Source of the DNA: a virus
Lineage: Duplodnaviria > Caudoviricetes
IMG/VR virus record: IMGVR_UViG_3300028886_000055
Coordinates: 64,001-128,000 of that record
Direction: 5' to 3' (one strand)
DNA length: 64,000 nucleotides
Below the pieces are notes generated by a model, which was given only the letters and a program-made list of their open reading frames with translations, had not been told where the DNA came from and did not search any database. Below, piece after piece: positions 1-64,000 of this stretch (position 1 is its first letter; each line of letters opens with the position of its first letter). The position numbers were made by a program, and so were the translations under genes.

Positions 1-106
1 GAAAGTGCAGCATAAGAATAGGGAGAATTAACTATAAAAAATAAACTCATAGTTAAAAAAGTCAATACTGCACAAGCTAGAAAATGTAATATCTTATCTT
101 TTTGCA

Positions 107-379
107 TTAGCCTATTGAAATTAACCAGCCGCCAAGACCTCCAAAGACAATACCACCAATAAGCATTACTAAGAGTCGTATACTTGTCTCCTTAGTCCAA
201 GATTCACCGTACATAAAACGGCCAAAGAAATAACTTAGAGCAATCGACGTACCTGTAAAAATTCCACTAAAGATACTAGCTCCAAGCAAACCTGCTGTAT
301 TACCTAGCAAAAAAGCAAAAATACCTGCGATTGCTGCAACACAGCTTGTTAAAACAAAATTCCAAAAATAGTCTTTCAT
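107..379 (-). CDS. small membrane protein
   Basis: ORF track; three hydrophobic segments; ATG overlaps the TGA of the upstream gene. Confidence 0.7.
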   Translation of the reverse strand: MKDYFWNFVLTSCVAAIAGIFAFLLGNTAGLLGASIFSGIFTGTSIALSYFFGRFMYGESWTKETSIRLLVMLIGGIVFGGLGGWLISIG

Positions 380-741
380 AATCGTTTAATTTTATTAATA
401 ATCTACCGTATCAAATATCCAATTAAATAAGCAGCTTCTTCACTGCGCTCTGAAACATTATAGTATTCACAAATATGAGACTATACATGTTTCAATTCGT
501 GTACTAAAGTATCAAACCATTGACCCGTACTAGTTACATCACTTATACCTACTACGGAAGTTCTTCTTTTTAAGTTTGAATTAGTTACTCCAGAATTTAT
601 AGAGTTCATGATTTCTATAGCTTCGTTTATACTTTTTTCAGATACTTTAATATTCTTTAATGTGTTTAACATCAAAAGTAATTCTTTTTTGTTCAAGAAA
701 AAATAACATTGCCACTTATTTTGAATATTGATGTAAATCAT
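376..741 (-). CDS. HExxH metallopeptidase-like protein (TAG=Gln read-through)
   Basis: HELKH motif; frame continues through TAGs to a TGA overlapping the next ATG. Confidence 0.65.
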
Positions 742-1133
742 ATCATTTTATCCCATCTTATAACAACACCCTTTCTTGCACAATCTGCTAAGAATCTATT
801 AAACGCAATACCATCGTATCCATCTTCATCATCTAAATAGTCTTTAACAAATTTGGCTAAAGCGTTATCTGTAGTAATACTTGATCCAAAAAAATCAGCT
901 TTTGCCATATTGATTACATACAAAGCATCATATAATATATCATTTTCTATCTCTACTTGAGCATTCTTTAAAATAGTTTCCATCTATTCTTCAGAAATCG
1001 CTTGAAGTTTTTTACCATCTTTTTTCATTTTGCCTATAGCAAATTGAGCTAAAGATTTGCTGAAATGAGGACCGTTATATCTTAAATAGTTAATCATTTC
1101 AGCAGGCATAATATCAAACTAAGTTAAATCCAT
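738..1133 (-). CDS. conserved Bacteroidetes phage hypothetical protein (recoded)
   Basis: MDLTQFDIMPAEMINYLRYNGPHFSK... joins ORF 738..983 across two TAGs. Confidence 0.7.
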
Positions 1134-1184
1134 ATCAATAAAGAAAATAAAAAGGAGGGAGAGCAATCTCCCTCCCTAAAATTA

Positions 1185-1370
1185 TTAATAATCAAATCTT
1201 CCTCTGTAATTTGATTTACGATTTATACGGTAGTTTCTACGTTCATTCATTTCAAGATCTTCTGCATTTTCAAGCTCCTCCATAACTTCACATAGAAGCG
1301 TCTTGGCCTCATGCAATTTTTGCATCAAGTATTCATCATTTTTACGATATTGTTCTACTAAGTATCCCAT
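1185..1370 (-). CDS. hypothetical protein
   Basis: ORF track; followed by hairpin 1152-1178. Confidence 0.6.
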   Translation of the reverse strand: MGYLVEQYRKNDEYLMQKLHEAKTLLCEVMEELENAEDLEMNERRNYRINRKSNYRGRFDY

Positions 1371-1373
1371 ATT

Positions 1374-1850
1374 TTAAATATTATTTTTATTAGACAAGAG
1401 CTTTTCAATATTAGACAATGACTATGCCATATTACTAATCTAGCTCTTTAATTCTTCATTTTGCTATTTTAAATCATTAATTTCTTCTTGTTGCTTTTGT
1501 TCTTTTGCATAAGCAGAATCATATTCTTTTAAAATAGCATCACAATCTTCAATATTCTATTTATAATAATCAAAGTTGTTAACAATGTTTTCAGAATTAG
1601 CTTTTATTTTACGTACTTCATTTAAAGCATCATTCTTATTCTCAGTAATAATTAAAGATCCACTATTAGCAATATTTTGATTATAGGGTAATTTGTTTAA
1701 TTCATACTCCTTATCATCTACCTTCACCTTCATATCCATTGTCCCCGCATAGTTTGGTTTATTGTCAATGATTTTGCCTACCTTTAGAGTTAGGTGATCA
1801 GTTTGCTCTAAAACATATACGGAATTCCCTTGTCTTAAATTAGAAAACAT
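1374..1850 (-). CDS. coiled-coil hypothetical protein (recoded)
   Basis: MFSNLRQGNSVYVL... open to TAA at 1374 if TAG=Gln. Confidence 0.65.
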
Positions 1851-1851
1851 A

Positions 1852-2673
1852 TTATGCTCCAGTAGTTGGCGTATCTGTAGTTGTTGCGCCAGATAGCCGA
1901 TTGGCCCAATAACTGGCAATAAAATCTGCACCTGCGTTAGCTATCAAAGTGGGAACAGCAGTAAATTGATTGTTAGGTAAAGTGATTGTAGGTGGCTGAC
2001 ATCTCTTAATAGATTCAACTTCATTAGTTAAATTAACAAGTGAACCCATAACAGGAGCCAATGCCTAACTTAAAGCTGCAGTAGTAAAGTTCTATGATTC
2101 TAATTGAGCAACCTTAGCAGTCAATGCTGTGATTTCACGATCTTTACGAGCATCTTCAACCTAATCAATCTTGTTAAGTAAAGTATTTGTTTGATTACAA
2201 ATGTTTAAAGCATCATCTTTAGCATTCATTGCCAATGTAGTATTTACACTAGAGAAACCTTGGCAAAGCTGCTATTGAAGTGCCATATTGCCTTGCTGCA
2301 TAGCGTTAATAATCTGAAGTGGAGTCATACCTAATTGAGTAGACATATTGCAAAGCTGAGTACTAACAGCAGTAATAGCAGTATTAAGTTGATTATAATC
2401 AGCATTCAAAATGCTAGCGAGTTGATTAATGGATTGCTGCTACAACTCGCCTTTACTAGTAATAGCCTACATAATTAAATCATTTGTGTTATTATTTCCA
2501 CCACCAAACAAACCATTGCCATTGTTGTTGACAAGAGCACCAAGGATAAAACCAATAAGGCCACCACCCCAGCCACTCATACCGCCCCAGCCACGATTAC
2601 CGCTTAAGGCTAGCAAGGTTGCAAGATCATTATTACCGTTTTCTGGAAAGCTGAATACTTTTGTATCATCTAT
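1852..2673 (-). CDS. Gly/Asn-rich, Gln-rich coiled-coil protein (recoded; start uncertain)
   Basis: continuous frame DDTKVFSFPENGNN...GWGGGLIGFILGAL...; no in-frame ATG at the apparent 5' end (ATA). Confidence 0.65.
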
Positions 2674-2993
2674 AAAAATTAAAGTTTTAAAAATTAAACA
2701 CGATTAGATTCTAACGAATCCTTTAAATCTTATCATAATAAAAGATTATCTAAAATAAACCTTAGAGGTTGTATTATTTTTAAATACTTATTATCTATCT
2801 ATTTAGTATAAATTTAGTCATCTTTATTTAATAATACAAACAATTCTTAAACATTTTTAAAAAATACAATATTTTATATTATAAACTTGAAACATACTGT
2901 GTTGAAATCTAATAAAGCTAATTATTAAATCTTCAACACAGTATAAAAATAATTGTTTTATATTAAATTTTAGATTGGTAAATTTTATTTATG

Positions 2994-5171
2994 TTAAACG
3001 TCTGCAATATTAGTAATTTCCCAAGGATAGATAACTCCATATACGGCGGCTTTCTAACACTAAATTCGATTAGCAGTCGTTACTGATTCACCATTATTCT
3101 AAGAACCATCAGTTATTCCAGAAATATCAATTTCTGAATTATCGTTATATATAGAAATTCCAGTAAAAGGATAAATCAAAGCTGTGTATAGAGCACATGC
3201 TGCAACATACCTACCAACACCGACTGATAAATGTTTATTATCATAAGTGTAACTATTACTAGTAAGTGATCTAATATTTTCAACAGCTGTGCCACTACCA
3301 ATTATCGTTAATCTAAGATCCTATTGTAATTTTCTATTAACATTGCGTATACCTTCCCACATTTCAGATTGTGTAGGATATGGCCACGTCATATTAAAAT
3401 ATAATTTAACGTTTCTGTTAGTACAACATTCATGAACTTTATTTATAAGCATTAGTATATAGGGCTAATAAGTACTATAGTCAGCACTATCACTAGATAA
3501 TTGCTAAAATACTATTATATCCCACGGCTAAGTAATTATTTCTGTAAGCGTTCCATTACCAAATAAAGTTCCAGAATTTACTCCAGATTTTAATGCGTAA
3601 GAATCGTTAAGGTGTGTAGCATAATGTTGTAAAGAAGCACTTGATGTATAAATATACTATAAAGAAACATTATTTACACCTAAGTTATTACATATACTTT
3701 GTAAATATGAACAGGAATGTTCTGTAAAGGAATTACCGATTATTAAAACATGTTTTTCTTTAGTATCATTCTATAAAGAATTTATTTGATCCTATACTCG
3801 GTTCTACTTAATACGAAATCCGTCTATTCCTGATGCAGCAAGTTTAATTTCTATTGTGTTATTATCTTTTGTGTAATACCTAAAATATTTAGCTTCTTCA
3901 GGAATAATGTACAGATAATTATTTTGATTTGAATATTTTATACCAGAAATAAAAGTTTTACTCGCATTGTAAAATGCCATACCGACACCTGTGCCAGAAA
4001 AACTTGTACTTAATGTTAAAGATTTAATATTTTCTGTAGGTAAAAAGTTACTTATAGCAACATTACTTGAACTAGTATAAGCTTTCCCATCGATACAATT
4101 AACATAATATCCTGGAATTACACAATCGTCTTCAGTATACACTTTAGAATACGTAAATTCATTTAATATAGAATTAGTTGCATCTTTTATTTCTTCAATG
4201 TAATTTGGTAAATGTTCTATTAAAGTGTCAGTAGAAGTAGATACAGAACTAACTACAAGATATTTACCAGTATAATCTGTAAGAGTTGTAGTATACGTAT
4301 TAGTATCACCTTTATCACTATTAGCAGGAATTAACCCAGTAATCTAATCTATACTTTCAGCAAAAGATAAAATTTGAGTTGCTGTATTATTTGTTTTTGT
4401 GATATTAACAGATATAGTTCCACCGCTAACTTTATAAAATTTTACAACACCACCTTGAATACTTGACGCTATTGCTCCTGAACTATTCACGTAACTAGTC
4501 GAAAGCGTTAATTCAGGCTATAACGTTTTATCACAGTCTCCAAATTTTTCATTTAGAACTTTACCCATTTCTGCAGATAACACATTGGTACTTCCACCGT
4601 CTGTTAAATTGTTTACTAAAGTAGTTTGATTTAATGAAACGCCATCATTTCCGTTTTTAACATTAAGTGTTGTAGTTGTACCATTTGTCTCAGTAATGGT
4701 TATTACGTTATTAGCTCCACTTGCAGTATTCTAAGTTATTGAAATATTAGCAATTTCGTTAATAGTCTAGAATTTATTATCAGCTTCTGATTTAGTATAT
4801 ACATCATTATTTTCGGCAAACATTTTTTCTGTTTTAGTAACAGACCAATTACTTGAAGCGTATGTAAATTCGTAAATATCATATCCAGTATCTTTTGGTA
4901 TGTATATGGTTAACTTGTTAGTAGTATTATTTACTATAGTTGCCGTTATCTATTTATTTCCATCTTGTACAATTATTGATTTATCAGCTGCATTCTTTAA
5001 ATTAGTACATATACTATTTAAAGTACCTTGGACAAATTCCTGATTTGAAGCAGCATTATTTATTATCGAAAAGTTTTCTGAAGATATTTTATAAATCTAA
5101 GGAGTATCTTCTTTTCTAACAAACTTTGCGCTAATATTCTACCAAATGTCATATAACTCTTGATACTTCAT
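2994..5171 (-). CDS. tail-associated protein with C-terminal SGNH/DUF4886-like esterase domain (recoded)
   Basis: 726 codons with TAG=Gln; VLIIGNSF block-I motif and D-x-x-H near the C-terminus. Confidence 0.7.
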
Positions 5172-7732
5172 GAGCAAATATTATTTATTTGTGTTGTAGT
5201 CAAAGAATCTTCGGAAGTGCCTATCCAACCTGTACCATTCCACCAAACAGGTATATTTAAAGTAGTATCAAATGCAGACTAACCTTTTGTTAGAGGTCCT
5301 ATGCTTGCATTTAATGTACTTAAACCTTGTGTAGTATTAATTAGGTACTAAAGTATCCATCCTTGTGAAGTCTTAATTATAGGATAAGCAAGATTGTTTG
5401 ATACAGTAATCAACCCTATAGCACCTAATGATGCATTTGAAGGTAATTCACTAATTTTATTATAAACCTTAGTTCCGAGTATGTATGGACTTCCTAATCT
5501 AGTTATATCTTTACCTAAAGCACCCCCATCAGATGTAAATACTTGTTTATTATATCTTTTATTAAATTGACCTTCTATGCTAAATTTAAAGGTTTCCTTT
5601 GGACTAGAACTAATGTCTACGGTTTGTTTTAGATTAGAAAAAGTTAATGTTATACATTTTACTCTACGTCCTGAACTAATCTAATCATACGTCCCAGTAG
5701 TCGAATTAAATATATTAGGTCTAAAAAAGAATGGTAAAATTATATCCCAAAGTCCTGCTCCATTTTTCCTACTTAACTATGTATAACTACCGTTAAATAA
5801 TATTTCATGCCAACGGTGTCCATTTGTATCTATTTTTTCATATTCTAAATCTAATTTTAGATTTTCGAAATAAGTATATTTAACACCTTTTAAATGTATA
5901 GCTAAAAACTATAATTTTTTTTGGGAATTACTTGGAAATTGTATTTCCACTTTAAGTTCCCCACCATTAGTTGAAGTATCATTCCATTTGAATACCATTC
6001 CGTTTTTATCAAATGGACTCGTGTTAGGTACAACAATACTATCATTACCAGTCAGAGGTTTAAAATTATCACTATAATAAGTATTTATCGTATATCCATT
6101 TTCTACAGAATCTAAAGATAATAAATCATTATCAATAGTATGTATATAATCAAAGGTAGAATTATTAGCATTTGAAGCAGATAAAGCGTTTTTATCATAT
6201 TTACCAAAACTTCCAGCTGTAGCATAGTCTCCAGATGCGATTATTGCAGCAGCTGCTAATACATTTGTATCCCAATCAGTATTACTTTCAAATGTAGGTT
6301 CTTCATGATTAGCGGTTTCATCCCATATCCTATTTCTAGGAAATATTCTTTGTAAGCCACTATTATTATAAGGATCGTTTAATAATGGTAATATTCTATT
6401 ACCAAAACTTATATTTTTGCTAGGTTTTATATTTAATATATTTATATTATCAATATCCCAAATAAAAGGATTAAGATAGCATCCTTCTAAATCACCCTAA
6501 ATAACAGCCTCTGAGAAACCTTTTTGACTATTGATTTGTCTTGTTTGTATTATCGGAGTAATACTTCCACCTCCGAATGCCTAAGATGGTGCATAAATAT
6601 ATCTAAGACAATTGTCAAAATATCCACTTAAATCAAGGCTTGTTACATTAGCTCTAACATCATCATAATCACAGCAAAAACCGTGTCCAAATCCATATAC
6701 CTTACAATCAATTTTACCTAAAAAGAATGTACCCCTAGTACCAATAAGACCACGTTCATCATCCTTTTTCCACATAGTCTCAGGTTCACTAGTATTTTCT
6801 TTTATACGTATACCATAACCTTTATATCCATTGTTAATTTCCTATTTTGTAGGTACATGCAATTCATAATATCCGGTTTTATTCCAATTGTTTGGATTTG
6901 TACTATGTACTCCTCCAATCACACCGTTTAATGATGTATGTAATCTAATATCAGATCTACTTCTAGGACAAAGTAATATTGCAGCTTTATTATATTCCGG
7001 GCATCTTACTATATTGAACATGCCTCCATCGATTACAGTAGTATAATTAGCACCAGTAGTGTTTGGACTATACTCAAATGTAAATTTATCACTTAATATA
7101 TAAAGCATTAATAGATTTTCATTCTAATCTGTCCAAATTACTGTAGTACTACCATAACGAAAAACTTTATAATATCCTCCTTCACCTGCTAACTTTAAAA
7201 CTTTAGCTCTATCCATATATAATAAAGCACGATCATGATTAGGTCTATCAACAGCATCCGCTACATAATACATTCCTGGTAAAAAATGTATTTCATAGAA
7301 AGGAGAATCTAAAGCTGCCTAAATAGCAGCACGAGAATTTGTAAAGTTGTGCTCTTCTAAATCAGAACCTGTATCTTTAACTTCAGCTACAGCTCCCCAC
7401 CATTCTGGATAAGCAACATCATTAATGAATGTACCTTCCATTATAATATTTTCATCAAATATTTGAATAGGTCTAGCTTGTATAAAAGTTCGATTACCTC
7501 TTAAAACTCCTGATAATTTACCGTTACAAAAAAATAAAGTACAATTTGCAGGCATTGTAAAGTCGTCTTCTATCTCAAAATCATTATAAATTACATAATT
7601 CATATTCTCTTCTGTAACCTATTCTGAAAATAGAATGTTTTTACGCAAGACTCTATAATTTTCGCTTTTTACTAAGTTCTCATATTTCTCAGAAGTTTTA
7701 TCCCATAAATTTATTAATTCTTGTTGTGTCAT
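5168..7732 (-). CDS. tail fibre/spike protein (recoded)
   Basis: ORFs 7319..7603, 6842..7108 and 6581..6775 share one frame; YPEWWGA and C-terminal FDTTLNIPVWWNGTGW motifs. Confidence 0.75.
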
Positions 7733-7980
7733 GTACAAATCCTATTAAAATCTTCACGAGTTAATACACTCCCTTCTATCTATATATTGTCAATTCTTGT
7801 GTTGACATTATTAATCTAGTTTGTAATATTATTAAGTTCATTTCTAATATCAGGTGGAACCGCTGATGATGAACCCTGAAATTTGTTCTTAAGTATCTAT
7901 AACTCTTCTTTAATAAAAGCAATGTCTATTGTATTGCGAGTTATTTGTACAAAGCTTCGAAATATATTTTTAAAGCTCAT
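7729..7980 (-). CDS. hypothetical structural-region protein (recoded)
   Basis: open frame with TAG=Gln; TGA overlaps the next ATG. Confidence 0.5.
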
Positions 7981-8082
7981 TGTTAGTATTTTATAAAGTT
8001 AAGATCATATATCCTATTTTTAAACCAATAGTATTAACTATAATTTGAGTTAAACTATTAAATAGGTCTTTAAGATTAATAA

Positions 8083-9672
8083 TTAATGATTAGGATTTAT
8101 GTGAATAATCGGTTCATTATCTATATCAGAACACTGTGGCTATGCACTGCCTGTAGTACATTTTTGCCCTGTATTTAGACTTATTGTATACAAATTAAAC
8201 AATGTTTCTTCACCATCCTATTTAAATTCTGCCTAATATATCGTTTTGTCCCATACAACAGATCCTGTAATTAAGTCCCCATATGCAATATTTAACGGAA
8301 TGTAGATATTTGAAATATTAGTATATGGATTAGTGATTACTAATTGTGGCTATAATCCAACACTAATCAGAAAATACAAATCTCGAATATCCGCTGATTC
8401 TAGAACATTTACAATTTGCGGAATTATATCGACATACTTATAAGCATTCGTAGAATTAAATAAAACAAAACACTTATGTGTATTATCGTAATAAATACTA
8501 TTATTTCGTAAATTTATCTCATTTAAATTTTTATTAGAATCACTATAATAAACCTAATCTATATATAAATCCCGCTTATCTAACAGTTCATTTATTATAG
8601 CATTTACAATTGCTATATCTACTTCATCTACATTATGATAGTTACATCTTTCTTTTAATTTTTCCATCATAAATGTTTCTATAAGAATTGGAAAATAATA
8701 AATTTCAGATTCACTAGTCTGATCTGTTATATGCTGATACTAATTTAAATCATCAAAATACTTATGGTAACCTTCAGTAATTTCGATTCTAACGTATTTT
8801 CCTACATTATCTAATAAATCATTAACAGAACTCGTCATACCAGTTGATATACGATTTCCGTTTGCATCGCATTCCTTTCCATCCATAATACCAATTACAA
8901 ACAAAAGATCTACAACATCTGATTTTAAATAGTTGTATTTTTTTGTAAAACCGTATTCATAATTAGTATGATACTTTGCATATAAAGTATTTTTAGACAA
9001 AGAATTTGGTAATTGTTCAACGAAATTAATACCTTTTGTCTATATATTTATTGGAATGCTTATAGTTTCATCTTGACTTGGAACTAAACTTTCTTCAAAT
9101 TCTAAACGTAGGTTAATATTTTCTCCACCACCGATATTGCCTAAGTCAACGATTCCGTTAACTGCATTATGAGCTATGCCATTAATTTTTACTGTTTTTG
9201 CATACTCACTTAAAATACCATTTAGTTCTTCACGAGATATACCTTGACCAATACTCTCAAGTAGTTCATCTAAATGATCTTTCCAATCAGCAAATAATCT
9301 TTCAAATAAAGTACTTAATCCATCAAAATCTATATTATTAAAATATTCAGTAATTAGACCATTTATATAAGTTTCTAATTCAGAAAAGTCAGTTAAATGT
9401 GTTTTAAGATAGTTGGTAACTTTTTCAATTAATGCTTGCTAAGCATCATCATTAGTAATATAATTTAAATTTTCTAAATCATTACGAATCTAGTTTAAGA
9501 CGTGTTCTACAGTTTCTTCACTGTCACAACTCATAAGAACAGCAGATGCCAATGTTATATAATATACAACTCTATTCGTGCATTCGTCTACTGGCATTTT
9601 GTAAACAAAGTCACAAGGATTTGGTTTGCACTAAGTTGTTATTTCTGTTTCTTTACAATTACAATTTTTCAT
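8083..9672 (-). CDS. putative structural protein (recoded)
   Basis: 530 codons including ORF 8740..9000. Confidence 0.65.
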
Positions 9673-9679
9673 AGTTTAT

Positions 9680-12013
9680 TTATGGATTTATTTGTGCTTC
9701 TTGAACTTTAATGTCACTTAAATTTTGTGCAGCAGTTGTTGCAGCAACATTATATTTTTCTCCTTCAAATGTTAATTGATAATTTTTCCCAGATATGTTA
9801 TAGACAACACCCTCAGTAACTTCACCTAACACATTGCGATCTGCCAAACCAACTATGATTCCACTAGATAATGCTGAAGCTTTCGTTTTAGGTATTGATT
9901 TAGTTACAGTATATTGTCTATATATTGCAATTTTAACTGATTCGGATGGAATATTGTCAAATATATCTTGTAGTTTTATAGACGAGCCTAAATCCGCACA
10001 ACGCCATGGATAACCATTTTCCCACTATATAGCGTTTCCATCTTCCCCATTAAAACTATAATCATAAGAATTTAATGTTTCAGAAGTATCTCCACGTAGA
10101 GATTTCGTTGCTTTTACTTTTATTGTATTTCCTTCTAATTTTTGCCATGGATAATAAATAGTAAGCATCGATTCTGAATTTGGATCAACAACCTAAGCTG
10201 CTGCAGATCTAAATTTTTTATACTATAAGCTATTACCTCGTGTAGTTAAACATACATAGTAAACATCTTTCCAATCTGGAGCGTTATCTTCGTCTTTAGG
10301 TTCCCAATTATTATTTAAACTGCTTGTAACAACATCAGTTGTTATTTCAGCATAATTCATACTACTAGAAGATATTAATATAGGTTTAGAATATTTTATT
10401 TCTTCGAAAGGTGTATCTGGGTCTTCAGGACTAATTTCACTTTTTTCTAAATCTAGTTTAGTTACACGCCAATTTGTATTAGTTTTAATTAGCAAATACG
10501 TTGAATAAGTATTTAAAGTTAAAGCTTGACTTATAATAGTCTATTCTCCATTAACTATATATTGGAGATTACAATCTTGAGGTTGTAAAACAGTTGCTGT
10601 ATCCTAAGTAACTACAATTATTATCTTATGATATGGTTCGTTTTTAAGAACTATTTCAGCTTCATTTTCAAAGTAGCTACCTTCATTCAATAATAACGTT
10701 GAAAGCATCGCATCGCCGTTAATTTCTGCATTTTGTGCAGTTATTTTTCCAGTAAGTGTAATATCTTCAGCATGGATAGAATCAGCAATAGTTTTGCCTT
10801 TTAAAATAATGTGATCAGAAGTAATAGCCGTAGTGCTATCATTTTCGCCTAACGCTTGTATAAAAGAAGCCCCGTTTTCTCCTTTTACTAAAACTAAAGA
10901 ATTTTGTGCTTCTAGAGTATTCATTACTAACCCAGAAATAACACCAGTTTCTTCATTTTTAAGAGCTGTAATTACAGAATTTGGATCTATGTTTGTTATT
11001 ACAGTATTGTTGTCATCAGTAACTACAACTCTCCAATTTTTCAATGCATTTACATCATTCTTTGCTTGATCTAATGCAGTTCTTATAGAACTTAATGCAG
11101 AATTCTACCAATTCTAAATAACCTCTTTCCAATTATAGATATTGAAATCATCAGATACTGTATCAGTCCAAGGAACTTTTACATAAGCTCTACCTGCACC
11201 ATCGACATTAACAGGATAATTTCTAGCAGTTTCATCTGTAGAATATCCAGTTTTAATACCACCTAATATATTATCACTGGCAATTTGTAGTGTATATTCT
11301 TGATTTTGTCTAGGAATTTCAACACTATCTTCAAGAATTCCGTTTTTAATTAAACTTAATGTTGAACCTGTATAATCTAAATGGATACGGTTTTCAGACT
11401 TTGTTACAAACTATGAAAAATCAGGTAGAGAATCTTTGGTTACATAATGCTCTACTAAATTATTATTTATTTGAGTAATAATATTTTCTAACTCTGTAAT
11501 ACTATCTGGTTTCTATAGCTTAAGGATTAAATTCCAAACATTAGTATCACATACTTGTTCAAAATAAGCTTCTTCGTCTGAACATTTATTTATCCAAGTA
11601 AGTTTAACTATACCTAATGTTGGTGATACACCAGGATCACCTTTGTCTCCTTTAAGACCTTGTGGACCTATATCGCCATCACGGCCATCTTTACCAGGCT
11701 TACCTTGAGGACCAATAGGAGCGCAATAAAATTCACGAGTAAATAATTCGTGACCTTTTCTGTATTTGAAAATAACTTTAGTAAGAATTTCACCATTATT
11801 ATTTTCAGTTACGTATTCAATACCTTCGAGTTCTTGAATACCTAAATTGTATCTAGCAGCTTCTTTTTCCCAATTATGAACAAGCTCTGAAAAATAGTTA
11901 TCTACTTTAAAACATTGTGGTGTTGCACAATTATTCTTAATATCTATCTTCTTATTACAAGAACAATCTTTTTTAGATTGCTAATTTAAATTTATTTTTT
12001 CGTATTCTATCAT
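9680..12013 (-). CDS. tail fibre-like protein with collagen-like repeat (recoded)
   Basis: 778 codons; [28 protein letters not shown]; includes ORFs 10604..11044 and 10223..10495. Confidence 0.7.
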
Positions 12014-12153
12014 AGTTATAATTTAATAGAACTTATAAACTATTATCTAATTCAATTTTAAGTATCTTATTCATAGTATCCTAATAGCAAAAATCCTAGT
12101 ATCCATTATTTAATAACTTGCAATAATGTTTAACTTCTGCTATTACCTACTAT

Positions 12154-13047
12154 TTAAGAGCATCCACAGTCTGACTGTTTTTTATTTGAAGTTTCATTAT
12201 TGCAAATCCCATTGCAGGTGCTTATACAATTAAGTAGTTTATTAGCGGTTACATAATCGTTACATTCTAAAGCGTACTTAATTGCATTAATCACCATCCA
12301 TAAATAATCACGAATCTAGATTTGAGTTTGGTCTACATTGCTTTTACACTTCGTTTCATTAAGTGAAGAATTATTACATATATTATAACTATTATTAGAA
12401 CATCCTTTATACTAATCGAACAAATCACTAGCTTTATTTATAAAGCATTTATAAAGGTTACAATATTGAAAGTAATCTTCTTCAATAACTTTAATATTAG
12501 TGCCATAGAGATAACCATCAACGATGTCTCTTGAATTTATTTCATCAAGTAAATCATTAATATCGGTAATCTCCATCCAGTAATATAAACCTGAGCTTCT
12601 ATATGGAGATGGATTAGGTTTTCTGCCTGTAAAACTGAATAATGTACGTGATTTTTCATCAGCAGCTACAATTATTTCAAGTTCATTAGAAATTAGATTT
12701 TCAGGATCATCTTTATGTTTTTCCTAATATTCTAAATCATCAAATCCATCTTCCATACCTAATTTCTTAACAAGATATTGTTTTGTAGGAACTATAAACG
12801 ATAGTACTTTATATCTACCATCAGCTAAGGTTAAATCATAAACCTCACGTTGCTATTTTCCATTAATAATGTGTACAGCTGAATGTTTATCTACAAGAGT
12901 TTCAGTACCATCTACATCAATTTTATAAATTAATGTAAATACACCAGAATCTTCCCAAGTAGGATTGTATAAAGTACTATTTTCAGGATAGTTTGTAATT
13001 GGCATTACTTGAACGCTACAATCACATTTCTACTCAACTATTCTCAT
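12154..13047 (-). CDS. Cys-rich putative virion protein (recoded)
   Basis: 298 codons ending ...STCNGICNN...DCGCS; lies downstream of portal and holin. Confidence 0.65.
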
Positions 13048-13348
13048 CTTTATTATAATCTAAGTTTTTAAAATACTTAACAATTGGCTTAAATACGGTA
13101 TCCCAACTTACTAAACTAGCAATAAAACTATATAATATCACATTTGAGTACTATCCATTATAACATATTATTCCACCTAAAAGCAATCCACATATCACAG
13201 CTATTATACGTTTTACTGCTGTTGAAACACCTTTATTTGGGCCGTTAAGCTAATCTATAGTTTTTATAACTAGGTATGTTAATATGTTAACAGTTAACAT
13301 ATAACCGAAGTCAAAACTACCAAGAAGTAAGTCAATTATTTTTTCCAT
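13034..13348 (-). CDS. putative holin (recoded)
   Basis: about 104 aa, three hydrophobic helices, Met-Met start, two internal TAG. Confidence 0.6.
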
Positions 13349-15543
13349 CATGTAAATCTAACTGTATCATTATAAGGATTACCATCATAAAGCTGATTAA
13401 GTTCGATTTTAACTTTCTATTTATCAATTTCAGTTTGTCCTTCTTTATAGGTTCTATCAGTCTAAGCTTGATACCATCTGATTTCTTTATCGGTTTCAAG
13501 TTTAGCCTATTCTAGTTGTAACTTCTATTCGTTAAGTTGCTCTAGTTTTTGAGACATTTGCTAGTTCTGCTATTGAAGTTGCTACATCTATTGTTGAGCC
13601 TATTCAAGTTGTTGTTGAAGTTGATTAATCTAGTCTAATTCAGCTTTCTTTTTAGCCCATCCTTTTTTCATCATTTGCTTTAATTCAGTCATACTACGAC
13701 AAGAAATAGCTTCAGCAGCCATATCTGGCTCTAGCATATTAGCCTATATCATCTATATGACTGTCTATCTCAACTACTCTAAATCTTTAAGAATTTGAGT
13801 TGAAGATATAATATGTATATCATAATCTGTAACTGTAAAATATTCTGGAAGAATTGTAAATACTTTCTACAAATGATCTCCAAGAATAATAGAACCAGTT
13901 AAACCATTTTTCCATACAATTTTAGCCATATCAACACAATCAATCAATATATCAGTAACTAAAGTATCCATTTGTTGATAAAATGGCTTTGTGATTGTAA
14001 ATGAATTTTTAGCTCCGGCTTCTATATTACTTACAGCATCACGCTATGTAATTCCATTTAACCTTTCTCTAAATACACCTGTAATTGAAGTTACCTGATT
14101 TTCAATACGTTCAAGAACTATTTCAAATGCTTGAATAGCTTGAACTTTTGTAGCATCATCAAATCCAGACATAAATGTATTGTTATTAAATCCTCTACCT
14201 TCTTGTGAAGAATCAATAAGAGCTGTACCACCTTTTTTATATGCTAACCATTTCTAGATACGTTCTGTCATATCTGAACCTAAAAATGCAGGAAGCATTG
14301 AAACATCAAGCCAATCTCCAATTGTACCGCTGTTAGCAAGAAGATTATCACGTAAGAAAATAGTTACATCATAACGATCTTGTAAAGTTGTACATTGTAA
14401 AACAAGGCTAGTTGGTAAATTATCACGATTCATCATAAATATACCACCTACTGATAGTTTACAATGTCTTGGAGCATCTTGTGTTCTTATAATATTCTAA
14501 GATAATCCAGTAGGAATATATATAGAGTTACCTATACGTACACCCTCATATCGATTTTGGATATATTTACCTCCCTATTTATCTACGTCAATCCACTCAA
14601 CTTCAAATACAGGAAGTAGTTTATACATATAAGTTTCGTATCCGTCAATTGGAAATCCAGGCACCACTCGTTTACCATTATCTAAATCTCCTTCCATTGG
14701 AGCATGAAGTAATGAATTATTATGTGCAGTAACATACATAAAATTACCATCTTCATAATGATTATGCATATCATCAAGTTCAGATATTGCATCACGAGTC
14801 ATTCTATCTCCATATTCTGCAAGAATTTGTTCTCGGGTCATCCATTTACGAATAACTACACGATAACTATCTTTAACATACGGAGAATCTGGATTTCTAT
14901 CTACAAACGTATTTAAAGGGTTAAGACATTCAATAACCAAATTAGTACCTTCGGGAGAAGGTTTAGTACGATAAAAAGCACATCCAGCTATTAACAAGTC
15001 TTGGAGTAATATTCTTTTTTTATTTGAAAGATCGGTTACTCTAGATTGAGATACATAATCTATAACATTTTGTGCTGCTATTTCGTACTCACTTATAAAA
15101 TTGTTATCAATGTCTTCGATAAGTTTATTTATTTGCTAATCAATAGCTGGATCTTTTAAATCCTTTCCATTTACAAAATCAAGAATCTATTTATTTAAAT
15201 CTTGTTTATATAAATTAAAAAGTTGTCGTTTTATCTCAAGTAGTTTATCTCTATTTATGTTAGTTAGAGTCTATTCATCTTTACAAGAAACTTTAGCAAT
15301 TGTTGGTACATCCAAATATTCGCCAAGTAATGCATCTACATGCTTTTTAATTAACGGTGTAAACTCAACTTGTGTTGGATTACCTATACCAAAATTTTCT
15401 TCAAGATACCTAAACTATTCAGAATCTCGTCTACCGTTATAGTAATTATAAGCTTTCTATAATTTAAATTTATGATGGACAAGTTCATTAATAGCTTTGT
15501 CTACTTGTTCTATTACATATTCTTTACCCCTCGCAGCAGCCAC
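13348..15543 (-). CDS. portal protein (recoded)
   Basis: 732 codons from GTG; KAYNYYNG...YLEENFGIGNPTQVEFTPLIKKHVDALLGEY; Gln-rich C-terminal coiled coil; next to terminase. Confidence 0.85.
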
Positions 15544-15802
15544 GTGTAAAATATAATTTTTTTAATTCCGAAAATTCTATACTGTCCCAATGAATCTTTC
15601 GTAATTCTTTACATATAAAATTAAGAAACTATTCTGCGTTTCCATCAAACGCACATTCATAAGGAATATCATTATGCCCAAAACCTAACTGTAATTTATA
15701 ACCAGATTTAAGTTTAATTACTTTGATCATTCCAGTATATTCTTTTTCATAAACGTTTTTAATAATATCCAAGACTGCTGATTCTAAGTCTTTCGTATCC
15801 AT
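15524..15802 (-). CDS. hypothetical protein between terminase and portal
   Basis: ORF 15629..15817 extended through a TAG. Confidence 0.6.
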
Positions 15803-18041
15803 AATATGAATCAACATCTATTATATTTGTGTCTATTGTAGCATTAACTTCAGTTGTAGGAGCTTTAGGAATTCTACCTTTGTGAATAATTCCACGTTCA
15901 TCTTTCCAATAGCCAAAGTCTTCAAATTTATCTTGTTGCGAATCTATTTTTGGCTAAACAAACATTAATTCTTCATTAGCAAGAAATGCCATTTGCATAG
16001 CAGCTACAATATCAAATTTTCTTTTATTTTCATAAGAATATCTTGACAATTCATCAAGGATTTCTCTAAACCAAATTTCACCACAATATTCATCAATATA
16101 ATCAGAGATCATATCAAGTCCATGTTTAATTGTAGTTTCGTTGGCTGGAGCACCAAATTGTCGACTTTTACCGTTCTATATATCGGATTGACAGGCTCTA
16201 GGTCTTCGCATTAAATAACGATTTTCACATTTTTTACTTCTAAAGAATTGAAGTAAAGATATACGAGTAGATTCAAGGCAAGCTTTCGCATTATACCATT
16301 GTAATAATCTCAGACACATTACATGTGCATCCCTAACTTTTTGTGGCCTATCTTTATAATAAGCTACAATTTGAGGAGGATGCATACCATAAGCACGTCT
16401 AAGTATTACTACACAGAAATCAGATGGATCTTTATAACTAGCAGATGTATCTTCCTAACCTAAATCAATACCGTCAATTCCAGCAACATATAAATTAACT
16501 GGAACTTGTTTATCATCATCTATTTTAGGAGCTTCTAACACATGAACTTTTCCACCTTGTTGTGATACAAATTTCACACCTTCGATCATTTCATCAGTAA
16601 CAACATTATCTTTAAATATGTATTCCAAAGTTCCATGCTAGATTGTAGGTACATCTTTACCATTCATAAGTATCCTAGCCATCTATTCTGCAATAAGTGC
16701 TTGGTCGAATTGGTTTTCACCTTCAAGAGCAAATGCTTCTTCTGCTGTAAAACAGTGTTCAGCACATTCGCGTTTATACTCTTTTGGCATACTTAATAGA
16801 TTGTTTCGAGTTAGATTTCTAAACTTTTTAACTTCCTCTCTATCAACTACACCTCTGTCATCAATAAATCGTATATATTTACCTTCTTCTGATTCATATC
16901 CATCTTTTAAAATAAAGTCAGCTGCAGATACAAAAAATCCTGATAATTTGTATTCACCACTATCAAAATTATTATGTCTGTATGGAAGTATATTAAAAGC
17001 AATTGGATTATAAAACATATCTCTTAACTAATCCACTGATTTCATATCACCTCCGGTACCAAATACAATTCTTGTACCTATCTTATTACCTCCAACTTCT
17101 ACAAGAGCATTACCTTTAATATAAGTTTCTTTTAAAATAGGATTTGAACCTGCTTCTTCGTATAAGAGTAGATCAATACGATCACCACGAAGTTTACTAG
17201 ACTAATCTATGACTAATCCTTCTATATCAGAATTCCAGGAGTTTGGTAATTCTTCACGCTATTTATTTATTTTTGATGCCTTTTTATGATAAGCAGTATT
17301 CATTTTCTAACGAACGTGTCTCATACCGCCTTCTGTATCAGCATTTAAAAAGTCTAACTATAGCCAAGCTTTTTTTAATGAGTCAGATACGAATTTGTCA
17401 GTTGCAGCAATTATAACATTGTGAGTATTACGTCTAGTACTGTAATTATTAACTAATAAACTAGCTCCAATTTCTGACCAGCCAATACCACGACTTTTAA
17501 CTGTTAAAACATCATGTTTTAATATCTAACCCATCTCTATATAATGAAAATATTCGTATTGCTTATCAACAAAAGCTGGAAATATTAAACCTCTACCCTA
17601 GCCTGCTTTTTTAACATCAGTTTCGGGTAGTCTATAATAATTTAAAAAGAAATAGTGATCTCCAGTAATTCTATAACCATTAACACTCATACCGTTATTA
17701 CATCGATCATATTCCTTTTTCCAAAAATCCATATAAGCTTTAGTTCCCTATGGGTATGAACAATATTTACCTGTCTGTAATTTAACTTCTCTAGCTTCTG
17801 TAAACCATTCTGGTTTAAAGTCTAAACCCTTAGTTTTAGTTAACGGTCTGTAACCAGTTAATTCATAAGATAAATCAGAATCAAAATAATCAATTTTATC
17901 GTTTAATTTAACGTCCCAAGTCATTACGTCTTTATTAAATAAAGACTCTCTTAAAGCTTGTATATTATTATCAAGTGCTTGCTACTAGAGTTTATCCTAA
18001 TTTATTTTTAAAGTAGGATTCTATTTCTTTTTACGAGGCAT
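15759..18041 (-). CDS. terL: terminase large subunit (recoded)
   Basis: 761 codons; Walker A KSRGIGWSE, RGDR..LLLYEEAGS, FGTGG, nuclease YVAGIDGID. Confidence 0.92.
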
Positions 18042-18379
18042 TATTTTCTTTTAGGTTTTACATCAGGTTTCCACGTAGGTCTTTGATTTTCATTAGTTGG
18101 AGTATCCTACTCTTTAGTATATTTTCTATTACCTCTACTATCAAAACGTTCAGGATGATTCTTTTTTTCTTCTTGAAGCTTTTTTGCTTGTTTTTCCTGT
18201 TCTTGTTTTAATTTATAATTCTATTGAAATTGTTTAAACTTATTACCTTGTTGTAACTTAGCTCCACCACAATCTTTTTTCATTTTAGCTTTACCCCCGC
18301 ATTTGTATTGTTGTAAATCACTGTCTGTAATACCTGCAATCTATGAGGCAAAATCATACATTTCTTCGTTTGAAATCAT
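18041..18379 (-). CDS. basic protein with KCGG motifs (recoded)
   Basis: 113 codons; YKCGGKAKMKKDCGG. Confidence 0.6.
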
Positions 18380-18390
18380 AATTATAAATA

Positions 18391-18969
18391 TTAATCAAAA
18401 GCGCCGATTTCTACATCACCCATAAGACCATTACTGTCTTGTTCAAGCTCTTTCTTATATAGAATCTCAAGTGCTTTAAGTTGTTCTATTACATCTGAAA
18501 CACCTTTCATTTCGGCCATTACATCTTTAACTTTAAATACTGGTTTTCCATTTGGATCACGTTCATCTAAATCAATAATGGTATCGAAATAATCGGTAAT
18601 TTTATCTACTGTACCTTTAGCAGCATTTATAAGCCTAAGTATTCTAGAGGAATTCTGAAGTTCTCGATATTTACGACAAGCTGCTCTAAATTCTGGATTA
18701 TTCCATTCTTCTTCTGTTAGATGTGCATCCTCTATACAAGCCTAGTGTCTTTCTTGTTCATCATAGTCTGAATAGGGACTGGCCCAATCTAACATTAACC
18801 ATATATAAGTTAGTTCTCTATATGCTCTTAGACGTTTTCCTCCAGTTTTATCCTCTTTACATTCATTTCTCTTCTTATCCCATAACGCTGCAAATTCTTT
18901 TATTATAAGAACTTCAGGTTCATTAATAGTTATTTCATTAGTCGCATTATCAAAGAGGAAAAATTTCAT
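18391..18969 (-). CDS. conserved crAss-like protein, possible terminase small subunit (recoded)
   Basis: ORF 18742..18969 extends through a TAG to 193 codons; position upstream of terL. Confidence 0.6.
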
Positions 18970-18971
18970 AA

Positions 18972-19664
18972 TTAGTGTCTAAAGAAAGGAATACTTATAA
19001 TATTTGCAGTTTTTACAGCTCTATCTTTTGGTTGTACTTGATTGTATGCTCTATCAAAAGCAGGTTTTGTTGATCTAAAACTTACAACAGGTTTTTCCAT
19101 ATTAGGTCCCCAATAATTATATATAGTATCGTTACCATTAGGAGTTACATCAATATTTCTTTCGTAAACTCTTCCGTCACCATATTTTACATAATCTATC
19201 TAGTTAGAATATCCTGGAGATTTTTTGTATTTACTAATAATAGTGGTTGATTTAGGATTATTTTTTCCACTTTGCATTTTATTTATACCTCCATCTTTAA
19301 AATAAGTAGTTACATGGAATACGCCCTTAGTAGGATCTAGTTTTTTACCTTTTTCACATTTCTTGCACTTACCGCCTTTCTTCATATAACCTTCAGGACA
19401 AGTGTTATTAAGGGCTTTAATTCTATTTAATTTAGCTCCTTTTTCTGCTTTCTACGTTTGCTTCTATTTTATTACTTCTGCCATAGTTTGTGCTACAGCT
19501 TCTGGTCCCTACTCAGCTACTTGTACACAAGCTTGAATACCATCATCACCTAACATCTAAAGAACTTGCTAAAATCCTTCTTTACTAGGTTGCTATTTCA
19601 TAGCTTTTGATAGCAATTGATATCCTTGAGCAAGAACACTCATTATTTTCTCTTGATCGTTCAT
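18972..19664 (-). CDS. hypothetical protein with CPEG/KKGG motifs (recoded)
   Basis: 231 codons including ORF 19200..19385. Confidence 0.6.
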
Positions 19665-19876
19665 ATCTTAATCAAATCTTTAGTTGAAAATACAGCTTCC
19701 TAAAGAAATCCATCTTTAGTAAACCATCTACATCTCATACCTTTAAACTATTCAGATTTATCCGACATTCTAAAGGCCATAGTTTCTTTACCTATTATTA
19801 ACATTGTAGGTTTATTAGGAAGTTCTTGGCGAACTGTTACTAGCTCACCAGGAACAAAATATACTTTATCTTCCAT
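19661..19876 (-). CDS. DUF2158/YodC-like small protein (recoded)
   Basis: FVPGELVTV...P.M...CRWFTKDG pattern. Confidence 0.55.
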
Positions 19877-19877
19877 A

Positions 19878-20441
19878 TTACTTTTCTTCTTTATTAATTT
19901 TTTCGAAACGCTCTTTTACACCAGCGTTAATTACTACATGAATTTGATGTTCAGAAACAACATACAATCCTTGTCCAAAGAATGGAACAGGAACTTGACA
20001 AGCTTCACGATAATAAACAACATCACCAGGTCTTACATATTTAACCATCGGTCCAACTTCAATAACATCCGCTTGAGTTGATAAGTTATACTCCTTATCG
20101 TCTTCTCCAGTATCTGGGTTTTTAAACGAACCATCATATACTGGAATAATAATACCATTTTCTTCTCGCATGGCTTCAAATGGATTTTCTGCATAAGGTC
20201 TTACAAGAATGTAACTATTTGCAGGAATAATTTCCATATCTTTTGCCTTTTCGGCAACTTCTTTACCTTTTGCAAGCTTTCTATCAATTTCAGCTTTTAC
20301 AGCTTCAGTTTTCTTATTTACTTCCTTATTAAAACTTTCTATTGCTTGTTTTTTAGTAGCTTCGTCAAGTGTTTGTGCATTTGCAAAACTTACTGCTGTG
20401 TCTCCTCCAAAAAAATTCATTTTACCATTTTCCATAATCAT
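19878..20441 (-). CDS. GroES-like co-chaperonin
   Basis: IIPANSYILVRP...ENGIIIP...VIEVGPMVKYVRPGDVVYY. Confidence 0.8.
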   Translation of the reverse strand: MIMENGKMNFFGGDTAVSFANAQTLDEATKKQAIESFNKEVNKKTEAVKAEIDRKLAKGKEVAEKAKDMEIIPANSYILVRPYAENPFEAMREENGIIIPVYDGSFKNPDTGEDDKEYNLSTQADVIEVGPMVKYVRPGDVVYYREACQVPVPFFGQGLYVVSEHQIHVVINAGVKERFEKINKEEK

Positions 20442-20464
20442 TTACATTTTTTTAATTGTTAATA

Positions 20465-20701
20465 TTACCACTTTTCTAAGTAACAGGTTTCGGATTTAAC
20501 TGATATTTTACTTTTAATTATACATCCACATATATCACAATATTCTCCAAAACCTTTTGCTTTTTTTATATATTCACATTTTTTACAAATACTATATCTT
20601 CGTTTATAGTAACTAGGTCTTATTCTAAATACATTTCTAAAAGTTCCTAATAATATATTAGGTAGATTCTTTATTATTTTCATTATATGCAAATTCTCCA
20701 T
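20465..20701 (-). CDS. small Cys-rich (zinc-binding) protein
   Basis: CKKC...CDICGC...C...KW. Confidence 0.6.
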   Translation of the reverse strand: MENLHIMKIIKNLPNILLGTFRNVFRIRPSYYKRRYSICKKCEYIKKAKGFGEYCDICGCIIKSKISVKSETCYLEKW

Positions 20702-21296
20702 AATATTCTTTTTCTGCTTTTAACCTGACTTTAACCGCTTCTTCATAAGTATCAAATCTACCTAAACTCTTAGTTTTATTGTTTATTGTGACTTGAGCTG
20801 CCCATTTACCTCGTTCTTTACAATAATAAACTCCTTTACATCCAGATTTATTATTTTTAGGTGTGTGACAATTACAAATGTTTTCTGCATTACAACAAGT
20901 TCTTAAATTAGATTTTCTATTATCTAATCCATTATGATTTATATGATCTACAAATATATTCTTATCGGTAATGTCTAAAATAAACCGGTGCAATCTTCCA
21001 AACTTACTATTAATACAATAAAACGTACTTCTTTGTTTTTCAGATTTATGCCATTTTATGTCTTTAATTTTATCTATATCTTCTAAATCAATTAATGCTC
21101 TCCCACATTCTTTTTGATTTTTATCATATAAAATAATTTCTGCATAATCTTCATATTTAATTATTTCATTTGGATCTGCATTAGTTCTTTCTAGAATTCT
21201 ACCATGCTTTCTGAGTTGAGTATAATGTTTAGAACAATAACCTTTTGCTAACACTTTATTATTGCATCCTTCTACTTTACACATAATCATTACCAT
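20658..21296 (-). CDS. HNH homing endonuclease with AP2 domain
   Basis: LHRFIL...VDHINHNGLDNRKSNLR; SGCKGV...W.AQV...LGRFDTYEEAVKVR. Confidence 0.9.
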   Translation of the reverse strand: MVMIMCKVEGCNNKVLAKGYCSKHYTQLRKHGRILERTNADPNEIIKYEDYAEIILYDKNQKECGRALIDLEDIDKIKDIKWHKSEKQRSTFYCINSKFGRLHRFILDITDKNIFVDHINHNGLDNRKSNLRTCCNAENICNCHTPKNNKSGCKGVYYCKERGKWAAQVTINNKTKSLGRFDTYEEAVKVRLKAEKEYYGEFAYNENNKEST

Positions 21297-21619
21297 TTAC
21301 CTACTGGACAATGTGTGTAAGACAATTTAGTCTTACTACTCAATTTACATCCACAACCTGATTTATATCCAGGTTTTTTAGTTTCAGAAACTTCTCCTGT
21401 AATTGTATCTAAATAAAGTCTACTGTTACATACTGGTCCCATAGCAGTTTGTTTATATAGTGGACACTCTCGGCAAATATCCATTCTTTGTTCAAAAATA
21501 TCTTGATTTTTACCGAGAGCTTCTTTTACATGTCCATCAATTATCGCTTTTAATCCCATATTTTCTATACTTAATTTTAACGTCTGAATTATCTGAATTC
21601 TAGTCCCGCTCTTACTCAA
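21290..21619 (-). CDS. small Cys-rich (zinc-binding) protein
   Basis: CRECP...CGCKLSSK...CPVGKW; true start probably MGLKAII. Confidence 0.7.
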   Translation of the reverse strand: MSKSGTRIQIIQTLKLSIENMGLKAIIDGHVKEALGKNQDIFEQRMDICRECPLYKQTAMGPVCNSRLYLDTITGEVSETKKPGYKSGCGCKLSSKTKLSYTHCPVGKW

Positions 21620-22533
21620 AATTCTATGGGTTTGCGAGCATTTTTTCTTTTTTCTAGAATGATTGATTTTTTATAATCTTTAAGCATCCGTTCTACTTCA
21701 TTTTTAAGATAATTAAGTTCATATTCTTTAGTATTACCTTGATGATCAAAATGTACTATTTTTAATCCTGCAATTTTAAATTCAGGATTAAGTTTTTGAA
21801 CCATCCAAGCATAAGTAGAAAGTTGCATAGTGTAGTGCAATAAGTTACAATCCATTAAATTGTTTAAAGGATATTTCATCATATCAAATTTTTTTAATTG
21901 TGGATTGTAGTATGATTTTTCATCAAGTTTCTTATTTGTTTTCCAATCTATGATCCATATATCGTTACCTTCTTTAACTAATAAATCCACTTGCCCAGCT
22001 ATCTTTAAAATCCCATCGTCAGATTGCCTAAAGATTAAATATTCTGGAAATACGCCATTTTCAATATCTAATAAGCTCGTTCCAGAATCTTCTAAAGTTT
22101 GATTGGTATTTACTTGAAATTTACCTCCTAAACCAAACTTTTTTAAATCAGTTGTTTTTTTACTTGTAAACATGTTTTCTAAATCTGCGTGAATTTTAGT
22201 TCCACGTTCACAAGCTGTTTCGTTTTCTTTTTGCCAACCATCAAGAACTGCTTGTTGTTCTCGATTGAAATCGTTTTCAGTAATACCATACATATCAATA
22301 TAGTATTTAAGCTCTATCTTTTTAGTATCAAGTAGCATCTCCTTTTCTATTTTAAAGTTCTCTTTACTGAGTAATTTTTCTAAAGCTTTATACCCAGACC
22401 AGAATTCTTTATCAAACGGTTGGCAATACTTTCCAATTAATGTTGTTACACTTATGTATTTACCATTATCATCCCAGTATAAATGTTCTTCATCATTATA
22501 CTTCACATTACCATTTTTCTTATCAATTTTCAT
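21616..22533 (-). CDS. PD-(D/E)XK exonuclease
   Basis: SVTTLI, RGTKIH, AGQVDLL, IIDWKT, YTMQLSTY motifs. Confidence 0.85.
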   Translation of the reverse strand: MKIDKKNGNVKYNDEEHLYWDDNGKYISVTTLIGKYCQPFDKEFWSGYKALEKLLSKENFKIEKEMLLDTKKIELKYYIDMYGITENDFNREQQAVLDGWQKENETACERGTKIHADLENMFTSKKTTDLKKFGLGGKFQVNTNQTLEDSGTSLLDIENGVFPEYLIFRQSDDGILKIAGQVDLLVKEGNDIWIIDWKTNKKLDEKSYYNPQLKKFDMMKYPLNNLMDCNLLHYTMQLSTYAWMVQKLNPEFKIAGLKIVHFDHQGNTKEYELNYLKNEVERMLKDYKKSIILEKRKNARKPIEF

Positions 22534-23219
22534 AATTCTTTAATTCCATGAACATAATTGTAATCTAATAAAACTGCTAAAGGCTATATATTTGGAGCTA
22601 TAGCCTTTCTAATATCATCTAATGTTAATTCCGAAAGTTCTTGTTTATAAAGAACAACTAACATACCTACGGATCCATCTACTCCAATAATCGGATAAAA
22701 AACAGCAGATGAGGCGTTACTTCTCTCTATTAAATACGTAAACTTTGGATATTCCTCTCTAAACATCTGTACGTTGTGCATCAATAAACACCTGCGTATT
22801 GTTATTTTTTGAATTTCTTCTCCATAATTCATATAATCTAATTCCTTCCAGTAATCAATACAAGGATTAGATTCCTAAAAACTTTCACATAACCCTGTTA
22901 AATATCTATAAGATAATCCATGAGAACTAGTTAAGGTGTTATGATAATTTAGTAATAGTACGTTTGTAGCTTTTTCATCCTGAGTTAAAATATCTTCAAG
23001 AATATTATGAACCTTAGGAGTTATTTCTATCGTATACTATTCTCGATCTTGTTTAGCTTTAGTCTCACGCTATATTTCTTGTCTAAACATATTCACCATT
23101 CCGTCTTTACTACACTGGAATAGGACAACTCCCATTAAAAATATTATAAGGAGTCGTAAGAAATCTGGAGATAACTTTGCAAGCCATTCCCAAATAATTT
23201 TTAAATTTGATAAATTCAT
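22530..23219 (-). CDS. single-TM membrane protein, T4 T-like holin candidate (recoded)
   Basis: N-terminal TM helix then a soluble domain with LLLNYHN; 230 codons. Confidence 0.55.
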
Positions 23220-23404
23220 TGTATCTTATTCTACATATTTAGCTATGTATTGTTTATAATTATTAAGTCGTGCTATTAATTCTATCAAAAGTTATTTATT
23301 GCACATTTATCTATTTGTTTATACACAAAAATATTAATAATTTTACTAACTAACAAGTAAATAATGAAGAAGATAAATTTTATAAATCCAAACATATATA
23401 ATCT

Positions 23405-23722
23405 ATGAACTTTTATAGTATAAACACTTTTTAGCATATTCCATATTTTAAAAATGGACATAAGATACATATAAAGAAAAGCAATCGTGGTAAATTTACA
23501 GAATATTGTAATGGTAAAGTTACAGATGAATGTATTTAGAGAGGAAAGAATAGCAAAGATCCAAAAATTAGGAAGAGAGCTACTTTTGCAGCAAATGCAA
23601 GACATTGGTCTAAAAAAGACGGAGGAACGTTTGGTTTAAATATGCATTCTCCAGCTGTTTTCCCTGAAGTTACTTAGATGACCAATCATTGGTATGCAAT
23701 AAAAAAGAAATATGTTAAATGA
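23405..23722 (+). CDS. small basic crAss-like protein (recoded)
   Basis: IHIKKSNRGKFTEYC...RKRATFAANARHW. Confidence 0.7.
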
Positions 23723-24440
23723 TACTTTTGTAACTTATGAAAATATTGAACAAAAATAGCCTGTAACTGATTTTTCAGAAATAGAATAGTTGAATTCAGA
23801 ATTATTCAATCCTTATTCAGATATGAATTTACAAATTTCTGGAACGTCATTTGCTCCAAAACAAGGATTGTATGACTCACTATTAGGATAGATTTCCCAA
23901 CAAGTTGAAAACTAGCAAACTTCTCAGCAAGTTAGTTCATAGCAGAATATTCCCACTGGAGATAGGCGTAGCTATGTTAAAAATTGGTTAATGAAAAATC
24001 AAGGATTATCTAATGAACAAGCATCTGCACTAACTGGAGTATGGTGGGCAGAATCTCATCTTAATCCTGGAATTCATGAAATCGGTAAAGAAAATAATCC
24101 TTATGCTGGTAAAGGTATTGCACAATGGACAGGCAGATAGAGATAGAAACACGCAGAAGATATATATAGACAAATATATGGTAAATCTAAACCTATAAAA
24201 GAAATGTCTTTAGATGAACAATTAAATGTTGCTATTGCTGAATTTAAAGAACGTGGTACTTGGCAACAGTTCTTAAACGCCAAAGATATTAAAACAGCAA
24301 CTGATGTCGTATGGAGAGGCTACGAAAATGGGTACAACACTTTAGCTTCTCACGAATCAATGAAAAAAACTTATGGTAAAAATTATAACAAATAGTGGGC
24401 TGATAGGTTTAGATTTGCACAGGAAATAAGTAGAATATAA
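23712..24440 (+). CDS. phage tail lysozyme-like protein (recoded)
   Basis: GVWWAESHLNP...GKGIAQWT..R...YE motifs; 243 codons. Confidence 0.75.
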
Positions 24441-25060
24441 TGGTAGAATATCAAGTAGTAAGACCTTCATTTGAATTACAAATGCCTGATTTTAACATTG
24501 AACGTTTTTATAATTAGCCTAAATTAGATTATACAGACGCATATAATCCTGACTTTGGAACTAAAATACAAAACGATAATATATATGATAGTTTATTAGG
24601 AGATATTAAAGAATCTGATCCTGTATAGCAAACTGTAAATGTAGATACTTCTAAAAAGTTAACAGATGCAATTCAAAAGCATTTAGGTGAATCTTATAGC
24701 CAAGCAAGAAGAGGACAATTTGGTTTCTCAGATTGTTCTAGTTTTGTTGGTAAAGTATTAAAAGATGCTGGTATAAATACATTTAATGGGTTACCTACTG
24801 CTAAAGCTATGTACGAAAGTGGTAAGTTAGAATCAGTAACAAAAGCACAGCCTGGGGATTTAATATTCTTTAGAGGGACAGATAACAGAGGTTCTAATTA
24901 TATATCTCATATTGGTATAGTAGCAGAGGTTGATCCAAATGGCAATCCAACTAAAATGGCACATGCTTCAGCTAGATAGTACAAAAAAACAGTGATAGTA
25001 AATTATAATCCAAATTACTGGAATAAATATAAACCAGAAATTAAAAGATTAAAAACTTAA
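24440..25060 (+). CDS. NlpC/P60 peptidoglycan endopeptidase (recoded)
   Basis: DCSSFV, PGDLIFF, HIGI, HAS motifs; absent from the ORF track because of TAGs. Confidence 0.85.
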
Positions 25061-25072
25061 TTTATTTAAACT

Positions 25073-25114
25073 AAAAATCCCGAGCCTAGGATAAAACCTA
25101 AGTTCGGGATTTTT
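25073..25114. terminator. bidirectional intrinsic terminator
   Basis: AAAAATCCCGAGCCTAGG/CCTAAGTTCGGGATTTTT hairpin between convergent genes. Confidence 0.75.
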
Positions 25115-25191
25115 GTTTTTAATGAACATAATTAAACATCTTCTCCTAAGATAAATTCTCCACTTCCAGCATTGCCAACATTCTGCTCATG

Positions 25192-27740
25192 TCAATCAAT
25201 GTCTGTGTCAACCAATGCCGTCCCATCAAGGTTAACCCACGCAGAGCCATTCCACAATATTTTCTTTCCTAGTGTTTCATCAAAGTACTCCATACCTGCA
25301 TATTTGTTGCAATAAGGTCTGTTATCAGTAGTGCCATGATTCTTTTTTGGGAAATACTTCTTGATAGTGTCAGCATCGTTAACCCAACCATCATAACCGT
25401 ATTTATACCATACAGGAGTGTCACCATCCATCAATATCGCAACATGACCAATCTGTGCAGTGGTTGGCAAAGTTGCTAATACTAACTTTCCTCTAGTTGC
25501 TCCATTTTCACCATATCCACGATAATAATCATAGGCATTGTTACCTGTATATACAAGATATATATTAAGGTCTAAAACATGAATTACCTTATTTTTACTC
25601 AAAAGTGAAGTAATTTTGAATATATCATCATGATATACAACACCATCCACTACATTATTTGATTTCATTAAATATACATTCTCTCCATCTATATTTTCTA
25701 AATATATTCTGGAGCCTGTAGCTGAGCTAGCGTTTGTCGGGTTGGTATATAAAGTATAGCCTGCACTTAGTTTGTCAGGATAGTCATATAAATCAGCGGA
25801 TGTAAAAGTGCCATATGCAGGACTCGTAAATATCAATGGGTAATACTCATCACCAAAATCAAATTTAGTGTTGTTACCTAAATCTGTACGAGAGCCTTGA
25901 ATAGTTGAATTTAGTCTTAATGGTGCTCTTAAAAACGCAAAACTTGGATCTTTATATAGTTTGTCGCCATTAATGTAGCAGTTGCGCCCATCATTAGCAA
26001 TATTTGATTTCGTGCGAGTGTTTCTAATCACCAAATTTTCAGGGAAATCTACCTCCGAATCTAATGATGGATAACTTAATGGATTGTCAGTATAAGCATA
26101 ATCACCATCCACAAAAGTGTTATTCTTGATAATTGTGTAACTTAATTCAGCAATTTGTAGGAAACACCACTTTTTTGAAGTTATATCCGTATCACCAGAT
26201 GCATACAACCCCCAAGCATTATCGGTACTATACCTGCAATGCCATATATGGTTGTTGACAAATGTTAGACTTTGTGGTCTAAAGTTAGATTTACCTCCAA
26301 AAGTGAAACAACAATCAAATATGTTCCCATTAAAAACATTATTGCTAACAATATTTCCACCACTAGAGCCAGCTCTACGAATTATGTATTTCCAAAAGTC
26401 GATAAAGTTTCCTGACACAATTGTACTGCCAATAGCACCAGAGAATAATGATTTATCCTTAGTTATTGCACCACCTGCACTTGTACATACAGCATTTATA
26501 TAGTTATCTCTGACAAATGAATCTACACTGCAATAAATATTGCCTGCATTTGCAGCCTCAGAGTCAAATTCATCTTCCTTGAAAGCGGAAATTAACGAAT
26601 AACCTAGACTGACTATATGACATTTGCTGATTTCAGTACAATCTTTAATAGCTCCTCTAATAAAAATGCCAGCACGATAAACTCTGATATTACTAATCTT
26701 TGTTGCATTAAATGTGACATTTTCAAAAATTGTACCCATGTAATTAGTTGCATCACCTCCAGTCCTTTCACGAACAAATGCTATATCCCTAATATATCCA
26801 TTTACAGTTGCCCCTTGAAAATCAAAGCAAATAGGATAATTTCTGCCATCTTGCTTGTACATAGATATAATAGAATATCGCCCAGTTCCAATAATCTTGA
26901 CAAATGTTGGAGTCCAAACTATGGGACTTTTGACAACCCAGTAACCCTTAGGAATATAAAGAGCCATCTTACTTGCTTCAACAAGTTTCAGTGCAGCAGA
27001 AGCATACAGTGCAAAATCTTGAGCAGCAGCATAACTCTCATTAGTATTCTCAGCAGCAATTGCACCGAACCATCATGGGTCTACATCATCACACCTAAAC
27101 GTGCCACTAAAATCAACATCCAACCCAAAGCGTATATCTCCGCTCAATGTTGTTGCAGCACCAACAAGTGTACCATTTTGAATTGACCCACCCTCAAATT
27201 TCAGTTTCACGCCGCTAGGAACAGTAATACTAGCACCATTAAGGTCATAATCATATTGAACAACATAGATAGTGTTAGTATCTTGCAGCATCGCCTAAGT
27301 CAATACATTCTTATTATTTACTACGTTCTTCTGCAAGTACTTCCTGCCCAGCCCGCTGAAATTAGAAGGATTGTAAACTTTATTAGGTAATTCTTCTTCT
27401 AATATAATAAGGTTACCTCCTTCTAAAAAGCGATTGATTATTGATAGTCTTTAAATTATCAAAAAGCTAGATTCATTTCAGGATTTGTTACATAATCTGT
27501 ATACTGGGTTTCATCTACATTTCCAAGATATTCCCAATTGTTATTTTTCCAAGTATACTGTTCATAAGTACCAGGATTTACTGTACTAGGTACTAAATAT
27601 AAATAGTTCTCCTAACCTTCAGTTGGAAGAGTATCTACTACAACTTTTTGGGATATACTATTTAGTATCTCTTGTATTTCCTCTTTAGTATAAAAACATT
27701 TCGGTCTATTTTTATACTCTTTTAATTCCTCTAAGGTCAT
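25192..27740 (-). CDS. tail spike / beta-helix depolymerase, interrupted as sequenced (two +1 frameshifts, one TGA)
   Basis: SGLGRKYLQKN...YVVQYDYDLNG, P*WFGA, LYIPKG, parallel beta-helix repeats, YFDETLGKKILWNGSAWV. Confidence 0.7.
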
Positions 27741-28180
27741 TCAAAGTCAAAAGCTATAGTTACTTTTCTATTATCTATTTCTTCATTTACAGAATCCCAA
27801 ACAAGCTCTAAAGCGTTACTGTACATACTTGGTGCATCCTTTTGCATACTGTTTGCAATGAAGATTCTAATTGTACCGTCTGCAAACACTGTCAACATTC
27901 CGTTACCGCCAGAACTTGCTTTTAATTTTGTTAAATATTCCCAATTATAAGGGAAAAATTTGTTACCATCTTTATCAAAAAATTCTATTTCCAGAGAACG
28001 AGTAGATGTGGCACCAGCAGCAACAACAAAAGTGTTTTTGCCATCATTGATGTCTACTGTTTCTTCATTGTAAATAGTTGTGTTTTTGTAATTCTTGTAA
28101 TGAATTTTATAAGTTGCACAAATAGATTTGAACTCAATCTTTTTTGTTTTAGTATTTATTAAATCGTATTCTAGTTTCAT
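27737..28180 (-). CDS. hypothetical protein
   Basis: ORF track. Confidence 0.65.
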   Translation of the reverse strand: MKLEYDLINTKTKKIEFKSICATYKIHYKNYKNTTIYNEETVDINDGKNTFVVAAGATSTRSLEIEFFDKDGNKFFPYNWEYLTKLKASSGGNGMLTVFADGTIRIFIANSMQKDAPSMYSNALELVWDSVNEEIDNRKVTIAFDFE

Positions 28181-28920
28181 TGATGTATATAATTTGGAAG
28201 TTCTGGTTGTATTATCTAATATTCGTTTTCAGGATTAAACACCAAAGGTAAAAACGGAGAGTTTTTAGAATATCCTAAACTTGTAAGATCTTCTGATTCT
28301 ATATTATTATTTGCATAATAAGGTATAAACCAACAATATTCACCATCTTCTATACTACCATGTATCATTGGAAACATTTTGTTATAGATTAAACATTCTT
28401 TAATATGCTATTTAAAATAGTTAATAAATTCTTCCGATTCGTAACTATCAAAATCAGGCTATTGGTATTCAGTGTGTTCTGGAGTAAATAATATTCGATC
28501 ATGCACAAATAAACGACTATCTCCTGTTTCATTATCTGTTTCTACACCTGCTGTAAACTTTCCTATATACTCATCTCCAAAATCAAGATGTACTGTATAA
28601 GAATGTGCTTCCGAATTTAATTCAATTTTGTTAATAGGTACTATTAGTTGGAAACCAAACCCACCTCCACAAAAAACAAATCCAAACGGATAATCGTTTA
28701 CATTATAAGATTTATTATACTCTGAGAAAACACGTTCTATTGTATCACCACCTGTAGGCTACTCTTTAGCATAAGGATATGCCACAAAACTTCTAACTTT
28801 AGTTGGAGTTGCAACAGGACGACCTACTAAATCTGAAAAGTAACCATCTAATATAGTAGCTGCTTCTTCCTTTTTATTAGAATTAGTAATTATGTTAATT
28901 AAATTATAATCAAGTTTCAT
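28177..28920 (-). CDS. hypothetical protein (recoded)
   Basis: 248 codons; N-terminus MKLDYNLIN resembles MKLEYDLIN of the next gene. Confidence 0.65.
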
Positions 28921-29408
28921 TGTGTATTATTTTCTAATTTTTAGATGTCATATCTTCTAAATGCTTTTTCTTAGGAGTTAATAAAATTCCATCTTCCTAG
29001 GCATCAGATTCGACTATACAGTCTATAATCTTTAACATTGTATCAAGTTGGTACCTCGGAAACTCCTGATGGAGATTCTTTAGTGTTGCTATTTTGTCTA
29101 ACATTTTCATTCAATTTATTTGTTAACTCTTTTATCTAAGAATTTAAGTTATCTATCTGCTATAAGGCATTATTATATTGATTTTGTAAATAATCAATTT
29201 TCTCCTACGCCTAATTCAAAGAAAGCTCTAGTTGACTTTCAATATCAGATAGAGCCATCCGCACTTTACGTAATTCTATTATCATAAGTTCATTTTCGCT
29301 TGAAATCCTTCTTGATATTCTAAAGGATCCTATATCGTAGTACAATAGACTGGCCCAGGTTTAATACTTTCGTAGGTATGTACTACGGATATTGTAGAAA
29401 GCTTTTCA

Positions 29409-29636
29409 TTAATTTGTTTCAATTGCTCCAATATTTCTTGCAGTATATTCATTTTCATCCATCATTGTTATACAAGTATTTAAATCTTCATCTGCTATTT
29501 TTCTTTGTACTAATTCTAAAGTTTCATTAATTCGAGTTTGAAATAACTCTAGAATCATTAACATATCTTCCCAAGTTAAATCAGAAATATCTGATAAAAC
29601 ATCATATTTCATACAAGTTATAAACTGATTTTTCAT
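29409..29636 (-). CDS. hypothetical protein
   Basis: ORF track. Confidence 0.55.
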   Translation of the reverse strand: MKNQFITCMKYDVLSDISDLTWEDMLMILELFQTRINETLELVQRKIADEDLNTCITMMDENEYTARNIGAIETN

Positions 29637-29762
29637 CCTCTTACCGATATTTCATTAAGTGTATCAAGCCACGATAGGACTTCTTGTTCATCTTGTAATT
29701 CGTTTTCTTCAACTATATCCCATACTTTATTTGCGAGATATATAACAGTATCCATCAAGATT

Positions 29763-30068
29763 TTAGTCTACTTGTTCATAACCATTCATTTTCAGATTAT
29801 TATAGATTGATGTTATACTCCACCCAGTTTGTCTATTTATATAATGGTGAAGTACAACTTTATCTTCATCATAATTAACCTCAGAAGCTTTTCCATTCAT
29901 TTCTTTACATAACTCTTGTAAAGTTGCATTAGGCATTTCTTTTATTATCTTGAAATCTCCAGAAGTTTTCTTTGCTTTCTTCTGGAGATTCATACAGTAA
30001 TTAAATTTACCATTTAATTCATAAATCCCAGGACAAGCTGGAATATCATTAACATTATCCATAAACAT
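29763..30068 (-). CDS. hypothetical protein
   Basis: ORF track. Confidence 0.55.
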   Translation of the reverse strand: MFMDNVNDIPACPGIYELNGKFNYCMNLQKKAKKTSGDFKIIKEMPNATLQELCKEMNGKASEVNYDEDKVVLHHYINRQTGWSITSIYNNLKMNGYEQVD

Positions 30069-30078
30069 ATAAAATTAG

Positions 30079-30152
30079 TCGGGGATCTCGGACTCGAACC
30101 GAGACCTTGGGTTTTAGAGACCCTTGCGCTAACCTAATTACGCTAATCCCCA
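30079..30152 (-). tRNA. amber suppressor tRNA(CUA), probably Gln-charged
   Basis: TGGGGAT acceptor, loop CT-CTA-AA, TTCGAGT T-loop; weak U1 pair typical of tRNA-Gln. Confidence 0.92.
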
Positions 30153-30185
30153 ATTTAAGCCTGTTATTTCAAGGCTTATTATCTA

Positions 30186-30542
30186 TTACTCACCAATTGT
30201 CATTCTTAACAATTTCATAAGTGATCTTTCATCTAGCTCATTTAATACTTTCATTATTTCTTCAAGCTTCTCCATATCGGGACGCTGAGAAAGATAATCC
30301 TCCAATGTATGAATAGCTTCTTCAAGAAGTTCTCTATCTTCTAGAATGGCATCATTACTCATGGTTGAAATTTTTGCAAATACAGGATGTTCTTTATATA
30401 AATCAAGTATTTCATCATCTTCTACCAAGTCTAAAAGACCTGATGCGTACTCATACATTGCAACTGCAATGTTATGATTGTACTTTTTCTGTAGTTCTAT
30501 TATTTCATTTCTCATATAACAAATATAATACATTTTTTGCAA
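30186..30542 (-). CDS. hypothetical protein
   Basis: ORF track. Confidence 0.6.
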   Translation of the reverse strand: MQKMYYICYMRNEIIELQKKYNHNIAVAMYEYASGLLDLVEDDEILDLYKEHPVFAKISTMSNDAILEDRELLEEAIHTLEDYLSQRPDMEKLEEIMKVLNELDERSLMKLLRMTIGE

Positions 30543-30583
30543 TAAAACAACAAATATTGCAAATTTAACGTTTGTTAACTGTA

Positions 30584-31162
30584 TTACAATAATTTGGTTT
30601 TAACGTGAAGCCAAGATAGATTCCATTCGGCAATTGAAGGAAATCCAGATGCATTAGACCAATCTAAAACCTCTTGTTGTCCTTTAAATAAACCATCTTT
30701 CACAGTATTGAAATCAGTTAAGGTATGAAACTACGCATTTTCACTACTATCTGAATCTTCGGTAAGAGTACAACTATCATAAAAATAAATCTAATTTTCT
30801 GATGGAGTTAAATCCTTAATACCTTCAATATAATTAGATTGTGAGCTATTCATTCTATATTCTCCCGTAGTAAAATCAAATTCAGGATAATTTGCAGAAC
30901 TTGTAGAGGAATCTGAACTTGTGTGAGTATTTATATAATTAGATAACGGTAATTCTAAAGTATATGTTTCATTGTCGTCATTTAAAGTACCATTTATCTT
31001 TATATCATATATCTTCATATCATGTTTGCTTGGATTTAATTCGTTAATAGTAACCCAAACGAATTTATCTTTTTTAGTATCAGATGTATAAAAATAAGTT
31101 AATGGGTAATCTGAATTTATAATGTCATAAGTTAATATTTTATTTTTATCGGCTAGTTTCAT
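30584..31162 (-). CDS. hypothetical protein (recoded)
   Basis: ORF 30791..31162 extends through TAGs to TAA at 30584. Confidence 0.6.
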
Positions 31163-31201
31163 AAAAATTTAATTATAAAGTTAATTGTTATTGAATCTTA
31201 T

Positions 31202-33380
31202 TTAATGATTTCCTTTGAACTAAAATTTTCTAGGAATTAATCTTCCACCTTTTCGATTAGATTGAATTAATCCGTAGCTCCCTATTATTGGAACTGATAT
31301 ACTTAATACTGAATTAATATATTTTTTAACCGATTCTGGTGTATAATATCTTTCTAACTATTCCTAATTTAATGTTTTATAAGTTGGTTTTAAATTCTAC
31401 ATTAACTATGAAGTGTATCCTCTAGCGTATAATTCCTGTTCATCTGTAGCATACTTAAAATGTCTATATTGTTCTAATAAATCATTAATTTCACTTGGAG
31501 AGTAATTATTCCATTTTAAATAATGTTTTAATACGTTTTCAGAATCAAAATCACTAAATAATTTTCCTTTTTCATTTAGTTCTAATGTTGTATCAGCTAT
31601 TGTTTTATTTTTTCTTGTAAACTATTTCATTCTAGGAAACCATTTTCCAAATTTCGTTGATACAACATCGTTTGGATTCTATCTAATAGATAATGTTTTT
31701 CCATGTCCTCCAATTTCATGAATAATAGTTTCTAAAGCCTACTCCACATTTGCAATTCTATCTTTATTTAAGGATAGTTTTTGTCTTGCTTCAGCATTTG
31801 TTCCTTCACCAATAACTTTACCAGAACTAGATCCTATATCTGTAAAACCGCTTTGTAAATCTCTAATATTAACATCAGCTTGAGTTCCTAAGATACGCAT
31901 TAATTCATCCTAAAATTCATCATATTCTTTATCTCCCCAATGCATTTCAGATTTAACTTGTTCAATTTTTTGAGGATTAGTAAAATAATCTTTTAAAACA
32001 TCTATTTGAGAATCATAAGCCATTTGAGATAATTCGTTATCTGTTCCAGGAAATGGAGTTGGAGTTATTTCTTTTCCAAACGAATCTTTTAAATAAGCTT
32101 CTCCCTATGAATGAGAATTAAGAGGTTTCTCACCTTTTATAAAACTATTTCCAGTAAACGTTTGTAAATTGCCATCTTTATCCGTATAGATTAATGTACC
32201 TGTAGTATTTCCACGTTGGAATCTAGGATCTCTAGATAAATGAGTTAATGCTGCTACTGTACCTCTAGTTGCAGGATAATCAGCACTAGATTCTGGGAAT
32301 AATATTTCAGCACCTTCAGGAAGTTCATTATATACTGATTCAAATAATGCAGTTTTTTCTTGAGGGTTTAGATTAGCTGGAATGTGATCACCATCCCAAG
32401 TTCGGATATGTAATTCATATTGCTTATTTCCATGAGGTACTAATACAATTTCTCTAGGTTTTTCTTGAGTATGTGAAGGTAAACGTAAACGTATTTTATC
32501 TCCTGATACTTTAGTTATTTGATATGGATTATCAAATTTATGTAAAATGGATGGTGTATATAAAGACTGTTTGTCTACAGATTCATTTACAGCTTTAGCT
32601 AAATCTTTAGTAGTTGGATTAATTGGAATTCCTTTAAATGTATTATCTAAAGCTAGTTGATCTAAAGCTTCCTTAGTTAAAGTACGTCCTGCGTTTGCTA
32701 CTTGTTTGCCAACAAGATCTCCAGTAACATAAAAAGGTAAATCTCCAACCATCTAAATTCCAAAATCTCCCCATTGACTCTATGGAATACCTAAATAATG
32801 GGCAGCATTAACTGCATGTTCTCCTAGAGTTTTACCTGTTCCATACTTCATAGCTTGATTTAATGCTTCACCAAACGCAGTAGTTCCTATAATGTTACCA
32901 CCTAACGTTCCTGGTGCTAAGAAAGGAGCTAACGTTGCTCCTCCGATACCCGCTAATGTTGCAGCTACAGGAGCGACAACAAACGTTCCAGCTCCAGGAG
33001 TTAATTGATTTGCTTTTCTATCAGCAGCTCGTAATCTCATCTATTGTCCTATTTTGTCATTAGCATCATATTGCTAAGTAAAATAGTTATTTAAATTTTT
33101 GGTAAATGGAGATAGGTTCTATTGATCATAAAAATAATCATAAGCGGTAGTTAAACCCTTATTTTTAAGAAAGTTATTAACGATATTAGATGGAAGTAAA
33201 TACCCATCTTCTCCTGCTAAATAGTACTCTTCTCCCTATTTCTAAGCAGTACCTAATAGCCTATCGTCTGGTTTTATATCCGAGCGTGGTATATAATGCC
33301 AACCAGTTCCTTCAAAAATCTTTATCTGTATATCTTTTATTTAAAGCTCCTGCTGGAGACTAATATTTTTTAATTCTCAT
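31202..33380 (-). CDS. MRIKKYQ-leader protein with peptidase-like C-terminal domain (recoded; +1 frameshift near 33314)
   Basis: frame 33313->31202 contains ORFs 32780..33040 and 32105..32752; HEIGGH and EQELYAR motifs; C-terminal KGGRLIPRK. Confidence 0.7.
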
Positions 33381-33715
33381 ATTATTTTAAGCTTAAAATT
33401 TTTACATTTCCTATATTAATATATTATTATATAAATTTATATATATTATAGTATATAAACTACTGAATATAAAAGTATTGAAATATATAAAGCTGAGATA
33501 TAGTTAAAGTCTAAAAAATACCCCCGTAGGTAAATATATAAAAATTGAAGTTCTGAAAATAGACCCCCCCGGGGGTATTGATAGGAAAGCGATTTGCTAG
33601 ATAATTGAAATTTTGGATATGTTGGGAGAGGGAGAGGAGTATCCCCTTTTACACCTCCTACCACTTTTTGATAGAAAGTAAATAATTTTATTAACAATTT
33701 TAAAATTTTACAACA
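33381..33715. promoter_or_regulatory. divergent strand-switch region (promoters / possible origin)
   Basis: coding strand flips here; AT-rich tract and a CCCCCCC-GGGGG palindrome at about 33563. Confidence 0.5.
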
Positions 33716-34153
33716 ATGAAAAAATTTAGTGATTACAGTACCGAGCGTGCTAGCAACTTGTCTGGAACTTCTTATGTGGAAGTGAGCGACACAGTGACTA
33801 TTGGTCAACTTGCTTTAGTGGGGACTACAATCCTCAAAAGTGGGAAAATTGCAATGTACGCTCTCGTTGGCAAGGACTCTAGTGGCAATGATGCTGTCGC
33901 AAAACAGCAAAACTCGAAAGGGGATAACATCAATCCCACGCCTCGAGCACTAGCAACCGTCAGTGAGAATGGCGACTTGTTGCGTGTGAGTTATCTTCGC
34001 TTGTTGGCAAACGCTGCAAAGGTTAAGATTACTTTCAGCGCTGACAAGAAGTCGTACACGCTCGCCAAACCGATTGTTATCGACGAATTGCCCGTTTGGG
34101 ATAGAGAAGCGGGCAAGTACACTGGCAAGTGTAACGCTACCGCTATCGACTAA
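33716..34153 (+). CDS. early hypothetical protein
   Basis: ORF track; higher GC; followed by a terminator. Confidence 0.75.
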   Translation: MKKFSDYSTERASNLSGTSYVEVSDTVTIGQLALVGTTILKSGKIAMYALVGKDSSGNDAVAKQQNSKGDNINPTPRALATVSENGDLLRVSYLRLLANAAKVKITFSADKKSYTLAKPIVIDELPVWDREAGKYTGKCNATAID

Positions 34154-34184
34154 AAAAATTGGGGGTTTCCCCCAATTTTTTTTT
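34153..34184 (+). terminator. intrinsic terminator
   Basis: AATTGGGGG-TTT-CCCCCAATT plus T-run. Confidence 0.8.
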
Positions 34185-34219
34185 GTTCGCTCGCTCGTTC
34201 TTAAATCGGTAAAAAGGTT

Positions 34220-34417
34220 ATGTCCAATAATCTAATTACCGTAAAGATTACTCCTATCAGGAGTAACGTGTACAAAGTTGAGGGAATTGAGAATGAATTT
34301 TATGATATAAATTTGTTCTCAGACGGGATGATCGGTAAGAAATTCTACGCTCTTATCCGTCCCAGATCTCCACTTGATGTTATCTATCGTCTTGTAAAAT
34401 GTGAACAAGACAATTGA
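34220..34417 (+). CDS. hypothetical protein
   Basis: ORF track. Confidence 0.55.
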   Translation: MSNNLITVKITPIRSNVYKVEGIENEFYDINLFSDGMIGKKFYALIRPRSPLDVIYRLVKCEQDN

Positions 34418-34754
34418 ATAGCCCTGACAACTAACCTACATTTTTCAAATTTTCGAGGGTTAGTTATGAATAAGAGAAAATTTTGTTTCCAAAGTCGGTA
34501 CAGGGACTAAGGAGTAAAAACAGAAAGAAGTCCCAAGTGGATGAGCACTCTGTACGCTGTACGAACAATTAAAGATGTAGCACTGAAGTGAGTAAGTGTG
34601 ATGAATTTGTATCGGTAAAACTATGGCAACATAGTAGATGTTATCCTTGCAGCAAGGACGTGATAAGGATAGAGAAGATCACTTATGCTCCAACTCTCTA
34701 TCTACGTGATATGGAACATTGCTTCTACGAGAGCATCGTGTTAAGGAAGCTTTT

Positions 34755-34831
34755 GGTCCTATAGCTCAGTTGGTTAGAGCACCTGACTCATAATCAGGGA
34801 GTCCTTGGTTCAAGCCCAAGTAGGACCACCA
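34755..34831 (+). tRNA. tRNA(CAU), probably Ile2 (else elongator Met)
   Basis: canonical cloverleaf, CT-CAT-AA, encoded CCA. Confidence 0.9.
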
Positions 34832-35731
34832 CGTTATCTAATACAAGATGCTCGTAATACCATATTCCCAGGGGGAAGTGAGGTAACAAAGTTACGTGAG
34901 TATTTAGATAACTAACAGCGTATCTAGCGAGTGAGAAGGCTATGTATAGAGGCTTTTTGGTGATGCTAAACCATTTTTTTTACTAACTTTATAAGCCTGT
35001 AGGTGTATTGGTTAACCTTCATTTTATGTATTTTTAATTAAAGGTTGGCCTCAACCTTGGCGGGAATTCAGATTCACTATATGGTGAATCTCCTTGCCTA
35101 AATTAAGTGGCATTTGTAAGATTGCAACAACGGCATCGGTTGTTGGGAACTAAGCAAAGAGCGGATGTAGAATGTTAGTGGATAGACCTCACTAAAAGTG
35201 ACTTAAACAACAATATCATTTGATATTGGAGGGAGAAAAGTATCTAGTTTTCCTGGGTTTCTAAATGGAAAGGATACTCCCTTGTTTAAGTTGCCGTACG
35301 CATTTGTCAGTAGCGTGTTTTTTGAATAACTGTCATTTAAAAATTATGTGTATAGTAAGTCGAAACCCAGGTAGTAGAAGGTACTAAGAAGATTCCTAAT
35401 CCTATTAACTTGATAGGTAGTTATGCTGTGTATGATCGCTCAATAACATCGGCGGTCTACTTTGAACTTTGAGTTTGTTGCAGCATCTCAGAGTTCAGCA
35501 TAATTAGTCTGTGATCGCTGCAACGATTGTATGACGAAGCGTTCCCACTAGGTGGAGAGAAGTCTCTGCGTCGCGACTAGTTGGGAAGTTGGACATGAGT
35601 GTTGGAGTCCAACAAGTGAATAAGACACTCCAAAGGGTGTTTGTAAAGAGACCTACAGTTCTGTGAAATACTAGTCAGAACATTTTTCTACATCTGAGCT
35701 TCCTTACATAGATGGAATACTGATGTAGAAA

Positions 35732-35793
35732 TCTTTAATGCAGCCATTCTTTGGAATGAGAGTCACAAGCCTCTATAAATTGCAGAGTGGAGA
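35732..35793 (+). ncRNA. twister ribozyme (type P1)
   Basis: TTTAATGCAGCC[hairpin]GAGAGTCACAAGCCTCT...TGCAGAGTGGAGA matches the twister consensus. Confidence 0.8.
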
Positions 35794-36400
35794 AAGAGAT
35801 AAAAACAGGTCTGGCTACGAAAGGTTCGACTCCTACTAGTGAATATCGTTATGTAAACATCTATAGTACCGTTTGCATAAAATAGCTCAAGGATATCCCT
35901 GGATTCGGAATCTATCTCTTTTCTTTTTAAATAAAATTTTTAATAGTGCTGAAGCAAGAAAACAGTCAGCACGGTTTAAAAAACTCAATAACTTCCCAAG
36001 TCGTTGAGGGCACCAGTTTCTTGGTAATATAGACAGTAAGCAAGTCGGTAGTGAGTTTAAAACGACAACTATTCCCAAACTACCATCACCCGCAGGGAGA
36101 TTGCCGCAGATGGGTTTAAAGCGGAGATACTGTTTACCAAGTTTTAGGTGTAAAACGCAAAAAGGTAGAAGGTACCTGTATGTTCCTAATCCTGTTAGTA
36201 TAAGTTGTATTAGCAGGTATAAGTTCTGAATATCTGACAGAACGGATTTGTGCAGAAATAGTCAAGAACGCACCATAAACATTACTTGACTAACCAACCT
36301 AAAGAAAATTAATTAGGTCGTAGTATTCTACGTTTGGTTGGTTTTGGGAGTTTATAAACCCATGTAAAACCTATTTTTATTAATTTTTAGTTTAACTATC

Positions 36401-36610
36401 ATGACAAAGATCTTTAAAACAAAACAAGGTTCTATTCTCTACTATGATGGAGAAAGAAAGCTTCTTTATGTACAAACAAAAGAGGCTTTGAGTGACATCA
36501 TGGCATCTCTTAATGAAGATGCTAAGAGTATTAATCCTGTCGATAGAATGTGTGCACAAGATATTCTTGCCGACATTGAGAAGTTAGGCATAACGACACA
36601 AGTGTTTTAG
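36401..36610 (+). CDS. hypothetical protein
   Basis: ORF track; ends in TAG. Confidence 0.6.
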   Translation: MTKIFKTKQGSILYYDGERKLLYVQTKEALSDIMASLNEDAKSINPVDRMCAQDILADIEKLGITTQVF

Positions 36611-36872
36611 GAGTGTTCTCCTTGTGCCTATTTATATACTCCGAGATTTTTGACCTTATGTTTTGGTATAAAAACAATAGGTGACACTGGAGAGACAGAA
36701 TTTTCTATAACAAAAAGATTAAGATTATGTCTGAATTTATTATTATTTCACTTATTTGTATTCTTATTTGTCATGTTATTGATAGAATTCACTTATGTCA
36801 CATCGAGGACAAAATTGACGAACTCAAGGAAGAAATCAAAACATTTAAAAATAAAGAAAATTAAGATTAAAT

Positions 36873-37319
36873 ATGACACCAAACATTAAGAAAACAGAAA
36901 CGGGAGTATCTGTACAAATAGTACTCCCGTTTGTTGAAGGGAATAGTATTCCCAAGTTGAGAAAGACACCTAAATATCAGTGTCTCAAAGACAACAAAGA
37001 AGCGTTAATCAAGGCCGTTAAAACACGTATGCAAGCGTGTTATGACGATCTTGTTGCAGGAATGGACAACATCGTGTATAATGATGGTATGACCATTCAT
37101 TACAAAATTGAGGATAAATATTCTTATTTCAACCTTCCGAGTTGGGAGGTTATGGAGAAGCTTCTCAAAGCACTTGAGGAGGATGCTTATTATAACTGGG
37201 ATATTCCCATGTATGAGCAACTTCTCAAGTCAGTTGTTCTGCATTCTGAGGCCACACTTTATAAGGATTATGACAAGATGGTTTGTTATTTAATTAACCA
37301 TCTTGCGGTTCAAGGTTGA
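36873..37319 (+). CDS. hypothetical protein
   Basis: ORF track. Confidence 0.7.
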   Translation: MTPNIKKTETGVSVQIVLPFVEGNSIPKLRKTPKYQCLKDNKEALIKAVKTRMQACYDDLVAGMDNIVYNDGMTIHYKIEDKYSYFNLPSWEVMEKLLKALEEDAYYNWDIPMYEQLLKSVVLHSEATLYKDYDKMVCYLINHLAVQG

Positions 37320-37344
37320 AATCCCTGGCTCTTTAAGAGCCAAA

Positions 37345-37402
37345 ATCCCTGACAAGTCTAGACCTTCACGTGGGTCAGGGGTCGCATTAGCGCATACTAG
37401 AC
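37345..37402 (+). ncRNA. minimal HDV-like ribozyme candidate
   Basis: P1 ATCCCTG/CAGGGGT, P2 GTCTAG/CTAGAC, P3 ACC/GGT, L3 TTCACGTG, P4 CGC/GCG, J4/2 CATA. Confidence 0.6.
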
Positions 37403-37627
37403 ATTGCTCTTTTATCTTTTCTATGCTGCGAAGAATAGTAACAGCCGCTTAAGTAAAAGGTTGAATTGCCAGATATAAATAACTGGAACCCATAAATAGA
37501 GAGATTCGTTCAACTTCAGAAACTTTGTTTTCATTTTTCTCTTCCATATTGATAAAGCACTTAACATTGAAAGAATCTCTCTATTTTCTCTTACCTTAAA
37601 TAAATCCTGGGTAAGCAGGTGAACACT

Positions 37628-37897
37628 ATGCGTAAGTATAGCCATATCAACAAGAACCGCAAGAATGGTGTCAATCGCTCCTACCTTCGTATGAAGAAGG
37701 AACGTAAGACACGCTCCTTTTCTTTCGCTGGTGTCAAGCTAGACATCCAACTGAACAACCGTGGCGGCATCGTAGATGTACAGCCACGTATTGGCGATCT
37801 CTTTAACAGAATCTGTGGTCGTCAGTGGGGTCTTCTCGAAGTTAAGAACATTCTTCGAGACGAGTGTATAGATTTTGCTAACTCTAACAAGAACTAA
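37628..37897 (+). CDS. basic hypothetical protein
   Basis: ORF track (ATG of MRKYS). Confidence 0.65.
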   Translation: MRKYSHINKNRKNGVNRSYLRMKKERKTRSFSFAGVKLDIQLNNRGGIVDVQPRIGDLFNRICGRQWGLLEVKNILRDECIDFANSNKN

Positions 37898-37900
37898 ACT

Positions 37901-38263
37901 ATGGCACGAGTTAACTACGATAATTTTGACTACAAGCAAGCAACTGCCAAATTCAATATGGTGCGTATGCACTATATTGGAAAGGCAGTACAGAAGGCAG
38001 AAATCAAACAAGCCATTCTTACTTCAGGTTTAGGATGGCATTCTATCCTATTAACGATCTTAATCAATCACAAATGTGTGATTAAAGAAGGTCGTGGTCG
38101 TGCTTGTAAGTTGTTCTTTACAAAAGAACCACTCCACTTTACACAGCTCTACGATGCGCATAAAGCGTATTTAAGAGCAAGAAGAGAAAAGAAAACAGAG
38201 GTCAAACCCGTACAGAATGAAACTGAGAAAATTCCTTATTGGACATCGACCACAACTTGGTAA
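37901..38263 (+). CDS. hypothetical protein
   Basis: ORF track. Confidence 0.65.
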   Translation: MARVNYDNFDYKQATAKFNMVRMHYIGKAVQKAEIKQAILTSGLGWHSILLTILINHKCVIKEGRGRACKLFFTKEPLHFTQLYDAHKAYLRARREKKTEVKPVQNETEKIPYWTSTTTW

Positions 38264-38416
38264 TGACCTCTTAAAGGTAATTGGAGGGCTTGCTTTTATA
38301 GTAAGCCTTCCAGTTACTATCGTTTTGCTAGCATCTCCTAATAAAATTTGGGAGATGATTATACCCTCTTTAATCATACTGGTAAGTTCTTTTATAATTT
38401 TAATAAAGAAATAACT

Positions 38417-38692
38417 ATGAATTACTATATTACTATTTTATCGTCTAACGACGATTACGATGAGATAGCAGATAAAATGCTAAAGTTGTTTGGTACGTTG
38501 CACATCTTTTTGCGCAACGATATCAAGACGATTGAGATCAAGGACCATGAAGTTGATCAGCCTATTTACGATAAGCTGACCAAAATCATAAACGATCTGG
38601 ATGCGACTGCATTCATGTTCAAAGCTGATCCTAACCAACTTGAGGAAATGTGTGCTTCCGAAGTTGAAACAATTCCGACTCTCAGTTGGTGA
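38417..38692 (+). CDS. hypothetical protein
   Basis: ORF track; likely start MNYYIT. Confidence 0.6.
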   Translation: MNYYITILSSNDDYDEIADKMLKLFGTLHIFLRNDIKTIEIKDHEVDQPIYDKLTKIINDLDATAFMFKADPNQLEEMCASEVETIPTLSW

Positions 38693-38834
38693 TGGGGACG
38701 TTTATCTTTTGGCTTTGTGAACAGCCATCCTGGAGCATTCCTCTGATTCTTATCGGAGGAATTCTCCTTTTTATCTGCATCCTTACAGGTATTGCAGATT
38801 TAATTGAACATTATCAATTTAAAAACTTTGAAAA

Positions 38835-39095
38835 ATGAAGTATCTTATCAAATTTAACAATGGTAATGACGAAATGCTCATCATTAGTGACGATGCATTT
38901 TACGGCTTTATTCGTATTGCCGTTCAGCATAACAAGGACATCATGGATTTTCATGTGACATGCTATCCTGACGACACGATGATTTATCGTTGTGTTTACG
39001 CAGGAAAAGCACACTATTACACTTATGAGGACTTTAAGAAATTCTTTAATCACGAGGGCGGACAGCATCGTGACCTCAGAATTACAATCGCATGA
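38835..39095 (+). CDS. hypothetical protein
   Basis: ORF track; ATGA overlap with the next gene. Confidence 0.65.
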   Translation: MKYLIKFNNGNDEMLIISDDAFYGFIRIAVQHNKDIMDFHVTCYPDDTMIYRCVYAGKAHYYTYEDFKKFFNHEGGQHRDLRITIA

Positions 39096-39490
39096 AGTGT
39101 AGAATTTGCGGATCAGAAATTGACCACGAAATATATATTTGTGGTCAAGAAATGGTTGATCGTCAACTCTGTTTCACTTGTAATCACTGGCAAAATCAGC
39201 TTGAAGCTGATAAAGAGCGTGGTGATTACAAGTGGACAGTGATTGATGGAGGACATTACGTCATTGCACCAGAGAATGAAAAATCCAGATTCAGAGGTTT
39301 TGGTGGACAAAAATTTATCATTATCTTTGAAGATGGAACTATTGTTAGAACTACCAATCTTTGGTTCCAAGGACACATACCTCCTGAATGGAAATCGCAG
39401 TTTCCTGACAATGCTGTTTTTGCTGACAATCGAAAATGGCAGAAAATTGGAGATTGTGAGTATCTTGCTCCGTCTATCTCGACGACATAG
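39092..39490 (+). CDS. zinc-ribbon phage hypothetical protein
   Basis: CRIC...CFTC..W, RGFGG, TNLWFQG. Confidence 0.75.
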   Translation: MKCRICGSEIDHEIYICGQEMVDRQLCFTCNHWQNQLEADKERGDYKWTVIDGGHYVIAPENEKSRFRGFGGQKFIIIFEDGTIVRTTNLWFQGHIPPEWKSQFPDNAVFADNRKWQKIGDCEYLAPSISTT

Positions 39491-39774
39491 AGAGGCTTTC
39501 GTAAGGTTGAAGTTACCATCCGTACAATGGTTAAACCTTACCTAGAAGCACAATAGGTATTGTGTGATGAGAGGGCACCTTCTTATCTGAAAGAAAATGG
39601 TGACGAGGCAGCTGATAATTTGCAATACGCAGCTGTGACATAGATCTGTTATAAGCCTCCAATCGTGAGCAGATTGTGCTACTTAACAATCTATAATGAG
39701 TGTAACTTGCAAAACTCTGTAAAAACTTCTGCAAGTAGGTTGCCGACATCCCTAAGAGACAATTGTCGGTACAA

Positions 39775-39845
39775 TGAGGTTTGGTGTAATGGCAGCACAC
39801 AACATTTTGGATGTTGTAGTACAGGTCCGAATCCTGTAATCTCAA
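39775..39845 (+). tRNA. tRNA-Gln(UUG)
   Basis: TGAGGTT/AATCTCA acceptor; TT-TTG-GA loop. Confidence 0.85.
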
Positions 39846-39985
39846 CTCGTTTGTCATGATGTTTAAAGGTTAAACGGTAGCTGTGCCTGCTGAACTCTGT
39901 GAAGATAGTAAGCTAAAACAGCATTTATTATTAAATATTAACTAATATTAATTACTATTAGATTTTTAATATAGATATTTTTTAT

Positions 39986-39993
39986 TACATTTG
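39986..39993 (+). promoter_or_regulatory. Bacteroidetes -7 promoter element (TAnnTTTG)
   Basis: TACATTTG 4 nt before tRNA-Pro. Confidence 0.6.
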
Positions 39994-39997
39994 TAAT

Positions 39998-40071
39998 AGG
40001 GAAGGAGCCAGTAAGGATGGGCACTAGTTTTGGGAACTAGATGAAAGCAGGAGCGTTACCTGTCTTCCCTA
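39998..40071 (+). tRNA. atypical tRNA-Pro(UGG)
   Basis: AGGGAAG/CTTCCCT acceptor, CTAGT-TTTGGGA-ACTAG anticodon arm, T-loop AGCGTTA. Confidence 0.75.
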
Positions 40072-40109
40072 CTTAGATAAATACAAAAACAAATATAAAT
40101 GATTACATT

Positions 40110-40886
40110 ATGGATTACACTTAGGTTATAGGAAATACAAATGAATTAAAATGTATGATTGCATTTATGGAATTAGGATACGATTGTTCAATTCCATATG
40201 GAAACTGTTCAAAATACGATTTTATTGTAGATTTAGGGGATAAATTTATTAAAATACAATGTAAAAGCTCTCATTATGTAAGAAAACACGGAAGTCAAAA
40301 AGAAGATGCTTTTACTTTTTCCACTGTTTGTAGTACGCTTAATACGAAAGAAAAAATTACGTATAAATATAATAATAATCAAATAGATTATTTTGCTACT
40401 AGTTTTAATAAACAAGTTTATGTTATTCCGTTTAAAGAATGTGAAGGATTAACATCTAAAACATTAAGACTAGCTCCTCCAGCAAATGGAAATTCAAATT
40501 GTTCTTATGCGGAAGAATATCTTATAGAAAAACAATTCCCTGAATATCAACCATATATAGAGTCTAAAGAAAAATATTTGAGCCGAAACATAAAACCATC
40601 TATAGGAATATCTAATCCAGATTTATTTAAATGCTCTGAATGTGGAGCTGAAACAACTGTTAAAAACGGTTTATGTATAAATTGTGCTAGAGAAAAATCT
40701 AGAAAAGCAGAAAGGCCAGATAGAGAAACTTTAAAAAGTTTAATTAGAACAACACCATTTACTACCATAGGAAAAAATTATAATGTTACAGATAATACTA
40801 TACGTAAATGGTGTAAAGCATATAATCTCCCTCATAAAAGTTCTGAAATAAAGAATATTTCAGATGTTGATTGGGAATTAATATAA
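40110..40886 (+). CDS. PD-(D/E)XK homing-type endonuclease with Zn-finger/HTH (TAG at codon 5)
   Basis: MDYT(Q)VIGNTNELKC...KYDFIVD...KIQCKS; C-terminal IGKNYNVTDNTIRKWCK. Confidence 0.85.
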
Positions 40887-41003
40887 TGATAAAGATTTGT
40901 TTGTGCCAGACCCCATGTCTGATGTTTTTTGGGTTAATTACCGAAAGTATGTGAATATAAGTAGGTAATTTTTATTTTGTTTAATCATTAAAACTCTATA
41001 AAG

Positions 41004-41327
41004 ATGAATATGCAATTTATTCAAGAACGTATTAAAGAGATTAAAAAAAATGTTCCAAATTTTAAGTTGGACATCACTTATGCAATTATTTATCCTACAG
41101 TTGGCAAATTGAAGTTCTGTAATCGTTCTGAAATGATTGCAGAACTAGGTATTCTTAAAGACCAAGATGTAGCTCACATGGAGATCATCTGGGTAAACAA
41201 GAATATGGCAGTAGACTCAGCATTACACATTGCCAGACAATTTGATCTGGAGTATGAAGTAATGTATGACATTACGGCTAATTGTATGACGCCGTATCAA
41301 GCACTTCAAGAGTGGGATATTATTTAA
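41004..41327 (+). CDS. hypothetical protein
   Basis: ORF track; terminator hairpin 41310-41342. Confidence 0.7.
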   Translation: MNMQFIQERIKEIKKNVPNFKLDITYAIIYPTVGKLKFCNRSEMIAELGILKDQDVAHMEIIWVNKNMAVDSALHIARQFDLEYEVMYDITANCMTPYQALQEWDII

Positions 41328-41397
41328 TCCCACTCTTTTTTTAAATGAGAGATAATTTTATTTTTTAATTTACATTTAAACTTATATATTTGTAAAC

Positions 41398-42261
41398 ATG
41401 ATTAGCAAAAAATACTTTGGAGAGAAAGGTCTTACCAGTACGTCTGCCAACTATTTGACAAATGTAGGACAAGAAGCCCTTACTGGGTATAAGACTACTT
41501 TAGACAATCTGAGATGGTACAGCGAGACTATGGTTCTTCTTTCTTCTGGAAAGGAAGTTCCTATGGTGAATGGTAACACACCAACTTTAGAGGAGATTAA
41601 AGTCATCATCAACGAGATGAGCAAGATCAACGCCTTCTGTGCTTGGATACGTGAAGCCATTAAAGCTAAGGAGGTTCTTGAAGGAGAATTTCCTGATTTC
41701 GACGAGTGGAAGGCAGATAAAGAAACAGTATCTTCACCTGCTCGTCCTCAACGTTTCACTGAAGCTGATGTTGTAGCCGAGTTTGATGTTAAGAAGCTCA
41801 ATGAGTATCTTACTCTTGAGGCTTATGCAGCAACTCTCGGTAAGTTAATTCATCAAAATGGTTCAATTAGCACTGCACGTAAGCAATTACATAACGTGCT
41901 AGAAACTCCCAACTCTGTTGATAAGATGGATAGCGATGTAGTGATTACACGCTATACTCCGATTCTCAACACAAATGAGGTTGATGATTGGTACATGCAA
42001 CTTCAAAACAAATACCGTGAGGTAGAACGTCAACTTAATCAGATCAAGTATCAGATTAAGGAAGAAGTTGCTACACGCAATCGTGTTGCTCAAACTCAAT
42101 ACAACGCTGAACTTAGAAAGTATAATGCTGAACAAGAGCAATTGTTCGCTGAATACCGTACTGAGTCAGAAGCGTATCGTAATGAGATTGCTAAGTTAAA
42201 AATTATCGTTCCTCGAGAACTTGAAGGAACGTTCAATCATCTTCAATCTTTAGGTAAGTGA
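41398..42261 (+). CDS. coiled-coil hypothetical protein
   Basis: ORF track; TATATTTG promoter immediately upstream. Confidence 0.85.
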   Translation: MISKKYFGEKGLTSTSANYLTNVGQEALTGYKTTLDNLRWYSETMVLLSSGKEVPMVNGNTPTLEEIKVIINEMSKINAFCAWIREAIKAKEVLEGEFPDFDEWKADKETVSSPARPQRFTEADVVAEFDVKKLNEYLTLEAYAATLGKLIHQNGSISTARKQLHNVLETPNSVDKMDSDVVITRYTPILNTNEVDDWYMQLQNKYREVERQLNQIKYQIKEEVATRNRVAQTQYNAELRKYNAEQEQLFAEYRTESEAYRNEIAKLKIIVPRELEGTFNHLQSLGK

Positions 42262-42524
42262 TTTATCTAAAGTAGAATAGGTTCAAGAACTTGATTCTCA
42301 TTGGAATCTAATCTTGATTTACAGAGATAAGAAAGAAACGTCATATTTATAAATTATGTACATTACTCAAAGTTTAGTTAACTTTGTACCTTCGTTGGGA
42401 AGGACTGGCGTTTCTATCGAAATTAAAGAACTCTCTGTCTTCGTCTTCGTTGATAGAAACGGTCTTTGTCTAGGACTTAGACTTTGTTGTAGTTGTTTCT
42501 TTCTTATCTTTGACTATTTTTTAA

Positions 42525-42595
42525 GGCCCTGTAGTTTAGAAGCAGAACGCAAGATTTTCATTCTTGAGAACACGGAGCGTTACCGTGCTGGGCTA
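42525..42595 (+). tRNA. tRNA-Glu(UUC), atypical T-loop
   Basis: CAAGA-TTTTCAT-TCTTG anticodon arm; T-loop AGCGTTA. Confidence 0.75.
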
Positions 42596-42671
42596 CTATA
42601 ATACAAAACTTCACCAACTATAATCAGCGATTTGGAAGTTTATGCAAGCTGAAGTTTTGTATTTTACATAT

Positions 42672-42741
42672 TGTGGGTTAGTGAAACTGGAATCATGTGG
42701 GGCTCATAACCCTTCGTTGCCGTTCGAGTCGGCGCCCGCCA
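42672..42741 (+). tRNA. initiator-type tRNA-Met(CAU)
   Basis: GGG/CCC anticodon stem, unpaired 1:72. Confidence 0.75.
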
Positions 42742-42842
42742 CTAATTTAAAGTTCACGTGAATTTTTAACGTGCTTGGTTTATCATAAGATTGGTTCGAC
42801 TCCTTAGTGTAACGGTAGCACGATGATAAATCAAACATAAAA

Positions 42843-43000
42843 CGGAAAATAGTGTAACGGTAGCACTCCCCTTTAGGTAGGGTACTTCGGGAATAATAGC
42901 GCGGAATACCGAAGACGATATATAAATGTTTCAATTCAATAATTGCGCAGTTATAGAAATATTTATATATTGAGTGAAGGTTCGAATCCTTCTTTTCCGA
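42843..43000 (+). ncRNA. tRNA-Pro-like RNA with a structured insertion of about 90 nt
   Basis: CGGAAAA/TTTTCCG-A acceptor, intact D and T arms, two inserted hairpins. Confidence 0.65.
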
Positions 43001-43117
43001 CTAAATTGGAATTTATTTAATAGAAATGTAATTCTTGGTAGTGTAAGTAGGGTTCGATTCCTGTAAATAGTAACTTACTGTATTTTTATTAAATATCTAG
43101 CTAGAATTCCAATTTTA

Positions 43118-43768
43118 GATCTCGTAGCTCAGTTGGTTTTTAGAGCACCACACTTTGATTTAAGAGTGCTATGGCGAGAAATCCCATAGTAGAATCACCT
43201 AAATTCGGTGGAAACCCTTTTTATACTGATAATATAAATTCATTTGTATATAAAATTTATGTTAAAATAAATATAAAACTTTTGAATATAAATAGCGTCT
43301 TGGCTATATCCAAGCAATAATATCAGTAACACTAACCAATAATGTGTAAGGACAATACCGAGCGAAAATAATGAATCAGATAATATATTGAATATTCTGT
43401 GGGAAGGAATTGTTCCATACCTGACATTATTCATTATAATCGTGTAGAGACTGAACGGGTGATACCGTAAATTAGTAAAGAGATTATATGTGTAGAACGG
43501 TGCTGGTGAAATGGGTACCTTTAAGGCTTGTCCTTTGAAGCATATAATTTGGAGCAGTTCACCCTCCACTAATACGGTACTTAGACAGTCCAGACCACAA
43601 CAAATGAGATAGTATAGAGCTGGCACGGCTGTTCGGCTGATATAAACCGAATAATAAATGTGCAAAAAGTTGATTTGTTTCAAACTATCGGTGATGTTTC
43701 ATTTGGCTATGGTAACATAGAGTGGTAGGTTAATGTGGGAGTCCTGGGTTCGAATCCCAGCGGGATCA
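43118..43768 (+). tRNA. tRNA-Lys(UUU) split by a group I intron (exons 43118-43155, 43730-43768)
   Basis: joined exons give CCACA-CTT|TTAA-TGTGG and a GATCTCG/CGGGATC acceptor. Confidence 0.88.
43156..43729 (+). mobile_element. group I intron, no intact ORF
   Basis: P1 CACUU/GAGUG with U.G; AAATTCGGTGGAAACC, CAATACCGAGC, GTAGAGACTGAACG, ACAGTCC core; terminal G. Confidence 0.88.
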
Positions 43769-43772
43769 CTAA

Positions 43773-43854
43773 GCGGTTGTGCTGTAACTGGTAGCCAGGT
43801 CTGGTTTAGGCCCAGATGTCGAAAGGCGTGGGGGTTCGAGTCCCTTCAACCGCA
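43773..43854 (+). tRNA. tRNA-Leu(UAG)
   Basis: type II cloverleaf, TT-TAG-GC loop. Confidence 0.9.
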
Positions 43855-43882
43855 CATTTATTAACAATTAATTTATTTAATT

Positions 43883-44326
43883 ATGAACAAGGTAGTTTAT
43901 AACAACTGTTATGGAGGATTTGGTTTAAGTATGAAGGCAGTTGCTCATATTCTCCGACAGAACAAACCAGATATTGAACTATTCTTTTATAAAGAAGATG
44001 TTAAAAATGATGATTGGCACTATACAAAGTGTAGTGAAGCTGAAGCTACTCACGTCTTTCTGAGAGACTTTGGAGACGAATTTTATTATAAGCAAGTGAA
44101 TCAAGTACAATTTAATGATAATGTTGTTTATGATTCACAAGTTTATACGAGTCGTCATGATCCTCGCTTAATTAAAGCGGTTGAAGAACTCGGAGAAGAA
44201 GTTAACAGCGATTACGCAGAACTTCGTATTGCTGAAATTAATTCTGATTTATATCTTATCCGAGAATATGATGGTCTGGAAAGAGTAGTAACTCCAGAGG
44301 ATGTGGAATGGATTAAAATTGAATAA
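43883..44326 (+). CDS. conserved phage hypothetical protein
   Basis: KVVYNNCYGGFGLS...RHDPRLIKAVEELG...EYDGLE. Confidence 0.8.
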   Translation: MNKVVYNNCYGGFGLSMKAVAHILRQNKPDIELFFYKEDVKNDDWHYTKCSEAEATHVFLRDFGDEFYYKQVNQVQFNDNVVYDSQVYTSRHDPRLIKAVEELGEEVNSDYAELRIAEINSDLYLIREYDGLERVVTPEDVEWIKIE

Positions 44327-44327
44327 T

Positions 44328-44546
44328 ATGAAGAAGCGAAAGAAATTCCCGGATATTCCGTGTATCATAGTAAAATGTGTAGAGCTTTCTGATCAATGGG
44401 AAACTGATGCAGATAGAACGCCTATGTTATACTTTAATTCTGCAAAAGAATTAGAAAATTTTGATCCGAATTATTATTATGAAGTTTATCTTATCGAAAA
44501 CGGAGAACTTGTTCTTAGTAAAAAACTTAGCACTTATCGAATTTAA
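44328..44546 (+). CDS. hypothetical protein
   Basis: ORF track; likely start MKKRKK. Confidence 0.6.
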   Translation: MKKRKKFPDIPCIIVKCVELSDQWETDADRTPMLYFNSAKELENFDPNYYYEVYLIENGELVLSKKLSTYRI

Positions 44547-44642
44547 ATTGAATATCTCATAATTTCATTTAATGACCTAAGCATGTCTTAAAACTGCTTA
44601 AATTGCTCGATTGGCGAAATTCTAGGTAAACGCAGTAGACTT

Positions 44643-45656
44643 AGAGGATATTTTTATTCTAAAGATTTTCATTAACTAAATTTAACAATTTTGACTTGGA
44701 AGACTCGAAATTTTTCTTTATATTTGTGTATATAAATAATACATAATATGAGTAAGGAAAAATATACAAACGAAGAATTTATTCAAGCCGTTGCTAAAAA
44801 TAAATCTTATGCAGGAGTAATGAAACAATTAGGTTTAAAACCTGCTGGAGGAAATTATGCAACTGTAAAGAAAAAGATCCAAGAGTTAAATTTAGATACA
44901 TCACATTTTACAGGTAAAGGTTGGAATACTGGTTTAAAGTTTAAACCAAAAGTCGCAAAGCCTTTGTCTGAAATAATGGTGGAAAATAGTAATTATCAGT
45001 CTTATAAACTTTCTCAAAGATTAATAAAAGAGGGTTTAAAAGAGCATAAATGTGAGAATTGTGGGAGAACTGAATGGGAAGGATTTCCTATTGCATTAGA
45101 ACTGCATCATATAAATGGTGTACATACTGATAATAGATTTGAAAACCTACAAATGTTATGCCCTAATTGTCACGCTATGACTGATAATTATAGAGGTAAA
45201 AATATCAAATTGAGTGCACAGAAAGAAATTTCTGATGTAGAACCTTGTAAATTCAAGGAAACCTTAACAGATAATGCTGATGGCAATCTTGAGCCAAGCC
45301 AAAATGTTATTTTGGAAGGTGCAGAGACTAGACACAAGGAACCTAAACCTAAAAAGAAAAAGATTTTAGAGCCAAAATATTGTGCGTATTGTGGTATTGA
45401 ACTAATAGGAAGTGCTAGAAAAAACAAATATTGTTCATCAGAATGTGCACATAAAGCTAATGGAAGTAAAAGACCTGACGTTTTTACATTGTTAAATGAT
45501 TTCAAAGAATTAAAATCGTTCGTACAAGTTGGTAAAAAATATGGTGTAACTGACAATTCTGTTAGAAAATGGTGTAAACTCTATGGAATTTTAGACAGGG
45601 TTAAGGAATAGTCCAGCCTACAAACTTAAAAAGGTAGTGAAAACTATAGTAGGAAG
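44643..45656 (+). mobile_element. group I intron carrying an HNH endonuclease
   Basis: AAATTCAAGGAAACC, GGCAATCTTGAGCCAA, GGTGCAGAGACT, ATAGTCC resemble the trnL(UAA) intron core; terminal G. Confidence 0.9.
44748..45611 (+). CDS. intron-encoded HNH endonuclease with C-terminal Zn-finger/HTH
   Basis: CENC...LELHHINGVHTDNRFENLQMLCPNCH; own TATATTTG promoter at about 44719. Confidence 0.9.
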   Translation: MSKEKYTNEEFIQAVAKNKSYAGVMKQLGLKPAGGNYATVKKKIQELNLDTSHFTGKGWNTGLKFKPKVAKPLSEIMVENSNYQSYKLSQRLIKEGLKEHKCENCGRTEWEGFPIALELHHINGVHTDNRFENLQMLCPNCHAMTDNYRGKNIKLSAQKEISDVEPCKFKETLTDNADGNLEPSQNVILEGAETRHKEPKPKKKKILEPKYCAYCGIELIGSARKNKYCSSECAHKANGSKRPDVFTLLNDFKELKSFVQVGKKYGVTDNSVRKWCKLYGILDRVKE

Positions 45657-46024
45657 AAAATCTACCGGTCTGAAAAGGCCTTGCTGGTTCGAGTCCAGTA
45701 TCGAGCACTAATTAAACAAAAAATATAACACTGAGGTGGACTTCAAACGCAAAACCTATTAAACTAGGCGTATGTGCGAAGTATTAGAGTTGGGAAGGAT
45801 CGCTACCTTGGTAAGTGTTGTATTTTATAATCCTTTTCAGCGTTTACGGTGTAACAGAGCGCTACGCTTGGTCTATAAGTACCTTGAACTTACAAAAACC
45901 GTTAACTGTCGTATTAGGTAGAGGAAGCCTAATATTCATAATTATTAGAGGTGGCTAATATAACCTTTTGCTCATATTGTTTGCTCAGTATCCACCTATA
46001 CTGAGCTTTTTAAAATTAAGGATT

Positions 46025-46444
46025 ATGACATCTGAGGAATTATTTGAGAAAGTGTCAGAACTTATAGATAAGACTTTTAAATATAAACCTATCAGTGAAA
46101 AAGAAGCTGTTGGTAAAACAATAGAGAAAATCTATACACTTTATAATGGCTGGAGTGATAATTACAAAGTAATCACTTTTACTGATAAAACTGCTTTATA
46201 TTATGAATGTGATAAAGATCCAGAAAGACATCCTAAGTTAATAACATCATATGGTGACATAGAAAGCGGCATTAATGTTTATTTAAGTAGCCTTGGAAGT
46301 TCACTTTATGATGAAGGTCTTTTAAATGATACTACTGAACTTTTAAAAGCTGAAGAGCAATATAGATTAACATTTCTTGAAGAAAATAGACAAGAACAAA
46401 TTAGAAAACTTAAAGAAATATTAAAGCAATTAGAAAATAATTGA
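46025..46444 (+). CDS. hypothetical protein
   Basis: ORF track; likely start MTSEEL. Confidence 0.7.
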   Translation: MTSEELFEKVSELIDKTFKYKPISEKEAVGKTIEKIYTLYNGWSDNYKVITFTDKTALYYECDKDPERHPKLITSYGDIESGINVYLSSLGSSLYDEGLLNDTTELLKAEEQYRLTFLEENRQEQIRKLKEILKQLENN

Positions 46445-46447
46445 ATT

Positions 46448-46831
46448 ATGGAATCATTACTTAAATATCCTGCAGTTAAAGACTTTGAAGGTAAAGTCTT
46501 AGATAGAATTATCTTTCGAAAAATGCGTATTGCGCAATTAACAATCCTCATATTTAAGGATAATACAGCTTGTTATATTATTGGACAAACAATTGCCAGT
46601 GATCCTATAATTGTAAACACTATACATTATGATGATGGAGATGTTGATGTGATTTATACAGACTTAGGTTGTGAACTTTCAGACTTAGGTTTACTAAATA
46701 TATCCGAAGTTGAAAAAGAAACATTAAGACTTAAAAAAGAAGCTCTTGCTGAAAAAGCATCAATAATTGCCCAAATAAAAGAACTTGAAAAGAAAATAAA
46801 TGAACTAAAGAGTAATTATAACATTGTTTAA
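46448..46831 (+). CDS. hypothetical protein, probable paralog of the preceding gene
   Basis: shared GK.IEKI/GKVLDRI, FTDKTA/FKDNTA, LG..L.D.GLLN. Confidence 0.7.
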   Translation: MESLLKYPAVKDFEGKVLDRIIFRKMRIAQLTILIFKDNTACYIIGQTIASDPIIVNTIHYDDGDVDVIYTDLGCELSDLGLLNISEVEKETLRLKKEALAEKASIIAQIKELEKKINELKSNYNIV

Positions 46832-46884
46832 TTACTTTATAGGCTGCCTCGGTAGCATAATGGATAATGCAACGGGGTAATGTT

Positions 46885-46968
46885 GGAGGGATAGCGCGTA
46901 ATTGGAAGCGCCTCAGTCTTCTAAACTGATGCCAGTTGGCCTTGTGGGTTCGAGTCCCACTCCCTTCA
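46885..46968 (+). tRNA. tRNA-Arg(UCU) with long variable arm
   Basis: TCAGT-CTTCTAA-ACTGA arm, GGA(A20) D-loop, GCCA/TGGC variable stem. Confidence 0.85.
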
Positions 46969-46990
46969 CTAATAACTAAATAAAATTATT

Positions 46991-47590
46991 ATGGAAAGTA
47001 AATGGTTTAATGAAAAAGAAAATCTAGAATAGATGATTCTAGTAGATAAATTATCTTATGAAGAAATAGGAAGAAGATATAATTGTTCTGGAAGTAACAT
47101 TAAGAAAGTTGCATCTAGAATTGGTATAGAATTACCAAAAAGAAGAAAAATAAACGGTTCTGAACACTTTAATAAAGGAACTGGAAAACTTAATGTCTGT
47201 CTTAATTGTGGTAAAGAATTTAAATCGTATTCTGGATTAAGTGGAAAATATTGTTGTTCAGAATGTGAAAAAGAATATAAACATAAACAAAAATATCAGC
47301 TCATATTAGATGGTGACCCTTCAATAATGAGAGCTAATTATTCTCCTAAAATTTTCAGACAAGACATAATTAATGAACAAAATGGAGTATGTGCAATATG
47401 TGGTATGAAACCAGAATGGAATGGTAAACCTTTAGTTTTCATTATTGATCACATTGATGGTCATGCTTCAAATAACAAACGAGACAACCTTAGATGTATT
47501 TGTCCAAATTGTGATTCGCAGTTAGATACTTATAAATCCAAAAATAAAAACGGAGAACGTAGTTATTATAGGTATCATAAAGAAGAATAA
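46991..47590 (+). CDS. HNH endonuclease with N-terminal HTH/Zn-finger (TAG at codon 14)
   Basis: MESKWFNEKENLE(Q)MIL...; IDHIDGHASNNKRDNLRCICPNC. Confidence 0.88.
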
Positions 47591-47732
47591 GCAATCGGTC
47601 GTGCGTGCAAGTCGTACCTGGGGTACTAAAATTGATATGAGTTAACCTTATAGGTTACACTCCCTTCACTAATGATTAATTCTTTTAATTATTTTATTTA
47701 AGATATAAATACTAATTTAAAAATAATGCATT

Positions 47733-48800
47733 ATGAAAATTAAAAACAATACTAAAAATTTAATTCCACGTCATTAGACTGGTGGATTAGTTAGAAAATA
47801 TCAACTTGCTGCTGGTTCACGAGGTATTGAACGATATAAACCGACATTCACTGATCGAATTGTTTTAATGTCACGTAATACACCACAAAATAGAGCTGTT
47901 AATAGAGCAATATTTGCAGCTAAGGATAATACAGGACTTCCGATTAGTACATGGCCTAAATACTCATCGATTACGAACAAAACGATGTCTACATGGCCGG
48001 ATGGTGAAACAACAATGTATATTAATAATAATAAAGATAGTATAGGTCTTGATGGTACTATATATAATAATAGTGGAAAGGTTATAGGTAATGATGGTAT
48101 TATTACAACTGCTTCTAAACCAGCTCAAAACAAAGGAACTCAAGGTAAACCTGCAGGAACTAAAGGTAACAGTTCTAAAGGTGGTACTAGAGGTAGTAAA
48201 GGTAATGTAAGAACTACTGCTAAACCTGCTGCAACAACCACTACCACAACACCTACTGTAACACCAGCATCCACAGAAAACACAGGTAATTATACTATTC
48301 AACGTGGTGATACACTTGGAGCATTAGCAAAACGATTTGGAATGTCAGTAGATGAACTCGCTAGATTAAACAATATTAGTAATCCTAATCGTATTTATGC
48401 TGGTCGAACTTTAATTACTAAAGCTCCTACTGTTGAAACTCCCGACATTAAAATTGAAACTCCTAGTGTTCCTAATTATGGATATGGAGTTACAGATAGT
48501 AATCTAAAACTAGGAACAAACTAGCAATACTATCCTTCATATAACTAGGATGAATTATTAAGATCTGCATTTTCTAAATTTGGATTGAACTTTGATGATT
48601 ATAAACAATTAACTGCTGATAAATTACCAACAAATGTAGCGCCTGTTAGTCAGGAAGTTAAGACTTTTAATCCAGGTAATACTGTTTAGACTCCATCTTA
48701 TAAAGCTTTAAGAGATGCACGCTTAGAAGATGAAGCATTAAAAAGAAGTAAATTATTATCTTTTGCAAAACAAGGAACTAAATTAATTAGAAAAAAATGA
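47733..48800 (+). CDS. LysM-domain protein (recoded)
   Basis: YTIQRGDTLGALAKRFG...NNISNPNRIYAG; N-terminal LIPRH(Q)TGG. Confidence 0.8.
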
Positions 48801-49901
48801 GTAAATTAGTACCTAAACATCAGAATACATCTTCAATCTGGGGAAAGATATTCAGCAAAACAATATGTAACTCCAACAACTGGAATTTAGATAATTGATG
48901 ATGCTGTTGAGAAGACCAAACAACAACAAAGTTTGAGAAGTCGTCAACGCAGAAGAGGAACAGCTTCTAAGATAGGTGCAGCTTCACCTGGTGCCCAGAA
49001 ACAAGCTATCATGGAACGTCAACGTAAACTCAAAGAAGCGGGTTATTATACTGGCAAAATTGATGGTATTTGGGGCAAAAAGAGCAAAGCTGCATAGACT
49101 GCATATGATAAACGTAATTAGTCTTCAAGCTCTCTAACTGGTCCACAAGCTTATCGTAGAGCTGCAGGTCGACCTGAACCTAAGGAATTTGTAGTATCTG
49201 AAGTACCAAATCATCGAATATATCGAGTTTTTAAGGACGATACACGAGAAGTAGGTATCCCATTTAGTGATGATATGGAACTTGTTTATTAGTCTAATCA
49301 AAATGGAAGATATGGGGTTTTAGATAAACCACAAGGTACACTCATCACTTTTGAGAACGGATCTCCTACTTTTACTAGTAAAGTTGGACGCGGTAAAAAT
49401 AAAGGTGATGGAGTATATGACTATTCTAGTGATCCTAGAAACGCAAATACAAAAAGTACAAGCGATACAAACTATTACACTAAACAAAGTTCTACAACTC
49501 CTGCAGGTGTATTTACTATTATTCCCGTTGAAACTAGTGATTATTATGGTCATGAGCCTATGTTTAGATTAGCTACACCAAAATATAAATCAGCCGTAGC
49601 TTTTCATGCACCTCCTGGAGCAAAGGCTGTATCAACTAGTAATTTTAATAAAGGTGATAATCCTTATGTCTCTACAGGATGTATTAGAGGAGAATGCGGT
49701 AACACGAGTTATGTTTATCGTAATAGGTTATTATAGAAAGGAGATCCGTTTTATATTACTCCTGAAACGGAAGGAAATTATTTTACTAAAGACTGGAAAG
49801 GAAATATAAAACTTGTATTAGGCAATAATAATGCAAAAACATATACTACTCGTCTAAAAGACGGATCAGAATGGATTGGAGATTTATTATATTTAAATTA
49901 A
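48797..49901 (+). CDS. peptidoglycan-binding + L,D-transpeptidase-like protein (recoded; +1 frameshift at about 48841)
   Basis: GYYTGKIDGIWGKKS; TPAGVF; FH...VSTGCIR YkuD-type motif. Confidence 0.75.
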
Positions 49902-49908
49902 TAGATAA

Positions 49909-50544
49909 ATGAAAATTTTAAAATTAACAATTGTAATGGCATGTGTCTTTCTTTTGAGTTGCAATAAATCCAATGAAGTAGAAGTTATGCCCTGTTGTCC
50001 TACATGTTCAATTCTATTTCAACCATATGATAGTGTCTCTTATCAAGAAGCACAACGCTTAGCCCAGACATTTGGATATCAATTATCTTCACTGCTAGGT
50101 AACATTAACGTGCGAGAAGTGAGTGTTTTACCGATTAAGCTGTTGACTAACCAACAGCTCAATAGCACAAACACCCGATATCGCGCAGAGAAGATTTTGA
50201 AATATCAGAATGACATAGCTAAAGATGTGATTAAAGATGAACATTTCGATGTGATTATTGGTTTAACGAGTAAAGACATTTCGACATCACTTCACAATAT
50301 TGATGATTATGGAATCCAAGGTTTATCATATATTGGTAAAAATAATTGTGTTGTGTCGACTTTTAGAATTAAGAATAAGAAGGATGTATGGAAACTTGTT
50401 GCTCATGAATTTTGTCATGGATATTTTTACACACAAATGCGACACTGTCCGGCCGATGATCCAACATGCATCATGCAGGATGGGCACGGCAAGCCAAACT
50501 GGACAAAGAGAACCAAAATTTGTGATAAATGTTTAGGGATATAA
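49909..50544 (+). CDS. archaemetzincin-like zinc metalloprotease, lipoprotein
   Basis: LLSC lipobox; HEFCHG...HC...CIM...CDKC. Confidence 0.8.
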   Translation: MKILKLTIVMACVFLLSCNKSNEVEVMPCCPTCSILFQPYDSVSYQEAQRLAQTFGYQLSSLLGNINVREVSVLPIKLLTNQQLNSTNTRYRAEKILKYQNDIAKDVIKDEHFDVIIGLTSKDISTSLHNIDDYGIQGLSYIGKNNCVVSTFRIKNKKDVWKLVAHEFCHGYFYTQMRHCPADDPTCIMQDGHGKPNWTKRTKICDKCLGI

Positions 50545-51002
50545 TACACCCTAACTGACTTTATGTTATAACGTAAAATATTTTAAAGTAATCGTAAGAT
50601 TAAACGTTATAAAAAAGCTCTTCTTTAAAGTCTAGAGCTAGGAAAGACTATTTTTTACGAGAAGCAATGAAATGCTAGTTCAATCTAAAGAACTAGCCAC
50701 TCCTAGTTCTCAACTACTACCAATGTCCTCAAGATAGACAAAAAAAGTGGAAATATATCTATCTGAGGATTCTTTCAGATTTATTCATAATCTAAAGAAT
50801 TTAATGTGTACAATCTTTTAAGCCTGTGTACACAATCAGACTAGAAAAGCTTAATTCATGAACGTTTAATCTTACTTTTTTATTATATCTTATTAACCCA
50901 CTTTAGGCTATAAAGTATTACCTTTGCAAAGAAAAAATAATGGGAACAACAGATTCATACCGCAAAGGTAATACTTTTTTTTAATCTTAATACTCAAAAA
51001 TT

Positions 51003-52526
51003 ATGCAAATCAAAAAATATCAAAACACACCTGGGCCAATCAGTAGAGCAACTGACGAATATTACAACGGTACTGGCTGGCATTTTGTTCCAGGAAACTA
51101 GTTAAAGCAATCCGATCCAAACTACTCAGTTGTTCAAAGAAAAGGATTAGATAACAGTTACCTTGTTGATGCTAATGGTATATTAGTACCAGAGAGAGTC
51201 AGAAATGCTTATGAACAGAAAAGAGAAGACATTTTACGCATGGCTAAAGAATCTCAAGAAAACCAAGGAGAAATAACTCCGTTGACTGACGCTGAGGCTG
51301 AAGAACGTATGGGATTCTTTGCTAATCTTGGAGACGCTTTAGGTGTGACAAACGCACGTCACGATACAAATCGTTCCTTGGCAGCACGAATGGCAGATTA
51401 GATGCTTTGGAATTTAGATGGTCGTAATCCTAGAAGCAACGAAACGTATTTTGGAATTACAGCCCCATTACAAATGACAACACTTCCTGCAACTACTAAT
51501 ATTTACGGAATTGGTTCAATTTTAAGTGGTATAGGTGGAGCAGAATTATTTAATTATTTCACTTATCCTTTTACTGGGAAAACTGTCGGTTAGTATTTAG
51601 GTGATTATATCCCAGTATTGACTAGTACAGCTGGTAATAACATAGCAACTTTTACAGGAGGCATAGGAGGATATAAATGGTACGATGGTGCAGTTAGAAG
51701 AGGTATTGAGACGGCGATGCGAACAACAAGTGCTCCAAGTCCAATAAATGAAGTTAAACGTGGATTTCATGATACTTTTCATCCAAATGATGGGAAATTT
51801 CAAATTACAAAACAAGGGGTTGATCGTATCAATTATATCTTAACTGGACATCGTTCAAAAAACCCTGGATATGACACGTGGTCAAATGACCCAGCAATAA
51901 ATATTGAGAATGGAATAATCGAACCTTATCGTTTTACTGGATTAATAAGTAAAAATAATTTAGGTATAAATGCAAATTTTCATGCACAAAAAGGGTATGG
52001 TGATATAATTGATGCATATCTTTATGGAAAAGAACTTGATCCAAGAATTGCTACTAAAGTAGATCACGGTTATGGAATACACACAAAATACATATAGTCG
52101 AAGTATAAAGATAAACATGTTCCAGTATATGAATTAAATGAAGAACCCTTAGTTGATGGTAAAAAAGGAATTAGTGCTGATATTGAAACACCACAAAATG
52201 TTAGTGGCGATTAGCGAAATATTTCTTTAATTGCACCATCAGGACAAAATCATGCTGTTAATGTAGCAGGGCATTTGAAATTATCTACTCCGATAAATGG
52301 AGTAAGTCATATTGCAAGATAGGATATTTGGAAATTTGATCCAGATGCGTATACAACAAAATGGTTAAAAGATGGAAAGCATATATACACAACTAGTCAA
52401 AAGGATTATCCATTATTATAGAAAATTGGTCTAAATATTGTTAATGATATAGGAACTCCACTTATCTTAAAGACTAAATGGTATGAAAATCCGTTTAATG
52501 GAAATAGGTTTGGTTTAAGTATATAA
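51003..52526 (+). CDS. MQIKKYQ-leader protein, unknown C-terminal domain (recoded)
   Basis: 508 codons joining ORFs 51402..51593 and 51618..52097. Confidence 0.8.
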
Positions 52527-52531
52527 GAATT

Positions 52532-52897
52532 ATGAAAGCATTATTTTTAGGGATGGTTTTGACAGTTATCACAATACAAACGTATGAAGGCAACTTGTCT
52601 TTAAACATGTTTTTATTGGTATTATTTATTATTGGAATTCTTTCTACATTTATGTTTAGACAGGAAGACGATACGCTGCAAAAAATTCAAGATTTCTGTT
52701 CGGAATACGATATTGCTGAATATAAAAATATTGCCAAAGTAGAAGCATCTAAATTAAAATCGACTTACGAAGAAAAATTAACTTATAATAAATGTTTTCA
52801 GCATATTGGCAATCTCAATATTTATCGCAATTTAGATGAATTTAATATTAGTATCTTAAAAGCCCACATCGCCAACTATTATTACAACTTAAAATAA
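52532..52897 (+). CDS. membrane protein
   Basis: ORF track; two TM segments. Confidence 0.6.
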   Translation: MKALFLGMVLTVITIQTYEGNLSLNMFLLVLFIIGILSTFMFRQEDDTLQKIQDFCSEYDIAEYKNIAKVEASKLKSTYEEKLTYNKCFQHIGNLNIYRNLDEFNISILKAHIANYYYNLK

Positions 52898-52904
52898 AAC
52901 CAAT

Positions 52905-53576
52905 ATGCAAATCAAGAAATACCAAAGTCCCGACAGCGGGATTATCAGAATTTAGGACTTACCACAAGAGTATGTCACAAAAATACATAACAATAATTTC
53001 TTGCCAATAAGAATAAAAGATTATGTACGTAGATACATCTTTAGTAATCGAGATTTAGGTCGATATATTCCATATAAAGATTCATAGGGATGGCACCCTG
53101 ATATTAATGGAAAAGGATTTGGAAAAGTCATTGGAGTAGGTTCTGAACAGACGGTCTATGAAAATCTTGATAATCCTAATATGGTTCTCAAAATGCTAGA
53201 TATCAGTTATCCAACAAAAACGGCATTGAGAGCAGGTGTAAAACAATACAACAAACGAAATTTAATTCCACTTCAAGAAAGAGCTAAATTCCTCGGATAT
53301 GTAAAAGGCCCAAACAATGCAGGAACACAAGAAGCATATTATCCAATCTTTAGCTAGAAGAAACTAACAATACCGACAGATAAATCTTGGACTACCTGGG
53401 AAAGTGAGTATTTACCTCAGATTGAATATGCTATGAGAAATCTAGGAATTTCAGTAGGCAATGGTGTATATAATTACAGAGGATACAAAATTAGCGATTT
53501 GTCACCAGACAATATTGGATTTGATGAAAATGGAAATTTGCGACTAATTGATGCCTATGTTGATAGAAACGGATGA
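52905..53576 (+). CDS. MQIKKYQ-leader protein kinase-fold protein (recoded)
   Basis: IGVGSEQTVY, VLK, DLSPDNI, LIDA; 224 codons, absent from the ORF track. Confidence 0.8.
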
Positions 53577-53872
53577 GAGCAAATCAATCTGATTCACTCT
53601 CTAAAAATGCTGATTATTTCATAAATCTATCTCAATCGTCAGATCAACAACTAAAGAGAATCTCAGTGATAGCGAAGGTAACTATGGCACTAAGATATAA
53701 CTCCTTAGTAATTGTTGCTATACAAACAGAGATTATAATTTGTATAACAGCTCTCAGCAAATATTGGATATTAAAATACTACTTCATTGGCAAACATCTC
53801 CTTTCTACGTTCACCTTTGTTTTGATTGTTAATCTTTGGTCTCAAAAGAAATAACGATTAAATGATTTTTAA

Positions 53873-54187
53873 ATGGGAACTCTTATACATTATAACCGAA
53901 TTCTTGGTTTAGATCAAGATGGAGAACTAATTCTTGAAGAAAGAAATGAAAAATTACTTTCTCAATATAAAGTAGAAATAAAAAAATTAGTTGAAGAAAT
54001 TAGAAAATGTTATCCTAATACTAAATTTAGAACTCATGTTCAAAAATTATTCGATACTTTAATAATGGCAAATTCTAAATGCGATATAGAGAGAATACTT
54101 GTAGAATATGATAGAAAAGATTTAGACAATGAAGAACGTTATCAAAATCAAAAGACATCCTTTTGGCAAAAACTATTTGGCCATTAA
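53873..54187 (+). CDS. hypothetical protein
   Basis: ORF track. Confidence 0.65.
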   Translation: MGTLIHYNRILGLDQDGELILEERNEKLLSQYKVEIKKLVEEIRKCYPNTKFRTHVQKLFDTLIMANSKCDIERILVEYDRKDLDNEERYQNQKTSFWQKLFGH

Positions 54188-54443
54188 TCTGTTTGGATTC
54201 ATCTTCACATTGCGTAACCTTGATTCTGTGGAGCTTAACCATGAATTGATACACTCAGCCCAACAACGCGAGTTGCTCTATCTGCCGTTCTTCATCTGGT
54301 ATGGCATAGAGTGGCTTATGTTGTGGTTCAAGTATCACGACTGGACCACCGCCTATTATCATATCCGCTTTGAGCAAGAAGCCTACAGACACCAGAATGA
54401 TCTAAATTACTTACAAACCAGAAAAAAGTACAAATTCAAATGA
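54129..54443 (+). CDS. HExxH protein common in Bacteroidetes phages
   Basis: AINLFG...NHELIHSAQQRE...FEQEAY. Confidence 0.75.
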   Translation: MKNVIKIKRHPFGKNYLAINLFGFIFTLRNLDSVELNHELIHSAQQRELLYLPFFIWYGIEWLMLWFKYHDWTTAYYHIRFEQEAYRHQNDLNYLQTRKKYKFK

Positions 54444-54767
54444 AAAACTAAAGGCTCCCTGTCAAGCGTGAGCCTTTGTCTGTCAACGAAGTAAACCAAT
54501 CCATTTAAGTAGTTTCTCACCTATCGTCAGTAACGCTTCAGTGAGACTAAACTTAAATCCAAAAGACTTCTTGACTTCTTCTATCTAAGATTCGGTAACT
54601 TCACGAACCTTAGACTAATAGCTATAATAAATCATATCTATTAAGTTTTAAAACGAGCAACACAAACCAATGCTCAAATTTGGTAGGGTTATATCTAATT
54701 AGCCCTACCTTTGAAAACGCAAAATTCAATAACGATATTATATCGCTAACAACTTTATTATTAATAC

Positions 54768-54808
54768 AATGAAAAAGATTGAAATTCCTGAAGGAAAAGA
54801 AGTGCAAT
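54768..54808 (+). pseudogene. 5' fragment duplicated from gene 55186
   Basis: MKKIEIPEGKEVQ and its upstream TTAAyACAATG context are repeated. Confidence 0.6.
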
Positions 54809-55185
54809 CTGATAACAACAATTAGTTCTATAGTAGTAACAATGTTATCATAACGTGATAAATACTGTTATTATTTCAATGAAAAACTCTCCACATCCGT
54901 ATAGAGAATGCAGAGAGTAGATATGAGAAAGATTAATACTTCTTCTTATTGTAGATCTATTCTACAATGTGCCAAGATTGATCGCATCTTGGATAATTCT
55001 TTACTTCAGCACCTAAATGTAAAAGTAAAAGAATAATTAAACTCTATTTTAACAAAGTCTATCTCATGTCAATCACCTCCTTTCTGACTTTGTATTAATT
55101 TACCCATCGTAAACAAATCCTAGTCAGAAAGGAGATTATTACAAAAACTATACCAAATCAAGAAATATCAAAACATATTAACACA

Positions 55186-55704
55186 ATGAAAAAGATCGAA
55201 ATCGAAATCCCCGAAGGAAAAGAAGTACAATGGGTAGGTGATACTCTTAAATTAGTAGATATTAAGAAACCTATTACTGAACGTATCAAGACATTTGAGG
55301 ATGCTTTTAATTTATGTTATAATCCTACTTTAATGCGAGAATATGTTAATAACCAGAATGCTAGTACCGATTTAGTTGCTTATCTAAAACTTCGTATTAT
55401 TATTGCTGCTCTTAATGAAGGTTGGGAACCGAAATTCACAGAAGATGAGTATAGATATTATCCTTGGTTCTATTTTTATACCAAAGAACAATATAATAAA
55501 TTAACCGATGAGGAAAAAGAATGTTGTGTTCTTCGCTCCGGCTACAACACGTTCTCATACTTCGGCTTCATGCGTTGCGGCGCGTATCTCGATGCTTCGT
55601 ACTCGTCCGCCAACTTCGGTTCACGACTCGTATTTAAAACCAAAGAACTTGCTAAATATGCAGGTAAACAATTTATTGATATATACGCAGATTTTTATTT
55701 GTAA
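55186..55704 (+). CDS. protein with DGR-target-like C-terminal variable region
   Basis: GC-rich tract encoding VLRSGYNT...SYSSANFGSRL. Confidence 0.75.
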   Translation: MKKIEIEIPEGKEVQWVGDTLKLVDIKKPITERIKTFEDAFNLCYNPTLMREYVNNQNASTDLVAYLKLRIIIAALNEGWEPKFTEDEYRYYPWFYFYTKEQYNKLTDEEKECCVLRSGYNTFSYFGFMRCGAYLDASYSSANFGSRLVFKTKELAKYAGKQFIDIYADFYL

Positions 55705-55709
55705 AAACT

Positions 55710-56096
55710 ATGCAAGACATTATAGAACTGAATATTCCGAATGTATGTTTCTCATTAACTAATGATCTTAATAAAGATGATAAACGTCAAGAAACATTTA
55801 AACAGCAACGCCTTGAACGCGGATTTGATGATACCGAAACTTGGAATCTAGATTATACAATTGCTTCGTTTATTCTTCCGAGATTAAAACGATTTAAGCA
55901 AGTTGCTAATTGTTATCCAGGTAATATGACTCTTGAGGAATGGGAAGACATTCTTGATAAAATGATCGATGCTTTTGAATTTAAAGTTAAAGAAGATGAT
56001 GAATCTTGGACTTTAGAAGAAGAAAAAGCAGTAAGTGATCGAGTTCAAGAAGGACTTGATTTATTTGCTAAGTATTACTTCTGTCTTTGGTGGTAA
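55710..56096 (+). CDS. conserved phage hypothetical protein
   Basis: ERGFDDTETWNLD...LPRL...GLDLFAKYY..LW. Confidence 0.8.
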   Translation: MQDIIELNIPNVCFSLTNDLNKDDKRQETFKQQRLERGFDDTETWNLDYTIASFILPRLKRFKQVANCYPGNMTLEEWEDILDKMIDAFEFKVKEDDESWTLEEEKAVSDRVQEGLDLFAKYYFCLWW

Positions 56097-56105
56097 TACG
56101 TTTTT

Positions 56106-56191
56106 AGTAGGGGAATCCAAGCGGCCTTGGAGCTTGTCCTGAAAACAAGTCGTACGGTAAAACGTATGGGGATCGACACCTCTCCCTACTG
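56106..56191 (+). tRNA. tRNA-Ser(UGA) with non-canonical 8/4 fold
   Basis: 8-bp acceptor, 4-bp T stem, 6-bp D stem, long variable arm, G73. Confidence 0.75.
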
Positions 56192-56211
56192 CTATTTAAA
56201 TAATAATAACT

Positions 56212-56913
56212 ATGCCAAAATTAAACATTACTGAAGTAGAGAATGATCCAGAAGTTAAGTTAGTTACTGATCCTAATGAATGGGAACATAGATGTGGTAG
56301 TTGTGATAATTTCTGTGATCCTTATGAAGGATATTCTGAATGGGCAGTATGTAAATGTCCGTTTGAAGGTAAAGTTCTTGCCGATACTGATTATAGAAAG
56401 TTTAATTGTAAAAAATATTGGTCATGAATATTGGAGATTATGTTAGATTTAAAGATAGTAATCATATCTACAGAGTTAGACGAGACGGTATAGCAGTAAG
56501 ACCTGTTATTGGTATAAAACGCACTGCTATTCTTGACATAGACGAATTTGAACTCGTAGATGAACCACCTTATGTGATCGTTTATGAAGTTGCTGGTAAA
56601 TTATTTGTAAGTAAGAATGATGCACTTCAATATGGTGAACCTATAGAACGTAAAGTATATGGATAAGGTTTATATTGTAATTTGGGAAGCTAATGAAGGA
56701 ACTTCTTATGTTTGGCATATAGTTGGCTGTTATAAAAGTCATAACGATGCTAAATTCTGTATGAATACGTGTGCAGAAATATATCTTGAATCAAGTACAG
56801 ATAATGTCACTATTATAAATTCGGATAATCAGATTCTAATAAATTTCGATGACAAGAATCATTTCCAAAAAATTCATTTAGAAGAAATAATTTGTTATGG
56901 CAGCAATAGATAG
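56212..56913 (+). CDS. three small overlapping hypothetical genes (56212-56427, 56418-56666, 56659-56913)
   Basis: ORF track; tight overlaps. Confidence 0.6.
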
Positions 56914-57685
56914 AATTTATCTCAAGAAAGACGATTATTTGGCATTCAAGGAGTGGTGTAAAAACCAACCACCACTTCATGACAAGTATGGAAAGGAAAT
57001 ACATATCACTGACTATTTGTGGTATATAGATGACGATACCTGGAGGGACGGAGACAATACCCGCCCTGTGATGAATGCTCCATGTTATGTTGATGCATAC
57101 ATCATTCGTAACTGCCCAATTAAAGGTGTACAAGAAGATCTTATGCTCAATTATGGGCACTGGTCACAGGAACGAATTCGTGATTTTTATGAAAGTGTAA
57201 AGAATTATGACCCTGATAAAGATGGTTCACCGTACTGGGCTAAACTTGAGGATTTCATCTTCAATGAGGACGGCACAATGACAATTAAAGGTCTTGAAAA
57301 ATCTTCTTATGAGGAAATTATTGATGGTGAATTATATACTTTACCATACCGCACTAATGTAGAGTATGGAACTCATTTCCGACTAACTAAATCACCAAAT
57401 GGAAGAAAAACCATTCCATTTGAACGTCCATTAAGAGGAAATTGGTGGGTACATGTAGAAAATGCAAATAATAAATATGATTTCATGTGGTATAATAAAG
57501 ATACTGACACATGGGATTTCGGAGATGAATTTGTTATTTCAAAATGGAAATCAGATACTGCATATGTAAAAACAATAACTGCACTAAAAAGAAAAATAAG
57601 AAAGTGGCGACTTCCCATTGGAACTAAAGTAATTGCTACTGGAAGATATGTTAGTGAGGAATATGAATTTGTAGTAACAAAATAA
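56897..57685 (+). CDS. hypothetical protein
   Basis: ORF track, 262 aa. Confidence 0.8.
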   Translation: MAAIDRIYLKKDDYLAFKEWCKNQPPLHDKYGKEIHITDYLWYIDDDTWRDGDNTRPVMNAPCYVDAYIIRNCPIKGVQEDLMLNYGHWSQERIRDFYESVKNYDPDKDGSPYWAKLEDFIFNEDGTMTIKGLEKSSYEEIIDGELYTLPYRTNVEYGTHFRLTKSPNGRKTIPFERPLRGNWWVHVENANNKYDFMWYNKDTDTWDFGDEFVISKWKSDTAYVKTITALKRKIRKWRLPIGTKVIATGRYVSEEYEFVVTK

Positions 57686-58223
57686 TGTCAAGAACATATA
57701 ATAAAAACGTAAGAGTTGGTATTGCTGGAGGTTCTAATACTGAGTATTATCGAAGCAGGAATCGTCAATCTAGAAGAAAGAATAAGAAACATTTAAAGTA
57801 TATTAGTTCTCAGTATGACGATAATGAAATTCAAGAAAATCTTGAGTTTGAAAAATTACCTAAAGATCATTGGGATGAACCTACTGATGGAATAGTTACA
57901 TATAGAAAGAAGCAATTGGATTTATTGCTTGAAATTGAAAACGACAACTATTTCAAAAAATGGTATAGAAAGCTATTAAGAAGATTTAAGAAATAATAAA
58001 TATGATAAGAAGACGTGCTACAGTCGACGACCTTCAAAAAGAATATTGGCTAAGACAACGTAAATATATTATTTGGAGAACTAAAGATGGGAAAGACATT
58101 CCTATTGATAAGTTAACTGATGAACATCTAGAAAATATTCTTAAAATGTTAAATAAATCTTCATTTGAACAAACTTACATTCCAGAAGATTTAATTGGAG
58201 ATTACGAAGATGCGATGGGATAA
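57685..58223 (+). CDS. two hypothetical genes (57685-57996, 58002-58223)
   Basis: ORF track; terminator hairpin at 58246-58283. Confidence 0.65.
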
Positions 58224-58429
58224 CAATTGTTTTCATAATTAACGTTAGAGGATTGGACTATTGGTTCAATCCTCTATTTTTTATTAGTATACTATGAAAG
58301 TAATTAAACGAAAAGCAAAAGGCAAACTTAAAGAATTTATTGATAATCTTGATGTAAATTCAGAAAGTTATATAAAAACTAGAGATGAAATGTTAGCAAT
58401 TGCTAAAGAAGAAGATTTAAAAATTAGCA

Positions 58430-59245
58430 ATGATGATCCAAACGAAGAATAAATACGATGCTTTTATGAAAGCAAAACGAGTTATTGAGAGTTGTAAGAC
58501 TTACGCTCAATTAGTAAATGCAAGAAAATACTATCGTCTATTTGAGGATATGTATCAGGATACGTTTTTAAGTTCTGAATTAAATACTATTTTCTTTAAC
58601 AAGGTAGATCTCGTTGACTGAAAATTATTGTTTAATTGTATTTGGAATCAAATATAGTATTTAAATTTTTACCAAAGAATATGAATAAGATTATCTTACT
58701 AGTGCTTACTGCCTTGATTATGGTAGGATGCGATAACAAAACCGACGCTAAGAAAATAGAAGAAGCAAACCGTTTAAATGGGTTCAATATTGTTGTTATA
58801 GACAGTTGTGAGTATCTTATAAAGACAAGGGCGATGGGGTATCAAGGATTTGGCTATTTTGCTCACAAAGGCAACTGCCGATTCTGTGCAGAGCGCAGAA
58901 AACAAGAGTTGGAATCATTGATTGAACAAATAAAAGGAAAAAGGTATGAAAGCAAGGATAAAGAAAACAGGTGAAATTGTTAATCTAGCGTCATACGCAA
59001 CGATTACGCTTGAACAACATGACTCTTGGGGCAATCCAATAGATGTTAAGCCAGAGGAGATTGAACTTATTCAAGAACTCACCGAAGATGAACATTGGCA
59101 AGATGTCAGAGAGCGTGCTGTTATTGCGGCTATGCAAGGAGTTATGAACTTCTTTGGGTCTATTGACTATAACAAGGAGACAATAGCAAAGCTTGCTATC
59201 GAGCAGGCTGATGCGTTAATAAAAGAACTAAGAAAGGAGAAATAA
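58430..59245 (+). CDS. three small hypothetical genes including a lipoprotein (58681-58974)
   Basis: ORF track; MVGC lipobox. Confidence 0.65.
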
Positions 59246-59487
59246 CTATGGAAATACATGGGATGTTAGCATACGCGATTTGTGCACTTATTATGTTTTC
59301 GTGTATATACACATCACTTGCTTTAATAACAAGTGCAATAGAACATTTAAGAGAGTTTTGGACTAAACTTAAAAAAAAGAAATAACTATGGCAACAATAA
59401 AATCATACACTAACATAGAGCAAAGCAAGAAGTTGGCGGAGATATTGCCGGTAATAAAATTTACGTAGCTGTTGAATAAAACTTTTT

Positions 59488-60564
59488 GTGATTATGGATA
59501 ATAGTCAGTTTGATAACTCGGATATTAAACCTAAAAAGACCGAAACAGTTTATACTTGTGACAACTGTCCTCATGCGGGAAATTTAATGTGTTGTCATAA
59601 TTGTCCTAATTTCTCAAACTTTGTTGATGATGAAAGTATTGTCAACAGAACAAAAGCCCAAAGATACGATGAGGTTGTAAAGAAAGTAAAGGACTATTAT
59701 GAAGGGAAGACAAAAATGTATTCTGATGTTAAACAAACATTGGATTTACTTTTCCCCGAGTTCAAAGAGAAAGATAGCGAGGACGATAGAGCAAGAAAAG
59801 CAATTCTTGCTGGACTTATTGATTGTAGAGACGCCCCAGATTTGGGGTGGAGCGATTTTGGCGGCATTAATATTGATGAATGTATTGCTTGGCTCGAAAA
59901 GCAATGCGAGCAGAAACCTTACGGACAAAGAAAAGAATGCGAAGATTGTCAATTTAACTATGCTGGCGAGTACAAAGGTCATTGTCAGATGAAAAAAGAT
60001 GAGCAAAAGCCTACGGATAATGTTGAACCAAAGTTTAAGGTCGGTGATTGGGTGGTATATGACCACAGACCTTACCAAGTCGTAGAACTTCCAAAAGAAG
60101 GTTATATTAATTTAGGTTTAAGAAGAAATGGAAAAGTCGAATTTGCACCCTCCCCTTATTGCAGACATTGGACTATCGCTGACGCAAAGGACGGCGATGT
60201 GCTTGTCGCTTCTGATGGTTCAATCTTTCTTTTTGCGGGCGTTGATGATTGTGCTTGTAAGTATTATGTCGCACTCAACTATGTCAAAATCAATATCAAT
60301 AAAGAAGCAAAAGGTGGATATTGGGAAACATCAAGAGCAGTACATCCAGCCACCAAAGAACAGCGCGATACTTTGATAGAAGCAATGACTAATGCTGGAT
60401 ATACCTTTGACTTTGAGAAGAAAGAGTTAAAGAAGGCTGAATCCAAGACACTTGACCCCGACAAGGTGATTGAGTGGTTAAACGACCAAGCATGTCAGGG
60501 TTGGATTGAAGATGTTGAAGTTGATAAATTCGTAAATAAATTTAAAAGAGATTTCGGGATATGA
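59488..60564 (+). CDS. mosaic Bacteroidetes phage hypothetical protein
   Basis: PKFKVGDWV, WTIADAKDGDVL, PATKEQRD motifs. Confidence 0.8.
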   Translation: MIMDNSQFDNSDIKPKKTETVYTCDNCPHAGNLMCCHNCPNFSNFVDDESIVNRTKAQRYDEVVKKVKDYYEGKTKMYSDVKQTLDLLFPEFKEKDSEDDRARKAILAGLIDCRDAPDLGWSDFGGINIDECIAWLEKQCEQKPYGQRKECEDCQFNYAGEYKGHCQMKKDEQKPTDNVEPKFKVGDWVVYDHRPYQVVELPKEGYINLGLRRNGKVEFAPSPYCRHWTIADAKDGDVLVASDGSIFLFAGVDDCACKYYVALNYVKININKEAKGGYWETSRAVHPATKEQRDTLIEAMTNAGYTFDFEKKELKKAESKTLDPDKVIEWLNDQACQGWIEDVEVDKFVNKFKRDFGI

Positions 60565-62006
60565 TAACTGAAGATTACTGCTCGTATGAGGTAGCCAAAC
60601 TCCTTAAAGAAAATGGGTTCTCGATGGGTGAGCATTTATTTATGTATGTCAACAAAGATGGCAAACTAATGACTGACCATCAAGCATGTCTGACTATGAC
60701 TAACGAGGAATATGGAACATTTTTTGATGACTATATCCCAACTGTCACACAAGCACTTGCAATGAAGTGGTTAAGAGAAGAGCAAGGCATTGTGATTACA
60801 ATTGATTATAATGAAGACGAAGATTGTGAAGACAATGAAAAGTATGGATTTACAGTCTATCGTAAAAACAAAAGAGAAATAGATTTAGCAACATTCCCTA
60901 CTTATGAAGAAGCAGTAGATGCTGCATTAAAATGGTGTCCAACCGAATTATTTTAAAAAAAATTATGGAAAAAGAAATGAAAATTATTCCACCTGAGGGA
61001 TATGAAATTGATAAAGAGAATAGTACTTTTGAATGTATAAAGTTTAAACCAGTTATTAAAAGATGGAGAGATGATTCAAAAGCAAAAATTACAGGTTATT
61101 ATATGATGGATAACAAATTAGCTCCATTTAGAGGAGATAATGTAAAATGTAATTTCAATGTTTTTGCTACTAAAGAGTTAGCTAAATCAGCACTAGCAAT
61201 GGCAAGAATCAGCCAAATTATGGCAAATGATGAAAGATTTGGAGGTCCTGTAACTGATAATGAATGGAATAATTCTGATCTTGCAAAATATACTATTTTT
61301 AGAGAGGTAAATCATATTGAACGAGGCACTAATTTTTCATTATATCGCTTTTTATCGTTTCATGCAGTATATCAACGTGATTTGTTTCTTGAAGAAAATG
61401 AAGATTTAATCAAGGATTATTTAATGATGAATTGATGGAAGCAAAAGACTTGATGATAGATGACTGGGCCGCTTGTGAAGGCAAGAACGGTAAGGTCAAA
61501 GAACTACGTGAACACAAGCTGTCATTGAAAACCGAAAACTCGGTGATGATAGTTTACTACAACAATGTTAAACCTATTCCTATCACACCCGAAATCTTGG
61601 AGAAGAACTTTACATACGACTCATTCGGGTTTTTTTATTTCTTTGGTGATACTTACCTTGATATAAAGGAATATACCGATGGTTTATGGCAGGTGAAAGT
61701 TGACGAAATAATGAGTAGTTTGCCGGCATGGAGAATGTTCGTTATTAATGTCCATGAACTTCAGCATGCTCTACGGTTGGCTGGGATTGACAAGGAGATA
61801 ACTATCTAACTATGGAATTTTCAACAGACATTAACGATAAGAAGATAGACCTTTGTTTCTACGAAGATGGTCACAAGGTCAGCGATTTTAGCCTGACAAA
61901 GGACGAGACTTTTGCATTACTCAAAAAACTCATGATTGCAATATGCCGCTACGATGGTTGTGAAGTTATCACTTTCAGAGTATCCAAACTTGAAAAGGAA
62001 GATTAA
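60561..62006 (+). CDS. four hypothetical genes (60561-60956, 60965-61435, 61432-61809, 61812-62006)
   Basis: ORF track; overlapping start/stop codons. Confidence 0.7.
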
Positions 62007-62097
62007 GATATGTTTATTGATGGTGAAAATGGCGAAAACTTTATGACAGTGCTAGGATTTTCAGGATATGGTATAGCAAGATTAAAAAGGTAAAACT

Positions 62098-63640
62098 ATG
62101 ACAAAGGAAGACTTTATTAAAATTAGCGAAGATACTATTCATTGTGATGAATGTGCATTTTTCGAAGATTGCGAAAATAGATTTACGCAATGTGTTGCAA
62201 ATTATCAACATGAAGGAAAACCTGTTCATTTAAAGTCTTGCGAATATTTACAATGGAACACAATGTCTGATGAATCAAAGGCATTTTTCTTGCAGGAGTG
62301 CTTACCACATGAATATAAATTATGACAGGAGAAGAAAGAAGAAAAAGGCTTATTGAGAAGATTGTTAATAAACTCGATTCACGATATGTCACAATAGATA
62401 TGTTAGAACGAATTTATAATATTGTCAATAACGCATGATACAAAATAGACAATAACGATGAAATATAAATTAATATCAGAGACCTTTTATGATGAAGAAG
62501 AATATACTGTCTATAAGGTACTTTGTAAAAAACGTTGGTATCTTCCATGGAAAGGTATTGGACTTGATGGGAGCTTGCATTGTTATGCTGAACTACATGA
62601 ATGGTATAATTCTAAAGAAGATGCAATTAATGCTCTAAAGAAAGCGTTAAAGGAAATTGAAATTCAAGAAAATTATCCAATAATAAAAGAAGAAGAGATT
62701 GAACTATGACTCAAAATGAGAAGGAGCTAGCTGAATGGTTCTTTGATCTCGTTGGTTATTTTAACCATTACGAATTTTTCACAAAAAGATTGTGGAAAAA
62801 AGTAAAAGGATTTGAACGAGAAGATGAAGCAGAAATAAAATGTATGTTTATGCATTATTGGTTTCATCACAAATTTGATTATTATACTTGTCCATGTGGT
62901 AGTAGCTGGTTTACTGTAGTTGATAAAGAGTCTTATGATAATTATATAACAAGATATAAACCTATAATAGGTGCGTTTGAAATATGGATAATAGAGCAAA
63001 GATGACAAATCAACTTAAAAAATACCTTGAATGGAGATGCCGAATGAATTGGCATACAAAATATAGACATCTTATAGATAAATGGATAGATAATGTATTG
63101 CCATATCAATGTGAATATTTTGAAAGAGAAATGAACAATTTAATTAATAGAGGAATTTATAATCCATAAAATATGACACAAGAAGATAAACAACTGCTTT
63201 TGGTAGACCTTTGCGCAAGGTTACCGTATGGAGTTATTGGTGTAGTTAAACACTATGATGAAGTGGATGACAGTCCAGCAGATGTTTTAGGTACTCTTCA
63301 AGGGTTTGATAATAATTCTAAAGAAATTAAATTCGTATATTTGCCAGATTATACCGATGATGTCGGTGCCTATAATTGGTTTAGTTATATACGTTTTAAA
63401 CCCTACCTCCGTCCTCTTTCATCAATGTCTGACGAAGAATACGAAGAGTTTGGGGCCACTAGGCTTGAGCATCAGCTCAAATGCCTTGAGATTGACGAGA
63501 AGCGAAAGGCGTTCGAGGCAGGAATAAAGTTTGATGCTGAGGACCTTGAGTACCTATATTCACACCATTACGATATCCGTGGACTTATTCCTAAAGGTCT
63601 TGCGTTAAGTACAGAAGAATTTAATCCCTATAAAGATTGA
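62098..63640 (+). CDS. run of small hypothetical genes (62098-62325, 62458-62709, 62706-63005, 63002-63169, 63173-63640)
   Basis: ORF track; DLCARLPYG...KPYLRPLSSM in the last gene. Confidence 0.7.
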
Positions 63641-64000
63641 AATTATGAAAAAGATATTATTTTATTTAAACACTATCATTATGCTGCCGTTCTTTCTTAT
63701 AGGAAAATGTTTCTATGGAATGGCGATTGCCTGCAATTGGATTATGGATAAGATTGATTTTCGTTTAAATCTTATTAATGACTAAAAAATGACAGTCAAA
63801 GAATTAAAAGACATTTTATCCAAATTACAAGATGATATAGAAATAAAAATTGGATATGGTCCTAAATCTTATCCAATAAAATTTGTAATGGCGGATATCG
63901 AATGCGTTGTTTTGTGTAATAGAGTTTATAAAGCAAACCCCGAAATAGAACTACTTAAAACATTAGCGATATATGGAAAACGAGAAATTCATAGAGCCAA

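Follow-up and report, generated by a model that had tools for sequence, protein, structure and literature searches.

Introduction

Group I introns with a nuclease gene unite two selfish partners, ribozyme and gene, which are normally kept separate, with the ORF placed in a loop. Where fungal mitochondrial group I introns carry ORFs fused in frame to the upstream exon, the frame passes core helices and only then enters the nuclease domain in a loop; the core there encodes a leader, either removed or functionless, whereas in the phage intron described here the core-encoded part links two conserved folded modules of a single enzyme.

The extension of an ORF from a peripheral loop into core helices has been called 'core creep' (Edgell, Chalamcharla and Belfort 2011, PMC3073962). 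The T4 td intron and its enzyme I-TevI resemble our system in having, within a phage group I intron, an ORF for a homing endonuclease that extends into helices of the ribozyme (PMC3073962; Hausner et al. 2014, PMC3984707), in the modular build of the enzyme (catalytic domain, long flexible linker, Zn finger and HTH; PMC3073962, PMC3984707), and in intron-internal promoters, with translation kept from disturbing splicing (PMC3073962, PMC3984707). However, I-TevI is a GIY-YIG enzyme encoded in a single loop (P6), and the last 20 nt of its ORF alone enter P6a/P7, whereas our intron encodes an HNH enzyme in two loops (P1 and P8), with about 156 + 23 nt of core between the folded modules; its host gene is a tRNA gene, that of td a protein gene. 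The largest ORF/core overlap in the table of one of these two reviews (PMC3073962, PMC3984707) is 81 nt.

Other systems share single features with the phage intron. IC3 tRNA introns of the Azoarcus/Anabaena type occupy the same trnL site between U34 and A35, but they are about 200–250 nt long, have no ORF and reside in cellular genomes, whereas the phage intron is 1,014 nt long and looks mobile. The tRNA-fMet intron of Synechocystis PCC 6803 is likewise a group I intron in an anticodon loop with an ORF, for I-Ssp6803I, in P1, and 61 nt of this ORF coincide with P1/P2 (Table 1 of PMC3073962); it differs in encoding a PD-(D/E)XK enzyme from a single loop without crossing P3–P8. Among homing nucleases located in tRNA clusters, the studied case is SegB of T4 (PMC2330249), but it is of the GIY-YIG rather than the HNH type. 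Free-standing HNH enzymes of PHROG 10822 (Klebsiella phage Muenster, Agrobacterium phage Atu_ph07, Enterococcus phages) have the family and domain order of the intron enzyme, with 27–34% identity over 85–98% of the query, and often lie among tRNA genes; they differ in lying outside introns, in a linker about 35–45 residues shorter and in having no ribozyme. Reviews place phage introns mainly in protein-coding genes, a preprint by Williams (10.1101/2020.01.27.920355) covers bacterial genomes only, and literature searches on group I introns in phage tRNA genes, or on threaded ORFs, yielded no specific report.

Here we analyse a 64,000-nt stretch of a Caudoviricetes genome (the window; IMG/VR record IMGVR_UViG_3300028886_000055, positions 64,001–128,000). 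The tRNA-Leu(UAA) gene of this rumen or gut phage (window 44605–45707) probably holds a mobile group I intron whose homing-endonuclease gene is threaded through the ribozyme.

Results

A complete group I intron splits a phage tRNA-Leu(UAA) gene

A 1,014-nt intron interrupts the tRNA gene between U34 and A35; in it, P1–P9 are all present, together with the U.G pair at the 5' splice site (formed by U-1) and the terminal G (Table 1). ARAGORN recognized the joined exons of the window as tRNA-Leu(taa) at the 90% threshold, just under its default; scanning the unspliced window did not detect the split tRNA. The joined exons of six relatives gave standard tRNA-Leu(UAA) at the default threshold. The insertion site is identical in the diverged tRNA-Leu(UAA) exons of related loci L001, L018, L019, L100, L104 and L105, the first four of which also have the splice-site U.G and terminal G.

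Table 1 Features of the split tRNA-Leu(UAA) gene, in window coordinates.
Feature	Position	Strand	Basis
5' exon of tRNA-Leu(UAA), ending at U34	44605–44642	+	sequence; joined exons are tRNA-Leu(taa) by ARAGORN
P1 5' strand: ACUU 44639–44642 (U.G at splice site) and extension GAUAUUUU 44647–44654	44639–44654	+	complementarity to 45212–45215 and 45199–45206; fold
Group I intron, 1,014 nt, last nucleotide omega-G 45656	44643–45656	+	
TATATTTG, promoter-like motif of the Bacteroidota -7 type, 21 nt before the ATG	44719–44726	+	conserved in relatives
287-codon ORF, stop TAG 45609–45611	44748–45611	+	Pfam HNH, PHROG 10822, homologues
N-terminal module, aa 1–151, helical N-domain and HNH nuclease, P1 loop	44748–45200	+	pLDDT about 90
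Doubly used stretch, P1 extension 3' strand to P8 5' strand	45199–45354	+	R1, Rfam, covariation, pLDDT, codon positions
Guide GAGU; P2 (GAAA loop); P3	45212–45215; 45219–45234; 45243–45248	+	
P4; P5; P6	45253–45258/45287–45292; 45262–45283; 45293–45320	+	
P7 5'; P3'; P8 5'	45326–45330; 45334–45339; 45340–45354	+	
C-terminal module, aa 202–287, CxxC...CxxxC Zn-ribbon and three-helix HTH, mostly P8 loop	45351–45608	+	pLDDT about 90
P8 3' strand UUUUAG 45589–45594 and GGUU 45599–45602; J8/7 AAGGAA	within 45589–45613	+	sequence; fold
P7 3' UAGUC, holding the stop codon	45609–45613	+	P7/P8 covary in L018, L109, L101; fold
P9 CCUAC 45617–45621/GUAGG 45649–45653 and omega-G	45617–45656	+	sequence; fold
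P9 inner hairpin UAGU-GAAA-ACUA	45635–45646	+	
3' exon of tRNA-Leu(UAA), first nucleotide A35	45657–45707	+	sequence; ARAGORN on joined exons

In the P1 extension, GATATTTT (44647–44654) is complementary to AAAATATC (45199–45206), and the guide GAGT (45212–45215) pairs with exon ACTT (44639–44642); the L001 counterparts are CACUU/GAGUG and AUAUUUUU/AAAAAUAU. Folding of a mini-precursor recovered P1, the P8 and P7 3' strands, and P9. The core is compact, with P3' leading directly to P8 and neither P5abc nor P7.1/7.2. Loops L2 and L9 are GAAA, and receptor-like CCUAA-type motifs are found in P5 and P8. The J3/4–P4 and J6/7–P7 sequences seem to resemble those of Azoarcus-type IC3 introns closely.

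Rfam RF00028 matched 45243–45339 (39.2 bits, E = 3.6e-8, model positions 50–157) when the sub-region was searched with an E-value threshold. This score lies below gathering because the 234-nt P8 insert splits the model; at the gathering threshold, the whole window returned tRNAs only. L019, a relative without the P8 insert, scored 63.3 bits over the full model and passed gathering. For the window's intron, an in-genome search gave E = 8.9e-10. R1, a covariance model built in this analysis, scored the window core at 155 bits and matched 75 cores in other loci at 37–153 bits. Among 48 distinct cores, in an alignment fitted to the model's own structure, 94.6% of cells were paired compared with 33–46% with slid partners; 24 of the 29 pairs vary on both sides, and the observed pairing was reached by none of 500 shuffles. 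Compensating changes, checked by eye, were seen in P7 (GACUA/UAGUC in the window, GACUU/AAGUC in L018, GAGUA/UAUUC in L109, GACUG/CAGUC in L101) and in P8 (AACC/GGUU, UACC/GGUA, CACC/GGUG). Judged by the covariance-model matches and the covariation in 48 cores, the ribozyme is a genuine group I intron.

The ORF encodes two folded modules

From its start in the P1 loop, the ORF runs through the P1 3' strand, P2, P3–P6, P7 5', P3' and P8 5' into the P8 loop. A first-pass annotation, made from the sequence alone, had anticipated much of this layout: an intron at the trnL(UAA) position with these P1 helices and the GAGT guide, a promoter and an HNH domain inside the P1 loop, a frame continuing through the P, Q and R elements into a Zn-finger/HTH of the P8 loop, and a TAG in the S element. 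Its positions and pairings agree with ours, the site being U34|A35 and the stop falling inside P7 3'; both modules lie in the loops it named, and the covariance-model check that it proposed, run here with RF00028 and R1, maps the core elements inside the ORF. Its promoter may correspond to a TAnnTTTG motif upstream of the ATG, conserved in relatives.

The ORF has 1,012 homologues. Pfam PF01844 (HNH) matched aa 102–144 at 27.2 bits (cut-off 21.4), and PHROG 10822 covers the whole protein (E = 8.4e-60, aa 2–277 on profile positions 4–243 of 245), with about 36 extra query residues located in the linker. AlphaFold gave a pLDDT of about 90 for aa 1–151 and aa 202–287. Across 46 sequences, HNH residues C102, C105, H121, N133, N140, C141 and H142 and Zn ligands C212, C215, C229 and C233 are invariant; many HTH residues of the C-terminal module are invariant or nearly so, and its mean column identity is 62%. 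Foldseek against the PDB returned nothing below E = 0.001, PDB sequences searched by profile yielded none, and VIA-align gave generic matches only (HTH-like, Z 4.8–5.8; HNH, Z 4.5–4.7). We do not claim structural kinship to I-HmuI or I-TevI.

The ribozyme core doubles as a protein linker

The ORF overlaps the core by about 156 nt on the 5' side (45199–45354) and 23 nt on the 3' side (45589–45611). The 5' overlap encodes a 50-residue linker (aa 152–201) with pLDDT below 50, predicted to be disordered. That the core stretch doubles as a protein linker had been proposed in the first-pass annotation and agrees with this prediction; the sharing is real, but its extent, put there at about 130 nt, is somewhat larger.

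Comparison of the window with L001 by codon position gave 0.18/0.11/0.38 for the N-terminal module (third-position excess, 0.38 versus 0.11), 0.15/0.09/0.35 for the C-terminal module (0.35 versus 0.09) and 0.14/0.10/0.14, without codon periodicity, for the linker. ORF-less introns with a near-identical core yield the same 'peptide' in that frame, so conservation of the linker is imposed by the RNA. In these sequence comparisons, the N- and C-terminal modules show evolution under protein constraints and the tether shows evolution under RNA constraints. The protein side is seen here to yield, with a disordered linker placed over the core.

The open frame is not a matter of chance, since cores open end to end in the same frame were found in about 4 of 31 related cores outside any threaded ORF and in all four threaded loci. 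These four (window, L001, L018/L271 and L109) are the threaded loci studied as DNA, a set that omits the closest protein relatives (70–92% identity, Logan/ENA). P6 inserts vary in length without closing the frame; the window and L001, for example, differ by 9 nt there. Beyond codon 144 the window ORF has neither ATG nor GTG in frame, and the in-frame TTG codons 155 and 189 are not conserved in L001.

The window ORF thus extends over the strands from P1 3' to P8 5' and over P8 3', J8/7 and P7 3', as in 'core creep'. Because a second folded module follows the core, it is an extreme form, beyond the cases described. The separation of the two partners is lost here, about 150 nt being both P2–P8 fold and tether code.

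Threaded and non-threaded relatives

Among the 120 protein clusters that matched best, direct inspection of linkers found a core-encoded linker with both modules in about 95; in four clusters the protein ends at P3, and the database proteins P0112 and P0100 lack the core. The layout is kept in roughly a hundred diverged lineages. It was not found in GenBank phage records or in the literature searched. A DNA pattern across P7–P3'–P8 detected 112 loci with a single threaded form among them, and a metagenome scan added L109 alone. At 24 loci, relatives are HNH-only, their ORF reaching no further than part of the core or stopping short of it. Some relatives do have stop codons within the core; the first-pass annotation had counted such stops against its own reading where homing is not lost. 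Because many relatives keep the HNH part alone, the C-terminal module is not indispensable in every lineage.

Related DNA includes ORF-less introns, a nuclease gene beside the tRNA gene, in L1 or past the core, threaded forms, others from which the C-terminal module is gone, and possible fossil linkers. As the survey shows, phage tRNA genes commonly contain group I introns, whether or not these carry a nuclease gene.

Proposed function and alternative explanations

In a mobile intron of this kind, the ribozyme would self-splice to yield a working tRNA-Leu(UAA), and the nuclease, expressed from its own promoter within the P1 loop, would bind and cut or nick the intron-less tRNA-Leu(UAA) gene of co-infecting relatives near U34|A35; repair of the cut would then copy the intron in. 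We infer this homing function from the location of the gene, its protein family and the conservation of the U34|A35 site among diverged tRNA-Leu exons. An I-TevI-like flexible tether between catalytic and DNA-binding modules would leave room for the ribozyme core.

If the HNH part alone were the working nuclease, the read-through and the P8-loop module would be functionless, passive 'core creep'. Short ORFs are indeed common, in diverged clades (L054/L055/L058/L067/L076/L151/L153; L019, L021, L022), and the short forms P0115, P0117, P0119 and P0120 are 76–78% identical to the N-terminal module of the window. We nevertheless consider this account very unlikely, as the C-terminal module resembles the N-terminal one in third-position excess, keeps its four Cys and many HTH residues (nearly) invariant in the 46 sequences, has a confident AlphaFold fold and is homologous to that of free-standing two-domain relatives, and the frame is open through the variable-length P6 inserts. 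It is extremely improbable that the intron is a dead relic and the tRNA a pseudogene, the nuclease gene merely sitting in the remains: no helix is disrupted, the U.G pair and omega-G are likewise intact, compensating changes preserve the pairing among relatives, and the exons of six relatives form standard tRNA-Leu(UAA). The joined window exons do miss the ARAGORN default threshold, and the window's Rfam score is below gathering, but the latter is explained by the P8 insert, and L019, which lacks it, passes.

As worded, the view in the first-pass annotation that the ORF fuses two separate loop insertions is not supported by comparison with relatives. Both domains are already present in free-standing relatives that lack a ribozyme (L002, L017, L020, L024 and others), where a short linker connects them in those near tRNA genes, and PHROG 10822 matches at full length. 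In trees of the N- and of the C-terminal domain, the closest free-standing relatives are the same (L017/L108, L116/L120, L115/L119, L020/L111, L024), with two-domain forms wholly downstream of the core more distant in both; branches bearing on direction, from threaded to free-standing or the reverse, are weakly supported. The two-domain free-standing relatives, PHROG 10822 match and agreeing trees support a common history of the two halves. Independent insertion of an HNH gene into L1 and of a DNA-binding gene into L8, with later joining by read-through of the core, would be compatible with the two locations of this HNH family in related introns (the P1 loop, or a place entirely beyond P7/P3'), since recombination in the shared core could yield an intron with both inserts. 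'Core creep' (PMC3073962) offers a route for ORF extension across the core, and the L025 tail, which equals the L018 C-terminus once the P8 insert is taken out, fits in-frame gain or loss. Against the short-linker two-domain relatives and the concordant trees, such an origin seems distinctly unlikely.

Expression of the nuclease and splicing of the tRNA

The TAnnTTTG block upstream of the ATG is kept in L001 (TAACTTTG), in free-standing L017 (TACCTTTG) and in L110. We take TAnnTTTG to be the Bacteroidota -7 consensus, the motif match marking a putative promoter. Scanning for sigma-70 promoters gave 10 hits where chance predicts 10.0, and the same scan revealed no terminator.

Translation and splicing plausibly compete. 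Lacking a conserved start of its own, the C-terminal module would be made solely by ribosomes that translate across the core, unfolding it, and their passage on the full pre-tRNA transcript would block splicing. An mRNA from the internal promoter, without the 5' exon, would permit translation at no cost to tRNA maturation, and may avoid the conflict because the 5' splice site is absent from it. Indeed there may be no real conflict, if the nuclease is translated from such an mRNA or from excised intron RNA and the pre-tRNA is left untranslated. We lean only slightly against this. Threaded and free-standing relatives alike conserve the motif, which lies 21 nt before the ATG, and an mRNA started there begins downstream of both the 5' splice site and the P1 5' strand. 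However, the promoter is putative, a motif match, the ORF and its start are also on the pre-tRNA transcript, where nothing was found to sequester the start, and for T4 td/I-TevI, core-overlapping ORFs are reported to need tight expression control (PMC3984707, PMC3073962).

Because the core lies inside the nuclease frame and the DNA-binding module inside P8, threading could even be a selected mutual lock, and a switch between making tRNA-Leu and spreading the intron, although we think this rather unlikely. If true, neither partner could be lost or shifted out of frame without harm to the other, the decay usual for homing nuclease genes would be slowed, and nuclease synthesis and tRNA maturation would be mutually exclusive for each transcript. 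The locus offers a natural system for the limits of superimposed RNA-structure and coding constraints, for how a collision of translation and splicing is avoided, and for the rise and decay of composite mobile introns.

The phage also encodes a tRNA(CUA), as found by ARAGORN, and the TAG stop of the nuclease ORF may therefore be read through for 6 further codons.

A nuclease reading frame crosses the core of a tRNA-Leu(UAA) intron

The 139.7-kb virus record containing the window carries, at 44605–45707, a tRNA gene in two halves about 1 kb apart, in which the acceptor strands pair (GCTCGAT with ATCGAGC) and the anticodon stem (GTAGA/TCTAC) surrounds CTT and AAAA on either side of the interruption. 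The bounds of the insert follow from joining its flanks, as 44605–44642 and 45657–45707 together give a type II tRNA, identified as tRNA-Leu(taa) by ARAGORN at a 90% threshold. Exon joining in six relatives also gave tRNA-Leu(taa) (ARAGORN, default settings), and the insertion site is conserved across relatives. The insert lies between U34 and A35, where the trnL introns of cyanobacteria and plastids also sit.

The Rfam group I model matched 45243–45339 (39.2 bits, E = 3.6e-8, model positions 50–157), a score under the gathering threshold owing to 234 nt inserted in the P8 loop (L8), which split the model in two. A homologous intron without this insert (locus L019) matched the full model at 63.3 bits. 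Helices were mapped by reading the window sequence against the Rfam match.

Positions of the intron, its ribozyme elements and the reading frame in the window
Feature	Position	Strand	Remark
Intron	44643–45656	+	1,014 nt, between U34 and A35
P1	ACUU 44639–44642 / GAGU 45212–45215	+	U.G pair at splice site
P1 extension	44647–44654 / 45199–45206	+	
P2	45219–45234	+	GAAA loop
P3	45243–45248 / 45334–45339	+	
P4	45253–45258 / 45287–45292	+	
P5	45262–45283	+	
P6	45293–45320	+	
P7	GACUA 45326–45330 / UAGUC 45609–45613	+	
P8	45340–45354 / 45589–45602	+	
P9	45617–45653	+	GAAA loop
Omega-G	45656	+	
ORF	ATG 44748 to TAG 45609–45611	+	287 aa

The encoded protein has an HNH domain at aa 102–144 (over the Pfam cut-off), and the phage HNH endonuclease family PHROG 10822 matches aa 2–277 across its entire 245-position profile. 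AlphaFold, given a 46-sequence alignment, modelled aa 1–151 (N module) and 202–287 (C module) confidently (pLDDT about 90); the linker, aa 152–201, lacked secondary structure in the model (pLDDT below 50). The coding stretch for this linker, nt 45201–45350, extends from the 3′ strand of P1 to the 5′ strand of P8. In the C module, a CxxC...CxxxC motif is invariant in the alignment and the three-helix end shows a modest similarity (Z about 5) to numerous HTH DNA-binding domains. Helix map and protein modules thus agree with the anatomy proposed in the first-pass annotation: a nuclease domain in the P1 loop (L1), a DNA-binding module in L8, the core between them and the stop in the S element.

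Overlap between an ORF and the core is known as 'core creep', with a largest tabulated overlap of 81 nt and each ORF in one loop; in td, 20 nt of the I-TevI ORF form P6a/P7 (PMC3073962). Our search of GenBank phage records and of a paper library found no description of an ORF crossing an entire core to link functional modules in two loops, or of nuclease-bearing tRNA-Leu introns in phages. Such an arrangement is relevant to the study of mobile introns and overlapping RNA/protein codes.

The core is constrained as RNA and both modules as protein

A covariance model (R1) built from ten related cores gave 75 hits elsewhere, in phage and metagenome loci, at 37–153 bits. Among 48 distinct cores, standard pairs filled 94.6% of cells, compared with 33–46% when partners were slid by 1–3 columns; both sides changed in 24 of 29 pairs, and none of 500 shuffles reached the observed covariation, a margin that is very large despite the bias toward the structure of an alignment fitted to the model. 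P7 and P8, which bridge the L8 insert, were inspected by eye, and the strands of both co-vary among relatives (P7: GACUA/UAGUC, GACUU/AAGUC, GAGUA/UAUUC, GACUG/CAGUC; P8: AACC/GGUU, UACC/GGUA, CACC/GGUG). A mini-precursor with GAAA loops substituted for both inserts folded into the P1 extension, P2, P5, P6, P7, P8, P9 and the exon anticodon stem; P3 and P4 were absent from this fold, as expected from the P3/P7 pseudoknot. The core is under RNA constraint.

Compared with threaded locus L001 (74% identical), the window differed at codon positions 1/2/3 by 0.18/0.11/0.38 in the N module, 0.15/0.09/0.35 in the C module and 0.14/0.10/0.14 in the linker, indicating that both modules are under constraint and evolve as proteins, and the linker as RNA. 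It is the RNA that sets the linker motif, since the ORF-less tRNA-Leu(UAA) introns L100, L104, L105 and L107, with a near-identical core, encode the same 'peptide' in the same frame (...LSAQ.E...VE..KF.ETLT.NADGN.EPS...). Further on, the frame closes in these introns, often at the TAG of GACUAG within P7. All four threaded loci analysed as DNA (the window, L001, L018 and L109) keep the frame free of stops from one end of the core to the other, despite a 9-nt difference in P6 length; of 31 cores outside threaded ORFs, only about 4 do so. Past codon 144 the window ORF has no in-frame ATG or GTG, and its two in-frame linker TTG codons are not kept in L001. A conserved, selected C module without a start of its own implies translation through the core. 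The ORF protein has 1,012 homologues; the best 120 clusters (90% identity) are mostly 270–300 aa, and inspection of their linkers placed the core-encoded motif between both modules in about 95. The threaded layout is widespread in uncultured phages.

Relatives point to a shared history of the two modules

The same HNH family occurs free-standing, in L1, downstream of the core and threaded. Free-standing relatives have both domains with a short linker, often amid tRNA genes, and cultured jumbo phages carry such two-domain genes at 27–34% identity. One free-standing gene, L017, directly follows an intact tRNA that by eye is tRNA-Leu-like and has a promoter-like block in common with the window; at L017:1827–1829 an in-frame TGA replaces the conserved Trp (TEW...) of all homologues, and this phage probably reads TGA as Trp. 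At 24 loci the HNH domain lies in L1 without a C module and the ORF ends before or inside the core, and four short protein clusters stop at P3. In other relatives P7/P3′ precedes the entire ORF, which encodes a single domain or two. At L100:792–1755 a tRNA-Leu(UAA) intron lacks an ORF, and an HNH gene of this family (37% identity) stands free about 230 nt past the tRNA; this looks like a nuclease beside an intron, not inside one.

The first-pass annotation had proposed that two separate loop insertions were fused into one nuclease. C-less forms are interspersed among threaded forms in the N-domain tree, and the tail of L025 (DMVKRKSRPQT) is the C-terminal end of threaded L018, with precisely the in-frame L8 insert distinguishing the two. 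The N- and C-domain trees agree on the closest free-standing relatives (L017/L108, L116/L120, L115/L119, L020/L111 and L024); these trees are unrooted with modest support values, and their agreement argues that the modules share a history, making fusion of two unrelated insertions unlikely. A ribozyme core may have inserted into the linker region of an intact gene, or free-standing forms may have lost the core. In the two-domain homologues P0071, P0090 and P0062, the linkers resemble decayed translations of the core: they are similar to the initial half of the peptide it encodes but have no P6–P7 part. These proteins may be relics of a ribozyme since lost, a hint that such loss does occur.

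Translation and splicing may be served by separate transcripts

Self-splicing would yield tRNA-Leu(UAA), potentially of use to an AT-rich phage with heavy TTA usage, and the nuclease would spread the intron by homing to tRNA-Leu(UAA) genes that lack one, with the nuclease's disordered tether tolerating ribozyme-encoded sequence. A ribosome crossing 45199–45354 and stopping on the P7 3′ strand would have to unfold the core, which would make translation and splicing mutually exclusive on a single RNA molecule at any given time. According to reviews, an ORF that overlaps the core has to be expressed under tight control (PMC3984707). A conserved TAnnTTTG motif 21 nt 5′ of the ATG is a candidate promoter that could yield mRNA without the 5′ exon, and separate transcripts could then serve translation and tRNA maturation. 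The window also encodes a tRNA with anticodon CUA at 30078–30152 (−), called 'tRNA-Pyl' by ARAGORN and likely an amber suppressor. Any decoding of TAG late in infection would lengthen the ORF by six codons, to TAA 45627–45629.

Other introns and RNAs in related loci

Viral contig L107 has three group I cores in 1.7 kb (5501–7222, −) with nearly identical P4–P5 and no long ORF, at least two apparently within tRNA genes by eye. At L097:7758–7901 (−), a related core in a host gene other than a tRNA lies 3′ of a 276-aa LAGLIDADG-type ORF that terminates at the TAA of CCUUAA in P5, a further example of an ORF ending inside a core. Another related core, L099:10488–10634 (−), is in an apparent tRNA-Lys(UUU) gene, so the intron family is not limited to tRNA-Leu. 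A RAGATH-33 RNA (L003:3593–3721; 126.8 bits, over gathering) lies just 3′ of an HNH homologue in a tRNA array, and a phage tmRNA (L027:589–961; 126 bits) about 400 nt 5′ of a tRNA-Leu(UAA) with an HNH-only intron ORF. Just upstream of the window, in the longer virus record from which it derives (G000:C1:59163–62104, −), are four more group I intron matches within 3 kb, one at 84 bits.

Follow-up and report, generated by a model that had tools for sequence, protein, structure and literature searches.

A phage HNH endonuclease gene nested with a whole tRNA-Arg(UCU) inside a split tRNA-Arg gene: a probable homing module that replaces its target instead of splicing

RESULTS

Anatomy of the locus

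The window analyzed here is a 64,000-nt stretch of DNA, bases 64001-128000 of the 139,730-nt IMG/VR record IMGVR_UViG_3300028886_000055, which comes from an uncultured gut-type phage and has an estimated completeness of 78%. TAG must be read as a sense codon for long open reading frames (ORFs) to appear in the window, and ARAGORN finds a tRNA with anticodon CUA at 30078-30152. tRNA genes and tRNA fragments share the stretch from 34 to 48 kb with at least three endonuclease genes, including a PD-(D/E)XK gene (40017-40886) and an HNH gene (44748-45629) that is distinct from the one studied here. Annotated phage genes that match the region are limited to HNH genes from uncultured crAss-like phages, and a scan for promoters and terminators returned nothing beyond the chance level.

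The locus of interest occupies 46833-47673. A preliminary description had placed the 5′ and 3′ halves of a tRNA gene around a complete tRNA-Arg(UCU) and an HNH gene, and we found all of these elements at those positions, on the plus strand. The split gene, which we call X, begins directly after a leader motif, ACTTTATAGGCT (46834-46845, plus strand), that also precedes tRNA-Arg in three related loci (L093, L001, and L117; related loci are numbered with an L throughout) and falls inside a stretch common to the window and L093. The 5′ part of X (46846-46875) reads GCCTCGG, TA, the D arm GCAT/AATGGATA/ATGC, A, and ACGG, that is, an acceptor strand, a D arm, and the first 4 nt of an anticodon stem. 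A junction filler, GGTAATGTT (46876-46884), separates it from Arg*, a complete 84-nt tRNA-Arg(UCU) gene (46885-46968) recognized by both ARAGORN and the Rfam tRNA model; L093 has a homologous filler, GTAAGTGTT, at the equivalent junction. The HNH homing-endonuclease gene follows at 46991-47590 and encodes 199 amino acids with TAG read as Q. Its TAA stop codon (47588-47590) doubles as U36-A37-A38 of X, whose 3′ part (47588-47625) runs from these nucleotides through the discriminator A in the order TAA, GCAAT, CGGTC, the T arm GTGCG/TGCAAGT/CGTAC, CTGGGGT, and A. This part holds the 3′ strand of the anticodon stem with one change and a variable loop of 5 nt, and it is followed by a CTAA trailer like that of other tRNAs of the region. 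The two acceptor strands of X pair at 7/7 positions, three of them as G.U. The insert measures 712 nt, of which only 9 + 22 nt belong to neither the tRNA nor the ORF.

Downstream of X, the leader motif occurs again (ACCTTATAGGTT plus A; 47645-47657, plus strand), this time outside the stretch shared with L093, and 47658-47673 (plus strand) repeats exactly the final 11 nt of Arg* and its trailer CTAAT. The 16-nt repeat that had been pointed out earlier, CACTCCCTTCACTAAT, is indeed exact at 46958 and 47658, against a chance expectation of about 0.005 for such repeats in 6.2 kb. We infer that 47645-47673 is a leader followed by what is left of a second Arg*-type gene, from which nt 1 to about 69 would have been lost. 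The arrangement resembles a deletion centered on the anticodon loop. A single homing event does not account for the remnant, which points to a further event, possibly an imprecisely repaired break in a second copy. No single-step history that we tried to reconstruct gave both the nested genes and the remnant.

The HNH endonuclease

The enzyme consists of an N-terminal HTH-like region, a Cys4 finger, and a C-terminal HNH motif. Alignment with homologues shows no variation at C134, C137, H154, N162, N166, C171, or C174, and the active-site motif is intact. In Pfam, HNH_3 and Endonuclease_7 both match below cut-off (HNH_3 with 22.3 bits versus the required 24.8). Homologues number more than 2000, the best of them 99% identical across all 199 residues; the closest are P0001 (99% identity) and P0002 (98%). 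The ORF has one in-frame TAG, at codon 14 (47030-47032), which we read as Q, the residue that several homologues have there. The TAG is directly followed by ATG (47030-47035), and without a suppressor tRNA only a 185-amino-acid form starting at 47033 would be possible. In a TAG-recoded phage, the codon-14 TAG may serve as a timing switch.

The whole tRNA-Arg(UCU)

Arg* scores 49.6 bits (E value of 6e-9) with the Rfam tRNA model, and ARAGORN folds it into a cloverleaf with a 7-nt anticodon loop and the anticodon UCU at 46920-46922. Its variable region of 14 nt forms a small extra arm, its D loop contains GGAA (A20), and it has a G2.U71 pair and a discriminator A. Work on E. coli ArgRS has established A20, C35, and U36 as arginine identity elements. 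Arg* has all three, but its extra arm and G1-G2-A3 resemble class II tRNAs, so that its charging with arginine is putative and another synthetase may charge it.

Adjoining relatives of the HNH gene are 28 distinct tRNA-Arg(UCU) genes of 82-89 nt, Arg* among them (L005-L158). In a 10-member alignment of this long-arm family, 20/23 pairs are maintained through double changes, those of the extra arm included, and compensatory changes occur in every helix. The family has A73, and G2.U71 is conserved in one of its subfamilies. At least four different tRNA bodies bear the extra arm, and one of them (L062) is in other respects a standard Arg body. No description of a long-arm tRNA-Arg(UCU) family was found in the literature searched.

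Complementation of X by Arg* is plausible, since no UCU tRNA other than Arg* was detected in the 139.7-kb record and AGA accounts for 52% of the Arg codons in long ORFs.

Identity of the split gene

The resident gene had been taken for an Arg tRNA, and this is borne out by uninterrupted genes of the GCCTCGG type, which we sought in IMG/VR. All 21 genes that match the acceptor, D-arm, and GCAAC pattern of X are uninterrupted tRNA-Arg genes of 75-77 nt with the anticodon UCU (21/21); they come from other phages, not from close relatives of the window phage, and there is no HNH gene near any of them. L162 and L181, for example, have uninterrupted tRNA-Arg(UCU) genes of the GCCTCGG type. The best matches of the 5′ part of X are Arg tRNAs, with 26/30 positions identical to the tRNA-Arg(CCU) of L124; against an Arg(UCU) profile, nhmmer aligns positions 2-30 weakly, with 9.6 bits and an E value of 0.25. 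The 3′ part is identical at 31/38 positions to the 3′ part of the tRNA-Arg(UCU) of L130 and at 30/38 to a tRNA-Arg(UCU) exon of L120. Judged by these matches, X was a tRNA-Arg(UCU) gene and is now a two-piece pseudogene.

Related loci and mobility

We collected 160 related loci, 80 from IMG/VR and 80 from metagenomes, which partly overlap and yield 96 distinct enzymes of at least 150 amino acids. A whole tRNA-Arg(UCU) lies no more than 450 nt from the HNH gene for 60 of the 96 enzymes. Most of the others are encoded between tRNA halves, and five of the 96 have no tRNA piece at all. A tRNA and an HNH gene with halves wholly absent make up 19/96 loci. Very often, the end of the HNH ORF abuts TAA and a standard tRNA-Arg 3′ half.

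The genes are arranged in four layouts. The HNH gene may lie between two exon-like halves, some with a group I core and others with a compact insert described below; a whole tRNA and the HNH gene may stand together, often with an orphan 3′ half after them; or a 5′ half may be followed by the HNH gene and a whole tRNA. In the fourth layout, that of the window, matching halves enclose both the HNH gene and a whole tRNA-Arg(UCU). We looked for this arrangement elsewhere, as the preliminary description had proposed, and found it in seven other sequence-distinct split genes, in tRNA-HNH or HNH-tRNA order (by script in L019/L138, L050, L076-78, L110, L130/L132, and L137; by eye in L002/L082). The 3′ boundary falls exactly at U36 in most of these nested genes, not in all. 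Group I introns of tRNA-Arg(UCU) house the same HNH family in L133, L140, L143, and L153.

The layouts are interleaved in an enzyme tree (FastTree, midpoint rooted, supports not inspected). Among the fetched loci, the nearest relatives of the HNH enzyme (77-79% identity) are encoded beside five different tRNA types or layouts, and the enzyme therefore also moves without a fixed tRNA partner. Some relatives are accompanied by tRNA-like genes that have the anticodon loop CTTCTAA and are not called by ARAGORN (L041:2340-2430; L051, just 3′ of the HNH gene; L065/L071, upstream of it). These carry a D-loop-like motif, GTAATTGGA, 3′ of the anticodon arm, at the position of the variable arm.

Island-like sharing is clearest between the window and L093. 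When L093 was compared by tblastx with 14 kb of the window, similarity was confined to 46833-47594, and in all the two have only 46833-47600 in common. This stretch comprises the leader, an identical acceptor strand GCCTCGG, the filler, the HNH gene (72% at the nucleotide level) with the first bases past its stop codon, and the long-arm tRNA, which is 87% identical over 92 nt; the ORFs that flank the module are unrelated. Between L019 and L132, a block of 818 bp is 93% identical. It extends from the D arm of the 5′ half across the tRNA and HNH genes and stops at the end of the 3′ piece; the outer split genes of the two loci differ, with acceptor strands GCATCCG versus GGTGGGG and unrelated upstream flanks. 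In L116, the outer gene of L019 is uninterrupted and has the same upstream flank as in L019. The outer halves of L019 and the 3′ piece that adjoins its HNH gene derive from different genes. A search of IMG/VR for relatives by way of the neighboring genes (a 127-amino-acid ORF on the left and a 355-amino-acid LysM ORF on the right) and the exact 5′ half found none, and a metagenome scan gave HNH identities no closer than 79%.

These comparisons support mobility of the module. The locus has the hallmarks of a free-standing homing element, with no intron, an intact nuclease motif, and an island-like distribution. With a probability that we put at roughly 0.7, 46833-47625 is a mobile HNH homing module that sits inside X and brings a working tRNA-Arg instead of splicing.

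We consider it unlikely that the locus is debris, that is, an ordinary free-standing HNH gene beside the phage's own tRNA-Arg(UCU), with X wrecked by repeated imprecise repair of breaks. Arg* would then not be cargo, and the nesting would have no role in spread. Such a history fits a tRNA region full of tRNA fragments and other endonuclease genes, as well as the differing tRNAs and layouts linked to the nearest HNH relatives and the many loci that are merely a tRNA plus an HNH gene. It also fits the foreign 3′ piece in L019 and the remnant at 47645-47673, which shows that more than one rearrangement took place here. However, L093 has the same junctions in an unrelated context, from the leader, the GCCTCGG half, and the filler through the long-arm tRNA and the HNH gene to TAA and RCAATCG. 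Also against debris are the 93% identical tRNA-HNH unit in two different split genes and the nesting in seven further split genes with a U36 boundary that is precise in most.

Compact inserts and other RNA elements

At the same tRNA-Arg(UCU) site, relatives carry a compact insert that is not of the group I kind (reference, L120:2243-2430). It is also present around the HNH match in L003, L004, L006, L008, L013, L048, L086, L092, L099, L100, L104, L108, and L126. An H-type pseudoknot follows the sequence CTTC-WYAC-RG, and both of its stems covary among seven sequence families, as judged by eye. At the end of the insert, a 7-bp acceptor-like stem is stacked on a T arm, and the exon C|TAA comes immediately after. 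It either holds an HNH gene or, at about 105 nt, is without an ORF (L120/L121). All of the exon halves still pair, and the insert has no Rfam match. The same pseudoknot occurs in three exon contexts (L048/L091, L092, and L104). The compact insert may represent a novel type of tRNA intron, or it may be a signal for processing of the HNH mRNA.

Genes for joining RNA were sought in five genomes, those of the window phage and of L004, L006, L008, and L013. RtcB is absent from all five. No T4 Rnl1-type ligase was found in them, and the same search was equally empty in control genomes. An ORF of about 400 amino acids with a PF09414 RNA-ligase domain is present in 5/5; in the window phage it lies at G000:C1:1222-1782, outside the window.

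Other RNA-like elements lie elsewhere in the window. A type-P1 twister ribozyme match at 35732-35793 scores 59.7 bits (curated cut-off, 67.2; E value of 2e-11). A group-I-like RNA (GCTATGGCGAGAAATCCCATAG ... GGCTATGG.AACATAGAGTGG) splits a tRNA at 43118-43768 and is not reported by the Rfam group I model; the same RNA occurs in the outer tRNA-Arg of L019 (3150-3690) and of L145 (1829-2393). At 42770-42830, TATCATAAG is followed by GGTTCGACTCC; together they resemble the 3′ end of an HNH ORF (..YHK) and the T-arm minihelix of the compact insert. This stretch adjoins a 158-nt tRNA-like RNA at 42843-43000 and may be the relic of another such element.

State of the split gene

The preliminary description had noted the absence of a group I core, and Rfam indeed reports no ribozyme in 45500-48500 at E values of up to 10. 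With permissive thresholds, applied to the window and ten related loci, no group I, HDV-like, twister, or other ribozyme was detected at the inserts. The insert in X lacks a group I catalytic core and has no room for one outside the ORF and the tRNA. Its 3′ boundary lies exactly before U36, in the anticodon loop, and its 5′ boundary has receded into the anticodon stem, so that the 5′ strand of this stem is truncated; the 3′ strand does not pair with what is left. We joined the halves at 910 junctions (26 × 35), and ARAGORN called no tRNA at its default threshold (100%) or at 95% or 90%. X as a spliceable gene is rejected, as none of the tested junctions yields a tRNA. The insert in X is thus supported as something other than an intron.

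The halves had also been called decaying. This is true only in part, as the anticodon arm alone is destroyed; the G.U pairs and the odd T loop do not count as signs of decay, because relatives have the same features in whole genes and intact exons. G1.U72 and U4.G69 are present in the intact-looking exons of L008 and L048, and the T loop TGCAAGT resembles the TGCAATT of whole tRNA-Arg(UCU) genes in L019/L130.

For X still to work, the 712-nt insert would have to be removed by an unrecognized ribozyme or by tRNA-processing enzymes, which would act on the embedded tRNA, and an RNA ligase would have to join the halves. In favor of this, the acceptor stem and T arm of X can still pair, relatives have real introns at the same site, both of group I and of the compact pseudoknot/minihelix type, and the phage encodes the PF09414 protein. 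Against this, the anticodon stem is broken as described, no junction yields a tRNA at thresholds of 90% or above, and there is no ribozyme match and no match to the compact-type pseudoknot and minihelix near 46846, which makes a working X very improbable. That the halves resemble a tRNA by chance is hardly credible. They are not recognized as a tRNA when joined, and nhmmer scores the 5′ part weakly; yet 26/30 positions of the 5′ part agree with L124 and 30-31/38 positions of the 3′ part with Arg(UCU) 3′ halves, the acceptor strands pair throughout, the CTAA trailer is in place, and L093 has the same acceptor strand in its homologous half.

DISCUSSION

We propose that enzymes of this HNH family are specialized for phage tRNA-Arg(UCU) genes, and there for the anticodon loop. 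In our reading of the locus as a homing module, the enzyme would cut the uninterrupted tRNA-Arg(UCU) allele of a co-infecting phage near the anticodon loop, and the break would be repaired from the module-bearing genome, copying the module. The tRNA-derived flanks, with D-arm and T-arm sequences common to all alleles, would provide the homology. The HNH gene and Arg* would be copied in together, and the target would be left as two halves. Where the 5′ half of the incoming tRNA is too different from the target to pair with it, the left join would be illegitimate and would produce a 5′ half with filler, the arrangement found in the window. The recipient would keep the function, since a whole tRNA-Arg(UCU) is part of what is copied; here, the long-arm Arg* would supply what was lost from X. 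The family probably began in group I introns at the same site and repeatedly swapped splicing for a linked spare tRNA.

A more elaborate version of this proposal, which we offer only tentatively, is that the module acts as a naturally occurring drive, part homing element and part cleave-and-rescue element. The halves would be homology arms that let the module invade any tRNA-Arg(UCU) allele, and the embedded tRNA would be a rescue copy immune to the nuclease. Immunity would be conferred by the extra arm, which adds about one helical turn between the anticodon loop and the T arm. Such a drive would account for how common long-arm tRNA-Arg(UCU) genes are beside the HNH family. Arg* is putatively immune to its HNH neighbor; immunity is not evident from the sequence, since at least one long-arm 3′ half is orphaned behind an HNH gene (L128). 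Split or orphan 3′ halves mostly have variable loops of 4-5 nt. A comparison of anticodon arms between split and whole alleles found no consistent difference. A long extra arm as the marker of immune alleles is not supported, given the orphan half in L128 and several cassette tRNAs of normal length. Phage tRNAs are usually helpful rather than essential.

To our knowledge, homing endonucleases are thought to persist in needed genes only by means of self-splicing introns or inteins, and otherwise to lie between genes. The locus described here suggests a third route, which is to occupy the gene and bring a replacement. If confirmed, this would account for the tRNA fragments that litter phage tRNA arrays, and it would be a means by which phage tRNA genes spread and diversify, the unusual long-arm tRNA-Arg among them. 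It would also be a natural counterpart of engineered cleave-and-rescue drives, and the HNH family would be a source of nucleases for a defined site in a tRNA gene.

Several known systems are similar in part. In Aeromonas phage Aeh1, nrdA is reported (Friedrich et al. 2007) to be split by the free-standing endonuclease gene mobE and to retain its function, with the two protein pieces reassembling. There, as here, a homing endonuclease gene lies in a needed gene without an intron or intein; the difference is that in our case a separate whole gene would substitute for the split one.

Genes for HNH and other endonucleases are found in group I introns of the anticodon loops of bacterial and phage tRNAs (review PMC3984707). 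The insertion site is the same here, and members of the HNH family studied here occupy group I introns of tRNA-Arg(UCU) in L133, L140, L143, and L153. However, the window has no ribozyme core, the exons cannot be rejoined, and a second gene would restore the function.

The synthetic Cleave-and-Rescue (ClvR) selfish elements (PMC6442612) likewise link a nuclease that disrupts a needed gene tightly to a copy that keeps the function. ClvR is engineered, based on Cas9, and placed at an unlinked site, and it does not copy itself into the target. The phage module, in contrast, lies in its target and probably spreads by homing, and the resistance of its rescue copy is putative.

The logic proposed here is that of free-standing homing with co-conversion of flanking markers (PMC2330249; reviews PMC2988022 and PMC3984707), applied from inside the target gene. 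SegB of T4, a free-standing homing endonuclease of the GIY-YIG type encoded in the tRNA region of the phage, recognizes a motif in the tRNA T arm and carries neighboring tRNA genes along (PMC2330249); SegF/SegG and mobE are further examples of such homing (PMC2790892, PMC2988022). As with SegB, the endonuclease gene here lies outside introns, among phage tRNA genes; its product would cut a tRNA gene in a phage that lacks the endonuclease, and break repair would copy the gene in together with flanking tRNA genes. Unlike SegB, the nuclease belongs to the HNH family, and the module lies inside its target gene with both halves left in place. Also unlike SegB-type elements, it brings a whole isoacceptor with the same anticodon, and its 3′ boundary is precise in most lineages, with the stop codon coinciding with U36-A37-A38 of the target. 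The preliminary description had proposed intron-free homing as a candidate for an undescribed system. Homing of this kind is already known from free-standing endonucleases such as SegB, and it is the nested spare tRNA that appears undescribed: in the literature on homing endonucleases of tRNA genes and crAss-like phages, intronless homing, and cleave-and-rescue, we found no description of a nuclease and spare-tRNA module nested in a split tRNA gene. The module appears to be a variant of known free-standing homing, distinguished by the nested spare tRNA.
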